Shown: positions 1 through 64,000 of the stretch, piece after piece
Numbering within the stretch: the stretch's first letter is position 1
How the letters are laid out: each line of letters starts with the position of its first letter
NCBI GenBank assembly: GCA_031430835.1
Contig: JANPCH010000072.1
Span: 4,866-68,865, forward strand
Reading direction: 5' to 3'
Length of the DNA stretch: 64,000 nt
Source of the DNA: Gemmatimonadaceae bacterium
GTDB lineage: Bacteria; Gemmatimonadota; Gemmatimonadetes; Gemmatimonadales; Gemmatimonadaceae
Made by a program: the position numbers and the translations under genes
Notes under the pieces: generated by a model
What the model was told of the DNA's origin: nothing
Seen by the model: only the letters and a program-made list of their open reading frames with translations
Databases searched by the model: none

Positions 1-1
1 T

Positions 2-910
2 TCGCGGGTGGCGCAGGACGATTACTCGAAGGAGAACGCGCAGGACTTCGCGCTCTGGAAGGCGGCGAAGCCCGAGGACGAGGCGTGCGGCGCGGCGTGG
101 GATTCCCCCTGGGGACGCGGCCGGCCCGGGTGGCACCTCGAGTGCTCAGCGATGGCGATGACGATCCTCGGCGATACGCTCGACATCCACGCCGGTGGCG
201 TGGATCTGGTGTTCCCGCACCACGAGGATGAGATCGCGCAGAGCGAAGCGGCGACGGGAAAGCCCTTCGCCCGGTTCTGGTGCCACGGTGAGTTCCTTCA
301 GATCGACGGCGCGAAGATGGCGAAGCGGGTCGGGAATGTGACGACGGTGGCTGACCTTCGGGTGCAGGGTGTGAGTGGCGCGGCGCTGCGGCACTTCGTC
401 TTCTCGACGCACTATCGCAAGCAGCTCAATCTTTCCGGTGAGGCGCTCGAAGGGTCGATCGAGGCGGTGCGGCGGATCGCCGACTTCCGCGAACGGATCG
501 GCACCGCCAAGGGGGCGACGCGCGGTCTCGAGGACGCGGCCGACCGATTGGAGAACGAGGTGCGGGAGGCACTCTTCGACGATCTCAACGCCCCCAACGC
601 GATGGCGGCGCTCTTCGAGTTCATCCGGACGGCGAACAAGGAACTCGACGCCGGTGGCACCGACGCCGGCGCCGTGCGCCGCGCGCGCGAGGTACTCGAC
701 TTGGTGGACGGGGTGCTCGACATCGTCCCCGAGCCGGCGCAGGCGGACGCCGATCTCGCGGGCTGGGTCGAGGGTCAGCTCGCCGATCGCGCCGCGGCGC
801 GGTCACGCCGCGACTTCGCCGCTGCCGACGCGATCCGCGCCGCGCTCGACGAAAAGGGGATCGTCATCGAGGACTCGGCGGGGGGGACGAGGTGGAAGAA
901 GGCGCGATAG
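2..910 (+). CDS. cysS: Cysteine--tRNA ligase, 5' end outside the window
   Basis: [25 protein letters not shown] and [17 protein letters not shown] motifs; C-terminal [19 protein letters not shown]; the KMSKS motif reads KMAKR. Confidence 0.97.
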
Positions 911-984
911 GGCCTTCCATCTTCCTTCTTCCATCTGGGGTAAGTATCCTTCGCTGCTCGCGCAGGCTGCAGGAAATCGGTTTC

Positions 985-1057
985 GCCGACGTAGCTCAGC
1001 TGGCAGAGCACTCGATTTGTAATCGAGCGGTCGCGAGTTCGATTCTCGCCGTCGGCT
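985..1057 (+). tRNA. tRNA-Thr(TGT), CCA not encoded
   Basis: Cloverleaf GCCGACG...CGTCGGC-T; anticodon arm CTCGA-TTTGTAA-TCGAG; T-loop GTTCGATT. Confidence 0.97.
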
Positions 1058-1091
1058 CTGGTTCCAGGGTCCAGTGGGCGCGAGGGACAGC

Positions 1092-1174
1092 GGTGGGGTA
1101 CCCAAGTGGCCAACGGGAGCAGACTGTAAATCTGCCGGCTCACGCCTTCGAAGGTTCGAATCCTTCCCCCACCA
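1092..1174 (+). tRNA. tRNA-Tyr(GTA), long variable arm, CCA not encoded
   Basis: GGTGGGG/CCCCACC acceptor stem; anticodon arm GCAGA-CTGTAAA-TCTGC; GTTCGAATC. Confidence 0.97.
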
Positions 1175-1215
1175 TTGAGCGGCAGATGGGAGAAGGGAGA
1201 TGGGAGAGGTAAGAT

Positions 1216-1288
1216 GCGGGAGTAGCTCAGCTGGTAGAGCGCAAGCCTTCCAAGCTTGATGTCGCGGGTTCGAGCCCCGTCTCCCGCT
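1216..1288 (+). tRNA. tRNA-Gly(TCC), CCA not encoded
   Basis: GCGGGAG/CTCCCGC acceptor stem; anticodon arm CAAGC-CTTCCAA-GCTTG. Confidence 0.97.
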
Positions 1289-1310
1289 CTGCAGTCCGCC
1301 GTCGGAAGTC

Positions 1311-1383
1311 GCACGCATAGCTCAGTCGGTAGAGCACATCCTTGGTAAGGATGAGGTCACCGGTTCGATCCCGGTTGCGTGCT
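1311..1383 (+). tRNA. tRNA-Thr(GGT), CCA not encoded
   Basis: GCACGCA/TGCGTGC acceptor stem; anticodon arm CATCC-TTGGTAA-GGATG. Confidence 0.97.
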
Positions 1384-1385
1384 TG

Positions 1386-1480
1386 AACTGCAGAAGGGAG
1401 ATGGGAGCGGGGAGGGGGGCGCCAGGTACGACCTGGCGCCCCGTTCTCACATCTCCCCTCTCCCTTCTCCCATCCGTGCA
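1386..1480. repeat. Family A palindromic element (purine-heptamer arms around a GC hairpin)
   Basis: AACTGCAGAAGGGAGATGGGAG...GGGGCGCCAGGT-ACG-ACCTGGCGCCCC...CTCCCTTCTCCCATC. Confidence 0.8.
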
Positions 1481-1500
1481 TGTGGCGCCCCCGGCGCCAC

Positions 1501-1529
1501 TTGCACGCTGGAGACCGACCCCCTACCTT
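1501..1529 (+). promoter_or_regulatory. Putative sigma70 promoter for rpmG-secE-nusG
   Basis: TTGCAC-17 bp-TACCTT. Confidence 0.6.
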
Positions 1530-1625
1530 GCAAGGCTCGCCGCCCTGCACCCCAGAACTGGGGTGAGGGGTGGCACGGCGCGTCCCGCGAGGCGCCCTAA
1601 ATACCGTCCTTCGAGAGAGATACCG

Positions 1626-1778
1626 ATGCCGCGCGACAAGATCATCCTCGCGTGCAGCGACTGCAAGAATCGCAACTACTTCACCACGAAGAACAAGCGC
1701 CTGCACCCCGAGCGCGTCGAGTGGAAGAAGTACTGCCCCCGCTGCAACAAGCACGTCGTCCATAAGGAGACGAAGTAG
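1626..1778 (+). CDS. rpmG: 50S ribosomal protein L33, zinc-binding form
   Basis: [24 protein letters not shown]...KKYCPRC; two CxxC motifs; in frame within ORF 1383..1778. Confidence 0.96.
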
Positions 1779-2033
1779 ATGGCGGTCGAGCTCGCCACGG
1801 CGCCGAAGGGCGCGCTCGGCAAGGTCGGCGCGTTCGTGCGCGGCATCGTCCCCTTCTACCACGACGTCGTCGCGGAGATGAAGAAGGTGACGTGGCCCGA
1901 CCTCCCACAGGTCAGGCAGCTCTCGATCGGCGTCATCATCCTCGCGCTCTTCATCGGGCTCGTGATCTTCGTGCTCGACTGGCTCTTCTCGGCGATCCTG
2001 GTCAATGGGATCACTCGCCTCTTCGGGGCCTGA
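1779..2033 (+). CDS. secE: Preprotein translocase subunit SecE
   Basis: EMKKVTWP motif followed by a TM helix; position between rpmG and nusG. Confidence 0.95.
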   Translation: MAVELATAPKGALGKVGAFVRGIVPFYHDVVAEMKKVTWPDLPQVRQLSIGVIILALFIGLVIFVLDWLFSAILVNGITRLFGA

Positions 2034-2037
2034 TCAC

Positions 2038-2580
2038 GTGACCCATCGTTGGTATGCGGTGCAGACCACCTCCGGGCACGAGAACAAGGTCCGGATGCTG
2101 GTCCAGCGGAAGATCGACGCCGACCCGGCTCCGACCGATGCGCGCGCGATCCGGCAGGCCCTGGTCCCGACCGAGCAGGTGGTCGAGATCAAGAACGGCA
2201 AGAAGGTGACGGTCGAGCGGAAGGTCTTTCCCGGCTACGTGCTCGTTGAGATGGCGGTCAGCGAGGACACGCAGCACACGATCAACGCGATCCAGGGCGT
2301 GATCAAGTTCGTCGGGAAGGACCGCGACCCGCAGCCGTTGCGCGACGACGAGGTCAAGCGACTCCTCGGGATCGCGGTGGAAGAGGAAGTGGTGGAACCG
2401 AAGGAGGAGATCCCGTTCCTCGTCGGCCAGGCGGTCGCGATCACCGATGGCCCGTTCACCGATTTCAACGGGACGGTCGAGGACGTGATCGTCGACAAGG
2501 GGAAGGTGCGGGTGTCGGTGTCGCTCTTCGGACGGCCGACGTCGGTCGAGTTGGACTACCTGCAGTTGAAGGGGCACTAG
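2038..2580 (+). CDS. nusG: Transcription termination/antitermination factor NusG (GTG start inferred)
   Basis: WYAVQTTSGHENKV, FPGYVLV, KOW domain GPFTDFNGTV, VSLFGRPTSVEL. Confidence 0.96.
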   Translation: MTHRWYAVQTTSGHENKVRMLVQRKIDADPAPTDARAIRQALVPTEQVVEIKNGKKVTVERKVFPGYVLVEMAVSEDTQHTINAIQGVIKFVGKDRDPQPLRDDEVKRLLGIAVEEEVVEPKEEIPFLVGQAVAITDGPFTDFNGTVEDVIVDKGKVRVSVSLFGRPTSVELDYLQLKGH

Positions 2581-2655
2581 AACGGCAGGTGAAAGGGGGA
2601 AGGTGGAAGGAGAAAGGTCCGTACCTTTCACCTTCGACCTTCCACCTTCCCCCTT
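2581..2655. repeat. Family A palindromic element
   Basis: AACGGCAGGTGAAAGGGGGAAGGTGGAAGG...CCTTCCACCTTCCCCCTT, starting immediately after the nusG stop. Confidence 0.8.
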
Positions 2656-2814
2656 GAGAAGGGAGACCCTTGCGCGGGGTGGGTGGAAGTCACACCGAGG
2701 AGCGCATCGTCGGATACCACAACGACGGAAAACTCACCGTGGGAGTCAGCGGCCGGCGCCAGCGCACCCCTACCGGGTGATGCCCGTCCCCGCTCAACGC
2801 ACTCGAGGAAGACG

Positions 2815-3237
2815 ATGGCAAAGAAGGTTGCTGGTTTCGTCAAACTGCAGATCACTGCAGGCAAGGCGAACCCGGCCCCGCCCGTCGGTACCGCGCTCGG
2901 CCCGCAGGGGATCAACATCATGGCGTTCTGCAAAGAGTTCAACGCTCGGACGCAGGGCCAGGATTCGATCCTCCCGGTCGAGATCACCATCTATACCGAC
3001 AAGTCGTTCTCGTTCATCCTGAAGACGCCCCCCGCGGCGTTCCTCGTGAAGCGCGAGGCAGGGATCGAGAAGGGCTCAGGTCAGCCGAACCGCAACAAGG
3101 TCGGCTCGATCACCAAGGCGCAGGTCCGGAAGATCGCCGAGATGAAGATGCCCGACCTCAACACCGAGTCGATCGAATCCGCGATGGCGATGGTCGCTGG
3201 CGCGGCACGCTCGATGGGTGTGGAGGTGAAGGGATGA
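2815..3237 (+). CDS. rplK: 50S ribosomal protein L11
   Basis: [29 protein letters not shown]; GAGGAAG upstream of ATG 2815. Confidence 0.97.
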
Positions 3238-3923
3238 AAGCCCACGGCAAGAAGTACCGCGCTGCGGCGGCGAAGGTCAGGCCCGAGACGCAGTACGCCC
3301 CAAAGGCGGCGCTCGAGCTCGTGAAGACCGGCGCATTCGCGAAGTTCGATGAGACGGTCGAGATCGCCGTGCGGCTCGGGGTCGATCCGAAGCACGCCGA
3401 CCAGATCGTGCGTGGCACCGTCGTCCTCCCGGCCGGCACCGGCAAGCCGGTCCGCGTCCTCGTCATCGCCGTTGGTGACAAGGCGAAGGAAGCCGAGGCC
3501 GCCGGCGCCGACTTCGTCGGCACCGAGTTCATCCAGAAGATCAAGGACGGCTGGACCGAGTTCGACGTGATGATCGCGACCCCCGACCAGATGGGTCAGG
3601 TCGGCCAGCTCGGGCGCGTGCTCGGCCCCCGCGGGCTGATGCCGAACCCGAAGGCCGGCACCGTGACCTTCGATGTCACCCGCGCGGTGCGGGAGACGAA
3701 GGCCGGCAAGATCGAGTTCCGCGTCGACAAGGCCGGCAACGTCCAGGCCCCGATCGGCAAGGTCTCGTTCAACCTCGACGCCCTCGAGACGAACTTCTCC
3801 GCCTTCATGGACCAGATCGTCCGGTCCAAGCCGGCGGCGTCGAAGGGTGTGTACGTCCGGACCGTCGCCGTCTCGAGCACGATGGGTCCCGGCGTCCACG
3901 TCGACACGAACCCCTACCGGTAA
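3234..3923 (+). CDS. rplA: 50S ribosomal protein L1
   Basis: [29 protein letters not shown]. Confidence 0.98.
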
Positions 3924-3929
3924 CCGACG

Positions 3930-4415
3930 ATGAAGCGATCCGACAAGGAACAGCTCGTCGCCGAGCTGAAGACCAAACTCGACGGGGCGGAGGGAGTCAT
4001 CTACACCGACTTCACCGGGCTCAACGTCAAGCGGATGACCGAACTCCGCCGGCGCTTCCGCAAGGCCGGTGTCGAGTACGTCGTCATCAAGAACTCCCTC
4101 GCCCTGCGGGCGGTGAACGAGGCCGGACTCACGACCCAGAAGCTGAAGGGTCCGACCGGTGTCGTGGTGGCCAAGGATCCGATCACGGCCGCCAAGCTCC
4201 TCACCGACTTCGCGAAGGAGAACGACGCGAAGCCGAGCGTGAAGGGTGGGCTCTATGAAGGCGCCGTGATCGACGCGGCGATGGTCAAGAAGCTCGCCGC
4301 GCTCCCGACGCGCAACGAGGCGCTCTCGATCCTCCTCGGCACGTTCAACAGCGTGCTGTCGATGTTCGCGCTCGCGCTCGAGGCCCGGAAGACCCAACTC
4401 GAAGGTTCGAACTGA
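3930..4415 (+). CDS. rplJ: 50S ribosomal protein L10
   Basis: ELRRRFR..VIKNSL, LKGPT, LAALPTR; position between rplA and rplL. Confidence 0.95.
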   Translation: MKRSDKEQLVAELKTKLDGAEGVIYTDFTGLNVKRMTELRRRFRKAGVEYVVIKNSLALRAVNEAGLTTQKLKGPTGVVVAKDPITAAKLLTDFAKENDAKPSVKGGLYEGAVIDAAMVKKLAALPTRNEALSILLGTFNSVLSMFALALEARKTQLEGSN

Positions 4416-4490
4416 TCCCCCAGGCGTACGCCTGATCACACGCCCCAGGGCAGCAAGGCTCCTGGGGGAACACACTTGGAGAACGGAACA

Positions 4491-4880
4491 ATGGCAAACG
4501 CGACCATGAGCAAGGACGAGATCCTCGAGGCGATCGGCCACATGTCGGTCATCGAGCTCGCGGAACTGATCGAGGCGTTCAAGACGAAGTTCAACGTGAC
4601 CATCGCTGCCGTCGCCGCTGGTGGCGCGGGCGCCGGTGCCGGTGCCGCCGCGGCGGCCGTCGAGGAGAAGACGGAGTTCGACGTCATCCTCAAGGAAGTC
4701 GGTGGCAAGAAGATCCAGGTCATCAAGGTGGTTCGTGAGATCACCGGCCTCGGTCTGAAGGAAGCCAAGGACCTCGTCGATGGCGCTCCGCAGGTGGTCA
4801 AGGCCGGCGTCTCGAAGGACGAGTCGGCGGCGATCAAGGCGAAGCTCGAGGCCGAAGGCGCGACGGCCGAGATCAAGTAA
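4491..4880 (+). CDS. rplL: 50S ribosomal protein L7/L12
   Basis: [37 protein letters not shown]. Confidence 0.97.
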
Positions 4881-5006
4881 GGGCGAGGGTCCGCACGGGC
4901 GCCGGCCAGGAACCACCTTGCCGCCGCCCGCCGCACGACCTTCCACCCTCACTTGGTCCCGCCGATGCAGTCAACGCTCCACCCGCTCCACATCTGAAGC
5001 TCCTTA

Positions 5007-5051
5007 CGCCTCGCTCCGGACGGGCTCGCCGTCCGGGGACGAGGCGGTTTT
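5007..5051 (+). terminator. Terminator/attenuator-like hairpin between rplL and rpoB
   Basis: CGCCTCG-CTCCGGACGG-GCTCG-CCGTCCGGGG-A-CGAGGCG followed by GTTTT. Confidence 0.5.
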
Positions 5052-5081
5052 CGCCTGTCATAGGCTGAACCCCGAGTCGCC

Positions 5082-9668
<4,587 letters not shown>

Positions 9669-9671
9669 TCG

Positions 9672-12600
9672 ATGATCGACTTCCGCAGTGCGCGCGAGAA
9701 GAGCGCGTCAGCGTTCGACTATATCCAGGTCCGCATCGCCTCTCCCGAGGAGATCCGTGGCCCCCGGGACTCCAAGGAGCGGGAACGGCTCGAGATGGCC
9801 GGCCTCCGCACCTGGTGGTCGTGGGGTGAGGTCACCAAGCCCGAGACCATCAACTACCGCTCCTTCAAGCCCGAGAAGGACGGTCTCTTCTGCGAGCGCA
9901 TCTTCGGTCCGGTGAAGGACTGGGAGTGCCATTGCGGGAAGTACAAGCGCATCCGCTACCGCGGCGTGATCTGCGACCGATGCGGCGTCGAGGTGACCCT
10001 CTCCAAGGTCCGTCGTGACCGGATGGGGCACATCGAGCTCGCCGTCCCCGTCGCCCACATCTGGTTCTTCAAGACCCTCCCCAGCCCGATGGGGAACCTC
10101 CTCGACCTCACCCTGCGTGATCTCGAGAAGATCGTCTACTACTCCAACTACGTCGTGATCGACGCCGGCGAGCAGGAGGTCCGTGCCAACGACCTGCTCG
10201 ACGAGGACCAGTTCCTCCAGCTCCGGATGAAGGCGAAGGAGGAAGGGGACACGGCGTTCCAGGCCGATATCGGCGCGCCGGCGGTACGCGAACTGCTCCG
10301 CCGCCTCGACGTCGACAAGGTCTCCGAGGAGCTCCGCGAGTCGGTGCTCGTCGAGACGTCGCAGCACAAGAAGAAGGCGCAGCTCAAGCGCCTCAAGATC
10401 GTCGACGCCTTCCGCAACTCGGGCGACCACTCGGGCACGCGCAACAAGCCGGAGTGGATGATCCTCGATGTCGTCCCGGTGATCCCGCCGGACCTGCGGC
10501 CGCTCGTGCCGCTCGACGGTGGGCGCTTCGCCACGTCGGACCTGAATGACCTGTATCGTCGCGTCATCAATCGGAACAACCGTCTCCAGAAGCTCATCTC
10601 GCATCGCGCGCCGGAAGTGATCCTGCGCAATGAGAAGCGGATGCTGCAGGAAGCGGTCGACGCGCTGTTCGACAACGGGCGCCGGTCGAAGGCGATCCGC
10701 GGTCGCGGCAAGCGTCCGCTCAAGTCGCTCTCCGACATGCTCAAGGGCAAGCAGGGCCGGTTCCGCCAGAACCTGCTCGGCAAGCGCGTGGACTACTCGG
10801 GCCGGTCGGTCATCGTGGTGGGTCCGGAGCTCAAGCTGCACCAATGCGGCCTGCCGAAGGCGATGGCGCTCGAGCTCTTCAAGCCCTTCATCATCCACAA
10901 GCTGGTGGAGAAGGGGATCGCCGAGACCGTGAAGCGCGCGAAGAAGATCGTCGAGCGCGAGTCGTCGGAGGTCTTCGAGATCCTCGAAGAGATCATCCGC
11001 GACCACCCGGTGCTCCTCAACCGCGCGCCGACGCTCCATCGCCTGGGCATCCAGGCGTTCGAGCCGGTGCTCGTCGAAGGGAAGGCGATCCGCATCCATC
11101 CCCTCGTCTGCGCGGCGTTCAACGCCGACTTCGACGGGGACCAGATGGCGGTGCACGTGCCCCTCTCCTACGAGGCGCAGCTCGAGTGCCGCGTACTGAT
11201 GCTCTCGTCGAACAACATCCTCAAGCCCAGCGACGGCCGCCCAGTGGCGGAGCCGTCGCAGGACATCGTGCTCGGCTGCTACTTCGCGACCAAGGCACCG
11301 GCGGGCTTCGACGCCCTGCTCAAGGATGAGAAGGCGCAGCGCGCCCTCCGCTCCTTCGGCTCCTCGGCCGAGGTCGAGATGGCGCTCGCGCTCGGACAGC
11401 TCGGCGTCCACTCGGCGGTCCGCTACTTCGGCCGCACGCCCGATGGCGTGAGCACCTGGTTCACGACCACCGCCGGACGGGTGCTCTTCGACGGCGTCGT
11501 GCCGCAGGAGCTCCCGTTCCAGAACCGGGAGATGAAGAAGAAGGCCCTCGGCGAGCTCGTCTTCGATTCCTATCGCAAGGCGGGACTCTCCGGTACGGTC
11601 GCGTTCCTCGACCGGCTCAAGGAGTTCGGCTTCCGCCACGCCACCCGCGGCGGCATCTCGATCTCGATCGAGGACCTTGAGATCCCGGCCGAGAAGGAGA
11701 CGTTGCTCGAGGAGGCCGCAACGCGCGTGATGCGCTTCCAGAAGGCCTACCAGACGGGCAACATCACGAACGGCGAGCGCTACAACAAGGTCATCGACAC
11801 CTGGACGCACGCCAACAACGACATCGCCGACGCGATGGTGAAGCGGATGCGCGAGTCGCAGAACGGCTTCAACACCGTGTTCATGATGTTCGATTCGGGC
11901 TCGCGCGGTTCGCGCGACCAGATCCGCCAGTTGGCCGGTATGCGCGGCCTGATGGCCAAGCCGCAGAAGAAGCTCACCGGAGGCATCGGCGAGATCATCG
12001 AGAATCCGATCAAGTCGAACTTCCGCGAAGGCCTCTCGGTGCTCGAGTACTTCTCGTCGACGCACGGTGCCCGAAAGGGTCTCGCCGATACGGCGCTCAA
12101 GACGGCCGACGCCGGCTACCTGACGCGCCGCCTCTGCGACGTCGCGCAGGACGTCGTAGTCACCGAGGAGGATTGCGGTACGGTGATGGGGCTCGAGATC
12201 GGCGCGTTGAAGGAGGGCGAGGACATCATCGAGCCGTTGGCCGAACGAATCGTCGGGATCGTGGCGGCGGAGGATGTGGTCGATCCGCAGCTGCTCGACG
12301 AGGCGGGACGCCCGCAACTGCTGGTCGAGGCCGGCCAGATGATCGATGAGGAGACCGCGACGGCGATCGAGGAGGCGGGGATCGAGACGGTGAAGATCCG
12401 CTCGGTGCTCACCTGTGAGGCGAAGCGCGGGCTCTGCCGGATGTGCTACGGCCGGAACCTCGCGACGATGCAGATGGTCGACCTCGGCGAGGCGGTCGGC
12501 ATCATCGCCGCGCAGTCGATCGGCGAGCCCGGCACGCAGCTCACGCTCCGCACCTTCCACATCGGCGGCACGGCGGCTCGGATCGCCGAGCAGACGGCGC

Positions 12601-13994
12601 GGAAGTCGAAGGTCAACGGCATCGTCGAGTACGGTGACCGGCTGGTGAAGGTCACCAACCCTGATGGCCAGGACGTGGTCACCTCGTACGAAGGGGAGCT
12701 CTACGTCCGCGCCTCCGCCGACAAGAACGCGCCGATCATGGCGCGCCTCGCGGTGCCGCTCGGCGCCGTGCTGGCGGTCGAGGACGGGGCGACGGTCGCG
12801 AAGGAACAGATCATCTTCACGTGGGACCCCTACACCAACCCGATCATCGCCGACGTCGCCGGTGAGGTCCGCTTCGTGGATCTCGTCGAGGACGAGACGG
12901 TCTCCGAGGAACTCGACGAGCTCACCGGTCTCCGTCAGCGCGTCGTGATCGAGGACCGGGAGAAGAAGCTCCACCCGCACATCGAGATCTGGCTGACGAA
13001 GGGCGGGAAGGAGAAGAAGATCCGCGACTTCGTCATCCCGGTGGGCGCCCAGCTCATCATCGACGACGGCAGCGCGGTCGCGGCAGGTCAGACGATCGCC
13101 AAGATCTCACGCGAGGCGTACAAGACGCGCGACATCACCGGCGGCCTGCCGCGGGTGGCCGAGCTCTTCGAGGCGCGGAAGCCGAAGGATCCGGCGACCA
13201 TCTCGGAGATCGACGGTGTCGTGCGGTTCGGCGAGATCAAGCGCGGCAAGCGCGAGATCTTCGTCCAGCCGGTGGACAGCGCCGGTTCGCTCGACGACTC
13301 GCAGCAGCCGCAGCTCTACGAAGTGCAGGCCGGCAAGCACCTTCGCGTGCACGAGGGCGACCGCGTGCGCGCCGGCGACCGCCTGAGCGAAGGGCCGGTG
13401 AACCCGCACGACATCCTGCGGATCAAGGGTCCCCGCGCCGTGCAGGAGTACCTCCTCAATGAAGTGCAGGAGGTCTACCGGCTCCAGGGCGTGAAGATCA
13501 ACGACAAGCATATCGGCGTGATCGTGCGCCAGATGCTCCAGAAGGTCCGGGTGGTCGAGTCGGGGGACACCGAGTTCCTCGAGGGGGAGAACGTCGACAA
13601 GGCGGTCTTCCGCGACTCGAACGACAAGGCGAAGAAGAAGAAGCAGAAGGCCTCGCAGTCCGAGCCGCTGCTCCTCGGGATCACGAAGGCGTCGCTGACG
13701 ACGCAGTCGTTCATCTCGGCCGCGTCGTTCCAGGAGACCACGCGGGTGCTCACCGATGCCGCGATCCGCGGGGCGAAGGACAATCTCCTCGGCCTCAAGG
13801 AGAACATCATCATCGGGCATCTCATCCCGGCCGGCACCGGGATGTACCGCTACAGCGATGTCGATATGGACATCGAGCCGCCGCCAGCTCCGCCCGCGGA
13901 GTTCGGTGGTTTCGGCGAACTCCCGGCGAGCTTCCTCGCGGCGCCGAACGAAGCCGATGTCACTCTGCTCGCGTCGCCGGTGGACGACGACTAA
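9672..13994 (+). CDS. rpoC: RNA polymerase beta' subunit
   Basis: NADFDGD active site, CHCGKYKR...CDRC zinc finger, [19 protein letters not shown]. Confidence 0.99.
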
Positions 13995-14045
13995 CGGCTG
14001 ATGGAAGGTGGAAGAGGGAAGGGGGGCGGCCCGTTCGGGCCGCCC
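13995..14045. repeat. Family A element; REP-like hairpin between convergent genes
   Basis: CGGCTGATGGAAGGTGGAAG...GGGCGGCCC-GTTC-GGGCCGCCC after the rpoC stop. Confidence 0.75.
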
Positions 14046-14065
14046 TGCTTCATTCCCGGTCGTCT

Positions 14066-14956
14066 CTACTTCGGCGCCGGAGTCGCGGCTCTGAGCGCCT
14101 TCTCCTCGTCCATCAAAGCCGCGATCGCCGCGACGAGCTTCTGCGAGATCTCGTAGTAGAGGGCGGGGGAGCCGGGCTGGGCGCGTTCGGCGCTGAAGTC
14201 CACCGGAGGGCCCATCACGGCGTGCACGTGCGGACGCTTTCGTGCGCCGGGACGATAGTTCGCTCGGAGCACGGCCCACGGACCAACGGGGAATCCGTGC
14301 AGGAAGACGGGCAGGACCGAGGCGCGGGTCTGGTGGATGATCTTTCCGAGCCCGGGGCGTCCACGCATCAGCGAGTAGGGGTCGGGTCCCTTGTTGCGTC
14401 CCCCCTCAGGGTGGATCGGTACCACCGTCGGTCCGCCATTGAGCACCCCGATGAGGATCTCGATCACCTGCTTTCCCCAGAGCGTCCCGCGCGACCCGCG
14501 AACGATCGGCGGATAGATGTTGCCGCAGCCGAGGACGATGTTGACGAGGATCCCGAACCAATGGTCGTAGACCCCCTCGGTGCGGGAGGGGACGACGAAC
14601 CGCATGCTCGCCGGAACGTGATCCCACGCGAACGACGAGACCGCGAAGTTGTCGAGGAACGAACGGTGGCTCGCGCAGAGCAGAACGCCCCGCTCGAGTG
14701 GCAGGTCCCGCACTTGCTCGAAGTGATGGGTGCGCACCAGGTTGCCGCACACGACCTTGATCGCGTTGCGCGAGATGTAGTGGCCAGACACTGCGCTCAG
14801 CCAACGGAGCGGTCGCACGCTGTGCCACCACTCGATCGCGCGCACATTGAACCGCTCGGCGGCCGTGAGCCCGGCGAATCGGTCGGGTGGCACGGTGGGC
14901 TCCACGGTGGGCTCCACGGTGGGCTCCGCTGTGGGTTCCATGGTCGGTTCACTCAT
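14066..14956 (-). CDS. Lysophospholipid/PlsC-family acyltransferase
   Basis: ASHRSFLD (HxxxxD) and HPEGGRN motifs; ATG 14956 overlaps the upstream stop (ATGA). Confidence 0.85.
   Translation of the reverse strand: MSEPTMEPTAEPTVEPTVEPTVPPDRFAGLTAAERFNVRAIEWWHSVRPLRWLSAVSGHYISRNAIKVVCGNLVRTHHFEQVRDLPLERGVLLCASHRSFLDNFAVSSFAWDHVPASMRFVVPSRTEGVYDHWFGILVNIVLGCGNIYPPIVRGSRGTLWGKQVIEILIGVLNGGPTVVPIHPEGGRNKGPDPYSLMRGRPGLGKIIHQTRASVLPVFLHGFPVGPWAVLRANYRPGARKRPHVHAVMGPPVDFSAERAQPGSPALYYEISQKLVAAIAALMDEEKALRAATPAPK
14891..14950 (-). repeat. 12-bp tandem repeat x5 (3 perfect) encoding EPT(V/A/M)
   Basis: CACGGTGGGCTC x3 plus two degenerate units on the + strand. Confidence 0.9.
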
Positions 14957-15996
14957 GTAAAAACACTCCCCTCGCGCCTGGCGTGCTCGGCGGCGGCGAT
15001 CCGCCCGAGTCCTTCGGCGATGGTGACGCGTGGCTCGTAGCCGAGCCGCGTGCGGGCGCGGGTGATGTCGCTGTAGTGCTCGGTCGTGAGCTCCGCGATC
15101 AGGTACGCGGAGATCGGCATGTGGACGCGGCCGCGGGAGAGCACGACTGCCGCGTCGCAGGCGTGGGCGAGCGCCATCGCCGCGCCGGTGGGCACCTGGC
15201 CGCGGATCGGCGAGAGGCCGCAGGCCCGACTCAACTCGGCCACCCACTCCCAGAAGATCACCGGCGCGCCGCCGTGCACGAAGTAGGGAGCGCCTCCGAC
15301 ACTCGCGTCCCGGGTGAGGGCTTGCCAGGCAGCGACGTGGGCTGAGACGCAGTCGTCGAGGTACGTCATTCCGATCCTGTTCCGTCCCGCGCCGATCTGC
15401 CAGAGCGCGTTGCGGGCGGCCCGCCGCACCATCCCCTGCACCCACTGGCTGCGCCCAGGACCCCAGATCATGTGCGGGCGCACGACGAGCGTCCGGAAAT
15501 CGTCGCGGTGCTCGGCCAACACCAGTTGCTCCGAGAGTGCTTTCGACTCGGGGTAGGGCGAGGCGAACCGGGTCGAGTAGGGATGCGACTCGTCGACGCC
15601 GAAGTGATCCGACCCGTCGGCGATCACCGAGGGCGTCGAGGTGTGGATGAGGAGTCGCACCCGGCGCTCACGACAGGCGGCGAGCAGGTCCTTCGTGCCC
15701 TGGACGTTCGCGCGCAGATACGCGGCGCGGAGTCCGAAGTGGCCGACCATCCCACCGGCGTGGAAGACCGTCTCGATCCCGCGGGTGGCCTCGCGCAGAC
15801 TTGCCGCGTCCTCGAGGTCGCCGCGCACCCACTCGACACCGGGGATCGCGGGGGCGGCGCCCGGGTTCCGCGTGAGTCCGCGGACGGTCGTGCCGAGGGC
15901 GGCAAGACGGGCCGCGAGCGCCGAACCGACGAAGCCGGTGGCACCGGTGACGAGGACCTTTGCGCTGGCCGGGGAATTCCCGGTGGAGTCGGGCAC
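14953..15996 (-). CDS. NAD-dependent epimerase/3-beta-HSD (OleD-like) extended SDR; start uncertain
   Basis: VLVTGATGFVG Rossmann motif, YPESK catalytic YxxxK, RPHMIWGP. Confidence 0.85.
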   Translation of the reverse strand: MPDSTGNSPASAKVLVTGATGFVGSALAARLAALGTTVRGLTRNPGAAPAIPGVEWVRGDLEDAASLREATRGIETVFHAGGMVGHFGLRAAYLRANVQGTKDLLAACRERRVRLLIHTSTPSVIADGSDHFGVDESHPYSTRFASPYPESKALSEQLVLAEHRDDFRTLVVRPHMIWGPGRSQWVQGMVRRAARNALWQIGAGRNRIGMTYLDDCVSAHVAAWQALTRDASVGGAPYFVHGGAPVIFWEWVAELSRACGLSPIRGQVPTGAAMALAHACDAAVVLSRGRVHMPISAYLIAELTTEHYSDITRARTRLGYEPRVTIAEGLGRIAAAEHARREGSVFT

Positions 15997-16150
15997 GAGC
16001 GGAGTGGTCTGGGGTAACGACGAAGGGACGGCGCGTCGAAGGATGTGCGCGCGGTCAATCGAGAGCAACGCCACGCACGCCGGCGGCTTGCGCGAGGCGT
16101 TGCCGCGTGGCGATAGTCAGCGGAGTCGGTCCCCACCCCCTGGAGGTCGA

Positions 16151-17635
16151 ATGCGCTCATTCTTCAGGCTGGCCACGGCGCTCGCTGCCGGCGCCACCCT
16201 CGCAGCTGTCCCACCGACATTCGCACAGGGCGCCGGCACTGTCGACCTGGGCCTCTCGGGCCGCTACACCATCGTGGATCGCGACATCAGCTACGACAAC
16301 GCGATCGGCTTCAGCGGCCGGTTCGGGATCTTCGTACTCCGGAACTTCGCGCTCGAACTCGAGATGGCGAACAGCGCGACCACCGGCGACACCGACGCCA
16401 AGCTCCAGCCCTACTACGTGCGGTTGGCGTACCACAAGCCGCTCTCGAACCGCTGGACGGGGATCATCGGCGCGGGGTGGGTGCACGACCGCACGAACCC
16501 CAACGGCCCCGGCGGCCTGTACGGCGACGATGGCTATTCGGCGATGATGGGTTTCCAGGTCAAGATGAGTGACCGATTCGCGCTCCGGTTCGACGCCATC
16601 GGTGACGTCCTGATGAGTCCGATCCTCCAGACGGCCACTATGGACCTCAAGACCGGCAACATCGGTCTGCAAGCCGGATTCAACTTCCGCCTCGGGCAGT
16701 CGTCTGCGCCGAAGGACGGTGACTCCGACGGCGTTCTCGATTCAATGGACGCGTGCGCTGGGACGGCACCGGGCGAGCGCGTCGATTCGCGCGGGTGCGT
16801 GTTGCCGAAGGACTCCGATGGCGACGGCGTGATGGATCCGAGCGACCGGTGCGGCCAGACGCCTGCCGGCTCGCGCGTTGACACCAACGGCTGCCCGGTT
16901 GACAGCGACGGCGACGGCGTACTCGACGGCGTTGATGGATGCCCGAACACGCCAGCCGACACGCGCGTCGACGGTCGCGGCTGCACCGCGCCGGGGGACG
17001 CTGACCGTGACGGCGTGCTCGACAACGCGGACGCCTGCCCCAGCACGCCGACGTTCACCCGGGTGGATTCGCGCGGGTGCCCGGTGCCGGTCGATTCCGA
17101 CGGTGACGGCGTGCTCGACAGCGCTGATGGCTGCCCCAATACCCCGTCCGGAACCCGGGTGGACGGGCGCGGATGCCCGCTCCCGACCGACTCCGACAGC
17201 GACGGCGTGATGGATCCGAATGACAACTGCCCGGGGACGGCCGCCGGTGTGCGGGTGGACTCGCGCGGCTGCGCGATCGTCTTCGAGGAAGGTCGAACGA
17301 ACATCGTGCTCGAAGGCGTCACGTTCGCGAGCGGGAGTTCGATCCTCACGGAGGGCGCGAAGGTCGTGCTCGACCGGATGGCGCTGGCGCTTGTGAATGC
17401 CCCGAGCGTGAACGTCGAGGTGCAGGGTCACACCGACAATACCGGGTCGCCGCTGGGCAACACGCGGATCTCGAGCCTGCGCGCCGACGCGGTGCGTGCC
17501 TACCTGATCGAGAAGGGCGTTGGGGCGGCGCGGCTGACGTCGCGCGGGTACGGACCGGACGCGCCGATCGCTCCGAACACCACGGCATCGGGTCGCGCGC
17601 AGAACCGGCGCGTGGAGCTGAAGCGAACGAACTGA
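16151..17635 (+). CDS. OmpA-family outer membrane protein (beta-barrel, six TSP3-like repeats, OmpA C-terminal domain)
   Basis: GGAGG RBS, signal peptide, DxDxDGVxDxxDxC repeats, VQGHTD..LSxxRAxAV...NRRVE. Confidence 0.92.
   Translation: MRSFFRLATALAAGATLAAVPPTFAQGAGTVDLGLSGRYTIVDRDISYDNAIGFSGRFGIFVLRNFALELEMANSATTGDTDAKLQPYYVRLAYHKPLSNRWTGIIGAGWVHDRTNPNGPGGLYGDDGYSAMMGFQVKMSDRFALRFDAIGDVLMSPILQTATMDLKTGNIGLQAGFNFRLGQSSAPKDGDSDGVLDSMDACAGTAPGERVDSRGCVLPKDSDGDGVMDPSDRCGQTPAGSRVDTNGCPVDSDGDGVLDGVDGCPNTPADTRVDGRGCTAPGDADRDGVLDNADACPSTPTFTRVDSRGCPVPVDSDGDGVLDSADGCPNTPSGTRVDGRGCPLPTDSDSDGVMDPNDNCPGTAAGVRVDSRGCAIVFEEGRTNIVLEGVTFASGSSILTEGAKVVLDRMALALVNAPSVNVEVQGHTDNTGSPLGNTRISSLRADAVRAYLIEKGVGAARLTSRGYGPDAPIAPNTTASGRAQNRRVELKRTN
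16711..17275 (+). repeat. Six ~31-aa Ca-binding thrombospondin type 3-like repeats within OmpA
   Basis: DSDGDGV(L/M)DxxDxCPxTPxGxRVDxRGC x6. Confidence 0.85.
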
Positions 17636-17690
17636 ACGGCAGAGGGACGAGGGAGGATGGGAGAGGGGCGCCCGTTCGGGCGCCCTTCTT
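17636..17690. repeat. Family A element / terminator-like REP hairpin
   Basis: ACGGCAGAGGG...GGGCGCCC-GTTC-GGGCGCCC-TTCTTT after the OmpA stop. Confidence 0.75.
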
Positions 17691-17768
17691 TCGTCCTGCG
17701 GTAGCGGTGTGAACGTCACGGGGTATATTGGGCGGATTCCCAAGGACCATCCAACCCAGGCTCACCGA

Positions 17769-19364
17769 ATGTCTGAACAACACAAGGAAGAGTGGGGCTC
17801 CAAACTCGGCGTCATCCTCGCCGTGGCGGGATCGGCGGTCGGACTCGGCAACTTCCTCCGATTCCCCGGTCAGGCCGCGGCGAATGGCGGCGGCGCGTTC
17901 CTGATCCCCTACTTCTGCGCGCTCTTCCTGCTCGGCATCCCGATCGGTTGGGCGGAGTGGGCGATGGGCCGCTATGGCGGGAAGAAGGGGTTCCACTCGG
18001 CGCCGATGGTGATGGGCGTCATCGGGAAGGGCGCCTTCGCCCGCTACTTCGGCGTCATCGGTGTGCTCATCCCCCTAGGCGTCTCGACGTACTATATGTT
18101 CATCGAGACGTGGACCTTCGGGTACTTCCTCAAGTACCTGACGGGGGGTGTCGGGGTCGACGCCAACGCGACAGTCGCCGAGCAGTCGGCGCAGGCGATG
18201 AGCTACTACCAGAGCTTCACCGGCACCCTGCAGGACGGGTCGCTCTTCGGTGGCAACTTCTTCACGATCATCACGTGGGCGATCGTCTTCGCGATCAACA
18301 TCTACTTCGTCTGGCGCGGCCTCTCGAAGGGGATCGAGAAGTTCGTGTCCTGGGCGATGCCGGTGATGGCGGTATGTGCACTGATCGTCCTCATCCGCGT
18401 GCTGACGCTCGGCACCCCGGACCCGAACAACCCCGAGCAGAACGTGATCAACGGGTTGGGCTATATGTGGAACCCGAACTACTCCAAGCTCTTCGACTTC
18501 TCGACCTGGCTCGCGGCGGCGTCGCAGATCTTCTTCTCGCTCTCGGTGGGCTTCGGCGTGATCATCAACTACGCCTCCTATATGAAGAAGAACGACGACG
18601 TCGCGCTATCGGGGCTGACGGCGAGTGCGACGAACGAGCTCTTCGAGGTCGGATTCGGCGGGATGATCACCCTCACCGCGGCGTTCGTCTTCCTCGGCCT
18701 CAGTGGCACAACGGCGGCGGTGCAGGGGGGGTCGTTCAGTCTCGGCTTCGCGACGCTCCCGGTGGTCTTCGCACATATGGGAGCGTTCGAGAACATCGTC
18801 GGCGCGCTCTGGTTCTTCATGCTCTTCCTCGCGGCGATCACGAGCTCGCTCTCGATGTACCAGCCGGCGGTCGCGCACGTGAAGGAGTCGCTCGCGCTCT
18901 CGCACAACAAGGCGACGGGTATCATCGCGACGATCGGCGTGATGGGCGCCTTCCTGACCCTCTGGTTCACGGCGGGCGGATCCTTCTGGAACACCGTGGA
19001 CTTCTGGGTGGGCACCTACCTGATCTTCGTGCTCGCGATGGTGCAGATCATCTACTTCAGTTGGGTGTTCGGCATCGAGCGCGGGTGGAAGGAGATCCAC
19101 AACGGGGCGGCGATCAAGATCCCCGCCTTCTACAAGATCATCATGAAGTACATCGCGCCGATGTACCTGATCATCGTCTTCGTCGGGTTTACGCTGCAGA
19201 ACTTCACGACGGCGATCCAGGCCTCATGGGCCAACACTGGAGCGCGCGCCGGGATGCTGACTGTCGCGGCGATCCTCGTCTTCCTCGTCTACGTCACTTG
19301 GAAGGGCGAGCGTCGGATGCGCGCGGCCGGAATGGACATCGACGACAACAACCCTGCGGACTAA
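17769..19364 (+). CDS. Sodium-dependent transporter, NSS/SNF family
   Basis: EEWGSKLGVILAVAGSAVGLGNFLRFP, WLAAASQIFFSLSVGFG, FLAAITSSLSM. Confidence 0.93.
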   Translation: MSEQHKEEWGSKLGVILAVAGSAVGLGNFLRFPGQAAANGGGAFLIPYFCALFLLGIPIGWAEWAMGRYGGKKGFHSAPMVMGVIGKGAFARYFGVIGVLIPLGVSTYYMFIETWTFGYFLKYLTGGVGVDANATVAEQSAQAMSYYQSFTGTLQDGSLFGGNFFTIITWAIVFAINIYFVWRGLSKGIEKFVSWAMPVMAVCALIVLIRVLTLGTPDPNNPEQNVINGLGYMWNPNYSKLFDFSTWLAAASQIFFSLSVGFGVIINYASYMKKNDDVALSGLTASATNELFEVGFGGMITLTAAFVFLGLSGTTAAVQGGSFSLGFATLPVVFAHMGAFENIVGALWFFMLFLAAITSSLSMYQPAVAHVKESLALSHNKATGIIATIGVMGAFLTLWFTAGGSFWNTVDFWVGTYLIFVLAMVQIIYFSWVFGIERGWKEIHNGAAIKIPAFYKIIMKYIAPMYLIIVFVGFTLQNFTTAIQASWANTGARAGMLTVAAILVFLVYVTWKGERRMRAAGMDIDDNNPAD

Positions 19365-19376
19365 GGAGATCGGACC

Positions 19377-19505
19377 ATGACTATCGGTGGCTGGGTCACG
19401 ATGATCTTCTCCCTCACCCTCGTCTGGGTCGGGACGTTCTGGTGCTTTAAGAAGGTCCTGTCGACCCCTGAGGAGGAGAAAACGCCTCCGGGGTTCGGGC
19501 CTTGA
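19377..19505 (+). CDS. 42-aa single-TM protein, MetS-like small subunit of the NSS transporter (not in the ORF track)
   Basis: AAGGAG RBS; MTIGGWVTMIFSLTLVWVGTFWCFKKVLSTPEEEKTPPGFGP; 12 bp after the NSS gene. Confidence 0.75.
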   Translation: MTIGGWVTMIFSLTLVWVGTFWCFKKVLSTPEEEKTPPGFGP

Positions 19506-19510
19506 ACTTT

Positions 19511-19560
19511 GGAGGGGAGAGGTGAGATGTGAGAGGGGCGCCCGGATGGGCGCCCCTTCT
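19511..19560. repeat. Family A element
   Basis: GGAGGGGAGAGGTGAGATGTGAGA-GGGGCGCCC-GGAT-GGGCGCCCC-TTCT. Confidence 0.75.
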
Positions 19561-19615
19561 CATTTCCTCCCGCGGTGCGCTGGCGGGTGATCTCCCCGAC
19601 GGGCAACTTCTCCCG

Positions 19616-20929
19616 ATGACGATCCCCAAGCGCGCGGTCTGGAGCTGGATCATCTACGATCTGGCGAACACGATCTTCTCGATGGGCGTCGTCTCCCTCT
19701 ACTTCTCCCTCTGGGTGCGCGAGGAGGTCGGGGCCGAGCGCGCGGATTTCGCCTACGGCTTGATCACCGCCGTTTCGATGGGGATCATCTTCATCATCTC
19801 CCCAATGCTCGGCGCGATGACCGACCGGGCGCGGCGACGGATGCCCTTCCTTATCGTGTCCACGCTCATCTGCGTCGGCTTCACGGTGCTCTTCGCGCGC
19901 GCTGGCTACTGGTTCTCCGTCATCGCCTTCGTGGTCGCCAACGCCGCGTATCAAGCTGGACTGCAGTTCTATGACGCGATGCTCCCCGAAGTCTCGACGC
20001 AGGAGAACCGAGGCCGCATCTCGGGGATCGGCGTCGGGATCGGGTACCTCGGCTCCTACGTCGCGGTCGGATTGGGACTGCTGATCGGCACCGAGGACAA
20101 GGCCTTCCTCTTCACGGCGATCGCCGTCGCCTTCCTGCTCTTCGCCATCCCTTGCTTCCTCTTCGTGAAGGAGCGGGGGAACCCGAACCCGACGCCCGTC
20201 TTCGCGTGGGGGGCGATCAAGCGTTCCGCTGCCGAGACCCTGCGGACGCTGCGCGGCGGGCGCGAATACCCCGGACTGATCCGTTTCCTCATCGGGCGCG
20301 TCTTCTACACCGACGCGATCAACACCGTGATCAACGTGATGGGACTCTACACGATCAACGTCGCGATGGCCTCTGGCTATGACAAACTCGGAGGGGAGGG
20401 GAAGGCGCAGCAGATCATGCTCTTCGCGATCACCTTCGCGGTGATCGGCGGCTTCGTCTGGGGCCGGATGGTGGACCGCATCGGACCCAAGCGCACGCTC
20501 GCCTGGGTACTCCGGCTCTGGGTGGTGACCTTCCTCCTCGCCGGCATGGTCGGGATCCTCGCGCTCCCGGTCCAGTCGCTGTTCCTCATCGCCTCGATGG
20601 CAGGCGTCGCGCTGGGCGGGATCTGGAGTGCCGACCGTCCGTATATGCTGCGGCTCACGCCGCCGGACCGGATCGGGGAGTTCTATGGTCTGTATGGGAT
20701 GGTCGGGCGATTCTCCGCGATCACCGGCCCCGTGATCTGGGCGCTCGTGGCGTGGGTCTGCGTCATCACGCTCGGGATGGCCCCAGCGGTCGGGCAGGGG
20801 ATCGGCGTGCTCGTGCTGCTCGGACTGGTGCTCATCTCGCAGTGGATCCTTGGGCCAGTCACCGACGAACCGCGCGACTGGGCGGAGATCAGACGGTCAC
20901 AGGGCTCCGCCGCTCTTCCACTCCGCTGA
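19616..20929 (+). CDS. MFS transporter (UMF1/Atg22-like)
   Basis: WSWIIYDLANTIF, FYDAMLPEV..ENRGRISGIG, GEFYGLYGMVGRFSAITGP. Confidence 0.88.
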   Translation: MTIPKRAVWSWIIYDLANTIFSMGVVSLYFSLWVREEVGAERADFAYGLITAVSMGIIFIISPMLGAMTDRARRRMPFLIVSTLICVGFTVLFARAGYWFSVIAFVVANAAYQAGLQFYDAMLPEVSTQENRGRISGIGVGIGYLGSYVAVGLGLLIGTEDKAFLFTAIAVAFLLFAIPCFLFVKERGNPNPTPVFAWGAIKRSAAETLRTLRGGREYPGLIRFLIGRVFYTDAINTVINVMGLYTINVAMASGYDKLGGEGKAQQIMLFAITFAVIGGFVWGRMVDRIGPKRTLAWVLRLWVVTFLLAGMVGILALPVQSLFLIASMAGVALGGIWSADRPYMLRLTPPDRIGEFYGLYGMVGRFSAITGPVIWALVAWVCVITLGMAPAVGQGIGVLVLLGLVLISQWILGPVTDEPRDWAEIRRSQGSAALPLR

Positions 20930-22382
20930 CGAGATCGCTCCCCCGCAGCCCGAGCTTCGCCGCGACGCGCGCGCCGTAGTCGGGGTCCGCGCGCCAGAAG
21001 TGCCCGACCTGCCGGACCTGGATCTCCTTGCGCGCCTGCCCAAGCCCGAGCGCGATCCGCGTCGCGAGCCGCTCCCGCTGGTCCTCGTCGAAGAGCCGGA
21101 AGAGGTCGCCGGCCTGCGTGAAGTCATCGTGGTCCATGGTCGAGTCATACCGATCGACGAGCACCTGGCCGAGCTGCCAGACGGGGTCGGCGTAGCTCGC
21201 GTCGGGCTTCGGCGAGTTGGCGTGCGAGTTCGGCCAGTAGTTCGGCGCGTCGGCGTACGCCCGCGCGTTCGCCTGCTGTCCGTCGCGTGAGTACGACATC
21301 ACCGGGCAGCGCGCCATGTTCACCGGGATCTGTCGGTGGTTCGCCCCGAGGCGATGCAGGTGGGTGTCCGCGTACGACATCAGTCGGGCTTGCAGCATCT
21401 TGTCCGGGCTCGGCCCGATCCCCGGTACGAAGGAACTCGGCGCGAACGCCGCCTGCTCGACCTCGGCGAAGTAGTTCACCGGGTTGCGGTCGAGCGCGAG
21501 GATGCCGAGCTCGTGCAGCGGATGAGCGGCGTGCGGCCAGACCTTCGTGAGGTCGAAGGGATTCCAGCGGAAGGTCGCTGCCTCCTCCTCGGTCATCAGC
21601 TGCACCGACACCGTCCACCGGGGGAAGTCGCCCTGCGCGATCGACCGGAAGAGGTCGCGTTGGTGGGTCTCACGGTCGGAGCCGATCGCGAGCGCCGACT
21701 GCGCGTCGGTCAGGTTCCGGATCCCCTGCTGTGTCTTGAGGTGGAACTTGACCCAGATGCGCGCACCGGCCGCATTGATGAACGAGTAGGTGTGGCTGCC
21801 GAAGCCGTCGAGGTGCCGATAGGTCGCCGGGATCCCGCGGTCGGAGAAGAGGATCGTGACCTGGTGCAGCGACTCCGGGCAGAGCGACCAGAAGTCCCAC
21901 TGCATGTCCTGGTCGCGGAGGTTCGTCGCCGGATGGCGTTTCTGCGAGTGGATGAAGTTCGCGAACTTGAATGGGTCGCGGACGAAGAAGACCGGCGTGT
22001 TGTTCCCGACGAGGTCCCAGTTCCCTTCCTCGGTGTAGAACTTCACCGCGAAGCCCCGGACGTCACGCTCGGCATCGGCGCAGCCGCGCTCCCCGGCGAC
22101 GATCGAGAAGCGAAGGAAGACGTCGGTCCGCTTGCCGATCTCGCTGAAGAGCTTCGCCTTCGTGTGCGGCGTGAGGTCGTGGGTGACGGTGAAGTGACCG
22201 TAGGCGCCGGAGCCCTTGGCGTGGACGACGCGTTCGGGGATGCGCTCGCGGTTGAACTGCTGCATCTGCTCGAGCAGTTCGACGTCCTGCATCAGCAGCG
22301 GCCCGCGCGGGCCGGCGGTGAGCGCCTGGTTCACGGCGATCGGGGCGCCGCCCAGCGTTGTGAGAGTCGGGTCCTTGGTCAT
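20889..22382 (-). CDS. katA: Monofunctional small-subunit heme catalase
   Basis: FNRERIPERVVHAKGSGA (distal His), WDLVGNNTPVFF, DKMLQARLMSYADTH (proximal Tyr). Confidence 0.95.
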   Translation of the reverse strand: MTKDPTLTTLGGAPIAVNQALTAGPRGPLLMQDVELLEQMQQFNRERIPERVVHAKGSGAYGHFTVTHDLTPHTKAKLFSEIGKRTDVFLRFSIVAGERGCADAERDVRGFAVKFYTEEGNWDLVGNNTPVFFVRDPFKFANFIHSQKRHPATNLRDQDMQWDFWSLCPESLHQVTILFSDRGIPATYRHLDGFGSHTYSFINAAGARIWVKFHLKTQQGIRNLTDAQSALAIGSDRETHQRDLFRSIAQGDFPRWTVSVQLMTEEEAATFRWNPFDLTKVWPHAAHPLHELGILALDRNPVNYFAEVEQAAFAPSSFVPGIGPSPDKMLQARLMSYADTHLHRLGANHRQIPVNMARCPVMSYSRDGQQANARAYADAPNYWPNSHANSPKPDASYADPVWQLGQVLVDRYDSTMDHDDFTQAGDLFRLFDEDQRERLATRIALGLGQARKEIQVRQVGHFWRADPDYGARVAAKLGLRGSDLVSGVEERRSPVTV

Positions 22383-22447
22383 GCCGAAGTGATAGGTCGT
22401 GCCCGGGGGAGGCGATATCAGCCGAAAGAATGAGATGCCCGACCGGG

Positions 22448-23629
22448 TCAGTCTTCGCGCGACCCTCCGGCCGAACGGCTCACGAATCGGAGCCAGAGGA
22501 AGCCTGCGGACCCCGCGGCCACTGAGCCGACGAGGATCGCGAGCTTCGAAGCGTTAGCCGTCGCGAGGTCGGTGCCGAAGGCGAGATTCGTGATGAAGAT
22601 CGACATCGTGAACCCGATCCCTCCCAGCAGTCCCGCCCCGACCACGTGGGCCCAGTCGACCTCGGTGGGCAGGCGGCAGAGACCCGATCTCACCGCGAGA
22701 TAGCTGAGTGCCGCCACGCCGACCGGCTTGCCGAGCGTCAACCCGAGCATCACACCGAGGCTGTTCGCGGAGCCGAGTCCCACTGCCCAATCGGCACCGA
22801 TCACGACACCGGTATTCGCCAGCGCGAAGATCGGCAGGATGACGAACGCGACCGGGCGGTGGAGCAAGAGTTCGAGGCGATGCGACGGTGACGCGGTATC
22901 CGCCGCCTTCGCGGAGTAGGGAATCGCGAACGCCAACGCGACCCCGGCGAGCGTCGCGTGGACCCCCGAGCGGAGCAGCAGATACCACATCGCGAGCCCC
23001 CCGACGAGATAGGGGAGCAGCGCCATCGTCCGCAGATACCGATTCATCACGATCAGGAGCGCCAGCACGCCCAGAGCTCCTCCCAAGTAGCCTGGCGCGA
23101 GTCCGTTCGTGTAGAACGCAGCGATCACCACGATCGCACCCAGGTCGTCCATCACGGCGAACGCGACCACGAACACCTTGAGTGCGGGCGGGACGCGCGA
23201 CCCGAGCACCGTGAGCACGCCGAGGGCGAATGCGATGTCGGTCGCCATCGGGATCCCTGCTCCGCCCACCGTGGGCGTCCCCGCGTTCAGCGCGAAGTGG
23301 ATGCCTGCCGGAACGACCATGCCTCCGACGGCGGCGATTGCCGGCAGGAGGGCGCGTCGCGGGTCCGAGAGCTCGCCGCTGTACAGTTCGCGCTCCAGCT
23401 CGAGACCGATCAGGAGGAAGAAGATGGCCATGAGGCCATCGTTGATCCACGTCTCGACGGAAAGCCCGGCGACCTGGTGCTCGAGGAGGTGGTGATAGCC
23501 CGCGCCGAGTGGGGAGTTCGCGATCAGCAGCGCGACGATCGTGCAGCCGATGAGCAGGACGCCGCCTGCCCGCTCCGAGTCCGCGAACCGGACGAACATG
23601 GCCGAGAGCGCCCCGCGCTCACTCTTCAT
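22448..23629 (-). CDS. nhaA: Na+/H+ antiporter NhaA
   Basis: WINDGLMAIFFLLIGLELEREL, GIPMATDIAFALG, DDLGAIVVIA, GIGFTMSIFI. Confidence 0.95.
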   Translation of the reverse strand: MKSERGALSAMFVRFADSERAGGVLLIGCTIVALLIANSPLGAGYHHLLEHQVAGLSVETWINDGLMAIFFLLIGLELERELYSGELSDPRRALLPAIAAVGGMVVPAGIHFALNAGTPTVGGAGIPMATDIAFALGVLTVLGSRVPPALKVFVVAFAVMDDLGAIVVIAAFYTNGLAPGYLGGALGVLALLIVMNRYLRTMALLPYLVGGLAMWYLLLRSGVHATLAGVALAFAIPYSAKAADTASPSHRLELLLHRPVAFVILPIFALANTGVVIGADWAVGLGSANSLGVMLGLTLGKPVGVAALSYLAVRSGLCRLPTEVDWAHVVGAGLLGGIGFTMSIFITNLAFGTDLATANASKLAILVGSVAAGSAGFLWLRFVSRSAGGSRED

Positions 23630-23757
23630 CTCGTTTCCGGGCTCAGGGTGATCGTGACGCCGACTCGCATTACTAGTGACGGTGAAGGCTGCGTCAAGGC
23701 ACGTCCATCAGACCTTCGACTTGACGTTCCCTGCGGCACACCGGATGTTCGCGCGCG

Positions 23758-25218
23758 ATGAGCATTCCCAGTGATCGGCAGTGGATGATGGTCCTCGGCC
23801 TCGCCGTCGCCGTGGTCGTGGTTGCCGTCTGGTGGTGGCGCCGTTGGACCCGAACCGCCGCCCTCCGCGCGATGCTCCGATTCCGCGCCCGGGTCGACCG
23901 GTTCAAGCTCACCGGCAAGCGCTACATCCGCGATGCCCTGCTCGCCGACGAAGCGATCGCCGAAGCAGTGCGCATCCACGCCGCCGAACACGGCCTGACG
24001 CCCGCCGCCACCTGGTCCAAGGTGAGCACCTACATCAACGAGATCGTCCCGGCCTTCAACCTGTTGATGTACTACCAGGTCGGGTACGCGGCCTCGAAGG
24101 CGCTCCTCAACTTCTTCTACAAGACCACCGTCAAGGTGCGCGACCCGGCGGCCTTCGCGCGCCTTCCCCGCGAGAGCATCGTCGTCTACCTGATGAACCA
24201 CCGGTCGAACGCGGACTACGTGCTCGCTGGCTACGCGCTCGCCGGTCAGGTCGCGATCAGCTACGCGGTGGGGGAGTGGGCGCGCGTCTTCCCGCTTGAG
24301 TACCTCTTCAAGTCGTTCGGCGCCTACTTCATCCGCCGACGCTACCGCGAACCGCTCTATCACACCGTGCTCGAGCGGTACGTGCAGCTCATCACTCGGA
24401 ATGGCGTGACGCAGGGGATCTTCCCCGAGGGCGGGCTCTCGCGCGACGGGCGCCTCCGACCCGCCAAGATCGGTCTGCTCGACTACATGCTGGGGACCGC
24501 GCGCGAGCCTGGGTTCGCCGAACGGATGTACGTCGTCCCGGTCGCGATCAACTACGACCGCGTGCTCGAGGACCGATCGCTCCTGCGGGAGCTTCGTACG
24601 ACCGAACGCGGGGAACGACCCTCGCGGTGGACGCAGTTCAATGAGGTGGTCAGTTACCTGCTCAACTCCTTCGGCCGCCTCTCCACGCGTCGGTGGAAGC
24701 GCTATGGCCGTGCCGCTGTGGTGGTCGGTGATCCGGTGCCGGTCGCGCCCTGGCTCGCGTCGCTCGATGCGACCGGCACGTCGCTCTTCGACCGTCCTCG
24801 TGCGGACCGACTCGCGTTGGTCCAGACATTCTGCGATGCCCAGATGCAGCGCATCGGTGCGATCATCCCGGTGACCGCAGTGCCGCTCACCTGCGCGGCG
24901 CTGCAGACCTTTGACGCCGAGTTCATCCGGCGCGACCGACTCCTCGAGCGGATCGAGGCCCTCCGCGACCAGTTGGTGCACGAGGGCGCGGAGGTGATCG
25001 AGCCGAAACGCGAAGCGGCCGAGACCTTTGAGCGGGCGTATCGCATGCTCAGGATGCGACGCGTGCTCACCGAAGAGGGGGACGGCTTCGTCGTCCTCCC
25101 GCGCGGGCGGGAGCTCATCTCCTACTACGCGAACGGGATCGCCCACCTCTGCGGGAGTTTCGAAGCCGCGGTGCGCGAGCGCGATGCGCTGCCAGCGGAC
25201 TTGCTCATCGGACGCTGA
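23758..25218 (+). CDS. Glycerol-3-phosphate/PlsB-like acyltransferase
   Basis: N-terminal TM helix; NHRSNAD, GAYFIRR, FPEGGLSRDG. Confidence 0.85.
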   Translation: MSIPSDRQWMMVLGLAVAVVVVAVWWWRRWTRTAALRAMLRFRARVDRFKLTGKRYIRDALLADEAIAEAVRIHAAEHGLTPAATWSKVSTYINEIVPAFNLLMYYQVGYAASKALLNFFYKTTVKVRDPAAFARLPRESIVVYLMNHRSNADYVLAGYALAGQVAISYAVGEWARVFPLEYLFKSFGAYFIRRRYREPLYHTVLERYVQLITRNGVTQGIFPEGGLSRDGRLRPAKIGLLDYMLGTAREPGFAERMYVVPVAINYDRVLEDRSLLRELRTTERGERPSRWTQFNEVVSYLLNSFGRLSTRRWKRYGRAAVVVGDPVPVAPWLASLDATGTSLFDRPRADRLALVQTFCDAQMQRIGAIIPVTAVPLTCAALQTFDAEFIRRDRLLERIEALRDQLVHEGAEVIEPKREAAETFERAYRMLRMRRVLTEEGDGFVVLPRGRELISYYANGIAHLCGSFEAAVRERDALPADLLIGR

Positions 25219-25251
25219 CGGGGTCATCGCCTCGTTGCGTATATTCCACGG

Positions 25252-25467
25252 ATGAAGGAACCGCGCGACCGGGTTCGGGAAGGTCTTCCAGTGCGGGTCT
25301 ATCGTCGGGGCGATGAGCCCGGCGACGACCTGTCGGCGATGACGACCCCGGCGGAGCGCCTCGCGATGGTCTGGGAGCTCACCGAGCGCGCGTGGCTCCT
25401 GCAGGGTGCACGTCCCTCTCCGTACACACGGGCGACGATGCCGATCCGCATCATCCGGCCGCGATGA
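25252..25467 (+). CDS. Small hypothetical protein, probable partner/antitoxin of the downstream nucleotidyltransferase
   Basis: 71 aa with MTTPAERLAMVWELTERAW; ATGA overlap with the next gene; TATATT 6 nt upstream of ATG suggests a leaderless transcript. Confidence 0.6.
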   Translation: MKEPRDRVREGLPVRVYRRGDEPGDDLSAMTTPAERLAMVWELTERAWLLQGARPSPYTRATMPIRIIRPR

Positions 25468-25819
25468 CGCGCGACTGGCTAGAGATGCTCGAGGCGTTGA
25501 ACGCGGCCGGTGCGCGGTTCCTCCTCGTGGGCGCGCACTCCTGGCCTTCGGCGCGTCGGTACTCGACATCGGCATCTCGAAGGAGGATCTCTCGACCGCC
25601 GGTACGGTCGTGCAACTCGGCGTTCCCCCGAACCGGATCGATCTTCTGACCGACCCCAGTGGGCTGCCGGTCTTCGATGACGCGTGGACCCGTCGCGAGG
25701 AACACGATGTCCTCGGTGCCCGCATCCCGGTGATCGGGCGGGCCGACTTGGTCAGGAACAAGCGCGCCGCCGGGCGCACGAAGGACCTGGCTGACCTCGA
25801 AGCGCTCGGAGAATCCTGA
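25464..25819 (+). pseudogene. Nucleotidyltransferase (MNT-like) disrupted by an internal deletion and frameshift
   Basis: N-terminus MTRDWLEMLEALNAAGARFLLVGAH is in one frame; C-terminus LLAFGASVLDIG...PPNRIDLLT...KRAAGRTKDLADLEAL is in another; junction near 25535-25540. Confidence 0.7.
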
Positions 25820-27711
25820 TGCGACGCGCGGTCTGGCCGGCGGTCCTGATGGTCGCGGTCTCGTCCATTGCGGACGCACAGGACTCCCGGATGCCGCCTG
25901 CGGGCTGGCCCGCCTCACCCAAGCAGTACGAGTCCCTGCAGGTCGACCGCGACCTGATGATCCCGACCCGCGACGGGAAGCGGATGGCGACTGACATCTT
26001 TCGCCCCGCGCGCGGCGGCGTGCCGGTGGCCGGCCGATTCCCCGTCCTCCTCAATCGCACGCCGTACGACAAGACCGAGCTGCATTCGCAGGCGATCTAC
26101 TTCGCTGAGCGGGGCTATGTAGTCGCGGTGCAGGATGCCCGCGGCCGCTACCAGTCCGAGGGCGTCTTCCTGAAGGTGCAACCCGCCGACGCGACCGATG
26201 GCTACGACGTCATCGAGTGGCTGGCGCAGCAGCCCTACACCACCGGCCAGGTGGGGATGTGGGGCACCTCGTTCGCGGCGCACATGCAAGCGGGCGCGGC
26301 GCAGCTCCATCCGCCGGCTCTCAAGGCCCTCGTGGTCAACATGGGCGGGATGTCGAACGCCTGGGATCACGGCGTGCGCTTCCGCGGCACGTACGAGATG
26401 GGACGCCAACTCACGTGGGCGTGGAGCCAGATGTACGAGGACGCGCGCAGCCAGCGCGTGCGCGACCTGCTCGAGAAAGAGAAGGTCGAAGACTGGTTCG
26501 AGGTGCAACCGATGCGGCGCGGGCTGAATCCACTCTCGGTCGTTCCCGAGTACGAGCGGTGGTATCTGGAGTTCTTCGAGAAGGCTGACTACGGCGCCTT
26601 CTGGAAGGACCCGATGCTCGCCTGGAACGAGCACTATCCCGAGACCTCCGACATCCCGATGCTCCAGGTCGGCGGATGGTACGACATCTTCCTCGCCGGG
26701 ACGTTCGAGAACTTCATCGGCCTCAGGAAGCTCAAGAAGGCACCGCAATTCGTGCTCGTCGGGCCCTGGTCGCACGGTGGCAACCATCGCGCCTTCGCCG
26801 GCGACGCCTCCTACACGAGCGACGCTGCGATCGTCGACTTCGCGACCGACTTCCACCTCAAGTGGTTCGACCACTTCCTGAAGGGCAAGTCGTCGGGCAC
26901 TGAGAAGCAGTCACCGGTGCGCATCTACGTGATGGGGACCGGCGATGGCCACAAGGACAAGGATGGGCGGCTCTTCCACGGCGGCTACTGGCGCGACGCT
27001 GCGGCCTGGCCGATCCCCGGCACTCGGCTCGAGGAGTGGTACTTCCACGGCGACGGTTCGCTCTCGAAGGCGCGTCCTGCGGAGTCGACCTCGGCCACGA
27101 CCTACACATTCGACCCGCGCGACCCGGTGCCAACGATCGGCGGCGGCGCCTCGGCGCGTCTCAAGGACGGCGCGTTCGACCAGCGCGAGGATCCGCGCTT
27201 TCCTCCATCGAAGCCGCCCTACCTGCCACTGCGCGCCCGCGCCGACGTCGTCGTCTTTCAGACCGAGCCGCTAGCTGAGGACATCACGGTGGTCGGCCCG
27301 ATAACGGTCGTCGTGCACGCGAGCGCCAGCACGGTGGACACCGACCTCACCGCGAAGCTCGTCGATGTGTATCCCTCGAGCGACGCGTGGCCCGGCGGGT
27401 TCGACCTCAACATCACCGACGCGATCGTCCGCGGGCGCTATCGCGCGACGCGCGATCACGCGGAGATGCTTGAGCCGGGCCGCGTGTACGAGTTCACGAT
27501 CGAGCCCTTCCCGACGGCGAACGTCTTCAAGAAGGGGCATCGGATCCGCGTGGACATCTCGAGTTCCAACTTCCCGCGCTTCGACGTGAATCCCAATACT
27601 GGTGAGCCACTCGGCAAGAATCGGCGGATGGTCACGAGCGACATCACCCTGCACCACAGCGCGACCTATCCGTCGCACGTCGTGCTCCCGATCGCGCCGG
27701 CGCGTCGCTGA
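25819..27711 (+). CDS. CocE/NonD-family serine hydrolase (S15), secreted
   Basis: Signal peptide; RTPY, GTSF nucleophile elbow, GGWYD, GPWSH, HRIRVDISSSNFPRFDVNPNTG. Confidence 0.92.
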   Translation: MRRAVWPAVLMVAVSSIADAQDSRMPPAGWPASPKQYESLQVDRDLMIPTRDGKRMATDIFRPARGGVPVAGRFPVLLNRTPYDKTELHSQAIYFAERGYVVAVQDARGRYQSEGVFLKVQPADATDGYDVIEWLAQQPYTTGQVGMWGTSFAAHMQAGAAQLHPPALKALVVNMGGMSNAWDHGVRFRGTYEMGRQLTWAWSQMYEDARSQRVRDLLEKEKVEDWFEVQPMRRGLNPLSVVPEYERWYLEFFEKADYGAFWKDPMLAWNEHYPETSDIPMLQVGGWYDIFLAGTFENFIGLRKLKKAPQFVLVGPWSHGGNHRAFAGDASYTSDAAIVDFATDFHLKWFDHFLKGKSSGTEKQSPVRIYVMGTGDGHKDKDGRLFHGGYWRDAAAWPIPGTRLEEWYFHGDGSLSKARPAESTSATTYTFDPRDPVPTIGGGASARLKDGAFDQREDPRFPPSKPPYLPLRARADVVVFQTEPLAEDITVVGPITVVVHASASTVDTDLTAKLVDVYPSSDAWPGGFDLNITDAIVRGRYRATRDHAEMLEPGRVYEFTIEPFPTANVFKKGHRIRVDISSSNFPRFDVNPNTGEPLGKNRRMVTSDITLHHSATYPSHVVLPIAPARR

Positions 27712-29042
27712 TGCTCACCCTGCTGGCGTACGGGATGGTCGTCACGTTCATGGCGCTGATCATGACGCGGCGCCTCTCCCCGATCACGGCGCTGATCCTC
27801 GTGCCGGTCGCCTTCGGACTGCTCGCCGGATTCCGTGGGGAGCTCGGGCCGATGATGCTCGAGGGGATCCGCAATCTCGCGCCGACCGGCGTGATGCTGA
27901 TGTTCGCGATCCTCTATTTCGCGATCATGATCGACGCCGGGCTCTTCGAGCCCTTCGTGAGGCGCGTGGTCGCGCTCGTGCACGGCGACCCGATGAAGAT
28001 CGTCGTCGGCACCGCGATCCTCGCGCTGATCGTGTCGCTCGACGGTGATGGCTCGACGACCTATATGATCACGGCAGCGGCGATGCTGCCGCTCTACCGG
28101 CGATTCGGGATGCGGCTCCTGAACCTCGCCTGCGTGACGATGCTCGCGAACGGAACGATGAACATCCTGCCTTGGGGCGGGCCCACGGCGCGCGCGGCGA
28201 GCGCCCTCGGTGTGGATGTCGGGGATGTCTTCGTCCCGCTCGTGCCGGCGATGGTGGCGGGCGCGGCTTGGGTGGTGTTCTGCGCGTACCGACTCGGGCT
28301 CAGGGAGCGGGCGCGGCTCGGGATCATCTCGATCCCCGCGGGGAACGCGCCACTCTCCCCGGTGCTCGTCGAGGAGTTGGCGAATCCCGCGTTCGAACAG
28401 GACCTCGAGCATCGCCGCCCCGACCGGCTCATCGTGAACGCCCTTCTCACGGCAGTGCTCCTCACCGCGCTCGTGATCGGGCTGATGCCGTTGCCTGTGC
28501 TCTTCATGATCGGCTTCGCCTTCGCGACGATGCTGAACTATCCCTCGATCGCCGAGCAGAAGGGGCTCCTGTCGCGGCACGCCGGGAATGTCCTCGCTGT
28601 CGTCGGCCTGATCTTCGCGGCCGGTGTGTTCACGGGGATCCTCTCCGGCACGCGGATGGTCGATGCGATGGCGGAGAGCGTGATCGCGCTCGTGCCTGAC
28701 GCGGTGGGCCCCTATCTCGCCGTCGTGACGGGCCTCCTCAGCATCCCCTTCACCTTCTTCATATCGAATGACGCCTTCTACTTCGGGATCCTCCCGATCC
28801 TCGCCCGGGCGGGGGAGGCGTACGGGATCACGGCGGCGGAGATGGCGCGCGCTTCGCTGATCGGACAGCCGGTGCATTTCCTGAGCCCGCTGGTCCCGAG
28901 CACCTATCTCCTCGTGGGACTCGTCGGCGTGGACTTCGACGACCATCAGCGGTACACGCTCAAGTGGGCCCTGGGCGGAGCGATGGTGCTGCTCGTCGCC
29001 GGCGTGCTCACTGCGGCGTTCCCGCTGGTCGGACGGAGTTGA
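27711..29042 (+). CDS. CitMHS-family citrate/metal:H+ symporter
   Basis: VSLDGDGSTTYMIT, NILPWGGPTARAA, FFISNDAFYFGILP. Confidence 0.9.
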   Translation: MLTLLAYGMVVTFMALIMTRRLSPITALILVPVAFGLLAGFRGELGPMMLEGIRNLAPTGVMLMFAILYFAIMIDAGLFEPFVRRVVALVHGDPMKIVVGTAILALIVSLDGDGSTTYMITAAAMLPLYRRFGMRLLNLACVTMLANGTMNILPWGGPTARAASALGVDVGDVFVPLVPAMVAGAAWVVFCAYRLGLRERARLGIISIPAGNAPLSPVLVEELANPAFEQDLEHRRPDRLIVNALLTAVLLTALVIGLMPLPVLFMIGFAFATMLNYPSIAEQKGLLSRHAGNVLAVVGLIFAAGVFTGILSGTRMVDAMAESVIALVPDAVGPYLAVVTGLLSIPFTFFISNDAFYFGILPILARAGEAYGITAAEMARASLIGQPVHFLSPLVPSTYLLVGLVGVDFDDHQRYTLKWALGGAMVLLVAGVLTAAFPLVGRS

Positions 29043-29067
29043 CCCTCGCCCGTCGACCGCCTACCTT
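29039..29067 (+). promoter_or_regulatory. Putative sigma70 promoter of rpsL
   Basis: TTGACC-17 bp-TACCTT; the -35 overlaps the CitMHS stop. Confidence 0.65.
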
Positions 29068-29138
29068 GCTAGGCTCTGTTCCGTGCCGCCCGTCCGGGCG
29101 ATCCACGTAGAGGCAGAAGGACGAACACAAAGGGTAAG

Positions 29139-29546
29139 ATGCCGACGATCAATCAGCTCGTCCGGCAGAGCCGCCGCGAAGTCGTCAAGAAGGACAAGGC
29201 GCCGGCTCTGAAGGAGAATCCGTTCAAGCGGGGCGTGTGCACGCGCGTGTACACCACCACCCCGAAGAAGCCGAACTCCGCGCTCCGCAAGGTGGCGCGT
29301 GTCCGCTTGGTCAACGGTTTCGAAGTCACCGCCTATATCCCCGGCGAAGGCCACAACCTGCAGGAGCACTCGATCGTGCTCATCCGCGGTGGCCGCGTGA
29401 AGGACCTCCCGGGCGTTCGTTACCACATCGTGCGCGGCAAGCTCGACGCCTCCGGCGTCAACGGGCGAAACAAGAGCCGCTCCAAGTACGGCACCAAGAA
29501 GCCGAAGGCCGGCGGGGCCAAGCCCGCCGCGGGAGCCAAGTCATGA
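29139..29546 (+). CDS. rpsL: 30S ribosomal protein S12
   Basis: [26 protein letters not shown]. Confidence 0.99.
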
Positions 29547-30013
29547 GTCGCCGCAAGAGTGCCGTGAAGCGCACCATCCTCGCCGATGGGCGCTACGACA
29601 GCCAGACCGTCTCGAAGTTCATCAACGTCCTGATGTATCAGGGCAAGAAGTCCACCGCCGAGCGGATCTTCTACGGGGCGATGGACATTGTCGAGGCGAA
29701 GTTGGCCCAACCGGGCGTGAATGTCTTCAAGCAGGCGCTGACCAACCTGAAGCCGGTCGTCGAGGTGAAGAGCCGCCGCGTCGGCGGCGCGACCTACCAG
29801 GTGCCGGTCGAGGTGCGTCCGGAGCGCCGGACCGCCCTCGCGATGCGTTGGCTCATCTCCTACTCACGCGAGCGGAATGAGAAGTCGATGGCCGAGAAGC
29901 TGGCGGCCGAGACGATCGCCGCGTCGAAGGGGGAAGGGAACGCGGTGAAGAAGCGCGAGGACACGCACAAGATGGCCGAGGCCAACAAGGCGTTCGCGCA
30001 TTACCGCTGGTAG
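29543..30013 (+). CDS. rpsG: 30S ribosomal protein S7
   Basis: [28 protein letters not shown]; ATG 29543 overlaps the rpsL stop. Confidence 0.98.
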
Positions 30014-30031
30014 GCGGACGGCAGATGGCAG

Positions 30032-30067
30032 AGCGGGGGGCGACCGACGGTCGCTCCCCGCTTTTGT
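30032..30067 (+). terminator. Intrinsic terminator after rpsG
   Basis: AGCGGGGGGCGACC-GAC-GGTCGCTCCCCGCT followed by TTTGT. Confidence 0.7.
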
Positions 30068-30128
30068 CTAGGGCAAGTCCAGGCGAGGAGGGCGCCGCTG
30101 CCGACTCGCCGCAACCGATGTCCCCGCC

Positions 30129-30156
30129 TTGACATAGCCGCAGCGGCGACTAACTT
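30129..30156 (+). promoter_or_regulatory. Putative sigma70 promoter of fusA-tuf-S10
   Basis: Perfect TTGACA-16 bp-TAACTT. Confidence 0.7.
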
Positions 30157-30159
30157 ACG

Positions 30160-30568
30160 CAGGCTCTGGCGACCTGGCTCGAAAATGGGTTGTCGGACAC
30201 GGACATCCGCTGGTGGATGTCCCCGGGGAGCTGCGCCCCGGAAAGATGGGCCCGCCAACATCGGCTCGGTTAGCGACGCGCGGGGGGAGTGGACAGCCCG
30301 ACCGATCCCGCGTTCGCCTCTCACGAGGCCGCGCGCCGAGGTTCCCGAAAAGAACGCAGGACAACTTGACGTCGGGTGATGGAAGTTATTGCTGCGTTGG
30401 CACCCGATGCGCCGAGGGTCCCCAGTCGCGCTCCAGTGGCGACTGTACCCGGCGAGTGCGGATGGATACCGGTTCCCCGGATGCTGTCAGGGGGGAACGC
30501 CTGGTCCAGCCGCGTTTTTGTTCCACCACGCTTTCCCTACCGCGAAACCGACCGAGCCGCACTGACCG
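30160..30568 (+). ncRNA. Candidate ~400-nt structured cis-regulatory leader or ncRNA upstream of fusA
   Basis: At least six helices visible by eye plus a 9-bp long-range pair 30262-30270/30551-30559; no convincing ORF. Confidence 0.45.
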
Positions 30569-32686
<2,118 letters not shown>

Positions 32687-32689
32687 GCG

Positions 32690-32735
32690 AACGGCGGATG
32701 TGAGCAGGGAGAGGGGAGATGTGAGATGTGAGTGG
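32690..32735. repeat. Family A element, left arm only
   Basis: AACGGCGGATGTGAGCAGGGAGAGGGGAGATGTGAGATGTGAG between fusA and tuf. Confidence 0.6.
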
Positions 32736-32787
32736 GACCGCGTGACGACCGGCAACAAACCTTTTCAACCACCTCAGGACGCTTCCA

Positions 32788-33990
<1,203 letters not shown>

Positions 33991-33999
33991 GAGCGACCA

Positions 34000-34308
34000 A
34001 TGGCGGGACGTATCCGGATCCGACTCAAGGCCTTCGATCACGCGGTGATCGACCAGGCTGCGGCGGACATCGTGCGGACGGCGGAGAAGACGGGGGCGCA
34101 GGTCTCCGGTCCGATCCCGCTGCCGACGAAGACGCAGCGGTGGACGGTCCTCCGTTCGCCGCACGTCGACAAGAAGTCGCGGGAGCAGTTCGAGCTGAAG
34201 ACGCACAAGCGCGTGATCGACATCCTCGACTCGAAGGCGGTCACGGTCGATGCACTGACCAAGCTGGACCTTCCGGCGGGTGTGGATGTCGAGATCAAAG
34301 TCGAATAA
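34000..34308 (+). CDS. rpsJ: 30S ribosomal protein S10
   Basis: [28 protein letters not shown]. Confidence 0.99.
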
Positions 34309-34446
34309 CGGCAGGCGGAAGGTGGAAGGTGGAAGGGGCGCGCCGGGTGAAGCCCCGGCGCACCGGTGAGAGGAGAAGGATCGTCGTGACGTGGGCCGAC
34401 CGAACGGGCGGCCCCCGTCCTCCTTCCCCCTTCCACCTCCCCTGTG
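34309..34446. repeat. Family A full-length (~135 bp) element between rpsJ and rplC
   Basis: GGAAGGT x3 arm, two internal hairpins, CCTTCC arm; close homologue of 41375-41509. Confidence 0.85.
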
Positions 34447-34467
34447 GCAGTCAACCATGAGAGTCAA

Positions 34468-35151
34468 ATGATCGGAATCATTGGCAAGAAACTGGGGATG
34501 ACCCAGATCTTCGACGAGGCAGGGATGCAGATCCCGTGCACGGTGGTGGAGGCCACCCCGAATCCGGTGACGAAGGTCGTCACGACGGAGCGGGAGGGCT
34601 TTGCCTCGGTGGAACTCGGGTTCGGCGCGCAGCGCACGGCCCGCGAGTCGAAGAAGGGGGAGCGCACGCCGAAGGGACGTCGCGCGACGAAGGCCGAGAT
34701 CGGACACGCGGCGAAGGCTGGCCTCACCGCTGCGCCGGCGGTGCTCCGTTCCTTCCGGCTCGATGACGCGCCGGGGAAGGACCCCAAGGTGCCGACCTAC
34801 ACGGTCGGCGACGTCATCACCGTCGGCATCTTCGCGCCGGGCGAGCTGGTGAAGGTCACCGGCACCTCGAAGGGCCGCGGGTTCCAGGGCGTGGTGAAGC
34901 GCTGGAACTTCGGCGGCGGACCCAACACGCACGGCAACACGAAGCACCGCCGCCCGGGCTCGATCGGCCCCGGCACCGACCCCTCGCGCGTGATCAAGGG
35001 GAAGAAGATGCCCGGCCATTTCGGGGCCGAGCGGAACACGACCGTCAACCTCCGCGTCGAGAAGATCGACGCCGAGCGCAACCTGATCTACATCCGCGGA
35101 TCGGTGGCGGGCCCGACCAACGGGATCGTCCTCGTCCGGAAGCAGGGATAA
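34468..35151 (+). CDS. rplC: 50S ribosomal protein L3
   Basis: MIGIIGKKLGMTQIF, SKGRGFQGVVKRW, GKKMPGH. Confidence 0.97.
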   Translation: MIGIIGKKLGMTQIFDEAGMQIPCTVVEATPNPVTKVVTTEREGFASVELGFGAQRTARESKKGERTPKGRRATKAEIGHAAKAGLTAAPAVLRSFRLDDAPGKDPKVPTYTVGDVITVGIFAPGELVKVTGTSKGRGFQGVVKRWNFGGGPNTHGNTKHRRPGSIGPGTDPSRVIKGKKMPGHFGAERNTTVNLRVEKIDAERNLIYIRGSVAGPTNGIVLVRKQG

Positions 35152-35154
35152 CCG

Positions 35155-36051
35155 ATGTCTGACACGATGACATTCGACGCGGCGGCCTTCACGGCCCTCG
35201 GCACCCCGCGTGAGCGGGTGGCCCTGCCGACGGCGACGTTCGACGGCACGGTGAACGTGCCGGTGATGCATCAGGCGGTGAAGGCGTATCGCGCCAACCA
35301 GCGCCAGGGCACGCACGCGACCAAGACGCGTCGTTGGGTGGTGGGCGGCAATCAGAAGCCGTGGAAGCAGAAGGGGACCGGCCGGGCCCGCGCGGGTTCG
35401 ACTCGCGCCCCGCACTGGGTCGGTGGCGGTGTCGTCGGTGGACCGACGCCCCGCGACTACGAGCAGGGGCTCCCGCGCCAGGTGAAGGCCCTCGCTCGCA
35501 AGAGCGCGTTCAACGCGCGGGCCCGCGAGGCGGCGGTGATCATCATCGATCGCTTCACGTATGACAAGCCGAAGACGGCCCAACTCGCCCAGCTCCTCGC
35601 CCGCCTCGAGGTCTCGCACCGCAAGGTGCTGATCCTCACGGATGGTGCGAAGCCGGCGGTGTATCTCAGCGGCCGGAACCTCCCGAACGTGGTCGTGCAG
35701 CCCTACAGCGACGTCAGCACCTACCACCTCCTCTGGTCGGAGATGGTGCTCGTCGAGGCGCCGGCGATCGGACAGGTGCTCGCGCCGGTCTCCGAGAACG
35801 CGCTCGAGAAGGTGAAGGTGCGCAAGGCCCAGGCGAAGGCGCCGAGCAAGGCGAAGGAAGAGGCGAAGAAGGCCGAGCGGAAGGCGACGGCGAAGGTCGA
35901 GAAGTCGATCAAGGCCGCGAAGGCGAAGCGGGCCGCTGCGAAGAGCGCCGCGCCGGCGAAGAAGGCAGCTCCGGCGACTGCCAAGGCTGCCGCGAAGAAG
36001 GCACCGGCGAAGAAGCCTTCTGCTTCCGCGCCCAAGAAGAAGGGGAAGTAG
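35155..36051 (+). CDS. rplD: 50S ribosomal protein L4 with ~90-aa K/A-rich C-terminal tail
   Basis: [25 protein letters not shown]; RNLPNV. Confidence 0.97.
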
Positions 36052-36054
36052 CCG

Positions 36055-36342
36055 ATGACGACACTCCTCCGCACCATCGTCCGCCCGATCGTGACCGAGA
36101 AGACCTCGGCCGCGTATCAGGAGCGCGGCGAGTACACGTTCGAAGTCCACCCGGACGCCACCAAGTACACCATCAGGGCCGCGATCGAATCGCTCTTCGG
36201 GGTGTCGGTCGTCGGCGTCTGGACCTCGCAGCAGCGCGGGAAGCCGCGCCGCGTCGGTGGCGCGACCGGCCTCCGTCCCCGTTGGAAGAAAGCGATCGTG
36301 AAGCTGAAGGCCGGCGACACGATCGAGATCTTCGAGGGCTGA
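36055..36342 (+). CDS. rplW: 50S ribosomal protein L23
   Basis: [19 protein letters not shown]. Confidence 0.96.
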
Positions 36343-36346
36343 TCAA

Positions 36347-37180
36347 ATGGGTATCCGTCAATTCAAGCCGGTCACTGCGGCGACGCGTTTCCGCTCCGTT
36401 TCGGACAACGACGTCATCACGCGGTCGACTCCCGAGAAGTCGCTCACCGAGCCGCTCAAGAAGAGCGGCGGGCGCGACAACCACGGCCACATCTCGATGC
36501 GGCGCCTCGGCGGCGGCCACAAGCAGAAGTACCGCATCATCGACTTCAAGCGGAACAAGTTCGGCCAGGTGGCGACGGTCGAACACATCGAGTACGACCC
36601 GAACCGGTCGGCGCGCATCGCCCTTGTCGTCTATGCCGACGGGGAGAAGCGCTACATCCTGCACCCGAAGGGCCTCGCGGTGGGAGACACCATCGTGAGT
36701 GGCAAGGGGTCGGATGTGCGCACCGGCAACGCGATCCCGCTCCGCGAGGTGCCCTTGGGCACCGCGGTGCACAACGTCGAGCTCAAGCCCGGCAAGGGCG
36801 GCCAGATGGCGCGCTCGGCAGGGACGAGCGTGCAGGTGGTCGCGAAGGAAGGGGAGTACGTCACCTGCCGGATGGCCTCGACCGAGATGCGGCTGATCCA
36901 CGGCGACTGCCTTGCGACGGTAGGCGAGGTCGGGAACGCCGAGCACGAGTTGATCTCGTGGGGCAAGGCGGGGAAGACCCGCTGGCTCGGACGTCGTCCG
37001 AAGGTCCGTGGTGAAGTGATGAACCCGGTGGATCACCCGCATGGCGGCCGCACGCGCGGCGGCCGGAACGTGGTGAGCCCCTGGGGCAAGAAGGAGGGCG
37101 TGAAGACGCGCAACAAGAAGAAGGCGTCGCAGCGTCTGATCGTCCGTGGCCGGAAGCGCGGCAAGGCCACCCAGAGCTGA
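36347..37180 (+). CDS. rplB: 50S ribosomal protein L2
   Basis: [31 protein letters not shown]. Confidence 0.99.
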
Positions 37181-37196
37181 CCTGAGGATCTGACCA

Positions 37197-37556
37197 ATGG
37201 GACGCAGCATCAAGAAGGGACCGTTCATCCAGGATGCCCTGCTCAAGCGGGTGCAGGCGATGAACGCGGCGAGCACGAAGAAGGTCGTCAAGACCTGGTC
37301 GCGCGCGAGCACGGTGATCCCCGAGTTCGTGGGGCACACGTTCGCGGTGCACAACGGGAACAAGTTCATCCCGGTGTACATCACGGAGAACATGGTCGGG
37401 CATAAGCTTGGCGAGTTCGCCCCGACGCGGCTCTTCCGTGGTCACAGCGGCAACAACAAGATCGACAAGAAGGCGGCCCCGAGCGGGCCGGGCGCCGGCG
37501 CAGCGGCAGCGGCTCCGGCTGCCGCAGCGGCACCTGCGACGAAGGGAGGGAAGTAA
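37197..37556 (+). CDS. rpsS: 30S ribosomal protein S19 with Ala-rich C-terminal tail
   Basis: [17 protein letters not shown]. Confidence 0.98.
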
Positions 37557-37559
37557 CCG

Positions 37560-37970
37560 ATGAGCCAGAAGAGCCGTGAACGAAAGGTGCGGCGGACCGC
37601 CGAGCGGCGCGCAGCGCCGCCGTCGGCGACCCAGCGCACGACGCGGCAGTCGCCATACAAGATGCGCCTCGTGATCGACCAGATACGCGGGATGCCGGTG
37701 AACGAGGCGCTCGCGATGCTGAAGTTCTCGAAGAAGCACGCGGCGGTGCAGATCGCCAAGGTGCTCAACTCGGCCGTGTCGAATGCGGAGCAGAAAGGTC
37801 GCACGGCTGGCGAGCCGGTGGACGTTGACGCGCTGTACGTGCGTCAGGCGACCGTGAACGAAGGACCGAAGCTCAAGCGGTGGACCCCGGCAGCGATGGG
37901 TCGGGCGACGCCGATGATCAAGCGAACCAGCCACGTCGAGATCGTCGTGGCAGCGAAGGAAGGGCGATAA
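37560..37970 (+). CDS. rplV: 50S ribosomal protein L22 with N-terminal extension
   Basis: [29 protein letters not shown]. Confidence 0.96.
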
Positions 37971-38629
37971 TGGGACAGAAGACTCATCCGATCGGATTCC
38001 GCCTCGGGATCTCCACCGACTGGCGTTCGAAGTGGTTCGCCAAGAAGGACTTCCCAGCGCTCATCAAGGAAGATGCGCTGCTGCGGAAGTACCTCAAGGC
38101 ACGCCTCGGCGGCGCCGCGATCGCGGACATCACCATCGAGCGGAAGCCGGGGAAGGTCGTCGTGACCATCCACACCGGCCGTCCGGGCGTCGTGATCGGC
38201 AAGAAGGGCCAGGCGGTGGAAGAGCTCAAGACCGAGCTCCAGCAGCTCACCGGCAAGGACGTGGGGGTGAATGTCGAGGAGATCAAGCGACCCGAGATCG
38301 AGTCGCAACTGGTCGCCGACAACATCGCCGCGCAGCTGGCCCAGCGGATCTCGTTCCGTCGCGCGATGAAGCGCGCGGTGCAGAGCGCGATGCGGATGGG
38401 CGCCGAGGGGATCAAGGTGAAGTGCTCGGGGCGTCTCGGCGGAGCCGAGATCGCGCGCGTCGAAGGCTATCACGAGGGGCGGGTACCGCTCCACACCCTC
38501 CGCGCCGACATCAACTATGCGACTTCGACCGCGAAGACCACCTTCGGCACCATCGGTGTGAAGGTCTGGATCTTCAAGGGCGAGATCGTCGAGGGGCGCC
38601 GTGGCAACACGTACTCCTCCGACGCTTAA
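37970..38629 (+). CDS. rpsC: 30S ribosomal protein S3
   Basis: [33 protein letters not shown]. Confidence 0.98.
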
Positions 38630-38642
38630 CGGGGACTGACCG

Positions 38643-39071
38643 ATGCTCGCACCGAAGCGCGTCAAGTTCCGCAAGATGTTCAAGGGCCGCACGACCGGTC
38701 TCGCCACCCGTGGCGCGACGGTGGCGTTCGGCCACTACGGCCTGCAGGCGACCGAGCCCGGTTGGGTGACGGCGCGGCAGATCGAGGCCTCGCGCGTGGC
38801 GCTGACCCGCCACATCAAGCGCGGTGGCAAGGTCTGGATCCGGATCTTCCCGGACAAGCCGGTGACGAAGAAGCCGGCCGAGACCCGTATGGGCAAGGGC
38901 AAGGGATCGCCGGAGCTGTGGGTCGCGGTGGTGAAGCCGGGCCGGGTGCTGTTCGAGATCGAGGGCGTCACGAAGGAGATCGCCCAGAAGGCGCTCGGGC
39001 TCGCTTCGGCGAAGCTCGGGGTGAGAACGAAGTTCGTCGCGCGCGAGGAGGCGCTGGGCCATGAAGGCTAA
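38643..39071 (+). CDS. rplP: 50S ribosomal protein L16
   Basis: [21 protein letters not shown]. Confidence 0.99.
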
Positions 39072-39267
39072 GGAGATCCGGGAACTCGGTGCCGCCGACA
39101 TCAAGGCGCGGCTCGCCGAGTTGGAACGGGAACGCTTCAACCTGCGATTCCGCGGGGCGACCGAGACGCTGAGCAACCCGGTCCGGCTACGGACCATTCG
39201 CCGCGACATCGCGCGGCTTCAGACGGTGCTCGCCGAGCAGGCGCGCACGACGGAGGCCGCGCGCTAA
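39061..39267 (+). CDS. rpmC: 50S ribosomal protein L29
   Basis: [23 protein letters not shown]. Confidence 0.96.
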
Positions 39268-39286
39268 CGCGCGCGAGGAGATACTG

Positions 39287-39568
39287 ATGGCAGAGACCGT
39301 GAATACCGCCGCCGCGAACCGCACTGCGCGCAAGACGCGTCAGGGGCTGGTCGTGAGCGACAAGATGGACAAGACCGTCGTGGTCGCGATCGAGCGTCGC
39401 GTGCCGCATCCCGTCTACGGGAAGATGGTGACGAAGACCAAGAAGCTGAAGGCGCACGATGAGGCCAACAGCGCGAAGGTCGGCGACACCGTCCGGATCG
39501 TCGAGACCCGCCCCTTGTCGAAGGACAAGCGGTGGCGGTTGCTCGAGATCGTCGAACGCGCACGGTAG
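39287..39568 (+). CDS. rpsQ: 30S ribosomal protein S17
   Basis: [23 protein letters not shown]. Confidence 0.98.
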
Positions 39569-39580
39569 GGGAGCCGACCA

Positions 39581-39949
39581 ATGATCCAACAGGAATCCGT
39601 CGTGAAGGTCGCCGACAACTCGGGCGCCAAGAAGGCGCTCGTGATCCGCGTCCTTGGCGGCACGCGTCGCCGCTATGCCGGCCTTGGCGACAAGGTCGTG
39701 GTGGCGGTGAAGGACGCGCTGCCGAACGGCACCGTGAAGAAGTCCGACGTCGCGAAGGCGGTGGTGGTCCGCACCGTGAAGGAGACGCGCCGGAAGGACG
39801 GCAGCTACATCAAGTTCGACGAGAACGCCGTCGTCATCATCGACGACAAGGGCGAACCGAAGGCGACCCGTATCTTCGGACCGGTGGCGCGCGAGCTCCG
39901 CGAGAAGCGGTACATGAAGATCGTGTCGCTGGCCCCCGAGGTGCTCTGA
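39581..39949 (+). CDS. rplN: 50S ribosomal protein L14
   Basis: [27 protein letters not shown]. Confidence 0.99.
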
Positions 39950-39950
39950 T

Positions 39951-40364
39951 ATGCGCATCCTGACACACCGGAAGACGCGCCGGAAGCGGAACATCCTGCG
40001 CCACCAGCGGAACGCCGAACGCACGCCGATGATGGTGACGCGTGGTGATACCGTGCGGGTGATGCGGGGCGAGGAGAAGGGGAAGGAGGGCAAGGTGATC
40101 CGCGTGCACCTGAAGACGAGCCGGGTGACGATCGAGGGGATCAACCTCGTGAAGAAGCACCGCCGGGCGCGGAAGGCCGACGAACAGTCGGGGATCATCG
40201 AGATGCCGGCCGCGATGGCGGTCTCGAACGTCATGCTGCTCGACCCGAAGTCGGGAAAGCCGACGCGGGTGCGGATGCGGCTCGACGAGGCGGAGAAGAA
40301 TGGCCGGAAGATCAAGGAGCGGGTGAGCGTGAAGAGCGGCGAAGCGATCCTCTATAGCCGCTGA
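39951..40364 (+). CDS. rplX: 50S ribosomal protein L24 with basic N-terminal extension
   Basis: [27 protein letters not shown]. Confidence 0.95.
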
Positions 40365-40378
40365 CCAGGGACCAAGAA

Positions 40379-41053
40379 ATGGCAACGACCAAAGCGCAGG
40401 GCACAACGAAGAAGGGCGGGGGTCAGGGCGACAAGCGCGCCTCGATGCTCCCCAAGGACCACAAGGGTGCGGGACTGCCGGTGCCGGCACCGCGACTCCA
40501 CAACTATTACAACAAGACGGTGCGGGAGCGGTTGGCCAAGCAGTTCGGCCTTGGCAACCCGCACGAGATCCCGACGCTCGAGAAGATCACGCTCAACGTG
40601 GGGATGGGGGAGGCGATCAAGCAGCCCAAGGTCCTCGACGCGATCGTCGATGAACTCGCGACGATCACCGGTCAGAAGCCGGTCCGGACACGGGCGAAGA
40701 AGTCGATCGCCAATTACGGGCAGCGTGAAGGGCAGGAGATCGGCGTGGCGGTGACGCTGCGCGGCGCGCGGATGTGGGAGTTCCTCGACCGGTTCATCTC
40801 GACGGCGATCCCACGGATCCGCGACTTCCGGGGACTCAACACCCGCGCCTTCGACGGCCGCGGGAACTACAGCCTCGGGATCAAGGAACAGATGATCTTC
40901 CCCGAGATCAATTACGATCTCGTGGAACAGATCCACGGCATGGACCTGACGTTCGTGACCACCACCAACCGCGACGATATGGCGTTCGCGCTCCTCCGGG
41001 AGCTCGGGATGCCATTCCGCGGCGACGATAAGCCGATCGTCGTCCAGGGCTGA
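40379..41053 (+). CDS. rplE: 50S ribosomal protein L5 with ~40-aa N-terminal extension
   Basis: LEKITLNVGMGE, IPRIRDFRG, FDGRGNYSLG. Confidence 0.98.
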   Translation: MATTKAQGTTKKGGGQGDKRASMLPKDHKGAGLPVPAPRLHNYYNKTVRERLAKQFGLGNPHEIPTLEKITLNVGMGEAIKQPKVLDAIVDELATITGQKPVRTRAKKSIANYGQREGQEIGVAVTLRGARMWEFLDRFISTAIPRIRDFRGLNTRAFDGRGNYSLGIKEQMIFPEINYDLVEQIHGMDLTFVTTTNRDDMAFALLRELGMPFRGDDKPIVVQG

Positions 41054-41068
41054 GGAGTCTTTTCAACT

Positions 41069-41374
41069 ATGGCAAAGAAGAGCACGATCGAGAAGAACGA
41101 GCGCCGGAAGCTGATGGCCGCGAAGGCGGCTCCGAAGCGAAAGGCACTGGCGGACATCGTCCGCAGCGTGAAGGCGAGCGACGAGGAGAAGCGGGCGGCG
41201 CAGGTCGCGCTGCAGAAACTCCCCCGGAACTCGGCCAAGATCCGCATCCGCAACCGGTGCCAGATGACCGGACGCAGCCGCGGATACGTGGCGACCTTCG
41301 GACTGAGCCGGATCGCGTTCCGCGAGATGGCGCTCCAGGGGCTGATCCCCGGTGTGAGAAAGGCGAGCTGGTAG
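41069..41374 (+). CDS. rpsN: 30S ribosomal protein S14, long zinc-independent form
   Basis: 101 aa; [17 protein letters not shown] (single Cys); GVRKASW. Confidence 0.97.
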
Positions 41375-41509
41375 AACGGCAGGGGGAAGGTGGAAGGTGG
41401 AAGGGGCGCGCCGAGTACTGCCGGCGCGCCGGCGGGAGAGAGAGGGCTGCGTGACGATGGGGCGCCCGAACGGGCGCCCCCCTTCCTCCTTCCACCTTTC
41501 ACCTGCAGT
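41375..41509. repeat. Family A full-length element with 23-bp imperfect terminal inverted repeats
   Basis: Left AACGGCAGGGGGAAGGTGGAAGG; right CCTTCCACCTTTCACCTGCAGTT. Confidence 0.85.
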
Positions 41510-41579
41510 TAGAGAAGGATGCAGGTCCGCTGCACCGCGCCGCGGAAACCACATCCATCAACTGAGCAACGAGTTCGCT

Positions 41580-41978
41580 ATGTCAATGACCGACCCGATC
41601 GCCGACATGCTCACCCGGATCCGCAATGCGGTCGGGTCGAAGCATCGGCGCGTCGATATGCCGTCGTCGAAGATGAAGGTCGAGATCGCGCGCATCCTCA
41701 AGGAGACGAACTTCATCACCGACTTCCGCACACTCGAGAATGAGGAAGGGCGGAAGGTGCTCCGCGTGGCGCTCAAGTACGCCGGGGGCACGCCGGTGAT
41801 CCGGCAGCTTCGGCGCGTCTCCACGCCGGGCCTCCGGCAGTACGTCGGTGCCTCGGAGATCCCGCGCGTCCGCAACGGACTTGGCGTCGCGATCCTCAGC
41901 ACCTCGAAAGGGCTGATGACCGACCGTCAGGCGCGTGCGCAGCGCACCGGGGGCGAACTCCTCGCCCTCGTCTGGTAA
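41580..41978 (+). CDS. rpsH: 30S ribosomal protein S8
   Basis: MSMTDPIADMLTRIRN, STSKGLMTD. Confidence 0.98.
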   Translation: MSMTDPIADMLTRIRNAVGSKHRRVDMPSSKMKVEIARILKETNFITDFRTLENEEGRKVLRVALKYAGGTPVIRQLRRVSTPGLRQYVGASEIPRVRNGLGVAILSTSKGLMTDRQARAQRTGGELLALVW

Positions 41979-41988
41979 GGAGCCGCCA

Positions 41989-42528
41989 ATGTCACGGATC
42001 GGAAAGCTCCCTGTGAGCGTCCCAGCGGGGGTCACGGTGAAGGTCGACGGGAACACGGTGCACGTGAAGGGCCCCAAGGGGGAACTCTCGCGCACCCTGC
42101 ACCCGATGATGGCGGTGAAGCTCGATGGCGGTGCGATCATCGTCTCGCGTCCGTCGGATGAGACGCAGGCGAAATCGCTGCACGGTCTCTCGCGCACCCT
42201 CGTCGCGAACATGATCGAGGGATGCACGAAGGGGTACTCGAAGCAGCTCGAGATCAATGGCGTCGGCTACAAGGCCGAGCCAAAGCCGTTCGGCCTGCAG
42301 CTCGCGCTCGGGTTCTCGCACCAGGTGGTCTACAAGGCACCGGCGGGGATCAAGCTCACGGCGCCGCAGCCGACGCAGGTGTTGATCGAGGGCGCCGACA
42401 AGGAGAAGGTCGGGCAAGTGGCGGCGGAGATCCGCGCGCTCCGTCCCCCCGAGCCCTACAAGGGCAAGGGCATCAAGTACGCAGGCGAAGTCGTCCGGCG
42501 TAAAGCCGGCAAGGCAGGGGGTAAGTAA
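41989..42528 (+). CDS. rplF: 50S ribosomal protein L6
   Basis: [19 protein letters not shown]. Confidence 0.98.
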
Positions 42529-42884
42529 TGCCGGGAAAGCGGATTCCGAAGACGCGCGCGGGGCTCCGTGCGCGCCGCCACGTGCGGGTCAGGGCGAAGG
42601 TCAATGGGACGGCGGAGAAGCCGCGCCTCGTGGTCTATCGTTCACTCAAACACATGTCGGCCCAGCTCGTGGACGATGTGCAGCGCCGGACGCTGCTCAC
42701 CGTGACCGACATCGGGCTGACGGGCAAGAAGACGGCGAAGTCCGTCGAGGTCGGGAAGCGCGTCGCCGAGAAGGCGAAGGCGGCAGGGATCACGAAGGTC
42801 GTGTTCGACCGAGGCGGTTATCAGTATCACGGCCGCGTGAAGGCGGTGGCCGAGGGCGCTCGCGAAGGCGGGCTGGAGTTCTAA
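42528..42884 (+). CDS. rplR: 50S ribosomal protein L18
   Basis: [29 protein letters not shown]. Confidence 0.98.
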
Positions 42885-43646
42885 ATGGCTGAGACAACGG
42901 GTGGGACTGGTGGTTCTTCGGCGCCGGGCGGTGGTGCGCGCCGTGGTGGTCCGGGTGTTGGTCGCGGTCGGGGCGCTCCGGGCGGTGGTGGCGGTCGCGG
43001 CGGCCCTGGTGGCGGTCGGGGCGGTCCTGGTGGCGGACGCGGTGGCCCGGGACAGGGTCGTGGCGCGCCGGGGGGCGGCGGTCGGGATGGACGCGGGCGC
43101 GATGGCGGCCGTGGCGGCCCACAGCAGGATCGCGAGGGGTCCGATCTCCTCGAGAACGTTATCGCGATCAACCGGGTGGCCAAGGTCGTGAAGGGTGGCC
43201 GTCGGTTCAGCTTCAATGCGCTCGTCGCCGTCGGCGACGGCAAGGGGCAGGTGGGCGTCGCGACGGGGAAGGCGAACGAAGTCTCGGAAGCGGTTCGCAA
43301 GGCCGTGGATGGGGCCCGCCGCAATATGGTCAGCATCCCGATGACCGGGGCGACCATCCCGCACGAGATCGTCGGCAAGCACGGGGCCGGTGAGGTCCTG
43401 ATGAAGCCGGCGGCGCCGGGCGCTGGCGTGATCGCCGGTGGCGCGGTGCGCGCGATCATGGAGTGCGCGGGGATCCACGACATCCTGACCAAGTCGCTGG
43501 GGTCCACGAATCCGCACAACATGGTGCTCGCCGCACTCGACGGGCTGCAGAGCCTGACGACGGTGGAGCAGATCGCTCGCGAGCGGGGCGTCGAGGTCTC
43601 GTCGCTCGGCTACCGGTCGCGGGCGAAGTCGAAGGAGGTCGTGTAA
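42885..43646 (+). CDS. rpsE: 30S ribosomal protein S5 with RGG-rich N-terminal extension
   Basis: [25 protein letters not shown]; GGGRGGP x3 at 42987-43049. Confidence 0.97.
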
Positions 43647-43897
43647 TGCCGCGGACCTTCGTGTGGCATCCGGGCAAGGGCCCGAAGAAGACGGCGCCGA
43701 ACACCCTGACGAAGGGGAAGGTCCGGATCACGCAGGTGCGGTCCGGGATCGGCCACGACAAGCGGATGAATGCGACCCTCGATGCGCTCGGGCTCAAGCA
43801 TCATCAGGACTCGGTGGTGCAGGCGGACTCGCCGGCCCTCCGTGGGATGATCAAGCGCGTGCGTCACCTGATCGAAGTCACGCCGGTGAAGGAGTGA
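43646..43897 (+). CDS. rpmD: 50S ribosomal protein L30 with N-terminal extension
   Basis: VRITQVRSGIG, TLDALGL, GMIKRVRHL. Confidence 0.93.
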   Translation: MPRTFVWHPGKGPKKTAPNTLTKGKVRITQVRSGIGHDKRMNATLDALGLKHHQDSVVQADSPALRGMIKRVRHLIEVTPVKE

Positions 43898-43901
43898 ACG
43901 A

Positions 43902-44363
43902 ATGAGCGACGAACGGATCACACTCAACAACCTCGCCCCGGCCCCCGGGTCGCACCGGAACCGGAAGCGCCTCGGGCGCGGGCCGGGCTCGGGCACCGGC
44001 AAGACGTCGGGCAAGGGACATAAGGGCATCAAGGCGCGTTCGGGCCATCACGGCCCGGGTGGCAACAAGCCGCATTTCGAGGGTGGCCAGATGCCCCTCA
44101 CGCGGCGCGTGCCGAAGCGCGGATTCACGAATCCCTTCCGTGAGGATGCGCAGGTGGTCGGTCTCGCCGATCTCTCGCTCGTGGCGGGAGCGGAAGTCAC
44201 GCTGGAGACCCTCGTGGCGGCCGGGCTCGCCCGGACGTCGAAGGGCCCGGTGAAGCTCCTGGCCAATGGGGAGATCGACCGCGCGCTGACGGTGCGCGGG
44301 ATCAAGGTCAGCGCCGCCGCACGCGAGAAGATCGTGGCGGCCGGCGGCAAAGTCGAGGCATAA
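43902..44363 (+). CDS. rplO: 50S ribosomal protein L15
   Basis: RLGRGPGSGTGKTSGKGHKG, FEGGQMPL. Confidence 0.98.
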   Translation: MSDERITLNNLAPAPGSHRNRKRLGRGPGSGTGKTSGKGHKGIKARSGHHGPGGNKPHFEGGQMPLTRRVPKRGFTNPFREDAQVVGLADLSLVAGAEVTLETLVAAGLARTSKGPVKLLANGEIDRALTVRGIKVSAAAREKIVAAGGKVEA

Positions 44364-44364
44364 G

Positions 44365-45693
<1,329 letters not shown>

Positions 45694-45703
45694 GGCGCAC
45701 GGC

Positions 45704-46342
45704 GTGATCGTCGTGCTCCTCGGCCCTCCGGGCTCGGGCAAGGGAACCCAAGGCGAACGGATCGCGGCCAAGCTCGCGATCCCGAAGATCGCGACCGGCG
45801 ACGTGCTCCGCGATGCGGTGAAGGCGGGTTCGCGCCTCGGCCTCCAGGCGCAGAGCTACATGGATCGCGGCGACCTCGTGCCCGACTCGGTCATCCTCGG
45901 CATCATGAAAGAGGCGCTCGCGCAGCCTGCGCAGGCCAAGGGCGTGATCCTCGACGGCGTCGTCCGCACGGTGCCGCAAGCCGAGGGACTTGCGAAGGTC
46001 GCGCAGCAGCTTGACCGGCACGTCGATGCCGTGCTCGCCTTCGACATCGCCGACGAGGAGATCATCTCGCGGCTCTCGTCGCGCACGACGTGCGATACCT
46101 GCCAGACGCCGTTCACCGGCCTGGCGCCGGGTTCGCCCTGTCCGCGAAACGATGTCGGGAAGCTCGTGCGTCGCAAGGATGACGAGCCGGCGGCGATCAA
46201 GAACCGCCTCAAGGTCTATCGTGAGCAGACGGCGCCGGTGCTCTCGTGGTACGAGACGCAGGGCCTGAGTGTCGCCCATATCGACGCGCTGGGGACGATG
46301 GACGCCGTGACCACCCGGGCCATGGCCGCCCTCGGGCGGTGA
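45704..46342 (+). CDS. adk: Adenylate kinase
   Basis: GPPGSGKGTQ, TGDVLR, GDLVPD, RKDD. Confidence 0.97.
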   Translation: MIVVLLGPPGSGKGTQGERIAAKLAIPKIATGDVLRDAVKAGSRLGLQAQSYMDRGDLVPDSVILGIMKEALAQPAQAKGVILDGVVRTVPQAEGLAKVAQQLDRHVDAVLAFDIADEEIISRLSSRTTCDTCQTPFTGLAPGSPCPRNDVGKLVRRKDDEPAAIKNRLKVYREQTAPVLSWYETQGLSVAHIDALGTMDAVTTRAMAALGR

Positions 46343-47094
46343 TCCAGCTCAAGAGTCCCCGCGAGCTCGAGACGATGGCGGCGGGAGGGCGGATCCTCGC
46401 CGCGACCCACCAGCATGTGAAGCCGGCGATCGTACCCGGCACCACCACCCTGCAGATCGATGGGCTTGTCGAGAGCTTCATCCGGTCGCACGCCGGCGCA
46501 TCGCCCTCATTCAAGGGCCTCTACGGCTTCCCCGGCTCGGCCTGCATCTCGATCAACGAGGAGATCGTCCACGGCATCCCCTCGCCACGCCGCGTGCTGA
46601 AGGCGGGGGATATCGTCACCGTCGACATCGGCGTGCACTACGGCGGCTTCCATACCGACTCGGCGTGGACCTATCCGGTCGGCGCGGTCGCGCCCTTGAC
46701 GCAGCGCCTGCTCGACGTGACGCAGGCCTCGCTCTGGGAGGGGATCGGCGAGGCGAAGCTGGGGAACCACATCGGCGATATCGGGGCGGCAGTCGAAGCG
46801 GTCGTGGTGAAGGGACGGTTCAGTGTGGTGCGCGACCTCGTCGGCCACGGGGTCGGCGCGGCGATGCATGAGGATCCTCAGGTGCCGAATCACGGCAAGC
46901 CGAAGCGCGGGCCGAAGCTGCAGGTGGGGATGACGATCGCGATCGAGCCGATGGTGAATGCCGGTGGTGCAGCGACGCGTACGCTCGAAGACAAGTGGAC
47001 GATCGTGACGCTCGATGGGGCGCTGGCGGCGCACTTCGAACATACGGTGGCGATCACGGTCGATGGACCGAAGGTCCTGACGACGCTCGCGTGA
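46339..47094 (+). CDS. map: Methionine aminopeptidase type I (GTG start)
   Basis: SINEEIVHGIP, DSAWT, GHGVG, IAIEPM, AHFEHTV. Confidence 0.97.
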   Translation: MIQLKSPRELETMAAGGRILAATHQHVKPAIVPGTTTLQIDGLVESFIRSHAGASPSFKGLYGFPGSACISINEEIVHGIPSPRRVLKAGDIVTVDIGVHYGGFHTDSAWTYPVGAVAPLTQRLLDVTQASLWEGIGEAKLGNHIGDIGAAVEAVVVKGRFSVVRDLVGHGVGAAMHEDPQVPNHGKPKRGPKLQVGMTIAIEPMVNAGGAATRTLEDKWTIVTLDGALAAHFEHTVAITVDGPKVLTTLA

Positions 47095-47133
47095 TCGCGC
47101 GAGCGGGCGACTCGCGGTGCCGTTGACGCCGTC

Positions 47134-48654
47134 TTAGACGAGGTGCGCCTCGACGGCCGCGGTCGCGCGTTTCACGAGTGCAGCAGTCGTGGCCACGAGA
47201 CGCGCGGCCTCATCGGCGAGTGGCGCGCCGGTTGCCCGATCCGGCATTGCGACCACGTTGATTCGCACGTTGTAGGCTGCGCCGCGACAGGCGGCCTCGG
47301 CGAGCAGCGCGGCGACACCAGCATCACTCACCGCATTCGAGTTGCCCTTCTCGGCGCACATCGCGGCGAGGTCCGCGACCTCGGAGCACCAGCGCGCCGT
47401 CTCGAGCGGCACCTCGGCGGCGTGCATCAATGCGGCCTGGATCGCGGCGTCGCGCGTGGTCCGCTGCTCGGCGGAATCCTTGGGGAGCTTGTAGGCATCG
47501 CTCACGAGCTTGTAGGCGGCGGCATCCTCGTCCTTCAGTTCGGAGAGGCGGCGCACCAAGTGGTTCGCCTGAAGGCCGATCTCCTTCATCTGGGACTCGA
47601 CGGCGGCGTACTTCTTCCGCCCGACGGTGAGGCCGGCGACCATCTGGACGAGGGCGGCGCCGAGAGAGCCCGCGAGCGCCGCGACCGTGCCGCCGCCGGG
47701 GACCGGTGCCGAGGACGCGACGGCTGCCGTGAAGCCCGCGAGCGATTCGCCGCCGGCGGCGGCGGAGCGCACCTGGCGTTCCAACACGGCGTCGGGTGTG
47801 TAGGCTCGCAGGCGAAGGTGGCGCGCCGCGGCCTCGAAGAGTGCGCGCTCCGGAACGAGCCCGACGATCTCACTCCACGTCGGCGTCACGCCCTGAGACT
47901 CAGCTTCCATCTTCACCATCTCGTACGCGCGATGCAACGGCGTCACGTCGAGGTCCACGAGGTTCATCGAGACCTGCGCCTGACCGTCGATCTCGAGTCC
48001 GAGACCCTTCACGGCCTTCAAGCCACCGGACGAACCGCGCACGGCCTTGGCGACGCTCTTGGCGACGGGAAGGTTCTCCTTGCCGCCCAAATAGACGTTG
48101 AAGGCGACGAGGAATGGACGAGCGCCGATGACGGTGGCGCCGGCGGTGGGGTGGATCTTGTTGGGTCCGTAGTCGGGTACGCGATTGGGGTTCGTGCCGA
48201 TCTCGAGCTTCGCCTGCTCGAACTCACCGCGCCGGATGTCGGCGAGGTTCACGCGGTCGGGCCGCGAAGCGGCGCGTTCGTAGAGGAAGACGGGGATCTG
48301 CAGTTCCTTGCCGACCCGTTCGCCCAGCGTCCGCGCGAGGACGATGCAGTCCTCCATCGAAGTCCCTTCGAGGGGGATGAAGGGGCAGACGTCGGTCGCG
48401 CCGATGCGCGGGTGCTCGCCGGTGTGGCCGTTGAGGTCGATGAGGCGCGCGGCGGTCGCGATGCCGGCATAGGCGGCCTCGACCGCGCGGTTGACCGGCG
48501 CGACGAAGGTGAGGACGGTGCGGTTATGCGAGGCGTCGCTGGAAACGTCGAGGATAACGGTGCCCTCGACGGCCGCGATCGCGTCACGGATGGCGGCGAC
48601 GACCTCGGGGCGACGGCCTTCGGAGAAGTTCGGGACGCACTCGACAAGGGACAC
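47134..48654 (-). CDS. ftcD: Bifunctional glutamate formimidoyltransferase / formimidoyl-THF cyclodeaminase
   Basis: VECVPNFSEGR, HNRTV, HPRIGATDVCPF; C-terminal PGGGTVAALAGSLG cyclodeaminase domain. Confidence 0.92.
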   Translation of the reverse strand: MSLVECVPNFSEGRRPEVVAAIRDAIAAVEGTVILDVSSDASHNRTVLTFVAPVNRAVEAAYAGIATAARLIDLNGHTGEHPRIGATDVCPFIPLEGTSMEDCIVLARTLGERVGKELQIPVFLYERAASRPDRVNLADIRRGEFEQAKLEIGTNPNRVPDYGPNKIHPTAGATVIGARPFLVAFNVYLGGKENLPVAKSVAKAVRGSSGGLKAVKGLGLEIDGQAQVSMNLVDLDVTPLHRAYEMVKMEAESQGVTPTWSEIVGLVPERALFEAAARHLRLRAYTPDAVLERQVRSAAAGGESLAGFTAAVASSAPVPGGGTVAALAGSLGAALVQMVAGLTVGRKKYAAVESQMKEIGLQANHLVRRLSELKDEDAAAYKLVSDAYKLPKDSAEQRTTRDAAIQAALMHAAEVPLETARWCSEVADLAAMCAEKGNSNAVSDAGVAALLAEAACRGAAYNVRINVVAMPDRATGAPLADEAARLVATTAALVKRATAAVEAHLV

Positions 48655-48733
48655 TGGCTCTGGTTGCTCCGTTGAAGGTCGCGAGGACTCAGCGTGGTTA
48701 GCAATCTATCGCGTTCGGCCGACGAACCGCCTG

Positions 48734-48869
48734 CCACCACAGAGGCACAGAGGGCCACGGAGAAGGGCAAATGCAACCAAATGGGGGGAACTGCGCGTGT
48801 CCTTTGGCGCGCAGTTCCCCCAAGTCTTTCGCGGTTCTCTGTGGCCCCTCTGTGCCTCTGGTGGTGAAC
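48734..48869. repeat. Family B palindromic element (CACAGAGG arms)
   Basis: CCACCACAGAGGCACAGAGGGCCACGGAGAA...GGGGGGAACTGCGCG/CGCGCAGTTCCCCC...TTCTCTGTGGCCCCTCTGTGCCTCTGGTGGTGAAC. Confidence 0.85.
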
Positions 48870-48877
48870 GCCGTTCG

Positions 48878-49681
48878 CTAGAGCTGCCGCAGGAGCCAGT
48901 CGTGCATCGCGGGGTTCCCAGCAACGACGGAGGATGGACCCAGGGCACGGAGGTGCGCGCCGGACTCTTCGGTGGCGACGCCACCGGCCTCCCGCACGAG
49001 CAGCATTCCCGCAGCGAAGTCCCACGGCGACAAGGCCGTCTCCCAGAAGGCATCGAACCGCCCCGCTGCGACGCTCGCCAAGTCGAGACTCGCCGCCCCG
49101 GGGCGCCTCACTCCGGAGACCTGCGCCATCACCCGCGACATCTGCGCCTGGTAGGCCGGGATGTCACCGGCATCCTTGAAGGGGAAGCCGGTGCCGACCA
49201 GGGCGCGCTGCGGATCGGTGATCGTGGAGACGCGGCAGGGGTGGTCGCCGAGGAAGGTGCCGCCACCAGCGGTCGCGGTGAAGCACTCATTCCCTGGCAC
49301 GTCGAATACGACCGCGGCGACCGGTTCCCCGTCGGAAAGCACGGCGATCGAGACCGCGTACTCGGGATATCCGTGCAGGAAATTCGTCGTGCCGTCGAGG
49401 GGGTCGATGACGACCGCGAGGCCCTTCGCCAGCCGCGCGGGCGCCACGCTCGACGCCGTCTCCTCGGCGAGCACCGTCGCCGCGGGGAGCTCGCGCGAGA
49501 CGATCCCGAGGATGCGTTCCTCGGCGGCCAAGTCGACCTCACTCACGAAGTCGGTCGGCGACTTGGCGCGCCAGTCGATCGTACGGACGCGGGGCGCCGC
49601 CTCCCGGATCACGCTCGCGGCGGCGTCGGCCGCGCGCCGCAGGATCGCAAGCAGTTCCCGGTGCTCAGGTTGTGAGGCCAT
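48878..49681 (-). CDS. suhB: Inositol monophosphatase family (SuhB-like)
   Basis: DFVSEVD, IDPLDGTTNF, RRPGAASLDL, WDFAAG. Confidence 0.88.
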   Translation of the reverse strand: MASQPEHRELLAILRRAADAAASVIREAAPRVRTIDWRAKSPTDFVSEVDLAAEERILGIVSRELPAATVLAEETASSVAPARLAKGLAVVIDPLDGTTNFLHGYPEYAVSIAVLSDGEPVAAVVFDVPGNECFTATAGGGTFLGDHPCRVSTITDPQRALVGTGFPFKDAGDIPAYQAQMSRVMAQVSGVRRPGAASLDLASVAAGRFDAFWETALSPWDFAAGMLLVREAGGVATEESGAHLRALGPSSVVAGNPAMHDWLLRQL

Positions 49682-49698
49682 CCGACGCTCCCTAACTT
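49670..49698 (+). promoter_or_regulatory. Putative promoter for a leaderless trpS transcript
   Basis: TTGTGA-17 bp-TAACTT; trpS ATG lies 7 nt downstream. Confidence 0.5.
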
Positions 49699-49705
49699 CT
49701 GAGGA

Positions 49706-50698
49706 ATGGCGCGCATCTTCAGCGGGATCCAGCCCTCCGGCGAACTGCACATCGGCAACTACCTCGGGGCGGTGAAGAACTGGACCCTGCTGCAGCACCA
49801 GCACGAGTCGTTCTTCTGCATCGTAAACTATCACGCGATCACCATCCCCTACGCGGTGGAGGAGCTGCGCCGGCGCACACGCGAGATGGCGATCTCCCTC
49901 TTCGCCGCTGGCCTCGACCCCGCGAAGTGCGTGGTCTTCGTCCAATCGGATGTGCCCGAGCACACCGAACTCGCTTGGATCTTCAATACCATCACCCCCC
50001 TCGGCGAACTCGAGCGGCAGGTGCAGTTCAAGGACAAGGCGGGGCGGCAGGAGCAGGTGATGGCGGGCCTGCTCAACTATCCGGTGCTGCAGGCGGCCGA
50101 CATCCTCCTCTACCTCGCCGATACCGTGCCCGTAGGAGAGGATCAGGTGCAGCATCTCGAACTCTCGCGCGTCGTCGCTCGCAACTGGAACACGCGGTTC
50201 TCACCCGACGCCCCTTTCTTCCCCGAGCCTCAGCCGAAGCTTACGCCGACGCGCCGGATCGTGGGACTCGATGGGAACGCGAAGATGTCGAAGTCTCTTG
50301 GGAACACCATCGGCCTGCTTGAGACGCCGGAGCAGATCTGGGAGAAGCTCCGCCCAGCGGTGACCGACCCCGCGCGACAGCGGAAGAGCGATCCAGGCGA
50401 GCCCGACAAGTGCAAGACGATCTATGAGCTCCACAAGGCCTTCTCCCCGGCCGCAACGGTGCAGGAGGTCGAGGAGAACTGTCGCGGCGCGAAGTGGGGG
50501 TGCATCGACTGCAAGAAGGTGCTGCACGCGAACCTGGTTGCGGAGCTGACCCCGATCCGCACGCGGGCCGAGGTGCTCGCGGCGACGCCGGGAAAGGTGG
50601 ATGCGCTTCTCGCGGAGGGGGCGGTGCGGGCGCAGGCTGTGGCGCACGCGACGATGACCACTGTCAAGCAACGGATGGGACTCGATGCAATTCAATGA
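49706..50698 (+). CDS. trpS: Tryptophan--tRNA ligase
   Basis: SGIQPSGELHIGNY, YPVLQAADIL, KMSKS. Confidence 0.98.
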   Translation: MARIFSGIQPSGELHIGNYLGAVKNWTLLQHQHESFFCIVNYHAITIPYAVEELRRRTREMAISLFAAGLDPAKCVVFVQSDVPEHTELAWIFNTITPLGELERQVQFKDKAGRQEQVMAGLLNYPVLQAADILLYLADTVPVGEDQVQHLELSRVVARNWNTRFSPDAPFFPEPQPKLTPTRRIVGLDGNAKMSKSLGNTIGLLETPEQIWEKLRPAVTDPARQRKSDPGEPDKCKTIYELHKAFSPAATVQEVEENCRGAKWGCIDCKKVLHANLVAELTPIRTRAEVLAATPGKVDALLAEGAVRAQAVAHATMTTVKQRMGLDAIQ

Positions 50699-51278
50699 TC
50701 TGATCATCGAGGCGTTCCGTCTCGACCTTGCCGCCAAGATCGTGATCGCCGTCCTCGCGGGGGGCGGGGTGGGGCTTGAGCGAGAGCTCAAGGGGAAGCC
50801 GGCCGGCCTGCGCACGAACATCCTGATCTGCGTTGGCTCAGCGATCCTGATGGATCTCTCGATGGGGATCGCCGAGACGCACGGCGGTGATCCGGCTCGA
50901 ATCGCGGCGCAGGTGGTGACGGGGATCGGCTTCCTCGGCGCAGGGACTATCCTCCACACACGAGGGATGATCACCGGGCTGACCTCGGCGGCGACGATCT
51001 GGGTGGTGTCGGCGATCGGTCTCACCATCGGCGCGGGCTACTTCGTCGAAGCGCTCGGGTCGACGGTCGCGGTGATGATCATCCTGATCGGGCTTGGCTG
51101 GGTGGAGGGGCGATTCATGGCGAACGTTCACGATCAGCAGAACGGGGTCCCGGGAGAGGATTGGGCGGCGCGGAGCGGACGCCGGGCGACCGACCGGCGT
51201 GGGATGCATCCGTCGGATCCGACGGGTGAGCAGGCAGTGGTGCCGCCGCCGGCGCCGACGCGCCGCGGCGACGACTGA
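50685..51278 (+). CDS. MgtC/SapB family membrane protein
   Basis: GLERE..KPAGLRT, RIAAQVVTGIGFLGAG, GLTSAATIW. Confidence 0.92.
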   Translation: MQFNDLIIEAFRLDLAAKIVIAVLAGGGVGLERELKGKPAGLRTNILICVGSAILMDLSMGIAETHGGDPARIAAQVVTGIGFLGAGTILHTRGMITGLTSAATIWVVSAIGLTIGAGYFVEALGSTVAVMIILIGLGWVEGRFMANVHDQQNGVPGEDWAARSGRRATDRRGMHPSDPTGEQAVVPPPAPTRRGDD

Positions 51279-51290
51279 GGACGGAACTCA

Positions 51291-52385
51291 ATGGAGAAGA
51301 TCATCAAGGCGGCGGTCGAACGCGGCGCATCCGACCTCCACATCAAGGCGGGCGACGTCTTCCGGGCACGGATCGACGGACGCCTCGTGCCCCTCACGAA
51401 ACAGGCCCTCACCCCCGACCAGACGCGGAACATCGCGCTGCGGCTGATCGCCAACGAGGATGACAAGGCGCGACTCGACAAGCTCCAGGACTACGACTGT
51501 TCCTGGGGCGCGCCGGGGATCGGCCGATTCCGAGTGAACATCCTCCGCCAGCGTTCGAGCTTCATGATCGTGATGCGGGTGATCCCCTTCGAGGTGCCGA
51601 GTTTCGACAAGCTCGGCGTGCCGCCGGTCCTGAAGGTGGTGTCGGAGGCGGAACGGGGGATGATCCTGGTCACCGGGGAGTCGGGGTCGGGGAAGAGCAC
51701 GACGATGGCGGCCCTGATCAACCACATCAACCAGCACTTCAACAAGCACATCGTCACGCTCGAGAATCCGATCGAGTTCCTTCACCGCGACCTGCAGAGC
51801 TCGGTGACGCAGCGGGAGATCGGGGTGGACACCGAGAGTTTCCGGGTCGGACTCCAGGCGGCACTCCGGCAGGATCCCGACGTCGTGTTGATCGGCGAGA
51901 TGCGCGACACCGAGACGCTCGACACGGCGATGAAGGCGGCGGAGACCGGACACGTCGTGGTCTCGACGATGCCGACATCGGACGCGCAGGGGACCGTGTT
52001 GCGGATCCTCGCGATGTTCACTCCCGAAGAGCAAGACGCGGCGCGCGTGCGTCTGGCCGAGTCCCTGTACGCCGTCGTCTCCCAACGCCTGCTGCCTCGC
52101 GCCGACGGGAAGGGGCGCGTGGCCGCGCTCGAAGTGATGATCGTGACGCCGGCGATCCGAGAGTTGATCCTCGATCGAGAGCACGTCGCCGAGATCCGCG
52201 ACCTGATCGCCGCGGGGCGCGAGCAGTTCGGGACCCAGACCCTCGACCAGCACCTCGAGGAGCTCGTCACCACCGGGATCGTGGACTACAACATCGCCCT
52301 CTCGGCGAGCGCGCGGCCCGCGGAGTTCCAGAAATCGCCGGCGATGAAGAAGGCCGCGGCGAAGTCCCGCGGAGCGGAGCGGTGA
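51291..52385 (+). CDS. PilT/PilU-like type IV pilus ATPase with non-canonical Asp and His boxes
   Basis: ASDLHI, GRFRVN, GESGSGKSTT, ALRQDPDVVLIGEMRD. Confidence 0.88.
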   Translation: MEKIIKAAVERGASDLHIKAGDVFRARIDGRLVPLTKQALTPDQTRNIALRLIANEDDKARLDKLQDYDCSWGAPGIGRFRVNILRQRSSFMIVMRVIPFEVPSFDKLGVPPVLKVVSEAERGMILVTGESGSGKSTTMAALINHINQHFNKHIVTLENPIEFLHRDLQSSVTQREIGVDTESFRVGLQAALRQDPDVVLIGEMRDTETLDTAMKAAETGHVVVSTMPTSDAQGTVLRILAMFTPEEQDAARVRLAESLYAVVSQRLLPRADGKGRVAALEVMIVTPAIRELILDREHVAEIRDLIAAGREQFGTQTLDQHLEELVTTGIVDYNIALSASARPAEFQKSPAMKKAAAKSRGAER

Positions 52386-53260
52386 CGCGGCGACTCGAAG
52401 GGATCTTCGCGCCGGTCATCACGCCCTTCGTTGCGGGCACCGAGGCGATCGACCTCGAGGGGTTCGCTGCGAACCTGAGAGCCCACGTCGCGGATGGGCT
52501 CGCCGGGATAGTGCTCGCCGGCTCGTCGGGAGAGGCGCCGCTGCTGAGCGAGGAGGAGCGGGTCGAGCTCACCGAGACGGCGCGCGACATCGTGCCGCGC
52601 GATCGGTGGCTCATCGTCGGATGCGGGGGCGAATCGACCAGGCAAACGGTGGCGCGGTGCAAGGCGGCGGCACTGGCGGGCGCCGACGCCGCGCTCGTCG
52701 TCGCGCCGCACTACTACGCCACGTCGATGAACCGCGACGCGCTCGCGGCGCACTACGGTCGCGTCGCGGACGCTTCGCCGATCCCGATCATCCTCTATAA
52801 CATCCCGAAGTACATGCACTTCGCGCTGCCCCCCGACCTCGTGATGGACCTCGCGCGACACGGGAACGTGATCGGGCTCAAGGACAGCTCGGGGGACCTG
52901 GCGAGCAACAAGGGATTCGTCGCCGCGCAGAGCGACACGTTCTCGTTCATCACCGGGAGCGGGTCGAGCTTCCTCGGGGCGCTGGAGCTGGGCGCGCGGG
53001 GTGGGATCCTTGCGGTGTCGCTCTTCGCAGCTCAGCTCACGAAGGAAGTGTTCGCCGCGCACCGCGCGGGTGATCCGGCGCGCGCGGCTGCAGCGCAGGC
53101 CAAGCTCAAGCCGATGGCGGACGTGATCGTGGCGAAGCTAGGCGTGCCGGGGGTGAAGGCGGCGGTTTCGCACGTCGGGCGGGTCGGGGGCGTACCGCGA
53201 TCGCCGCTACTGCCGCTCAGCGACGCGCAAACGTCGGAGATCCAGGCGCTTCTCGCGTAA
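52382..53260 (+). CDS. DHDPS/NAL-family aldolase (substrate unassigned)
   Basis: GSSGE, LYNIP, GLKDSSG (Schiff-base Lys). Confidence 0.88.
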   Translation: MTRRLEGIFAPVITPFVAGTEAIDLEGFAANLRAHVADGLAGIVLAGSSGEAPLLSEEERVELTETARDIVPRDRWLIVGCGGESTRQTVARCKAAALAGADAALVVAPHYYATSMNRDALAAHYGRVADASPIPIILYNIPKYMHFALPPDLVMDLARHGNVIGLKDSSGDLASNKGFVAAQSDTFSFITGSGSSFLGALELGARGGILAVSLFAAQLTKEVFAAHRAGDPARAAAAQAKLKPMADVIVAKLGVPGVKAAVSHVGRVGGVPRSPLLPLSDAQTSEIQALLA

Positions 53261-53274
53261 CTGAAAGCACGGCT

Positions 53275-53388
53275 CACCACGAAGACACGAAGCACACGAA
53301 GGAGCAGCCCGCTACAACGGCTGGGGGGACTATGTCTCGCCGGCTGCGCGTAGTTCCCCCAGTGGTCGATTCGCTTCGTGTTCTTCGT
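53275..53388. repeat. Family B palindromic element (CACGAAG arms; right arm shorter)
   Basis: CACCACGAAGACACGAAGCACACGAAG...GGGGGGACTA/TAGTTCCCCC...CTTCGTGTTCTTCGT. Confidence 0.8.
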
Positions 53389-53408
53389 CTAACTCGGGTC
53401 CACACTGT

Positions 53409-53618
53409 TCACGACGTTGGTGGCCGGATCTCGACGCGATTCTGAACGCGCGTGATCCGCAAGCCGACCGAACGCACGAGCCTCCAGCCGTCACCGACGA
53501 CGACACGAGGAGGAGCGGCCAGAGCCTGGCGAGCCTGTCCGACGCGGTGGAGCACGCCGACGGTGTCGGGCGCCGGGAGCGGTGAGGCCGCGAGCAGCAA
53601 TGAGAGCAGGAATGGCAT
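53409..53618 (-). CDS. Small hypothetical protein with a signal-peptide-like N-terminus
   Basis: MPFLLSLLLAASPLPAPDT...; fills the gap divergent from purA. Confidence 0.4.
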   Translation of the reverse strand: MPFLLSLLLAASPLPAPDTVGVLHRVGQARQALAAPPRVVVGDGWRLVRSVGLRITRVQNRVEIRPPTS

Positions 53619-53658
53619 CGTGGGGACGATGGTACGCGTGGCCGCCGCCGTCCACCGT

Positions 53659-53727
53659 TTGCTGCGACGGGTGTGACAGCGTAGATTCTTCCAACGCCCC
53701 GACGACCGGGGCGTTTTTTGTGCCCCG
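53659..53727 (+). promoter_or_regulatory. purA promoter and short leader with alternative hairpins
   Basis: TTGCTG-17 bp-TAGATT; AACGCCCCG-ACGAC-CGGGGCGTT-TTTT; a second GCCCCG at 53722-53727. Confidence 0.5.
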
Positions 53728-53737
53728 ACAACTCCGA

Positions 53738-55024
53738 ATGTTCGACACCAAGACCCGCACCATCGTTATCGTCGGCGCCCAATGGGGCGATGAGGGGAAG
53801 GGGAAACTCGTCGACGTTATCGCCGAGCGCGCCGATTGGGTCGTCCGCTACCAAGGGGGCGCGAACGCCGGGCACACGGTGCACGTCGGGGACGAGTCCA
53901 CGGTGCTGCATCAGGTGCCGAGCGGCATCCTGCAGCCCGGCGTGCGCTGCGCGATCGGGAATGGCGTGGTGCTCGACCCCGAGAGTCTGTTCGAGGAAGT
54001 GGACGCGCTCGTCAAGAACGGGGTGGATGTCGCGGGCCGACTCTATCTCAGCGACCGCGCGCACCTCGTGATGCCCTACCACAAGCTCGTGGACAAGGAG
54101 AGCGCCGCGAGCAAGGCGATCGGGACCACGGGGCGGGGGATCGGACCGGCGTACGAAGACAAGGTCGCGCGCCGTGGGATCCGGGTGCTCGACCTACGGC
54201 ACCCGGCGCGCCTCAAGGCGCTGGTGGAGAAAGGCACCCAACACGCGAACCACATCCTGCTGGGCTTCGGTTCGGCCAAGCGCGCGGATGCGGCGTTCAC
54301 GCTCTCGGAACTGGAGCGGATCGCGCCCCGCCTTCTCGCGATCGCCGAGGATGTCGGACTCGCCGTCTACCGCGCCCAGAAGCAGGGCGCGGCGATCCTC
54401 CTCGAAGGGGCGCAGGGCTCGCTCCTCGACGTGGATCACGGGACCTACCCGTTCGTGACGTCGTCCAATACGACCGCCGGAGGCGCCGCGATCGGCGTCG
54501 GGATCGGACCGCGGAGCATCGACGCCGCGCTTGGCGTGGTGAAGGCCTATACGACGCGCGTGGGCGCCGGCCCGCTTCCCACCGAGTTCGACGAGGCGAT
54601 GAGCGAGCGGGTGCGCAAGTTGGGCAATGAGTTCGGCGCGACGACGGGTCGTCCGCGCCGCTGCGGTTGGTTCGACGCGGTCGTCGTGCGCTACGCGGTG
54701 CGCGTGAACGGCCTGAGCGCGCTCGCGGTGACGAAGCTCGACGTGCTCGACACGCTCGAACGGATCGGCCTTTGCACCGGCTATCGGATCGCTGGCGCGC
54801 TCGTCTCGGAGTTCCCCGGCGACATCGCCGACTTGGAGGGGATCGAGCCGGTCTATGAGTGGTTCGAGGGGTGGAAGTCCTCGACCGGTGCGGCGCGAAC
54901 CCTCGATGCCCTTCCGAGGCAGGCCCGCGCGTATCTCGACAGGATCCAGGAGCTGGTCGAGTGCCCGGCGCAGTATGTGAGCGTGGGGACGCGGCGGGAG
55001 CAGATCATAGGACTGCAGATGTGA
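53738..55024 (+). CDS. purA: Adenylosuccinate synthetase
   Basis: GAQWGDEGKGK, GGANAGHT, EGAQG.LLD.DHGTYPFVTSS, TTGRPRRCGWFD. Confidence 0.98.
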   Translation: MFDTKTRTIVIVGAQWGDEGKGKLVDVIAERADWVVRYQGGANAGHTVHVGDESTVLHQVPSGILQPGVRCAIGNGVVLDPESLFEEVDALVKNGVDVAGRLYLSDRAHLVMPYHKLVDKESAASKAIGTTGRGIGPAYEDKVARRGIRVLDLRHPARLKALVEKGTQHANHILLGFGSAKRADAAFTLSELERIAPRLLAIAEDVGLAVYRAQKQGAAILLEGAQGSLLDVDHGTYPFVTSSNTTAGGAAIGVGIGPRSIDAALGVVKAYTTRVGAGPLPTEFDEAMSERVRKLGNEFGATTGRPRRCGWFDAVVVRYAVRVNGLSALAVTKLDVLDTLERIGLCTGYRIAGALVSEFPGDIADLEGIEPVYEWFEGWKSSTGAARTLDALPRQARAYLDRIQELVECPAQYVSVGTRREQIIGLQM

Positions 55025-55120
55025 GAGGGGAGATGGGAGAGGTGAGCGCACTACGGCGAGCACGCCCACCCCAGCGTTAGATTCTCCCTCACATCTCCCA
55101 TCTCACCTCTCCCATCTGTG
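55012..55120. repeat. Family A element spanning the whole purA-glyQS intergenic region
   Basis: ACTGCAGATGTGAGAGGGGAGATGGGAGAGGTGAG...CTCACATCTCCCATCTCACCTCTCCCATCTGTG. Confidence 0.8.
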
Positions 55121-56479
55121 TCGATAGAAAACCTCGTCAGCCTCTCGAAGAGGCGCGGCTTCATCTTCCAGTCCTCCGAGATCTACGGCGGCACCGGATC
55201 GGTGTGGGACTACGGCCCCCTCGGCGTCGAGCTGAAGAACAACGTCAAGACGCGCTGGTGGAACGCGATGGTGCGGGAGCGCGATGACGTCGAGGGGCTC
55301 GACGCGGCGATCCTGATGCACCCACGCGTTTGGGAGGCCTCGGGTCACGTCGCTGGGTTCTCAGACCCATTGATCGACTGCAAGACCTGCAAGGCGCGCT
55401 TCCGCGCCGACAAGCTCGCCGACGCCCAGTGCCCTCGGAAGCCGAGCAAGAAGCCGGGGGAGGGCGCCGACTGCCAGCTCACCGAGCCGCGGCAGTTCAA
55501 CCTGATGTTCAAGACCTTCATGGGCCCGGTCGAGGATTCGGCCGCGGTGGTCTACCTGCGCCCAGAGACGGCGCAGGGGATCTTCGTGAACTTCCTGAAC
55601 GTCCAGCAGGCGACGCGGCAGAAGGTGCCCTTCGGCATCGCCCAGATCGGCAAGGCGTTCCGCAACGAGATCACCCCCGGGAACTTCACCTTCCGGACGC
55701 GCGAGTTCGAGCAGATGGAGATGCAGTTCTTCGTCGAGCCCGGCACCGACATGGAGTGGTTCGAGAAGTGGAAGCAGTGGCGCCTCGACTGGCACCTCGG
55801 GCTGGGCTTGGATCGCGCGCGACTCGAGTTCCACCAACACACCGAGAAGGAACTCGCGCACTACGCCCGGGCCGCTTTCGACATCAACTTCGACTTCGGC
55901 GATTCATTGGGATTCCAGGAGATCGAGGGAGTGCACAACCGCTCCGACTTCGACCTCAAGCAGCACCAGGAGTTCAGCTCGAAGAAGCTCGAGTACGTGG
56001 ATCAGGTGAAGAACACGCGATACCTCCCCTATGTCATCGAAACGTCGGTCGGTGCCGACCGCGTGACGCTCGCGGTGATGGTCAACGCGATGCGCGAGGA
56101 GGCTGTTCCCGGCGAGACCGAGGGCCGCACCGTGATGGGCTTCCATCCCGCACTCGCGCCGATAAAAGCGGGGATCTTCCCGCTGACCAAGAAGGAGGGC
56201 CAGCCCGAGATGGCGGAGCGCCTCGCGGCCGCGCTGCGCAAGCGCTTCAACGTCTTCTACGACGAGGCCGGCGCGATCGGACGCCGCTATCGGCGACAGG
56301 ACGAGGCGGGGACGCCCTTCGGCATCACGATCGACAGTGACTCGACGAAGAACGATGACGTGACGATCCGCTTCCGCGACGACATGGGGCAGATCCGTGT
56401 GTCGTCGTCGCAAGTGACCGAAGTACTGACGCGCTACCTCGACGCGGACCACGTGCGCGCCGAGTCCACGCTCGCGTGA
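55118..56479 (+). CDS. glyQS: Glycine--tRNA ligase, alpha2 (GlyQS) type
   Basis: [48 protein letters not shown]. Confidence 0.96.
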
Positions 56480-57975
56480 GTACGCCGGACGCCCTCCGCG
56501 CGCGCGGCGAAGCGTTCCTTGAGGAGGTCTCGGCCGAGTATCACGCGGCGCACTCGGGCCTCAAGGCTGAGGCGGTGCTGCAGCCGATCTACGAGCGGCA
56601 TCGCGAAGCCTTTGGGGACGAGGCGTTCGCAGACGTGTTGAAGCAGTTCCGTTGGGAGAAGGACGTGCGGTCGCCGCGAGCGCTGCTCGACTGGCTCGTC
56701 GAGTCGCGAGTCGGGCGCGAACTCGCGCCCCTCGAGGAACGGGAGATCGCGTGGGAGGGCGCCGCGGTCGTTCGCTTGGCCGACGGCACCGAGGAGCCGT
56801 ACCAGCGGGTGCCGATCACGCTCGGGAACACTCGTGACATGCGTGCCCGTCACGCGCTCGATGACGCGCGCGCCGCGCTGGTCGCGAAGGAGTTCGCGCC
56901 CCTCAAGCGCGAGCGGCTCCAGCGCGAACACGAAGTGGTCGGCTCACTCGGCATCGCCCCAACGTACAACGCGACCTTCGAGGCGTTGAGTGGTGTGTCA
57001 CTAGCGGCGCTCCGGAAGGAGTGCGAGGCGTTCCTCAAGGACACGCAGGCGCTCTGGGACGAGCTCCTTCCCGCCTTCCTGAAGGAGGGACTCGGCATCA
57101 CCCGCGCCGAGGCGACCCGCGCCGACCTGCTGGCATTGATGCGCGCCCCAGAGTTCGACGCCGCGTTCACCGCTGAGGCGATGGAACGCGAGGTGCGCCG
57201 TCAGGTGACCGAGATGGGGATCAGCCCCGACGCGTCGGGGCGCGTCAAGTACGACACCGGCGAACGGCCGGGGAAGCGAGCGCGGGCCTTCTGCGCGCCG
57301 GTCAAGATCCCCGATGTCGTCCATCTCGTGCTGCGGCCGCACGGCGGAACCGGGGATTGGATGACGTTGCTCCACGAACTCGGGCACGCGCTCCACTTCG
57401 CGAATATGGATCGCACTCTCCCCTTCGAGTACCGCTGGCTCGGCGACAACTCGGTGACCGAGGGGTACGCGATGCTCTTCGACCATCGGCTCAAGGATCG
57501 GGGATGGCTGCAGCGCTACACCGGTCTCTCGAAGAAGGACTTGCCGCGCTACCTCCGGAGCCAGGGCTTCGAGGAACTGCACTACGTGCGGCGGTACGCA
57601 GCGAAGCTCATCTACGAGACGGAGCTCCACGGCGGCGCGGTGGGGTGGGACGCGCTCCCCGATCTCTTCGTCGAGTTGTTGACCAACGCGACGGGGTTCC
57701 TCTATCAGCGCGCTGACGCCTTCGTGGATGTGGATCCGCGTTACTACGCGGCGCGCTACCTTCGGGCGTGGCAGTTGCAGGCGGTGCTCGATGAATCGTT
57801 GCGGTCGAGGTTCGACGAGGACTGGTGGCGGAATCCGAAGGCGGGGCCGTGGATCGTCGGCGAACTCTTCAGCCACGGACAGCGGGAACTGGCGGACGAA
57901 CAGGCGCGTCGCGTGGCGGGGAAGGGCCTCTCCTTCGCCCCCGTGATCGCCGCGATCGAACGGATGGTCGCGTGA
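56476..57975 (+). CDS. M3-like zinc metallopeptidase (oligoendopeptidase-like)
   Basis: [16 protein letters not shown] (HExxH), downstream TEGYA. Confidence 0.7.
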
Positions 57976-58829
57976 CCGAGATGACGGTGTACCTGAATGG
58001 GCAGTATGTCCCTCGCAGCCAGGCGATGATCCCGGTCGAGGATCGCGGATTCACCTTCGGCGACGGCATCTACGAGGTGGTGCGCGTGATCGAGGGGCGC
58101 ATCTTCGGCTGGGATGCGCACGCCGCGCGGATGGCCGATGGGCTCGCGGGCTTGCGAATCGATTCCATAGGCACGGAGTCGGTCACCCTGCGCGCCGTGT
58201 GCGAGCGACTCGTGCGCGACAACGGCTTCACCACCGGCGAGGCGACGGTGTACCTGCAGGTCTCGCGCGGTGCGGCGCCACGCACGCACCACTTCCCGCC
58301 GCCGGGGACCAAGACGACGATCTTCGCGATCGCCGCGGCTTTCAAGCCGAACCTCGCGATGCGGGAGAACGGCGCCAAAGGAATCACCTTCGCCGACGTG
58401 CGCTGGTCGCGCTGCGACCTCAAGACGGTGAATCTCCTCGGGCCGGTGCTCGCGCGCCAAGCGGCGCACGAGGCCGGGGCCTACGAGGCGATCCTCCATC
58501 GCGACGGCGTGGTGACCGAAGGTGCGGCGACGAACTGCTTCGCGGTGGTCGGCGGTGTGCTTCGGACCTACCCGCTCTCCAACTACATCCTGCCGGGGAT
58601 CACGCGGGCGGTGCTCCTCGAGATCGTCGCGGAACTCAAACTTCCGCTGCAGGAACGGCCGGTCACGCTGAAGGACCTTCCGAAGGTCGATGAACTCTTC
58701 GTCTGCGGCACCACCACCGACGTGCAAGCGATCGTCACGCTCGATGGGCAGCCGGTCGCGAATGGCAAGCCGGGGCCGGTCACTGTGAAGCTCCGTGAGG
58801 CGCTCGAACGACGGCTCTATGGGCGATAG
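57972..58829 (+). CDS. Class IV aminotransferase (D-amino-acid aminotransferase-like)
   Basis: EDRGFTFGDGIYEV, RCDLKTVNLL (PLP Lys), EGAATN, ILPGITR. Confidence 0.9.
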   Translation: MTEMTVYLNGQYVPRSQAMIPVEDRGFTFGDGIYEVVRVIEGRIFGWDAHAARMADGLAGLRIDSIGTESVTLRAVCERLVRDNGFTTGEATVYLQVSRGAAPRTHHFPPPGTKTTIFAIAAAFKPNLAMRENGAKGITFADVRWSRCDLKTVNLLGPVLARQAAHEAGAYEAILHRDGVVTEGAATNCFAVVGGVLRTYPLSNYILPGITRAVLLEIVAELKLPLQERPVTLKDLPKVDELFVCGTTTDVQAIVTLDGQPVANGKPGPVTVKLREALERRLYGR

Positions 58830-58856
58830 TTCGTCGGCTTGCACGGCACTGCTTGA

Positions 58857-58992
58857 TCAACACGAAGGCACGAAGACACGAAGAACCGCAACTGCAACTG
58901 ATGGGAGGAACTCAGCGGCGTGGTCGGAATCGCTGTCGTTCCCCCGCCTCTTGTGGTTGCCGTTCTTCGTGGCTTCGTGTCTTCGTGTGAAC
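58857..58992. repeat. Family B palindromic element
   Basis: CAACACGAAGGCACGAAGACACGAAGAAC...GGGAGGAACTCAGCG/CGCTGTCGTTCCCCC...GTTCTTCGTGGCTTCGTGTCTTCGTGTGAAC. Confidence 0.85.
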
Positions 58993-59012
58993 CGCCGTTG
59001 CATTGAGCGAAC

Positions 59013-59669
59013 GTGACCGCCGAACGTCGCCGGAGGATCTGGAAACTGCCCGATCCAATGGCGCCGACGAGCGCTGAGCCCGCCAAGGAAGTCGCGCTCC
59101 TCCGCGATCTGCTGCACACGTTGCTGAGAGCCGACGACCCCACCGAAGCCTTCCAGTTCGCGCTCGACCGCGCCTGCCCGGCCGTTGGCGCCGCACTCGG
59201 CTCCGTCTTCGTGGTGGATGGCACCGGCGAGATGATGCGGTTGGCGGCCGCGCACGCGTGGCCTGAACGCTGGCGCCCCTGGCTGAGCGAGATGCGCGTC
59301 CGTGTCGGCTTCGGCCCGAGCGGCGAGGCGGCGAGCGAGCGGAGGGTGATCGAGGTCGCCGATGTCTTCGCCGACCCGTCGCTCGAGGACTGGCAGGAGG
59401 TCGCGAAGGAACTCGGCTTTTGCGCTATTGTCGCGCTACCGCTGATCGCCGGCTCGCGACTCGAAGGCACTCTCACCTTCTACTTCGCCGAACCCGGCAC
59501 TCCCCGCGCGCCCACGCGCGCACTCCTCGGAGCGATCGCCGACCTGATGGCCGCGGTTGCCGAGAAGGGGACCCTGCGTGAGCGACTCCGCCGCGCCGAG
59601 GCCCTACTGGACGAGCGCACGCCGCACGAGCCGGACCAGTCCGGGGAGGGCGCTGGCGCGTCTGCGTGA
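59013..59669 (+). CDS. Stand-alone GAF domain protein
   Basis: GPSGEAASERRVIEVADV..DP, IVALPLIAGSRLEGTLTFY. Confidence 0.75.
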   Translation: MTAERRRRIWKLPDPMAPTSAEPAKEVALLRDLLHTLLRADDPTEAFQFALDRACPAVGAALGSVFVVDGTGEMMRLAAAHAWPERWRPWLSEMRVRVGFGPSGEAASERRVIEVADVFADPSLEDWQEVAKELGFCAIVALPLIAGSRLEGTLTFYFAEPGTPRAPTRALLGAIADLMAAVAEKGTLRERLRRAEALLDERTPHEPDQSGEGAGASA

Positions 59670-59732
59670 TAGATTCCTCAACATCGCGAACCGATCGCCC
59701 GTACCGGGTGTCGAAGAGAACAGAGGAGACTC

Positions 59733-60032
59733 GTGAGCCATCAGCAGACCGGACGCACCCTCCAGCAGCAGCGCACCCAACTCCCCGCCGCCGACGTTCT
59801 TGCGGCCGCGCGGGACTTCTTCTCCACGCGCTCGGGGATCTACTCGGCTTTCCTCGAGAAGGAAGGACCGAACTGGATGAGCCTGCGCGGCCAGGGGGGC
59901 GAGGAGATCGTCATCGCCGCTACCGAGGAGAGCGCCGGCACTTCGGTGAGCGCCTCCTCCTACCTGTTCGACGCGCAGGTCGCGCAGTTCCTCGCCTCGC
60001 TCCCGCCAGCGAAGCCGGGGTCCCCGTCGTGA
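59733..60032 (+). CDS. Hypothetical protein (99 aa)
   Basis: GAGGAG RBS, GTG start, typical codon bias; GTGA overlap with the next gene. Confidence 0.7.
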   Translation: MSHQQTGRTLQQQRTQLPAADVLAAARDFFSTRSGIYSAFLEKEGPNWMSLRGQGGEEIVIAATEESAGTSVSASSYLFDAQVAQFLASLPPAKPGSPS

Positions 60033-60352
60033 GCGAGGTCGTCTCGACGCTTCGCAGCCGTCCGGGCCTCTTGGCCATCGGGGCAGGAGCACCGAATGCG
60101 ATCACCGTTCGCGTGCAGATGCCGGAGCTGTGGGACACCATCGCGGTGCTCTGCGCCGAGAATACGACCGTCATCGCGCTCAAGCGTGCGGCGCTCGAGG
60201 CCTTCGGCGAACGACACCATCCGATCGAGGACTATGTGCTCAAGCTGCGCGGCTTCGAGGTGCTCGACGAAGCGGCGCCAGTCACCGTTGCCGGGGCGCG
60301 CGAGGGTTCGACCTTCCTCCTGACCTACCGCCGTCGGCGGCCGGTCCGCTGA
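60029..60352 (+). CDS. Ubiquitin-like (beta-grasp, YukD/EsaB-like) protein, 107 aa
   Basis: GTG overlaps the upstream stop; manual alignment to the ubiquitin strand/helix pattern; lies in the 3' part of ORF 59666..60352. Confidence 0.65.
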   Translation: MSEVVSTLRSRPGLLAIGAGAPNAITVRVQMPELWDTIAVLCAENTTVIALKRAALEAFGERHHPIEDYVLKLRGFEVLDEAAPVTVAGAREGSTFLLTYRRRRPVR

Positions 60353-61371
60353 ACACGGCGGCCAGCGCCCCGCAGCTCAGCGACCGCGACGCACTCCTCG
60401 CGGCCGCAGCGCGACTGCGCGCCGAGGTCGGCAAACGGATCGTCGGGCAAGAGGCGGTGCTCGACGAGATCCTGATGGCGCTCGTCGCCGGTGGTCACGC
60501 CCTCCTCGTCGGTGTGCCCGGTCTCGCGAAGACCCTGATGATCCGTTCGGTGGCCGAGGCGATGGACCTCGACTTCCGCCGGATCCAGTTCACGCCCGAC
60601 CTCGTGCCGAGCGACATCACCGGCACCGAGCTGCTCGAGGAGGATTCGCAGAGCGGGCATCGCAGCTTTCGGTTCGTGCGCGGCCCCGTCTTCGCGAACA
60701 TCGTGCTCGCCGATGAGATCAACCGCGCGCCGCCGCGGACGCAGGCGGCGCTTCTTGAGGCGATGCAGGAGCACTGCGTCACCGCGGCCGGTGAGACGAT
60801 GGCCCTCCCCGAGCCCTTCTTCGTCCTCGCGACGCAGAACCCGATCGAGCAGGAAGGGACCTATCCTCTTCCCGAGGCGCAGCTCGACCGCTTCCTCTTC
60901 GACATCCGCATCGGCTATCCGGGACCTGACGAGGAGATCGCGATCCTTCGTGCGACGACCGGTGTGGGGAATGCGGCGCTGAAACCGATCCTCGGGGCGA
61001 CCGAAGCGCGGGCCCTGCAGCGCCTCACGCGCGAGATCCCCGCCGCCGACGCCGCGCTCCGGTATGCGGCCGCGCTCGCGCGCGCCACGCGGCCCAAGAG
61101 TGGCGAAGCGACGGCGATGGTCGAGCGGTACGTGCGCTGGGGAGCTGGTCCGCGCGCCGGTCAGGCGCTCATCCTCGGTGCGAAGGCTGCGGCGCTCCTC
61201 GGTGGGCGGCACGTCGTCGCGCCCGAGGACATTCGCCGCGTCGCCCGTCCGGTGCTCCGGCACCGGGTGCTCCCGAACTTCGCCGCCGAGGCGGAGGGGA
61301 TCGACTCTGAGCGGATCGTCGAGGACCTGCTCGCGCACGTCCCCGAACCGCGCGGCCTCACCGGACTCTAG
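60349..61371 (+). CDS. MoxR-family AAA+ ATPase (start uncertain; CTG overlapping the upstream stop proposed)
   Basis: IVGQE, GVPGLAKT, RIQFTPDLVPSDITG, LADEINR, ATQNPIEQEGTYPLPEAQLDRF. Confidence 0.93.
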   Translation: MNTAASAPQLSDRDALLAAAARLRAEVGKRIVGQEAVLDEILMALVAGGHALLVGVPGLAKTLMIRSVAEAMDLDFRRIQFTPDLVPSDITGTELLEEDSQSGHRSFRFVRGPVFANIVLADEINRAPPRTQAALLEAMQEHCVTAAGETMALPEPFFVLATQNPIEQEGTYPLPEAQLDRFLFDIRIGYPGPDEEIAILRATTGVGNAALKPILGATEARALQRLTREIPAADAALRYAAALARATRPKSGEATAMVERYVRWGAGPRAGQALILGAKAAALLGGRHVVAPEDIRRVARPVLRHRVLPNFAAEAEGIDSERIVEDLLAHVPEPRGLTGL

Positions 61372-61374
61372 GCG

Positions 61375-62232
61375 ATGGGCGTCGGCCCGTACGGCGCGTT
61401 GCTCGACGCCGTGCGCGGTGTGCGCTGGCCGGCCAGGCGAGCTGTGGCCGGTGGAGCGCCCGGGTCACATCGGGCGAGGACACGCGGGGTCGCGCCTGAG
61501 TTCGCCGAGTATCGCCCCTACCGCCAAGGCGACGACCCGCGCCGGCTCGACTGGAAACTCCTCGGTCGCAGCGACAAGGCATTCATCCGTCTCGCTCCTG
61601 ACCACGCGATCCTCGGCACGACCTTCATCGTGGATGCCTCTGCGTCGATGGCGTACGAGGGGAAATGGGAGACAACGAAGCGCCTTGTGATCGCGCTCGC
61701 CGCGGTCGCGCACGCAAGTGCGGACCCCGTCGGCCTCCTCGTCGCGGCGGCACAGGGAGTGCGTCGCCTCGCGCCGCGCGCGCGCGCCGGCGTGGTCGCC
61801 GATGTGGCGCGCGTCCTTGACGAGATCGCGCCGTCAGAGAATGCGCCACTGGCGCCGCTCGTTGCCCAGTCAGCGTCACGTTGCGTCGTTCTCACCGACT
61901 GTCTCGGGGATGCCGACGAGTTGCGTGCCGCCCTCGCGCGTCACTGGGCGAAGGGGGGCGAGGCGCACCTGCTCCACATCGTTGCGCGGCGCGAACTCGA
62001 GCCGACTCCAGCTGCGATGATGGCGATCGATCCGGAGGACACCGCGCTCGAACGACCGCTGGTCGCGACGTCTCATGCCGGATACGTCGAACGATTCGCC
62101 GCGTGGCGCGCCGAGATCGCGTCGGCCGCGCGGAGAGCGGGGATCGCGTATCAGGAGATCGTGGATGACCAGCCGGTGGAGGCGACAGTGCGTCGCATCG
62201 TCGCACCGACGGCTGCGGAGCGGCCGCGATGA
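61375..62232 (+). CDS. DUF58 / vWA-containing protein
   Basis: EFAEYRPYRQGDDPRRLDWK; DASASM MIDAS motif. Confidence 0.9.
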   Translation: MGVGPYGALLDAVRGVRWPARRAVAGGAPGSHRARTRGVAPEFAEYRPYRQGDDPRRLDWKLLGRSDKAFIRLAPDHAILGTTFIVDASASMAYEGKWETTKRLVIALAAVAHASADPVGLLVAAAQGVRRLAPRARAGVVADVARVLDEIAPSENAPLAPLVAQSASRCVVLTDCLGDADELRAALARHWAKGGEAHLLHIVARRELEPTPAAMMAIDPEDTALERPLVATSHAGYVERFAAWRAEIASAARRAGIAYQEIVDDQPVEATVRRIVAPTAAERPR

Positions 62233-63488
62233 GTTTCCTCACGCCACTTGCCTTCGCGCTCGGCGTCGTCGGGGCACTCGCTGTGGTTGCGGTGCACCTC
62301 CTCACGACTGAACGGCCACCGCGGGAGATCCTCCCGACGGCGCGCTTCGTGCCGCTCGTCGAAGCACGCGCGGTCGCGAGGTCGCGTCGACCGACCGACC
62401 TCTTCTTGCTCGCGCTCCGGGTGCTGGTCGTGCTCCTCGTCGGCGCCGCGTTCGCGCGGCCGGTGCTCGACGCGCCGGGCCCAAGGGTGCGGAGCGTGGT
62501 CCTGCTCGATGTGTCGGGAGCCGTAGCCGATCCGCGCGACGCGGCCTCGCGTGCGCGGGCGGCTCTCGGCCCGGGAAGCACGTTAGTGCTCTTCGACACG
62601 GGGGCGAGGATCGTGTCGTCCGACTCCGTCTCCACCAGCACGGAAGCAAGCGGGGCGCTTCGCCCAGCCCGCGGCGCGCTCTCGCCGGCGCTGGTCGCGG
62701 CGCGGAATGCGGCGGGCCAGGTCGCGCGCGGCGCGGACTCCCTCCGGCTCGTGATCGTCTCCCCGATGTCGGAAGGGATGACCGACGCGGCGACGGCGGG
62801 GCTTCGCGCGATCTGGCCCGGCCGGGCCGAAGTGGTGCGGGTGGCCGGAATCGCAGACACTGCGCTCAGTGATGGGCCGGAGCTTGTCACGTCGCTTGTA
62901 GACGATCCGCTGCGTCCGGCGCTTGCGCGTCTGCCGCGTGGGCGCGGTGCACACCGAGTGCGGATCGTGCGGCGCGTGCCGACGGCGAGCGACACCGCGT
63001 GGACCCGCGCCGCCGGGCACCTGCTTGTCATCTGGCCCTACTCCACCGGCGCGCCAGTCGCCGACGCGGTGACGGTGTCCGGTGCCGGAGGCGTGACCGT
63101 GGTCGCGCCTCTCGTGCGTGAAGCTCTCGTCGGTGGCGGCGAAGTCCTCGCTCGCTGGCGCGATGGCGCACCAGCGGTGCTCGAGTCCCCTCTCGCGGCG
63201 GGATGCGTGCGTACCGTGGCGATCGGCCTGCCGCTCGCCGGCGACCTGACGTTGCGTGGGCCATTCAATCAGTTGCTCCAGGCGCTATTGGTGCCCTGCG
63301 GCGGACGTCGGGGAGTCGCGCTCTCCGATTCGCTGGTCGCGGCCTTCGCGGGCGTGGGTCCGCTCGCCCCAGCGCGCTTGCTCGCGAACGAGGCAGCGCT
63401 CGACGCGCGACTGCCGGCGTGGCTCCTCGCGTTGGCGCTTGTCGCGCTGGGCGCCGAATGGCTGCTGCGCCGGCGGACCGCACGATGA
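62229..63488 (+). CDS. BatA N-terminal domain protein with degenerate vWA and a C-terminal TM helix
   Basis: MSFLTP..VHLL..PTARF..LLALRVL..AFARP; LLDVSGA. Confidence 0.8.
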   Translation: MSFLTPLAFALGVVGALAVVAVHLLTTERPPREILPTARFVPLVEARAVARSRRPTDLFLLALRVLVVLLVGAAFARPVLDAPGPRVRSVVLLDVSGAVADPRDAASRARAALGPGSTLVLFDTGARIVSSDSVSTSTEASGALRPARGALSPALVAARNAAGQVARGADSLRLVIVSPMSEGMTDAATAGLRAIWPGRAEVVRVAGIADTALSDGPELVTSLVDDPLRPALARLPRGRGAHRVRIVRRVPTASDTAWTRAAGHLLVIWPYSTGAPVADAVTVSGAGGVTVVAPLVREALVGGGEVLARWRDGAPAVLESPLAAGCVRTVAIGLPLAGDLTLRGPFNQLLQALLVPCGGRRGVALSDSLVAAFAGVGPLAPARLLANEAALDARLPAWLLALALVALGAEWLLRRRTAR

Positions 63489-64000
63489 GCCCCGTTCAAG
63501 AGCGGGTCGCGCGCATCCGTCGCCGCTTCGCGATGGCGGTCCTCGCGCGATCGGTGCTCGTAGCGGCTGCGACCGCCGGGCTCATCATCGTCGCCGGCCT
63601 CACGCTTGACGCGCTGATCGGGCTACCCCTCGTGGTGCGCGGCTGGGTCGCGCCGGTGGCGGCGTTCGTCGCGGTGGCGATCCTCGCGTTGGGCGGGGTG
63701 CCGCGGCTGCGCGAGGTGCTCGCGTCGCGGGACGAGGCGGTCGCGCTCTGGTTCGAGCAGCGCTTGCCGTCGCTCCGGTACGCGCTGGTGTCCAGCGTAG
63801 ACTCCCACGTGGTGATCGAGCCCGGTGCGCTCGCGGCATCGATCGCCAGTGCTCCCCTTGAGGCGGAACTCGCGACGGCGGCACGCGCCGTCCTCCTGCG
63901 ACCGGCGCTCGCACTCGTTGCCGCGCTGCTCGTGCTGTTCGTCGTCCCTAGCGGCGCGGTCGCGCGGGTCGGTGCTCCGCGCGCCGGGGACTCCCTCGCA
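63485..64000 (+). CDS. Membrane protein of the MoxR/vWA operon, truncated by the window end
   Basis: ATGA overlap; open to the end (MSPVQERVARIRRRFAMAV... TM helices ...ALWFEQRLPSLRYALVS). Confidence 0.7.
   Translation, partial: MSPVQERVARIRRRFAMAVLARSVLVAAATAGLIIVAGLTLDALIGLPLVVRGWVAPVAAFVAVAILALGGVPRLREVLASRDEAVALWFEQRLPSLRYALVSSVDSHVVIEPGALAASIASAPLEAELATAARAVLLRPALALVAALLVLFVVPSGAVARVGAPRAGDSLA

Follow-up and report, generated by a model that had tools for sequence, protein, structure and literature searches.

A long spacer separates rpsG and fusA

Gemmatimonadota are a common, little-studied soil phylum, and to our knowledge there is hardly a bacterium outside E. coli and a few Firmicutes in which the autogenous control of ribosomal protein (r-protein) operons is well understood. 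In the window, the whole 64-kb stretch of Gemmatimonadaceae DNA that was analysed, the last base of rpsG is 30013 and the first of fusA 30569, leaving the 555 bp that a preliminary description of this sequence had noted. Which elements does this spacer contain, and which genes might it control? The following features frame it:

30032..30067, + strand: intrinsic terminator of rpsL-rpsG (14-bp stem, GAC loop, UUUUGU tail)
30129..30165, + strand: sigma-70-type promoter (-35 TTGACA 30129-34, -10 TAACTT 30151-56, conserved AGGCT 30161-65)
30569-32686, + strand: fusA
32788-33990, + strand: tuf
34000-34308, + strand: rpsJ
34000 to about 51278, + strand: contiguous S10-spc-alpha cluster

The U-tailed hairpin reported at 30032-30067 was borne out by folding: its 14-bp G+C stem reaches -37.8 kcal/mol (z = -4.6), and none of 200 shuffled sequences folds as well. 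A similar terminator-like element is found 3' of rpsG in a relative (L002). The proposed split of the str operon also holds, rpsL-rpsG being closed by this terminator and relatives often having no rpsG upstream of fusA; some relatives carry an opposite-strand gene inserted between rpsG and fusA.

The promoter TTGACA-16-TAACTT is present at 30129-30156 as had been claimed, and the sequence predicts a transcription start site at about 30162-30166. A generic promoter scan did not call this promoter, because its -10 hexamer fits TATAAT at only three of six positions; the case for its reality thus rests on conservation. The pattern TTGAC[AT]-N15-19-[TC]Ann[TA]T was found upstream of the leader RNA described below in 61 of 69 loci of its subtype A (0.24 expected) and in 21 of 33 loci of its subtype B (0.06 expected), and GGCT follows within 12 nt of the promoter in 59 of 61 loci. 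A phylum-specific promoter consensus was thereby obtained: TTGACA, 16-17 nt, TAnnTT, then AGGCU.

All seven helix pairs listed for the spacer in the preliminary description are exact reverse complements. Local hairpins are enriched (10 stems of at least 7 bp within 40 nt compared with 2.7 in shuffles, p ~0.003); the stability of the whole-spacer fold is not significant in either orientation (z = -1.37 and -0.83 for the two strands tested). Six of the pairs, the local helices, are backed by relatives. The seventh, a 9-bp long-range helix (30262-70/30551-59), is at chance level, since 67% of dinucleotide shuffles hold at least one such pair, and it is missing in the closest relatives L002, L086 and L146. 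An obvious Shine-Dalgarno (SD) sequence is indeed absent from fusA, but rpsG, tuf and the relatives' fusA genes have none either, so that its lack is normal here, and the idea that an SD is sequestered is not supported.

A protein-coding reading of the spacer (ORFs 30185-30379 and 30213-30590 and the minus-strand ORF 30001-30324, none of them conserved) was rejected, because indels in relatives are not multiples of three and fall into hairpin loops and the substitutions are compensatory. A leader peptide beginning at a conserved block within the spacer, AUGGGCCCGC, was also rejected, as inspection of the alignment showed neither its frame nor its stop to be conserved.

The 3' part of the spacer belongs to a leader RNA family

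The spacer's 3' ~160 nt (30370-30522) form a conserved RNA that recurs at over 100 Gemmatimonadota loci and invariably on the sense strand. Its usual place is 18-117 nt upstream of fusA, which is followed by tuf and rpsJ; at three loci it stands directly before rpsJ. Family loci were collected by blastn and alignment of EF-G-anchored Gemmatimonadota loci and then by a pattern scan of metagenomes. In the EF-G-anchored loci the conserved block is located just 5' of fusA, with or without rpsG upstream. The scan returned 120 loci, about 100 of them before fusA, three before rpsJ-rplC-rplD (L160, L188 and L200) and seven chance matches; with the covariance model, six of these seven fell below the E = 1 level and the seventh (L179) lay outside the searched loci. 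Because the pattern by which most members were fetched fixes GAUACC and GGUC, the unbiased evidence for invariance comes from the window and the nine loci found by EF-G homology.

The gene order fusA-tuf-rpsJ follows the leader in 22 of 22 loci having enough sequence, with tuf and rpsJ contiguous. This contiguity, together with the three loci in which the leader directly precedes rpsJ, strengthens the earlier suggestion that control may extend to the S10 and spc genes. The unusual site of the leader before fusA is explained by the str operon being cut after rpsG and fusA-tuf being joined to S10-spc-alpha. In type-B loci the element usually lies directly after rpsG; at L100, L125 and L174 it is placed between rpsG and fusA without a promoter of its own, and L174 and L125 are minimal members with one hairpin and the terminator hairpin P4 only. 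Assembled metatranscriptome contigs of relatives, which may include DNA, cover the leader, and some run through its terminator.

There is no second copy of the leader in the window, and it was not found in the searched sets of other-phyla loci and Longimicrobium-type loci, in the E. coli S10 leader or in E. coli rRNA. The preliminary description had proposed a comparison with Rfam, and here the leader matched no known family: at the gathering threshold, Rfam 15 gave only four tRNAs in the window, and by E-value the best matches within 29900-30700 had an E of 0.3 or worse and all fell on the rpsG terminator.

Covariation supports the structure of the leader

Conservation and covariation in relatives, the other check suggested for the leader, were both found. 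Across the alignment 96.3% of the cells are paired, compared with 35-50% when the partners are slid; 14 of 21 pairs show compensatory changes, and cells with double changes number 361 compared with 104.5 in shuffles, a value reached in 0 of 500 shuffles. The minimum free energy (MFE) fold of the single sequence returns the same helices P1, P2, P3 and P4. Upstream of P4 the leader comprises the following elements:

30201..30241, + strand: 5' domain hairpins H1 (30201-08/30215-22) and H2 (30223-28/30236-41, conserved loop GAnCUGCG)
30246..30369, + strand: remaining clade-specific 5' domain, with conserved blocks, H3 and H4 (from alignments)
30246-55, + strand: conserved block AUGGGCCCGC, 5' domain
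30251-55/30280-84, + strand: H3, 5' domain
30300-11, + strand: block GACCGAUCCCGC, 5' domain
30316-20/30325-29, + strand: H4, 5' domain
30340-69, + strand: conserved block GGUUCCCGAAAAGAACGCAGGACAACUUGA, 5' domain
30370..30409, + strand: hairpin P1, CGUCGGGUG (30370-78) with CACCCGAUG (30401-09), varying in length and sequence across the family
30410..30454, + strand: conserved segments CGCC-GA-GGGUCCC and ACCC-GGCG (possible P2), enclosing P3
30423-29/30439-45, + strand: P3, CAGUCGC with GCGACUG, with compensatory changes

The 5' domain of about 200 nt is restricted to a subgroup with long leaders. H1 and H2 together fold with z = -3.4; H2 shows compensatory changes at three of five pairs (19 relatives), and a hairpin of different sequence occupies the place of H1 in L086 and L146. 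Hairpins also stand at the positions of H3 and H4 in relatives, with unrelated sequences. P1 is present in every type-A sequence, with the closing pairs CGUCG.../...CGRCG and a variable interior. Compensatory changes in P3 affect six of seven pairs in one alignment (A3) and all seven in another (A5). P2 is a possible helix only: it appears in the modelled MFE fold, yet its strands are invariant and 16 sequences have an A.C mismatch.

The leader ends in a conserved terminator hairpin

30458..30522, + strand: P4, intrinsic terminator of the leader (56-nt hairpin 30458-30513, U-run UUUUUGUU 30515-22)
P4 lower stem, + strand: GCGG-A-UGGA with UCCA-G-CCGC
P4 upper stem, + strand: GUUCCCC (30472-78) with GGGGAAC (30492-98)

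P4 folds at -27.7 kcal/mol and has the sequence of an intrinsic terminator, a G+C-rich hairpin with a U-run. The GTTCCCC/GGGGAAC helix had been described before as a separate helix; the helix is real, but it is the upper stem of this terminator, which had been missed. All family members keep the U-run. Compensatory changes were observed at five of five pairs of the upper stem, and in the lower stem UG/CA is replaced by GC/GC between types A and B, at positions left free in the search pattern. The sequence core of P4 does not vary among the ten sequences gathered by way of EF-G homology. The distance from the terminator to the start codon is only 18-30 nt in many loci; since this leaves no space for another promoter, the independent ncRNA considered in the preliminary description is unlikely.

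An antiterminator formed by CGCG..GGGU and the 3' terminator strand ACCCGCG was considered and rejected: the pairing can form in type A, but type-B members such as L083 and L147 do not keep its equivalent. Inspection of the alignments gave no conserved antiterminator pairing in either subtype, so that control would have to act by modulating the efficiency of the terminator, a plausible mode by analogy with L4 and NusA in E. coli.

The internal loop of P4 resembles the uS8 site of 16S rRNA

30465..30470, + strand: 5' strand of the S8-site-like loop, G A U A C C (16S G639 A640 U641 A642 C643 N644)
30503..30506, + strand: 3' strand of the S8-site-like loop, G G U C (16S N596 G597 U598 C599)
41580..41978, + strand: rpsH (uS8), candidate regulator, inside the S10-spc-alpha cluster (Pfam Ribosomal_S8, E = 3e-47)
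35155..36051, + strand: rplD (uL4), alternative candidate regulator (Pfam Ribosomal_L4, E = 5e-59)

The S8 site of E. coli 16S rRNA consists of AAGUC (595-599) and GAUACU (639-644). In P4, GAUAC stands opposite GUC with a UA bulge, giving the same pairs and the same bulge, and these loop nucleotides are invariant in both subtypes while the flanking pairs covary. S8 binding is determined by the triple (G597-C643).U641, by A642, which is invariant, and by the pair 596-644, which is variable and C-G in Thermus (PMC4176348). The equivalent of G597-C643 in the leader is G30504-C30469, with U30467 unpaired, and is invariant in the ten unbiased sequences; that of A642 is A30468, which is bulged and invariant in both subtypes. 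The loop is closed by U30505-A30466 and C30506-G30465 (equivalent to U598-A640 and C599-G639). The next pairs, C30507-G30464 and A30508-U30463, covary between types A and B, and beyond them follow an A30462/G30509 mismatch and the GCGG/CCGC stem. On the other side G30503-C30470 takes the place of 596-644; the adjoining unpaired nucleotide, within an internal loop of 4-5 nt, is variable and mostly a pyrimidine, so the leader does not appear to reproduce the unpaired purine 595 and its triple with 596-644.

A motif definition that recovers helix 21 (h21) of 16S rRNA found exactly one site in the 64 kb, both strands counted, with a background of 0.66 per 128 kb; the match concerns an 8-nt motif, and L4 and S7 sites were compared as well, which carries a multiple-testing cost. 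No comparable S8-like site was found elsewhere in the 5' UTRs of the gene cluster. In the uS8 encoded in the window, both the STS motif and the Tyr on the RNA-binding face are conserved.

The leader as a candidate r-protein-responsive attenuator

With a promoter of its own, a covarying structure and no Rfam match, the spacer supports the central proposal of the preliminary description, an undescribed cis-regulatory leader before fusA. That the RNA is a conserved cis-regulatory leader and attenuator is very probable, and its ligand is likely to be an r-protein encoded downstream. S8 is our tentative choice for this protein, somewhat short of an even chance, on the strength of the loop sequence. 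An autogenous transcription attenuator that responds to a protein, S8 being the one proposed, and that represents a new r-protein leader family is the best overall explanation, and we give it about an even chance.

The spacer consists of the rpsL-rpsG terminator, a dedicated promoter and a leader RNA of roughly 350 nt, which according to this model heads one long transcription unit with fusA, tuf and the S10, spc and alpha r-protein genes. The 3' module (30370-30522; P1, P3 and P4 with the U-run) would be a transcription attenuator, so that downstream expression would require RNA polymerase to read through P4. P4 is an imperfect hairpin, and in its invariant internal loop it mimics the core of the site that uS8 occupies on helix 21 of 16S rRNA. 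Free uS8 in excess over 16S rRNA would bind this loop and stabilise the terminator hairpin, causing more premature termination; when S8 is drawn into ribosome assembly, read-through would prevail. The data show the conservation, the structure, the gene context and the promoter; regulated termination, a protein as the signal and, possibly, S8 as that protein are what we infer. The S8 reading gives no account of the clade-specific 5' domain of ~200 nt.

The same attenuator might instead respond to uL4 or another protein of the S10 operon, as the E. coli S10 leader does to L4 with NusA, which we consider unlikely. The unit contains rpsJ-rplC-rplD, with the leader directly before rpsJ in the three loci named above, and the architecture is like that of E. 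coli HD plus HE (PMC3616713, PMC10931766). Nucleotides 311-340 of 23S rRNA, in the L4-binding domain I, contain GCGAUAC, as does type B; however, only one strand shares this 7-mer, and no structure corresponds to it. Both strands of the invariant loop match the S8 site, and the bulge is right as well. Similarity to the E. coli S10 leader is absent both in sequence and with the covariance model.

It is distinctly unlikely that P4 works without any ligand, as a constitutive partial terminator, a pause site or a processing or stability element that sets a fixed expression ratio, in which case its conservation would stem from requirements of RNA polymerase or an RNase. P4 is an intrinsic terminator by sequence, and in the promoterless type-B loci the element could merely lower the downstream level. 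Ordinary terminators, however, are not conserved in sequence across a divergence of EF-G down to ~75% identity and do not have invariant bulges (A, UA) amid covarying pairs, and P1, P3 and the conserved single strands would be left unexplained.

That the leader senses a small molecule or alarmone, alone or in a dual mode in which S8 acts at the terminator and another ligand at the 5' domain, is very unlikely; this reading concerns above all the ~200-nt 5' domain of the long-leader clade, with its conserved GAnCUGCG loop and its AUGGGCCCGC and CCCGAAAAG blocks. If this were true, one RNA would set the transcription of EF-G, EF-Tu and ~30 r-proteins by a metabolic signal. We regard as highly improbable a riboswitch for a metabolite or alarmone, e.g. 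a guanine nucleotide or (p)ppGpp, with an aptamer overlapping the terminator. Highly conserved unpaired segments (CGCC..GGGUCCCC, ACCCGGCG and the P3 loop CAGU), several helices ending in a terminator, the extra conserved ~200-nt domain of the long-leader clade and the lack of an Rfam match would suit it. Conservation is nevertheless highest in the terminator stem and not in a junction, inspection of both subtypes gave no conserved alternative antiterminator pairing, the minimal members with one hairpin and P4 are too small for a typical aptamer, and the element is tied solely to the fusA/rpsJ unit.

Action of uS7 in trans, linking the expression of EF-G and the downstream genes to S7 in place of the translational coupling of E. 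coli, is extremely improbable. It would agree with the usual position of the type-B element right after rpsG and with a loose resemblance between GGAUACCGGUCCCG and 16S 1373-1386 (GAAUACGUUCCCGG), which we take to be an S7 contact region. This resemblance runs into the freely covarying upper stem, though, and no rpsG is nearby where the leader precedes rpsJ; rpsG is outside the regulated unit in the window and missing from many loci, so that control by S7 would not be autogenous. The EF-G autoregulation suggested earlier is unlikely given the rpsJ-only loci, and a superficial resemblance to a T-box was dismissed because the Rfam T-box model gave no match.

Comparison with known r-protein leaders

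The leader shares its position with the E. coli S10 leader, both being located in the 5' UTR of a unit with rpsJ...rplD. Both are long structured 5' leaders of an r-protein cluster with variable upstream hairpins, an imperfect terminator hairpin directly preceded by another hairpin, and a U-run located some tens of nt upstream of the first start codon. In E. coli an antiterminator is not obligatory; control is exerted by enhanced termination, L4 with NusA stabilising the paused complex at the terminator hairpin (PMC3616713, PMC10931766). In contrast to this leader, the Gemmatimonadota leader is usually found before fusA-tuf-rpsJ and its loop is S8-like rather than L4-like; homology to HD-HG was not detected either with covariance model R1, run with filters off, or by eye. 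Neither the L4 nor the S8 operator of E. coli occurs outside Gammaproteobacteria (PMC3616713).

With the E. coli spc operator and 16S h21 the leader has in common G-A-N-A-C opposite G-U-C, two unpaired nucleotides including the A642 equivalent (PMC4176348), and Watson-Crick pairs flanking the loop core. The strand topology is the same as in the spc operator (GAAACU/AAGUC), and in both cases rpsH is part of the regulated cluster. However, the equivalent of 596-644 is G-C in the leader, the purine at 595 is not conserved, and the remaining RNA is non-homologous. Moreover, the spc operator sits at the start of rplE and represses translation, whereas the Gemmatimonadota element is the 5' leader of a whole cluster and presumably acts by transcription termination. 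Should S8 prove to be the ligand, the terminator hairpin would contain a convergent mimic of the rRNA helix-21 site, and one protein would control EF-G, EF-Tu and ~30 r-proteins at the level of transcription, unlike the translational operator at E. coli rplE.

An r-protein-responsive leader with an intrinsic terminator and a mimic of an rRNA site, as proposed here, is known from B. subtilis infC-rpmI-rplT, where a translation factor is likewise controlled together with r-proteins (PMC1865079). This L20 system differs in protein, structure and phylum, and depends on alternative antiterminator and terminator folds; none were found in the Gemmatimonadota leader. The Firmicutes S10 r-leader, the Peptostreptococcaceae rpsJ motif and the streptococcal rpsG-fusA attenuator are, like our leader, conserved structures predicted from comparative genomics (PMC7247131, PMC11109978, PMC2965389); they too lie upstream of rpsJ or between rpsG and fusA, and their ligands are unknown. 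They belong to another phylum and have other sequences, and the leader does not match their families in Rfam. The leader would be the first autogenous r-protein element described in Gemmatimonadota, and the alignment, with over 100 sequences that fall into the subtypes A and B, is ready as an Rfam family.

The spacer between rpsG and fusA

The genes around the junction are arranged in the window as follows:
29139-29546, rpsL
29543-30013, rpsG
30569-32686, fusA
32788-33990, tuf
34000-34308, rpsJ

These coordinates confirm the 555-bp gap between rpsG and fusA, which has a G+C content of 67%, the same as the window. The U-tailed hairpin noted after rpsG (30032-30067), with a folding energy of -37.8 kcal/mol (z = -4.6), is convincing as an intrinsic terminator, and no Rfam family matches any part of the spacer. 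Taken whole, the spacer is no more stable than its shuffled versions (plus strand, z = -1.37; minus strand, z = -0.83); local hairpins are enriched, with ten stems of at least 7 bp within 40 nt versus 2.7 expected (p ~0.003). The seven helices listed in the preliminary description are each an exact reverse complement, and the observation as a whole proved real except for the 9-bp long-range helix (30262-70/30551-59). At least one perfect 9-bp long-range complement occurs in 67% of dinucleotide shuffles, and this helix has no counterpart in the relatives' loci L002, L086 or L146.

In the window and its relatives, fusA, tuf and rpsG generally lack a strong Shine-Dalgarno sequence. In many relatives the ATG is preceded instead, at 5-15 nt, by a purine tract similar to AGAGA(C) (e.g., the fusA start regions of L015, L082, L097, L098 and L113).

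A conserved leader precedes fusA in relatives

An EF-G-anchored scan with one genome per species yielded 14 Gemmatimonadota loci, those nearest to the window, itself part of a Gemmatimonadaceae MAG, being from Gemmatimonadaceae or Gemmatimonadota MAGs; the window's rpsG product is also present on one ENA metagenome scaffold. The rpsG-fusA arrangement is highly variable among these 14 loci: L002 has a 1.5-kb gap with an opposite-strand gene inside, five loci (L003, L004, L005, L007 and L015) have no rpsG within 2.5 kb of fusA, and the remaining gaps measure 37-443 bp. Because of the opposite-strand insertion in L002 and the distance of rpsG from fusA in many relatives, the junction is a rearrangement hotspot in Gemmatimonadota. 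In L002, the closest genome relative of the window, a lipoprotein-like gene with beta-propeller-type repeats (1064 to ~2100, minus strand) lies between rpsG and the leader promoter.

Just upstream of fusA, a block corresponding to ~30395-30524 of the window is conserved in all Gemmatimonadales-type loci (blastn, MAFFT). Ten unbiased sequences share the invariant columns GCGGA..GAUACC and GGUC...CCG..UUUU, and a search pattern built from these was run on metagenome contigs, giving at least 120 loci. Among the matches listed, the motif is on the sense strand in every case, rpsG lies 42 nt to 13 kb upstream of it or is absent, and in ~100 a fusA begins 18-117 nt downstream of the motif, its product sharing 77-94% identity with the window's EF-G. 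Seven of the matches listed sit inside unrelated sequence; six of these were not found by the covariance model at E <= 1, and the seventh (L179) is outside the loci searched.

The leader family has two subtypes: type A, which includes the window (GCGGAUGGAUACC ... GGUCCA(C/G)CCGC), and type B (GCGGAGCGAUACC ... GGUCGCCCCGC, with a different upstream domain). Type-B members are picked up by R1, a covariance model of the type-A leader, with E-values between 3e-8 and 0.03. R1 gave no other match in the window, and none in the 66 loci searched from other phyla, the five Longimicrobium-type loci, the S10 leader of E. coli or its rRNA operon. The elements of the leader are:
30370-78/30401-09, hairpin P1, with a variable interior
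conserved strands CGCC-GA-GGGUCCC and ACCC-GGCG, whose possible pairing is called P2
30423-29/30439-45, hairpin P3
30458-30513, terminator hairpin P4, followed by UUUUUGUU

Three of the helices described before belong here: TCGGGTG/CACCCGA is part of P1, CAGTCGC/GCGACTG is P3 and GTTCCCC/GGGGAAC is the upper stem of P4. P2 may form but is unproven, since it is present in the MFE fold, yet its strands are invariant, with an A.C mismatch in 16 sequences. Conservation and covariation in relatives bear out the structure: in an alignment of 94 distinct sequences paired cells make up 96.3%, versus 35-50% with partners slid, and 14 of the 21 pairs show compensatory changes. Double-change cells number 361 versus 104.5 in shuffles, a value reached by 0 of 500 shuffles. 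The two lower-stem pairs that differ between the types (U-A to G-C; G-C to C-G) are at positions left free by the search pattern.

The window and its closer relatives have in common a further 5' domain of ~200 nt. Its helices H1 and H2 are the first two of the preliminary description, H2 having compensatory changes in three of five pairs and a conserved loop, GAnCUGCG. H4 is the GCCTC/GAGGC helix, at whose position relatives have a hairpin of unrelated sequence, and the domain also contains block AUGGGCCCGC and helix H3, both new here, and the block YUCCCGAAAAGnAACGCAGGACAA. Other type-A clades are without this domain, and their leader begins ~85-160 nt before P4. From P4 to the start codon, neither sequence nor length is conserved among relatives.

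A metatranscriptome contig from run X8 (99% identical to the window) starts at 30213, right after the Illumina adapter; this indicates a recurrent RNA fragment end in the H1 loop, ~50 nt beyond the predicted TSS, and the end may reflect processing or be no more than an artefact of fragmentation.

The leader has its own promoter

Of the 69 type-A loci, 61 have the pattern TTGAC[AT]-N15-19-[TC]Ann[TA]T upstream of the leader (0.24 expected), as do 21 of 33 type-B loci (0.06 expected; expectations from composition-matched random sequence), with GGCU at most 12 nt after the -10 box in 59 of the 61. The promoter proposed for the window, TTGACA-16-TAACTT-ACGC-AGGCT, fits the pattern exactly and aligns with the relatives' promoters. 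A generic promoter scan made no call for the window's TTGACA-16-TAACTT, because TAACTT matches TATAAT at only three positions. Three type-B loci (L100, L125 and L174) have no room for a promoter; their minimal element consists of one hairpin and P4 directly after rpsG.

The phylum-specific consensus reads TTGAC(A/T), 16-17 nt, TAnnTT, 4-6 nt, AGGCU (window 30129-30165; L002-L201). Its -10 box ranks as poor against that of E. coli, and generic scanners therefore miss the consensus.

The leader heads the ribosomal protein unit

In three loci (L160, L188 and L200) the complete element, including the upstream core, lies directly before rpsJ-rplC-rplD, with no fusA or tuf. tuf and then rpsJ follow directly downstream in 22 of 22 fusA-type loci with enough downstream sequence, and the S10, spc and alpha genes of the window continue without significant gaps to ~51278. 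Thus, the leader belongs to whichever gene heads the unit containing the r-protein cluster, and the control of S10/spc that had been considered possible gains support from the same observations. The three rpsJ-only loci argue for a protein of this cluster as ligand, and against EF-Tu and the EF-G autoregulation suggested earlier.

Probable attenuation at P4

The distance from the end of P4 to the start codon is 18-30 nt in many loci; the downstream genes can therefore be transcribed only by read-through. Since these genes are essential and highly expressed, termination at P4 must be partial or conditional. No antiterminator pairing is conserved in both subtypes. P4 is imperfect: it has a mismatch (A.C or A.G), a bulged UA and an internal loop that is asymmetric. 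The nucleotides left unpaired do not vary, whereas the adjoining pairs covary, a behaviour that to our knowledge ordinary terminators do not show and that points to a putative binding site within P4. Contigs from four metatranscriptome runs are 85-99% identical to 30213-30540, some extending beyond the U-run; as assemblies from relatives that possibly include DNA, they agree loosely with a transcribed, partly read-through leader. The most likely mechanism would be protein-dependent transcription attenuation at the leader.

Candidate ligands

The invariant P4 loop was compared with the rRNA sites of several proteins. The loop, whose S8-like letters are fixed in the pattern that retrieved most family members, agrees with the uS8 site of 16S helix 21 in the sequence of both strands as well as in geometry:
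E. coli h21 site: C599-G639, U598-A640, unpaired U641 and A642, G597-C643, then A596-U644
Leader: C30506-G30465, U30505-A30466, unpaired U30467 and A30468, G30504-C30469, then G30503-C30470

The E. coli 16S strands AAGUC and GAUACU were confirmed in the sequence, and the E. coli spc operator has GAAACU/AAGUC with the strand topology of the leader. The base triple of the S8 site (595 with 596-644) is A.(A-U) in E. coli and G.(C-G) in Thermus (PMC4176348); the purine equivalent to 595 is not conserved in the leader. In the 64-kb window, with both strands included, a definition of the motif under which E. coli h21 is recovered has exactly one match, the background being 0.66 per 128 kb or ~0.003 per 555-nt stretch, and a relaxed motif gave no other site in untranslated parts of the cluster. 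The product of rpsH (~41580-41978) keeps the RNA-contacting STS motif and Tyr of uS8. Judged by sequence, uS8 would be the best candidate, with a likelihood somewhat short of even.

Next in rank is uL4 or another protein of the cluster. L4 binds in 23S domain I; with 311-340 of that domain the loop has only the one-strand 7-mer GCGAUAC in common, and this likeness was not convincing. Nor was a loose likeness to 16S 1373-86, which extends into the covarying stem. The uL4 ORF (rplD, 35155-36051) encodes 298 aa, ~90 of them outside the Pfam L4 domain, and the uL5 ORF (rplE, 40379-41053), if it starts at the first ATG, may have up to ~40 additional N-terminal residues rich in Lys and Gly.

Comparison with known leaders

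The leader would work in the manner of the E. coli S10 leader, in which variable hairpins lie upstream of a hairpin and an imperfect terminator, and control is exerted by enhancing termination (PMC3616713, PMC10931766), but the two are not homologous. It has a site similar to that of the E. coli spc operator, although this is located elsewhere and the presumed mechanism is another. Predicted leaders that precede rpsJ or lie between rpsG and fusA, each specific to its lineage, are on record for Firmicutes, Peptostreptococcaceae, streptococci and Pelagibacter (PMC7247131, PMC11109978, PMC2965389); in the literature we found no such prediction for Gemmatimonadota. We classify the leader as a new family of the ribosomal-protein leader/attenuator kind, which brings with it a specific, testable ligand hypothesis. 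The idea of an undescribed cis-regulatory leader behind the split str operon is supported and sharpened.

Other features of the window

Four tandem tRNA genes, unrelated to the leader, are located at 985-1383 on the plus strand. A palindromic, highly structured repeat of ~95-140 nt, with GGAAGGT heptads and their complement, is found at 2584-2650, 34310-34441 and 41378-41500; the pattern GGAAGGTGGAAGG has 25 matches (at most 2 mismatches) in the window versus 1.3 expected. Two spacers of the r-protein cluster that are unusually long, rpsJ-rplC (159 nt) and rpsN-rpsH (~205 nt), are each filled by a copy; the two copies share ~80% identity and fold at ~-88 kcal/mol. The repeat may represent a REP- or MITE-like element, or else a signal for intercistronic processing or stability.
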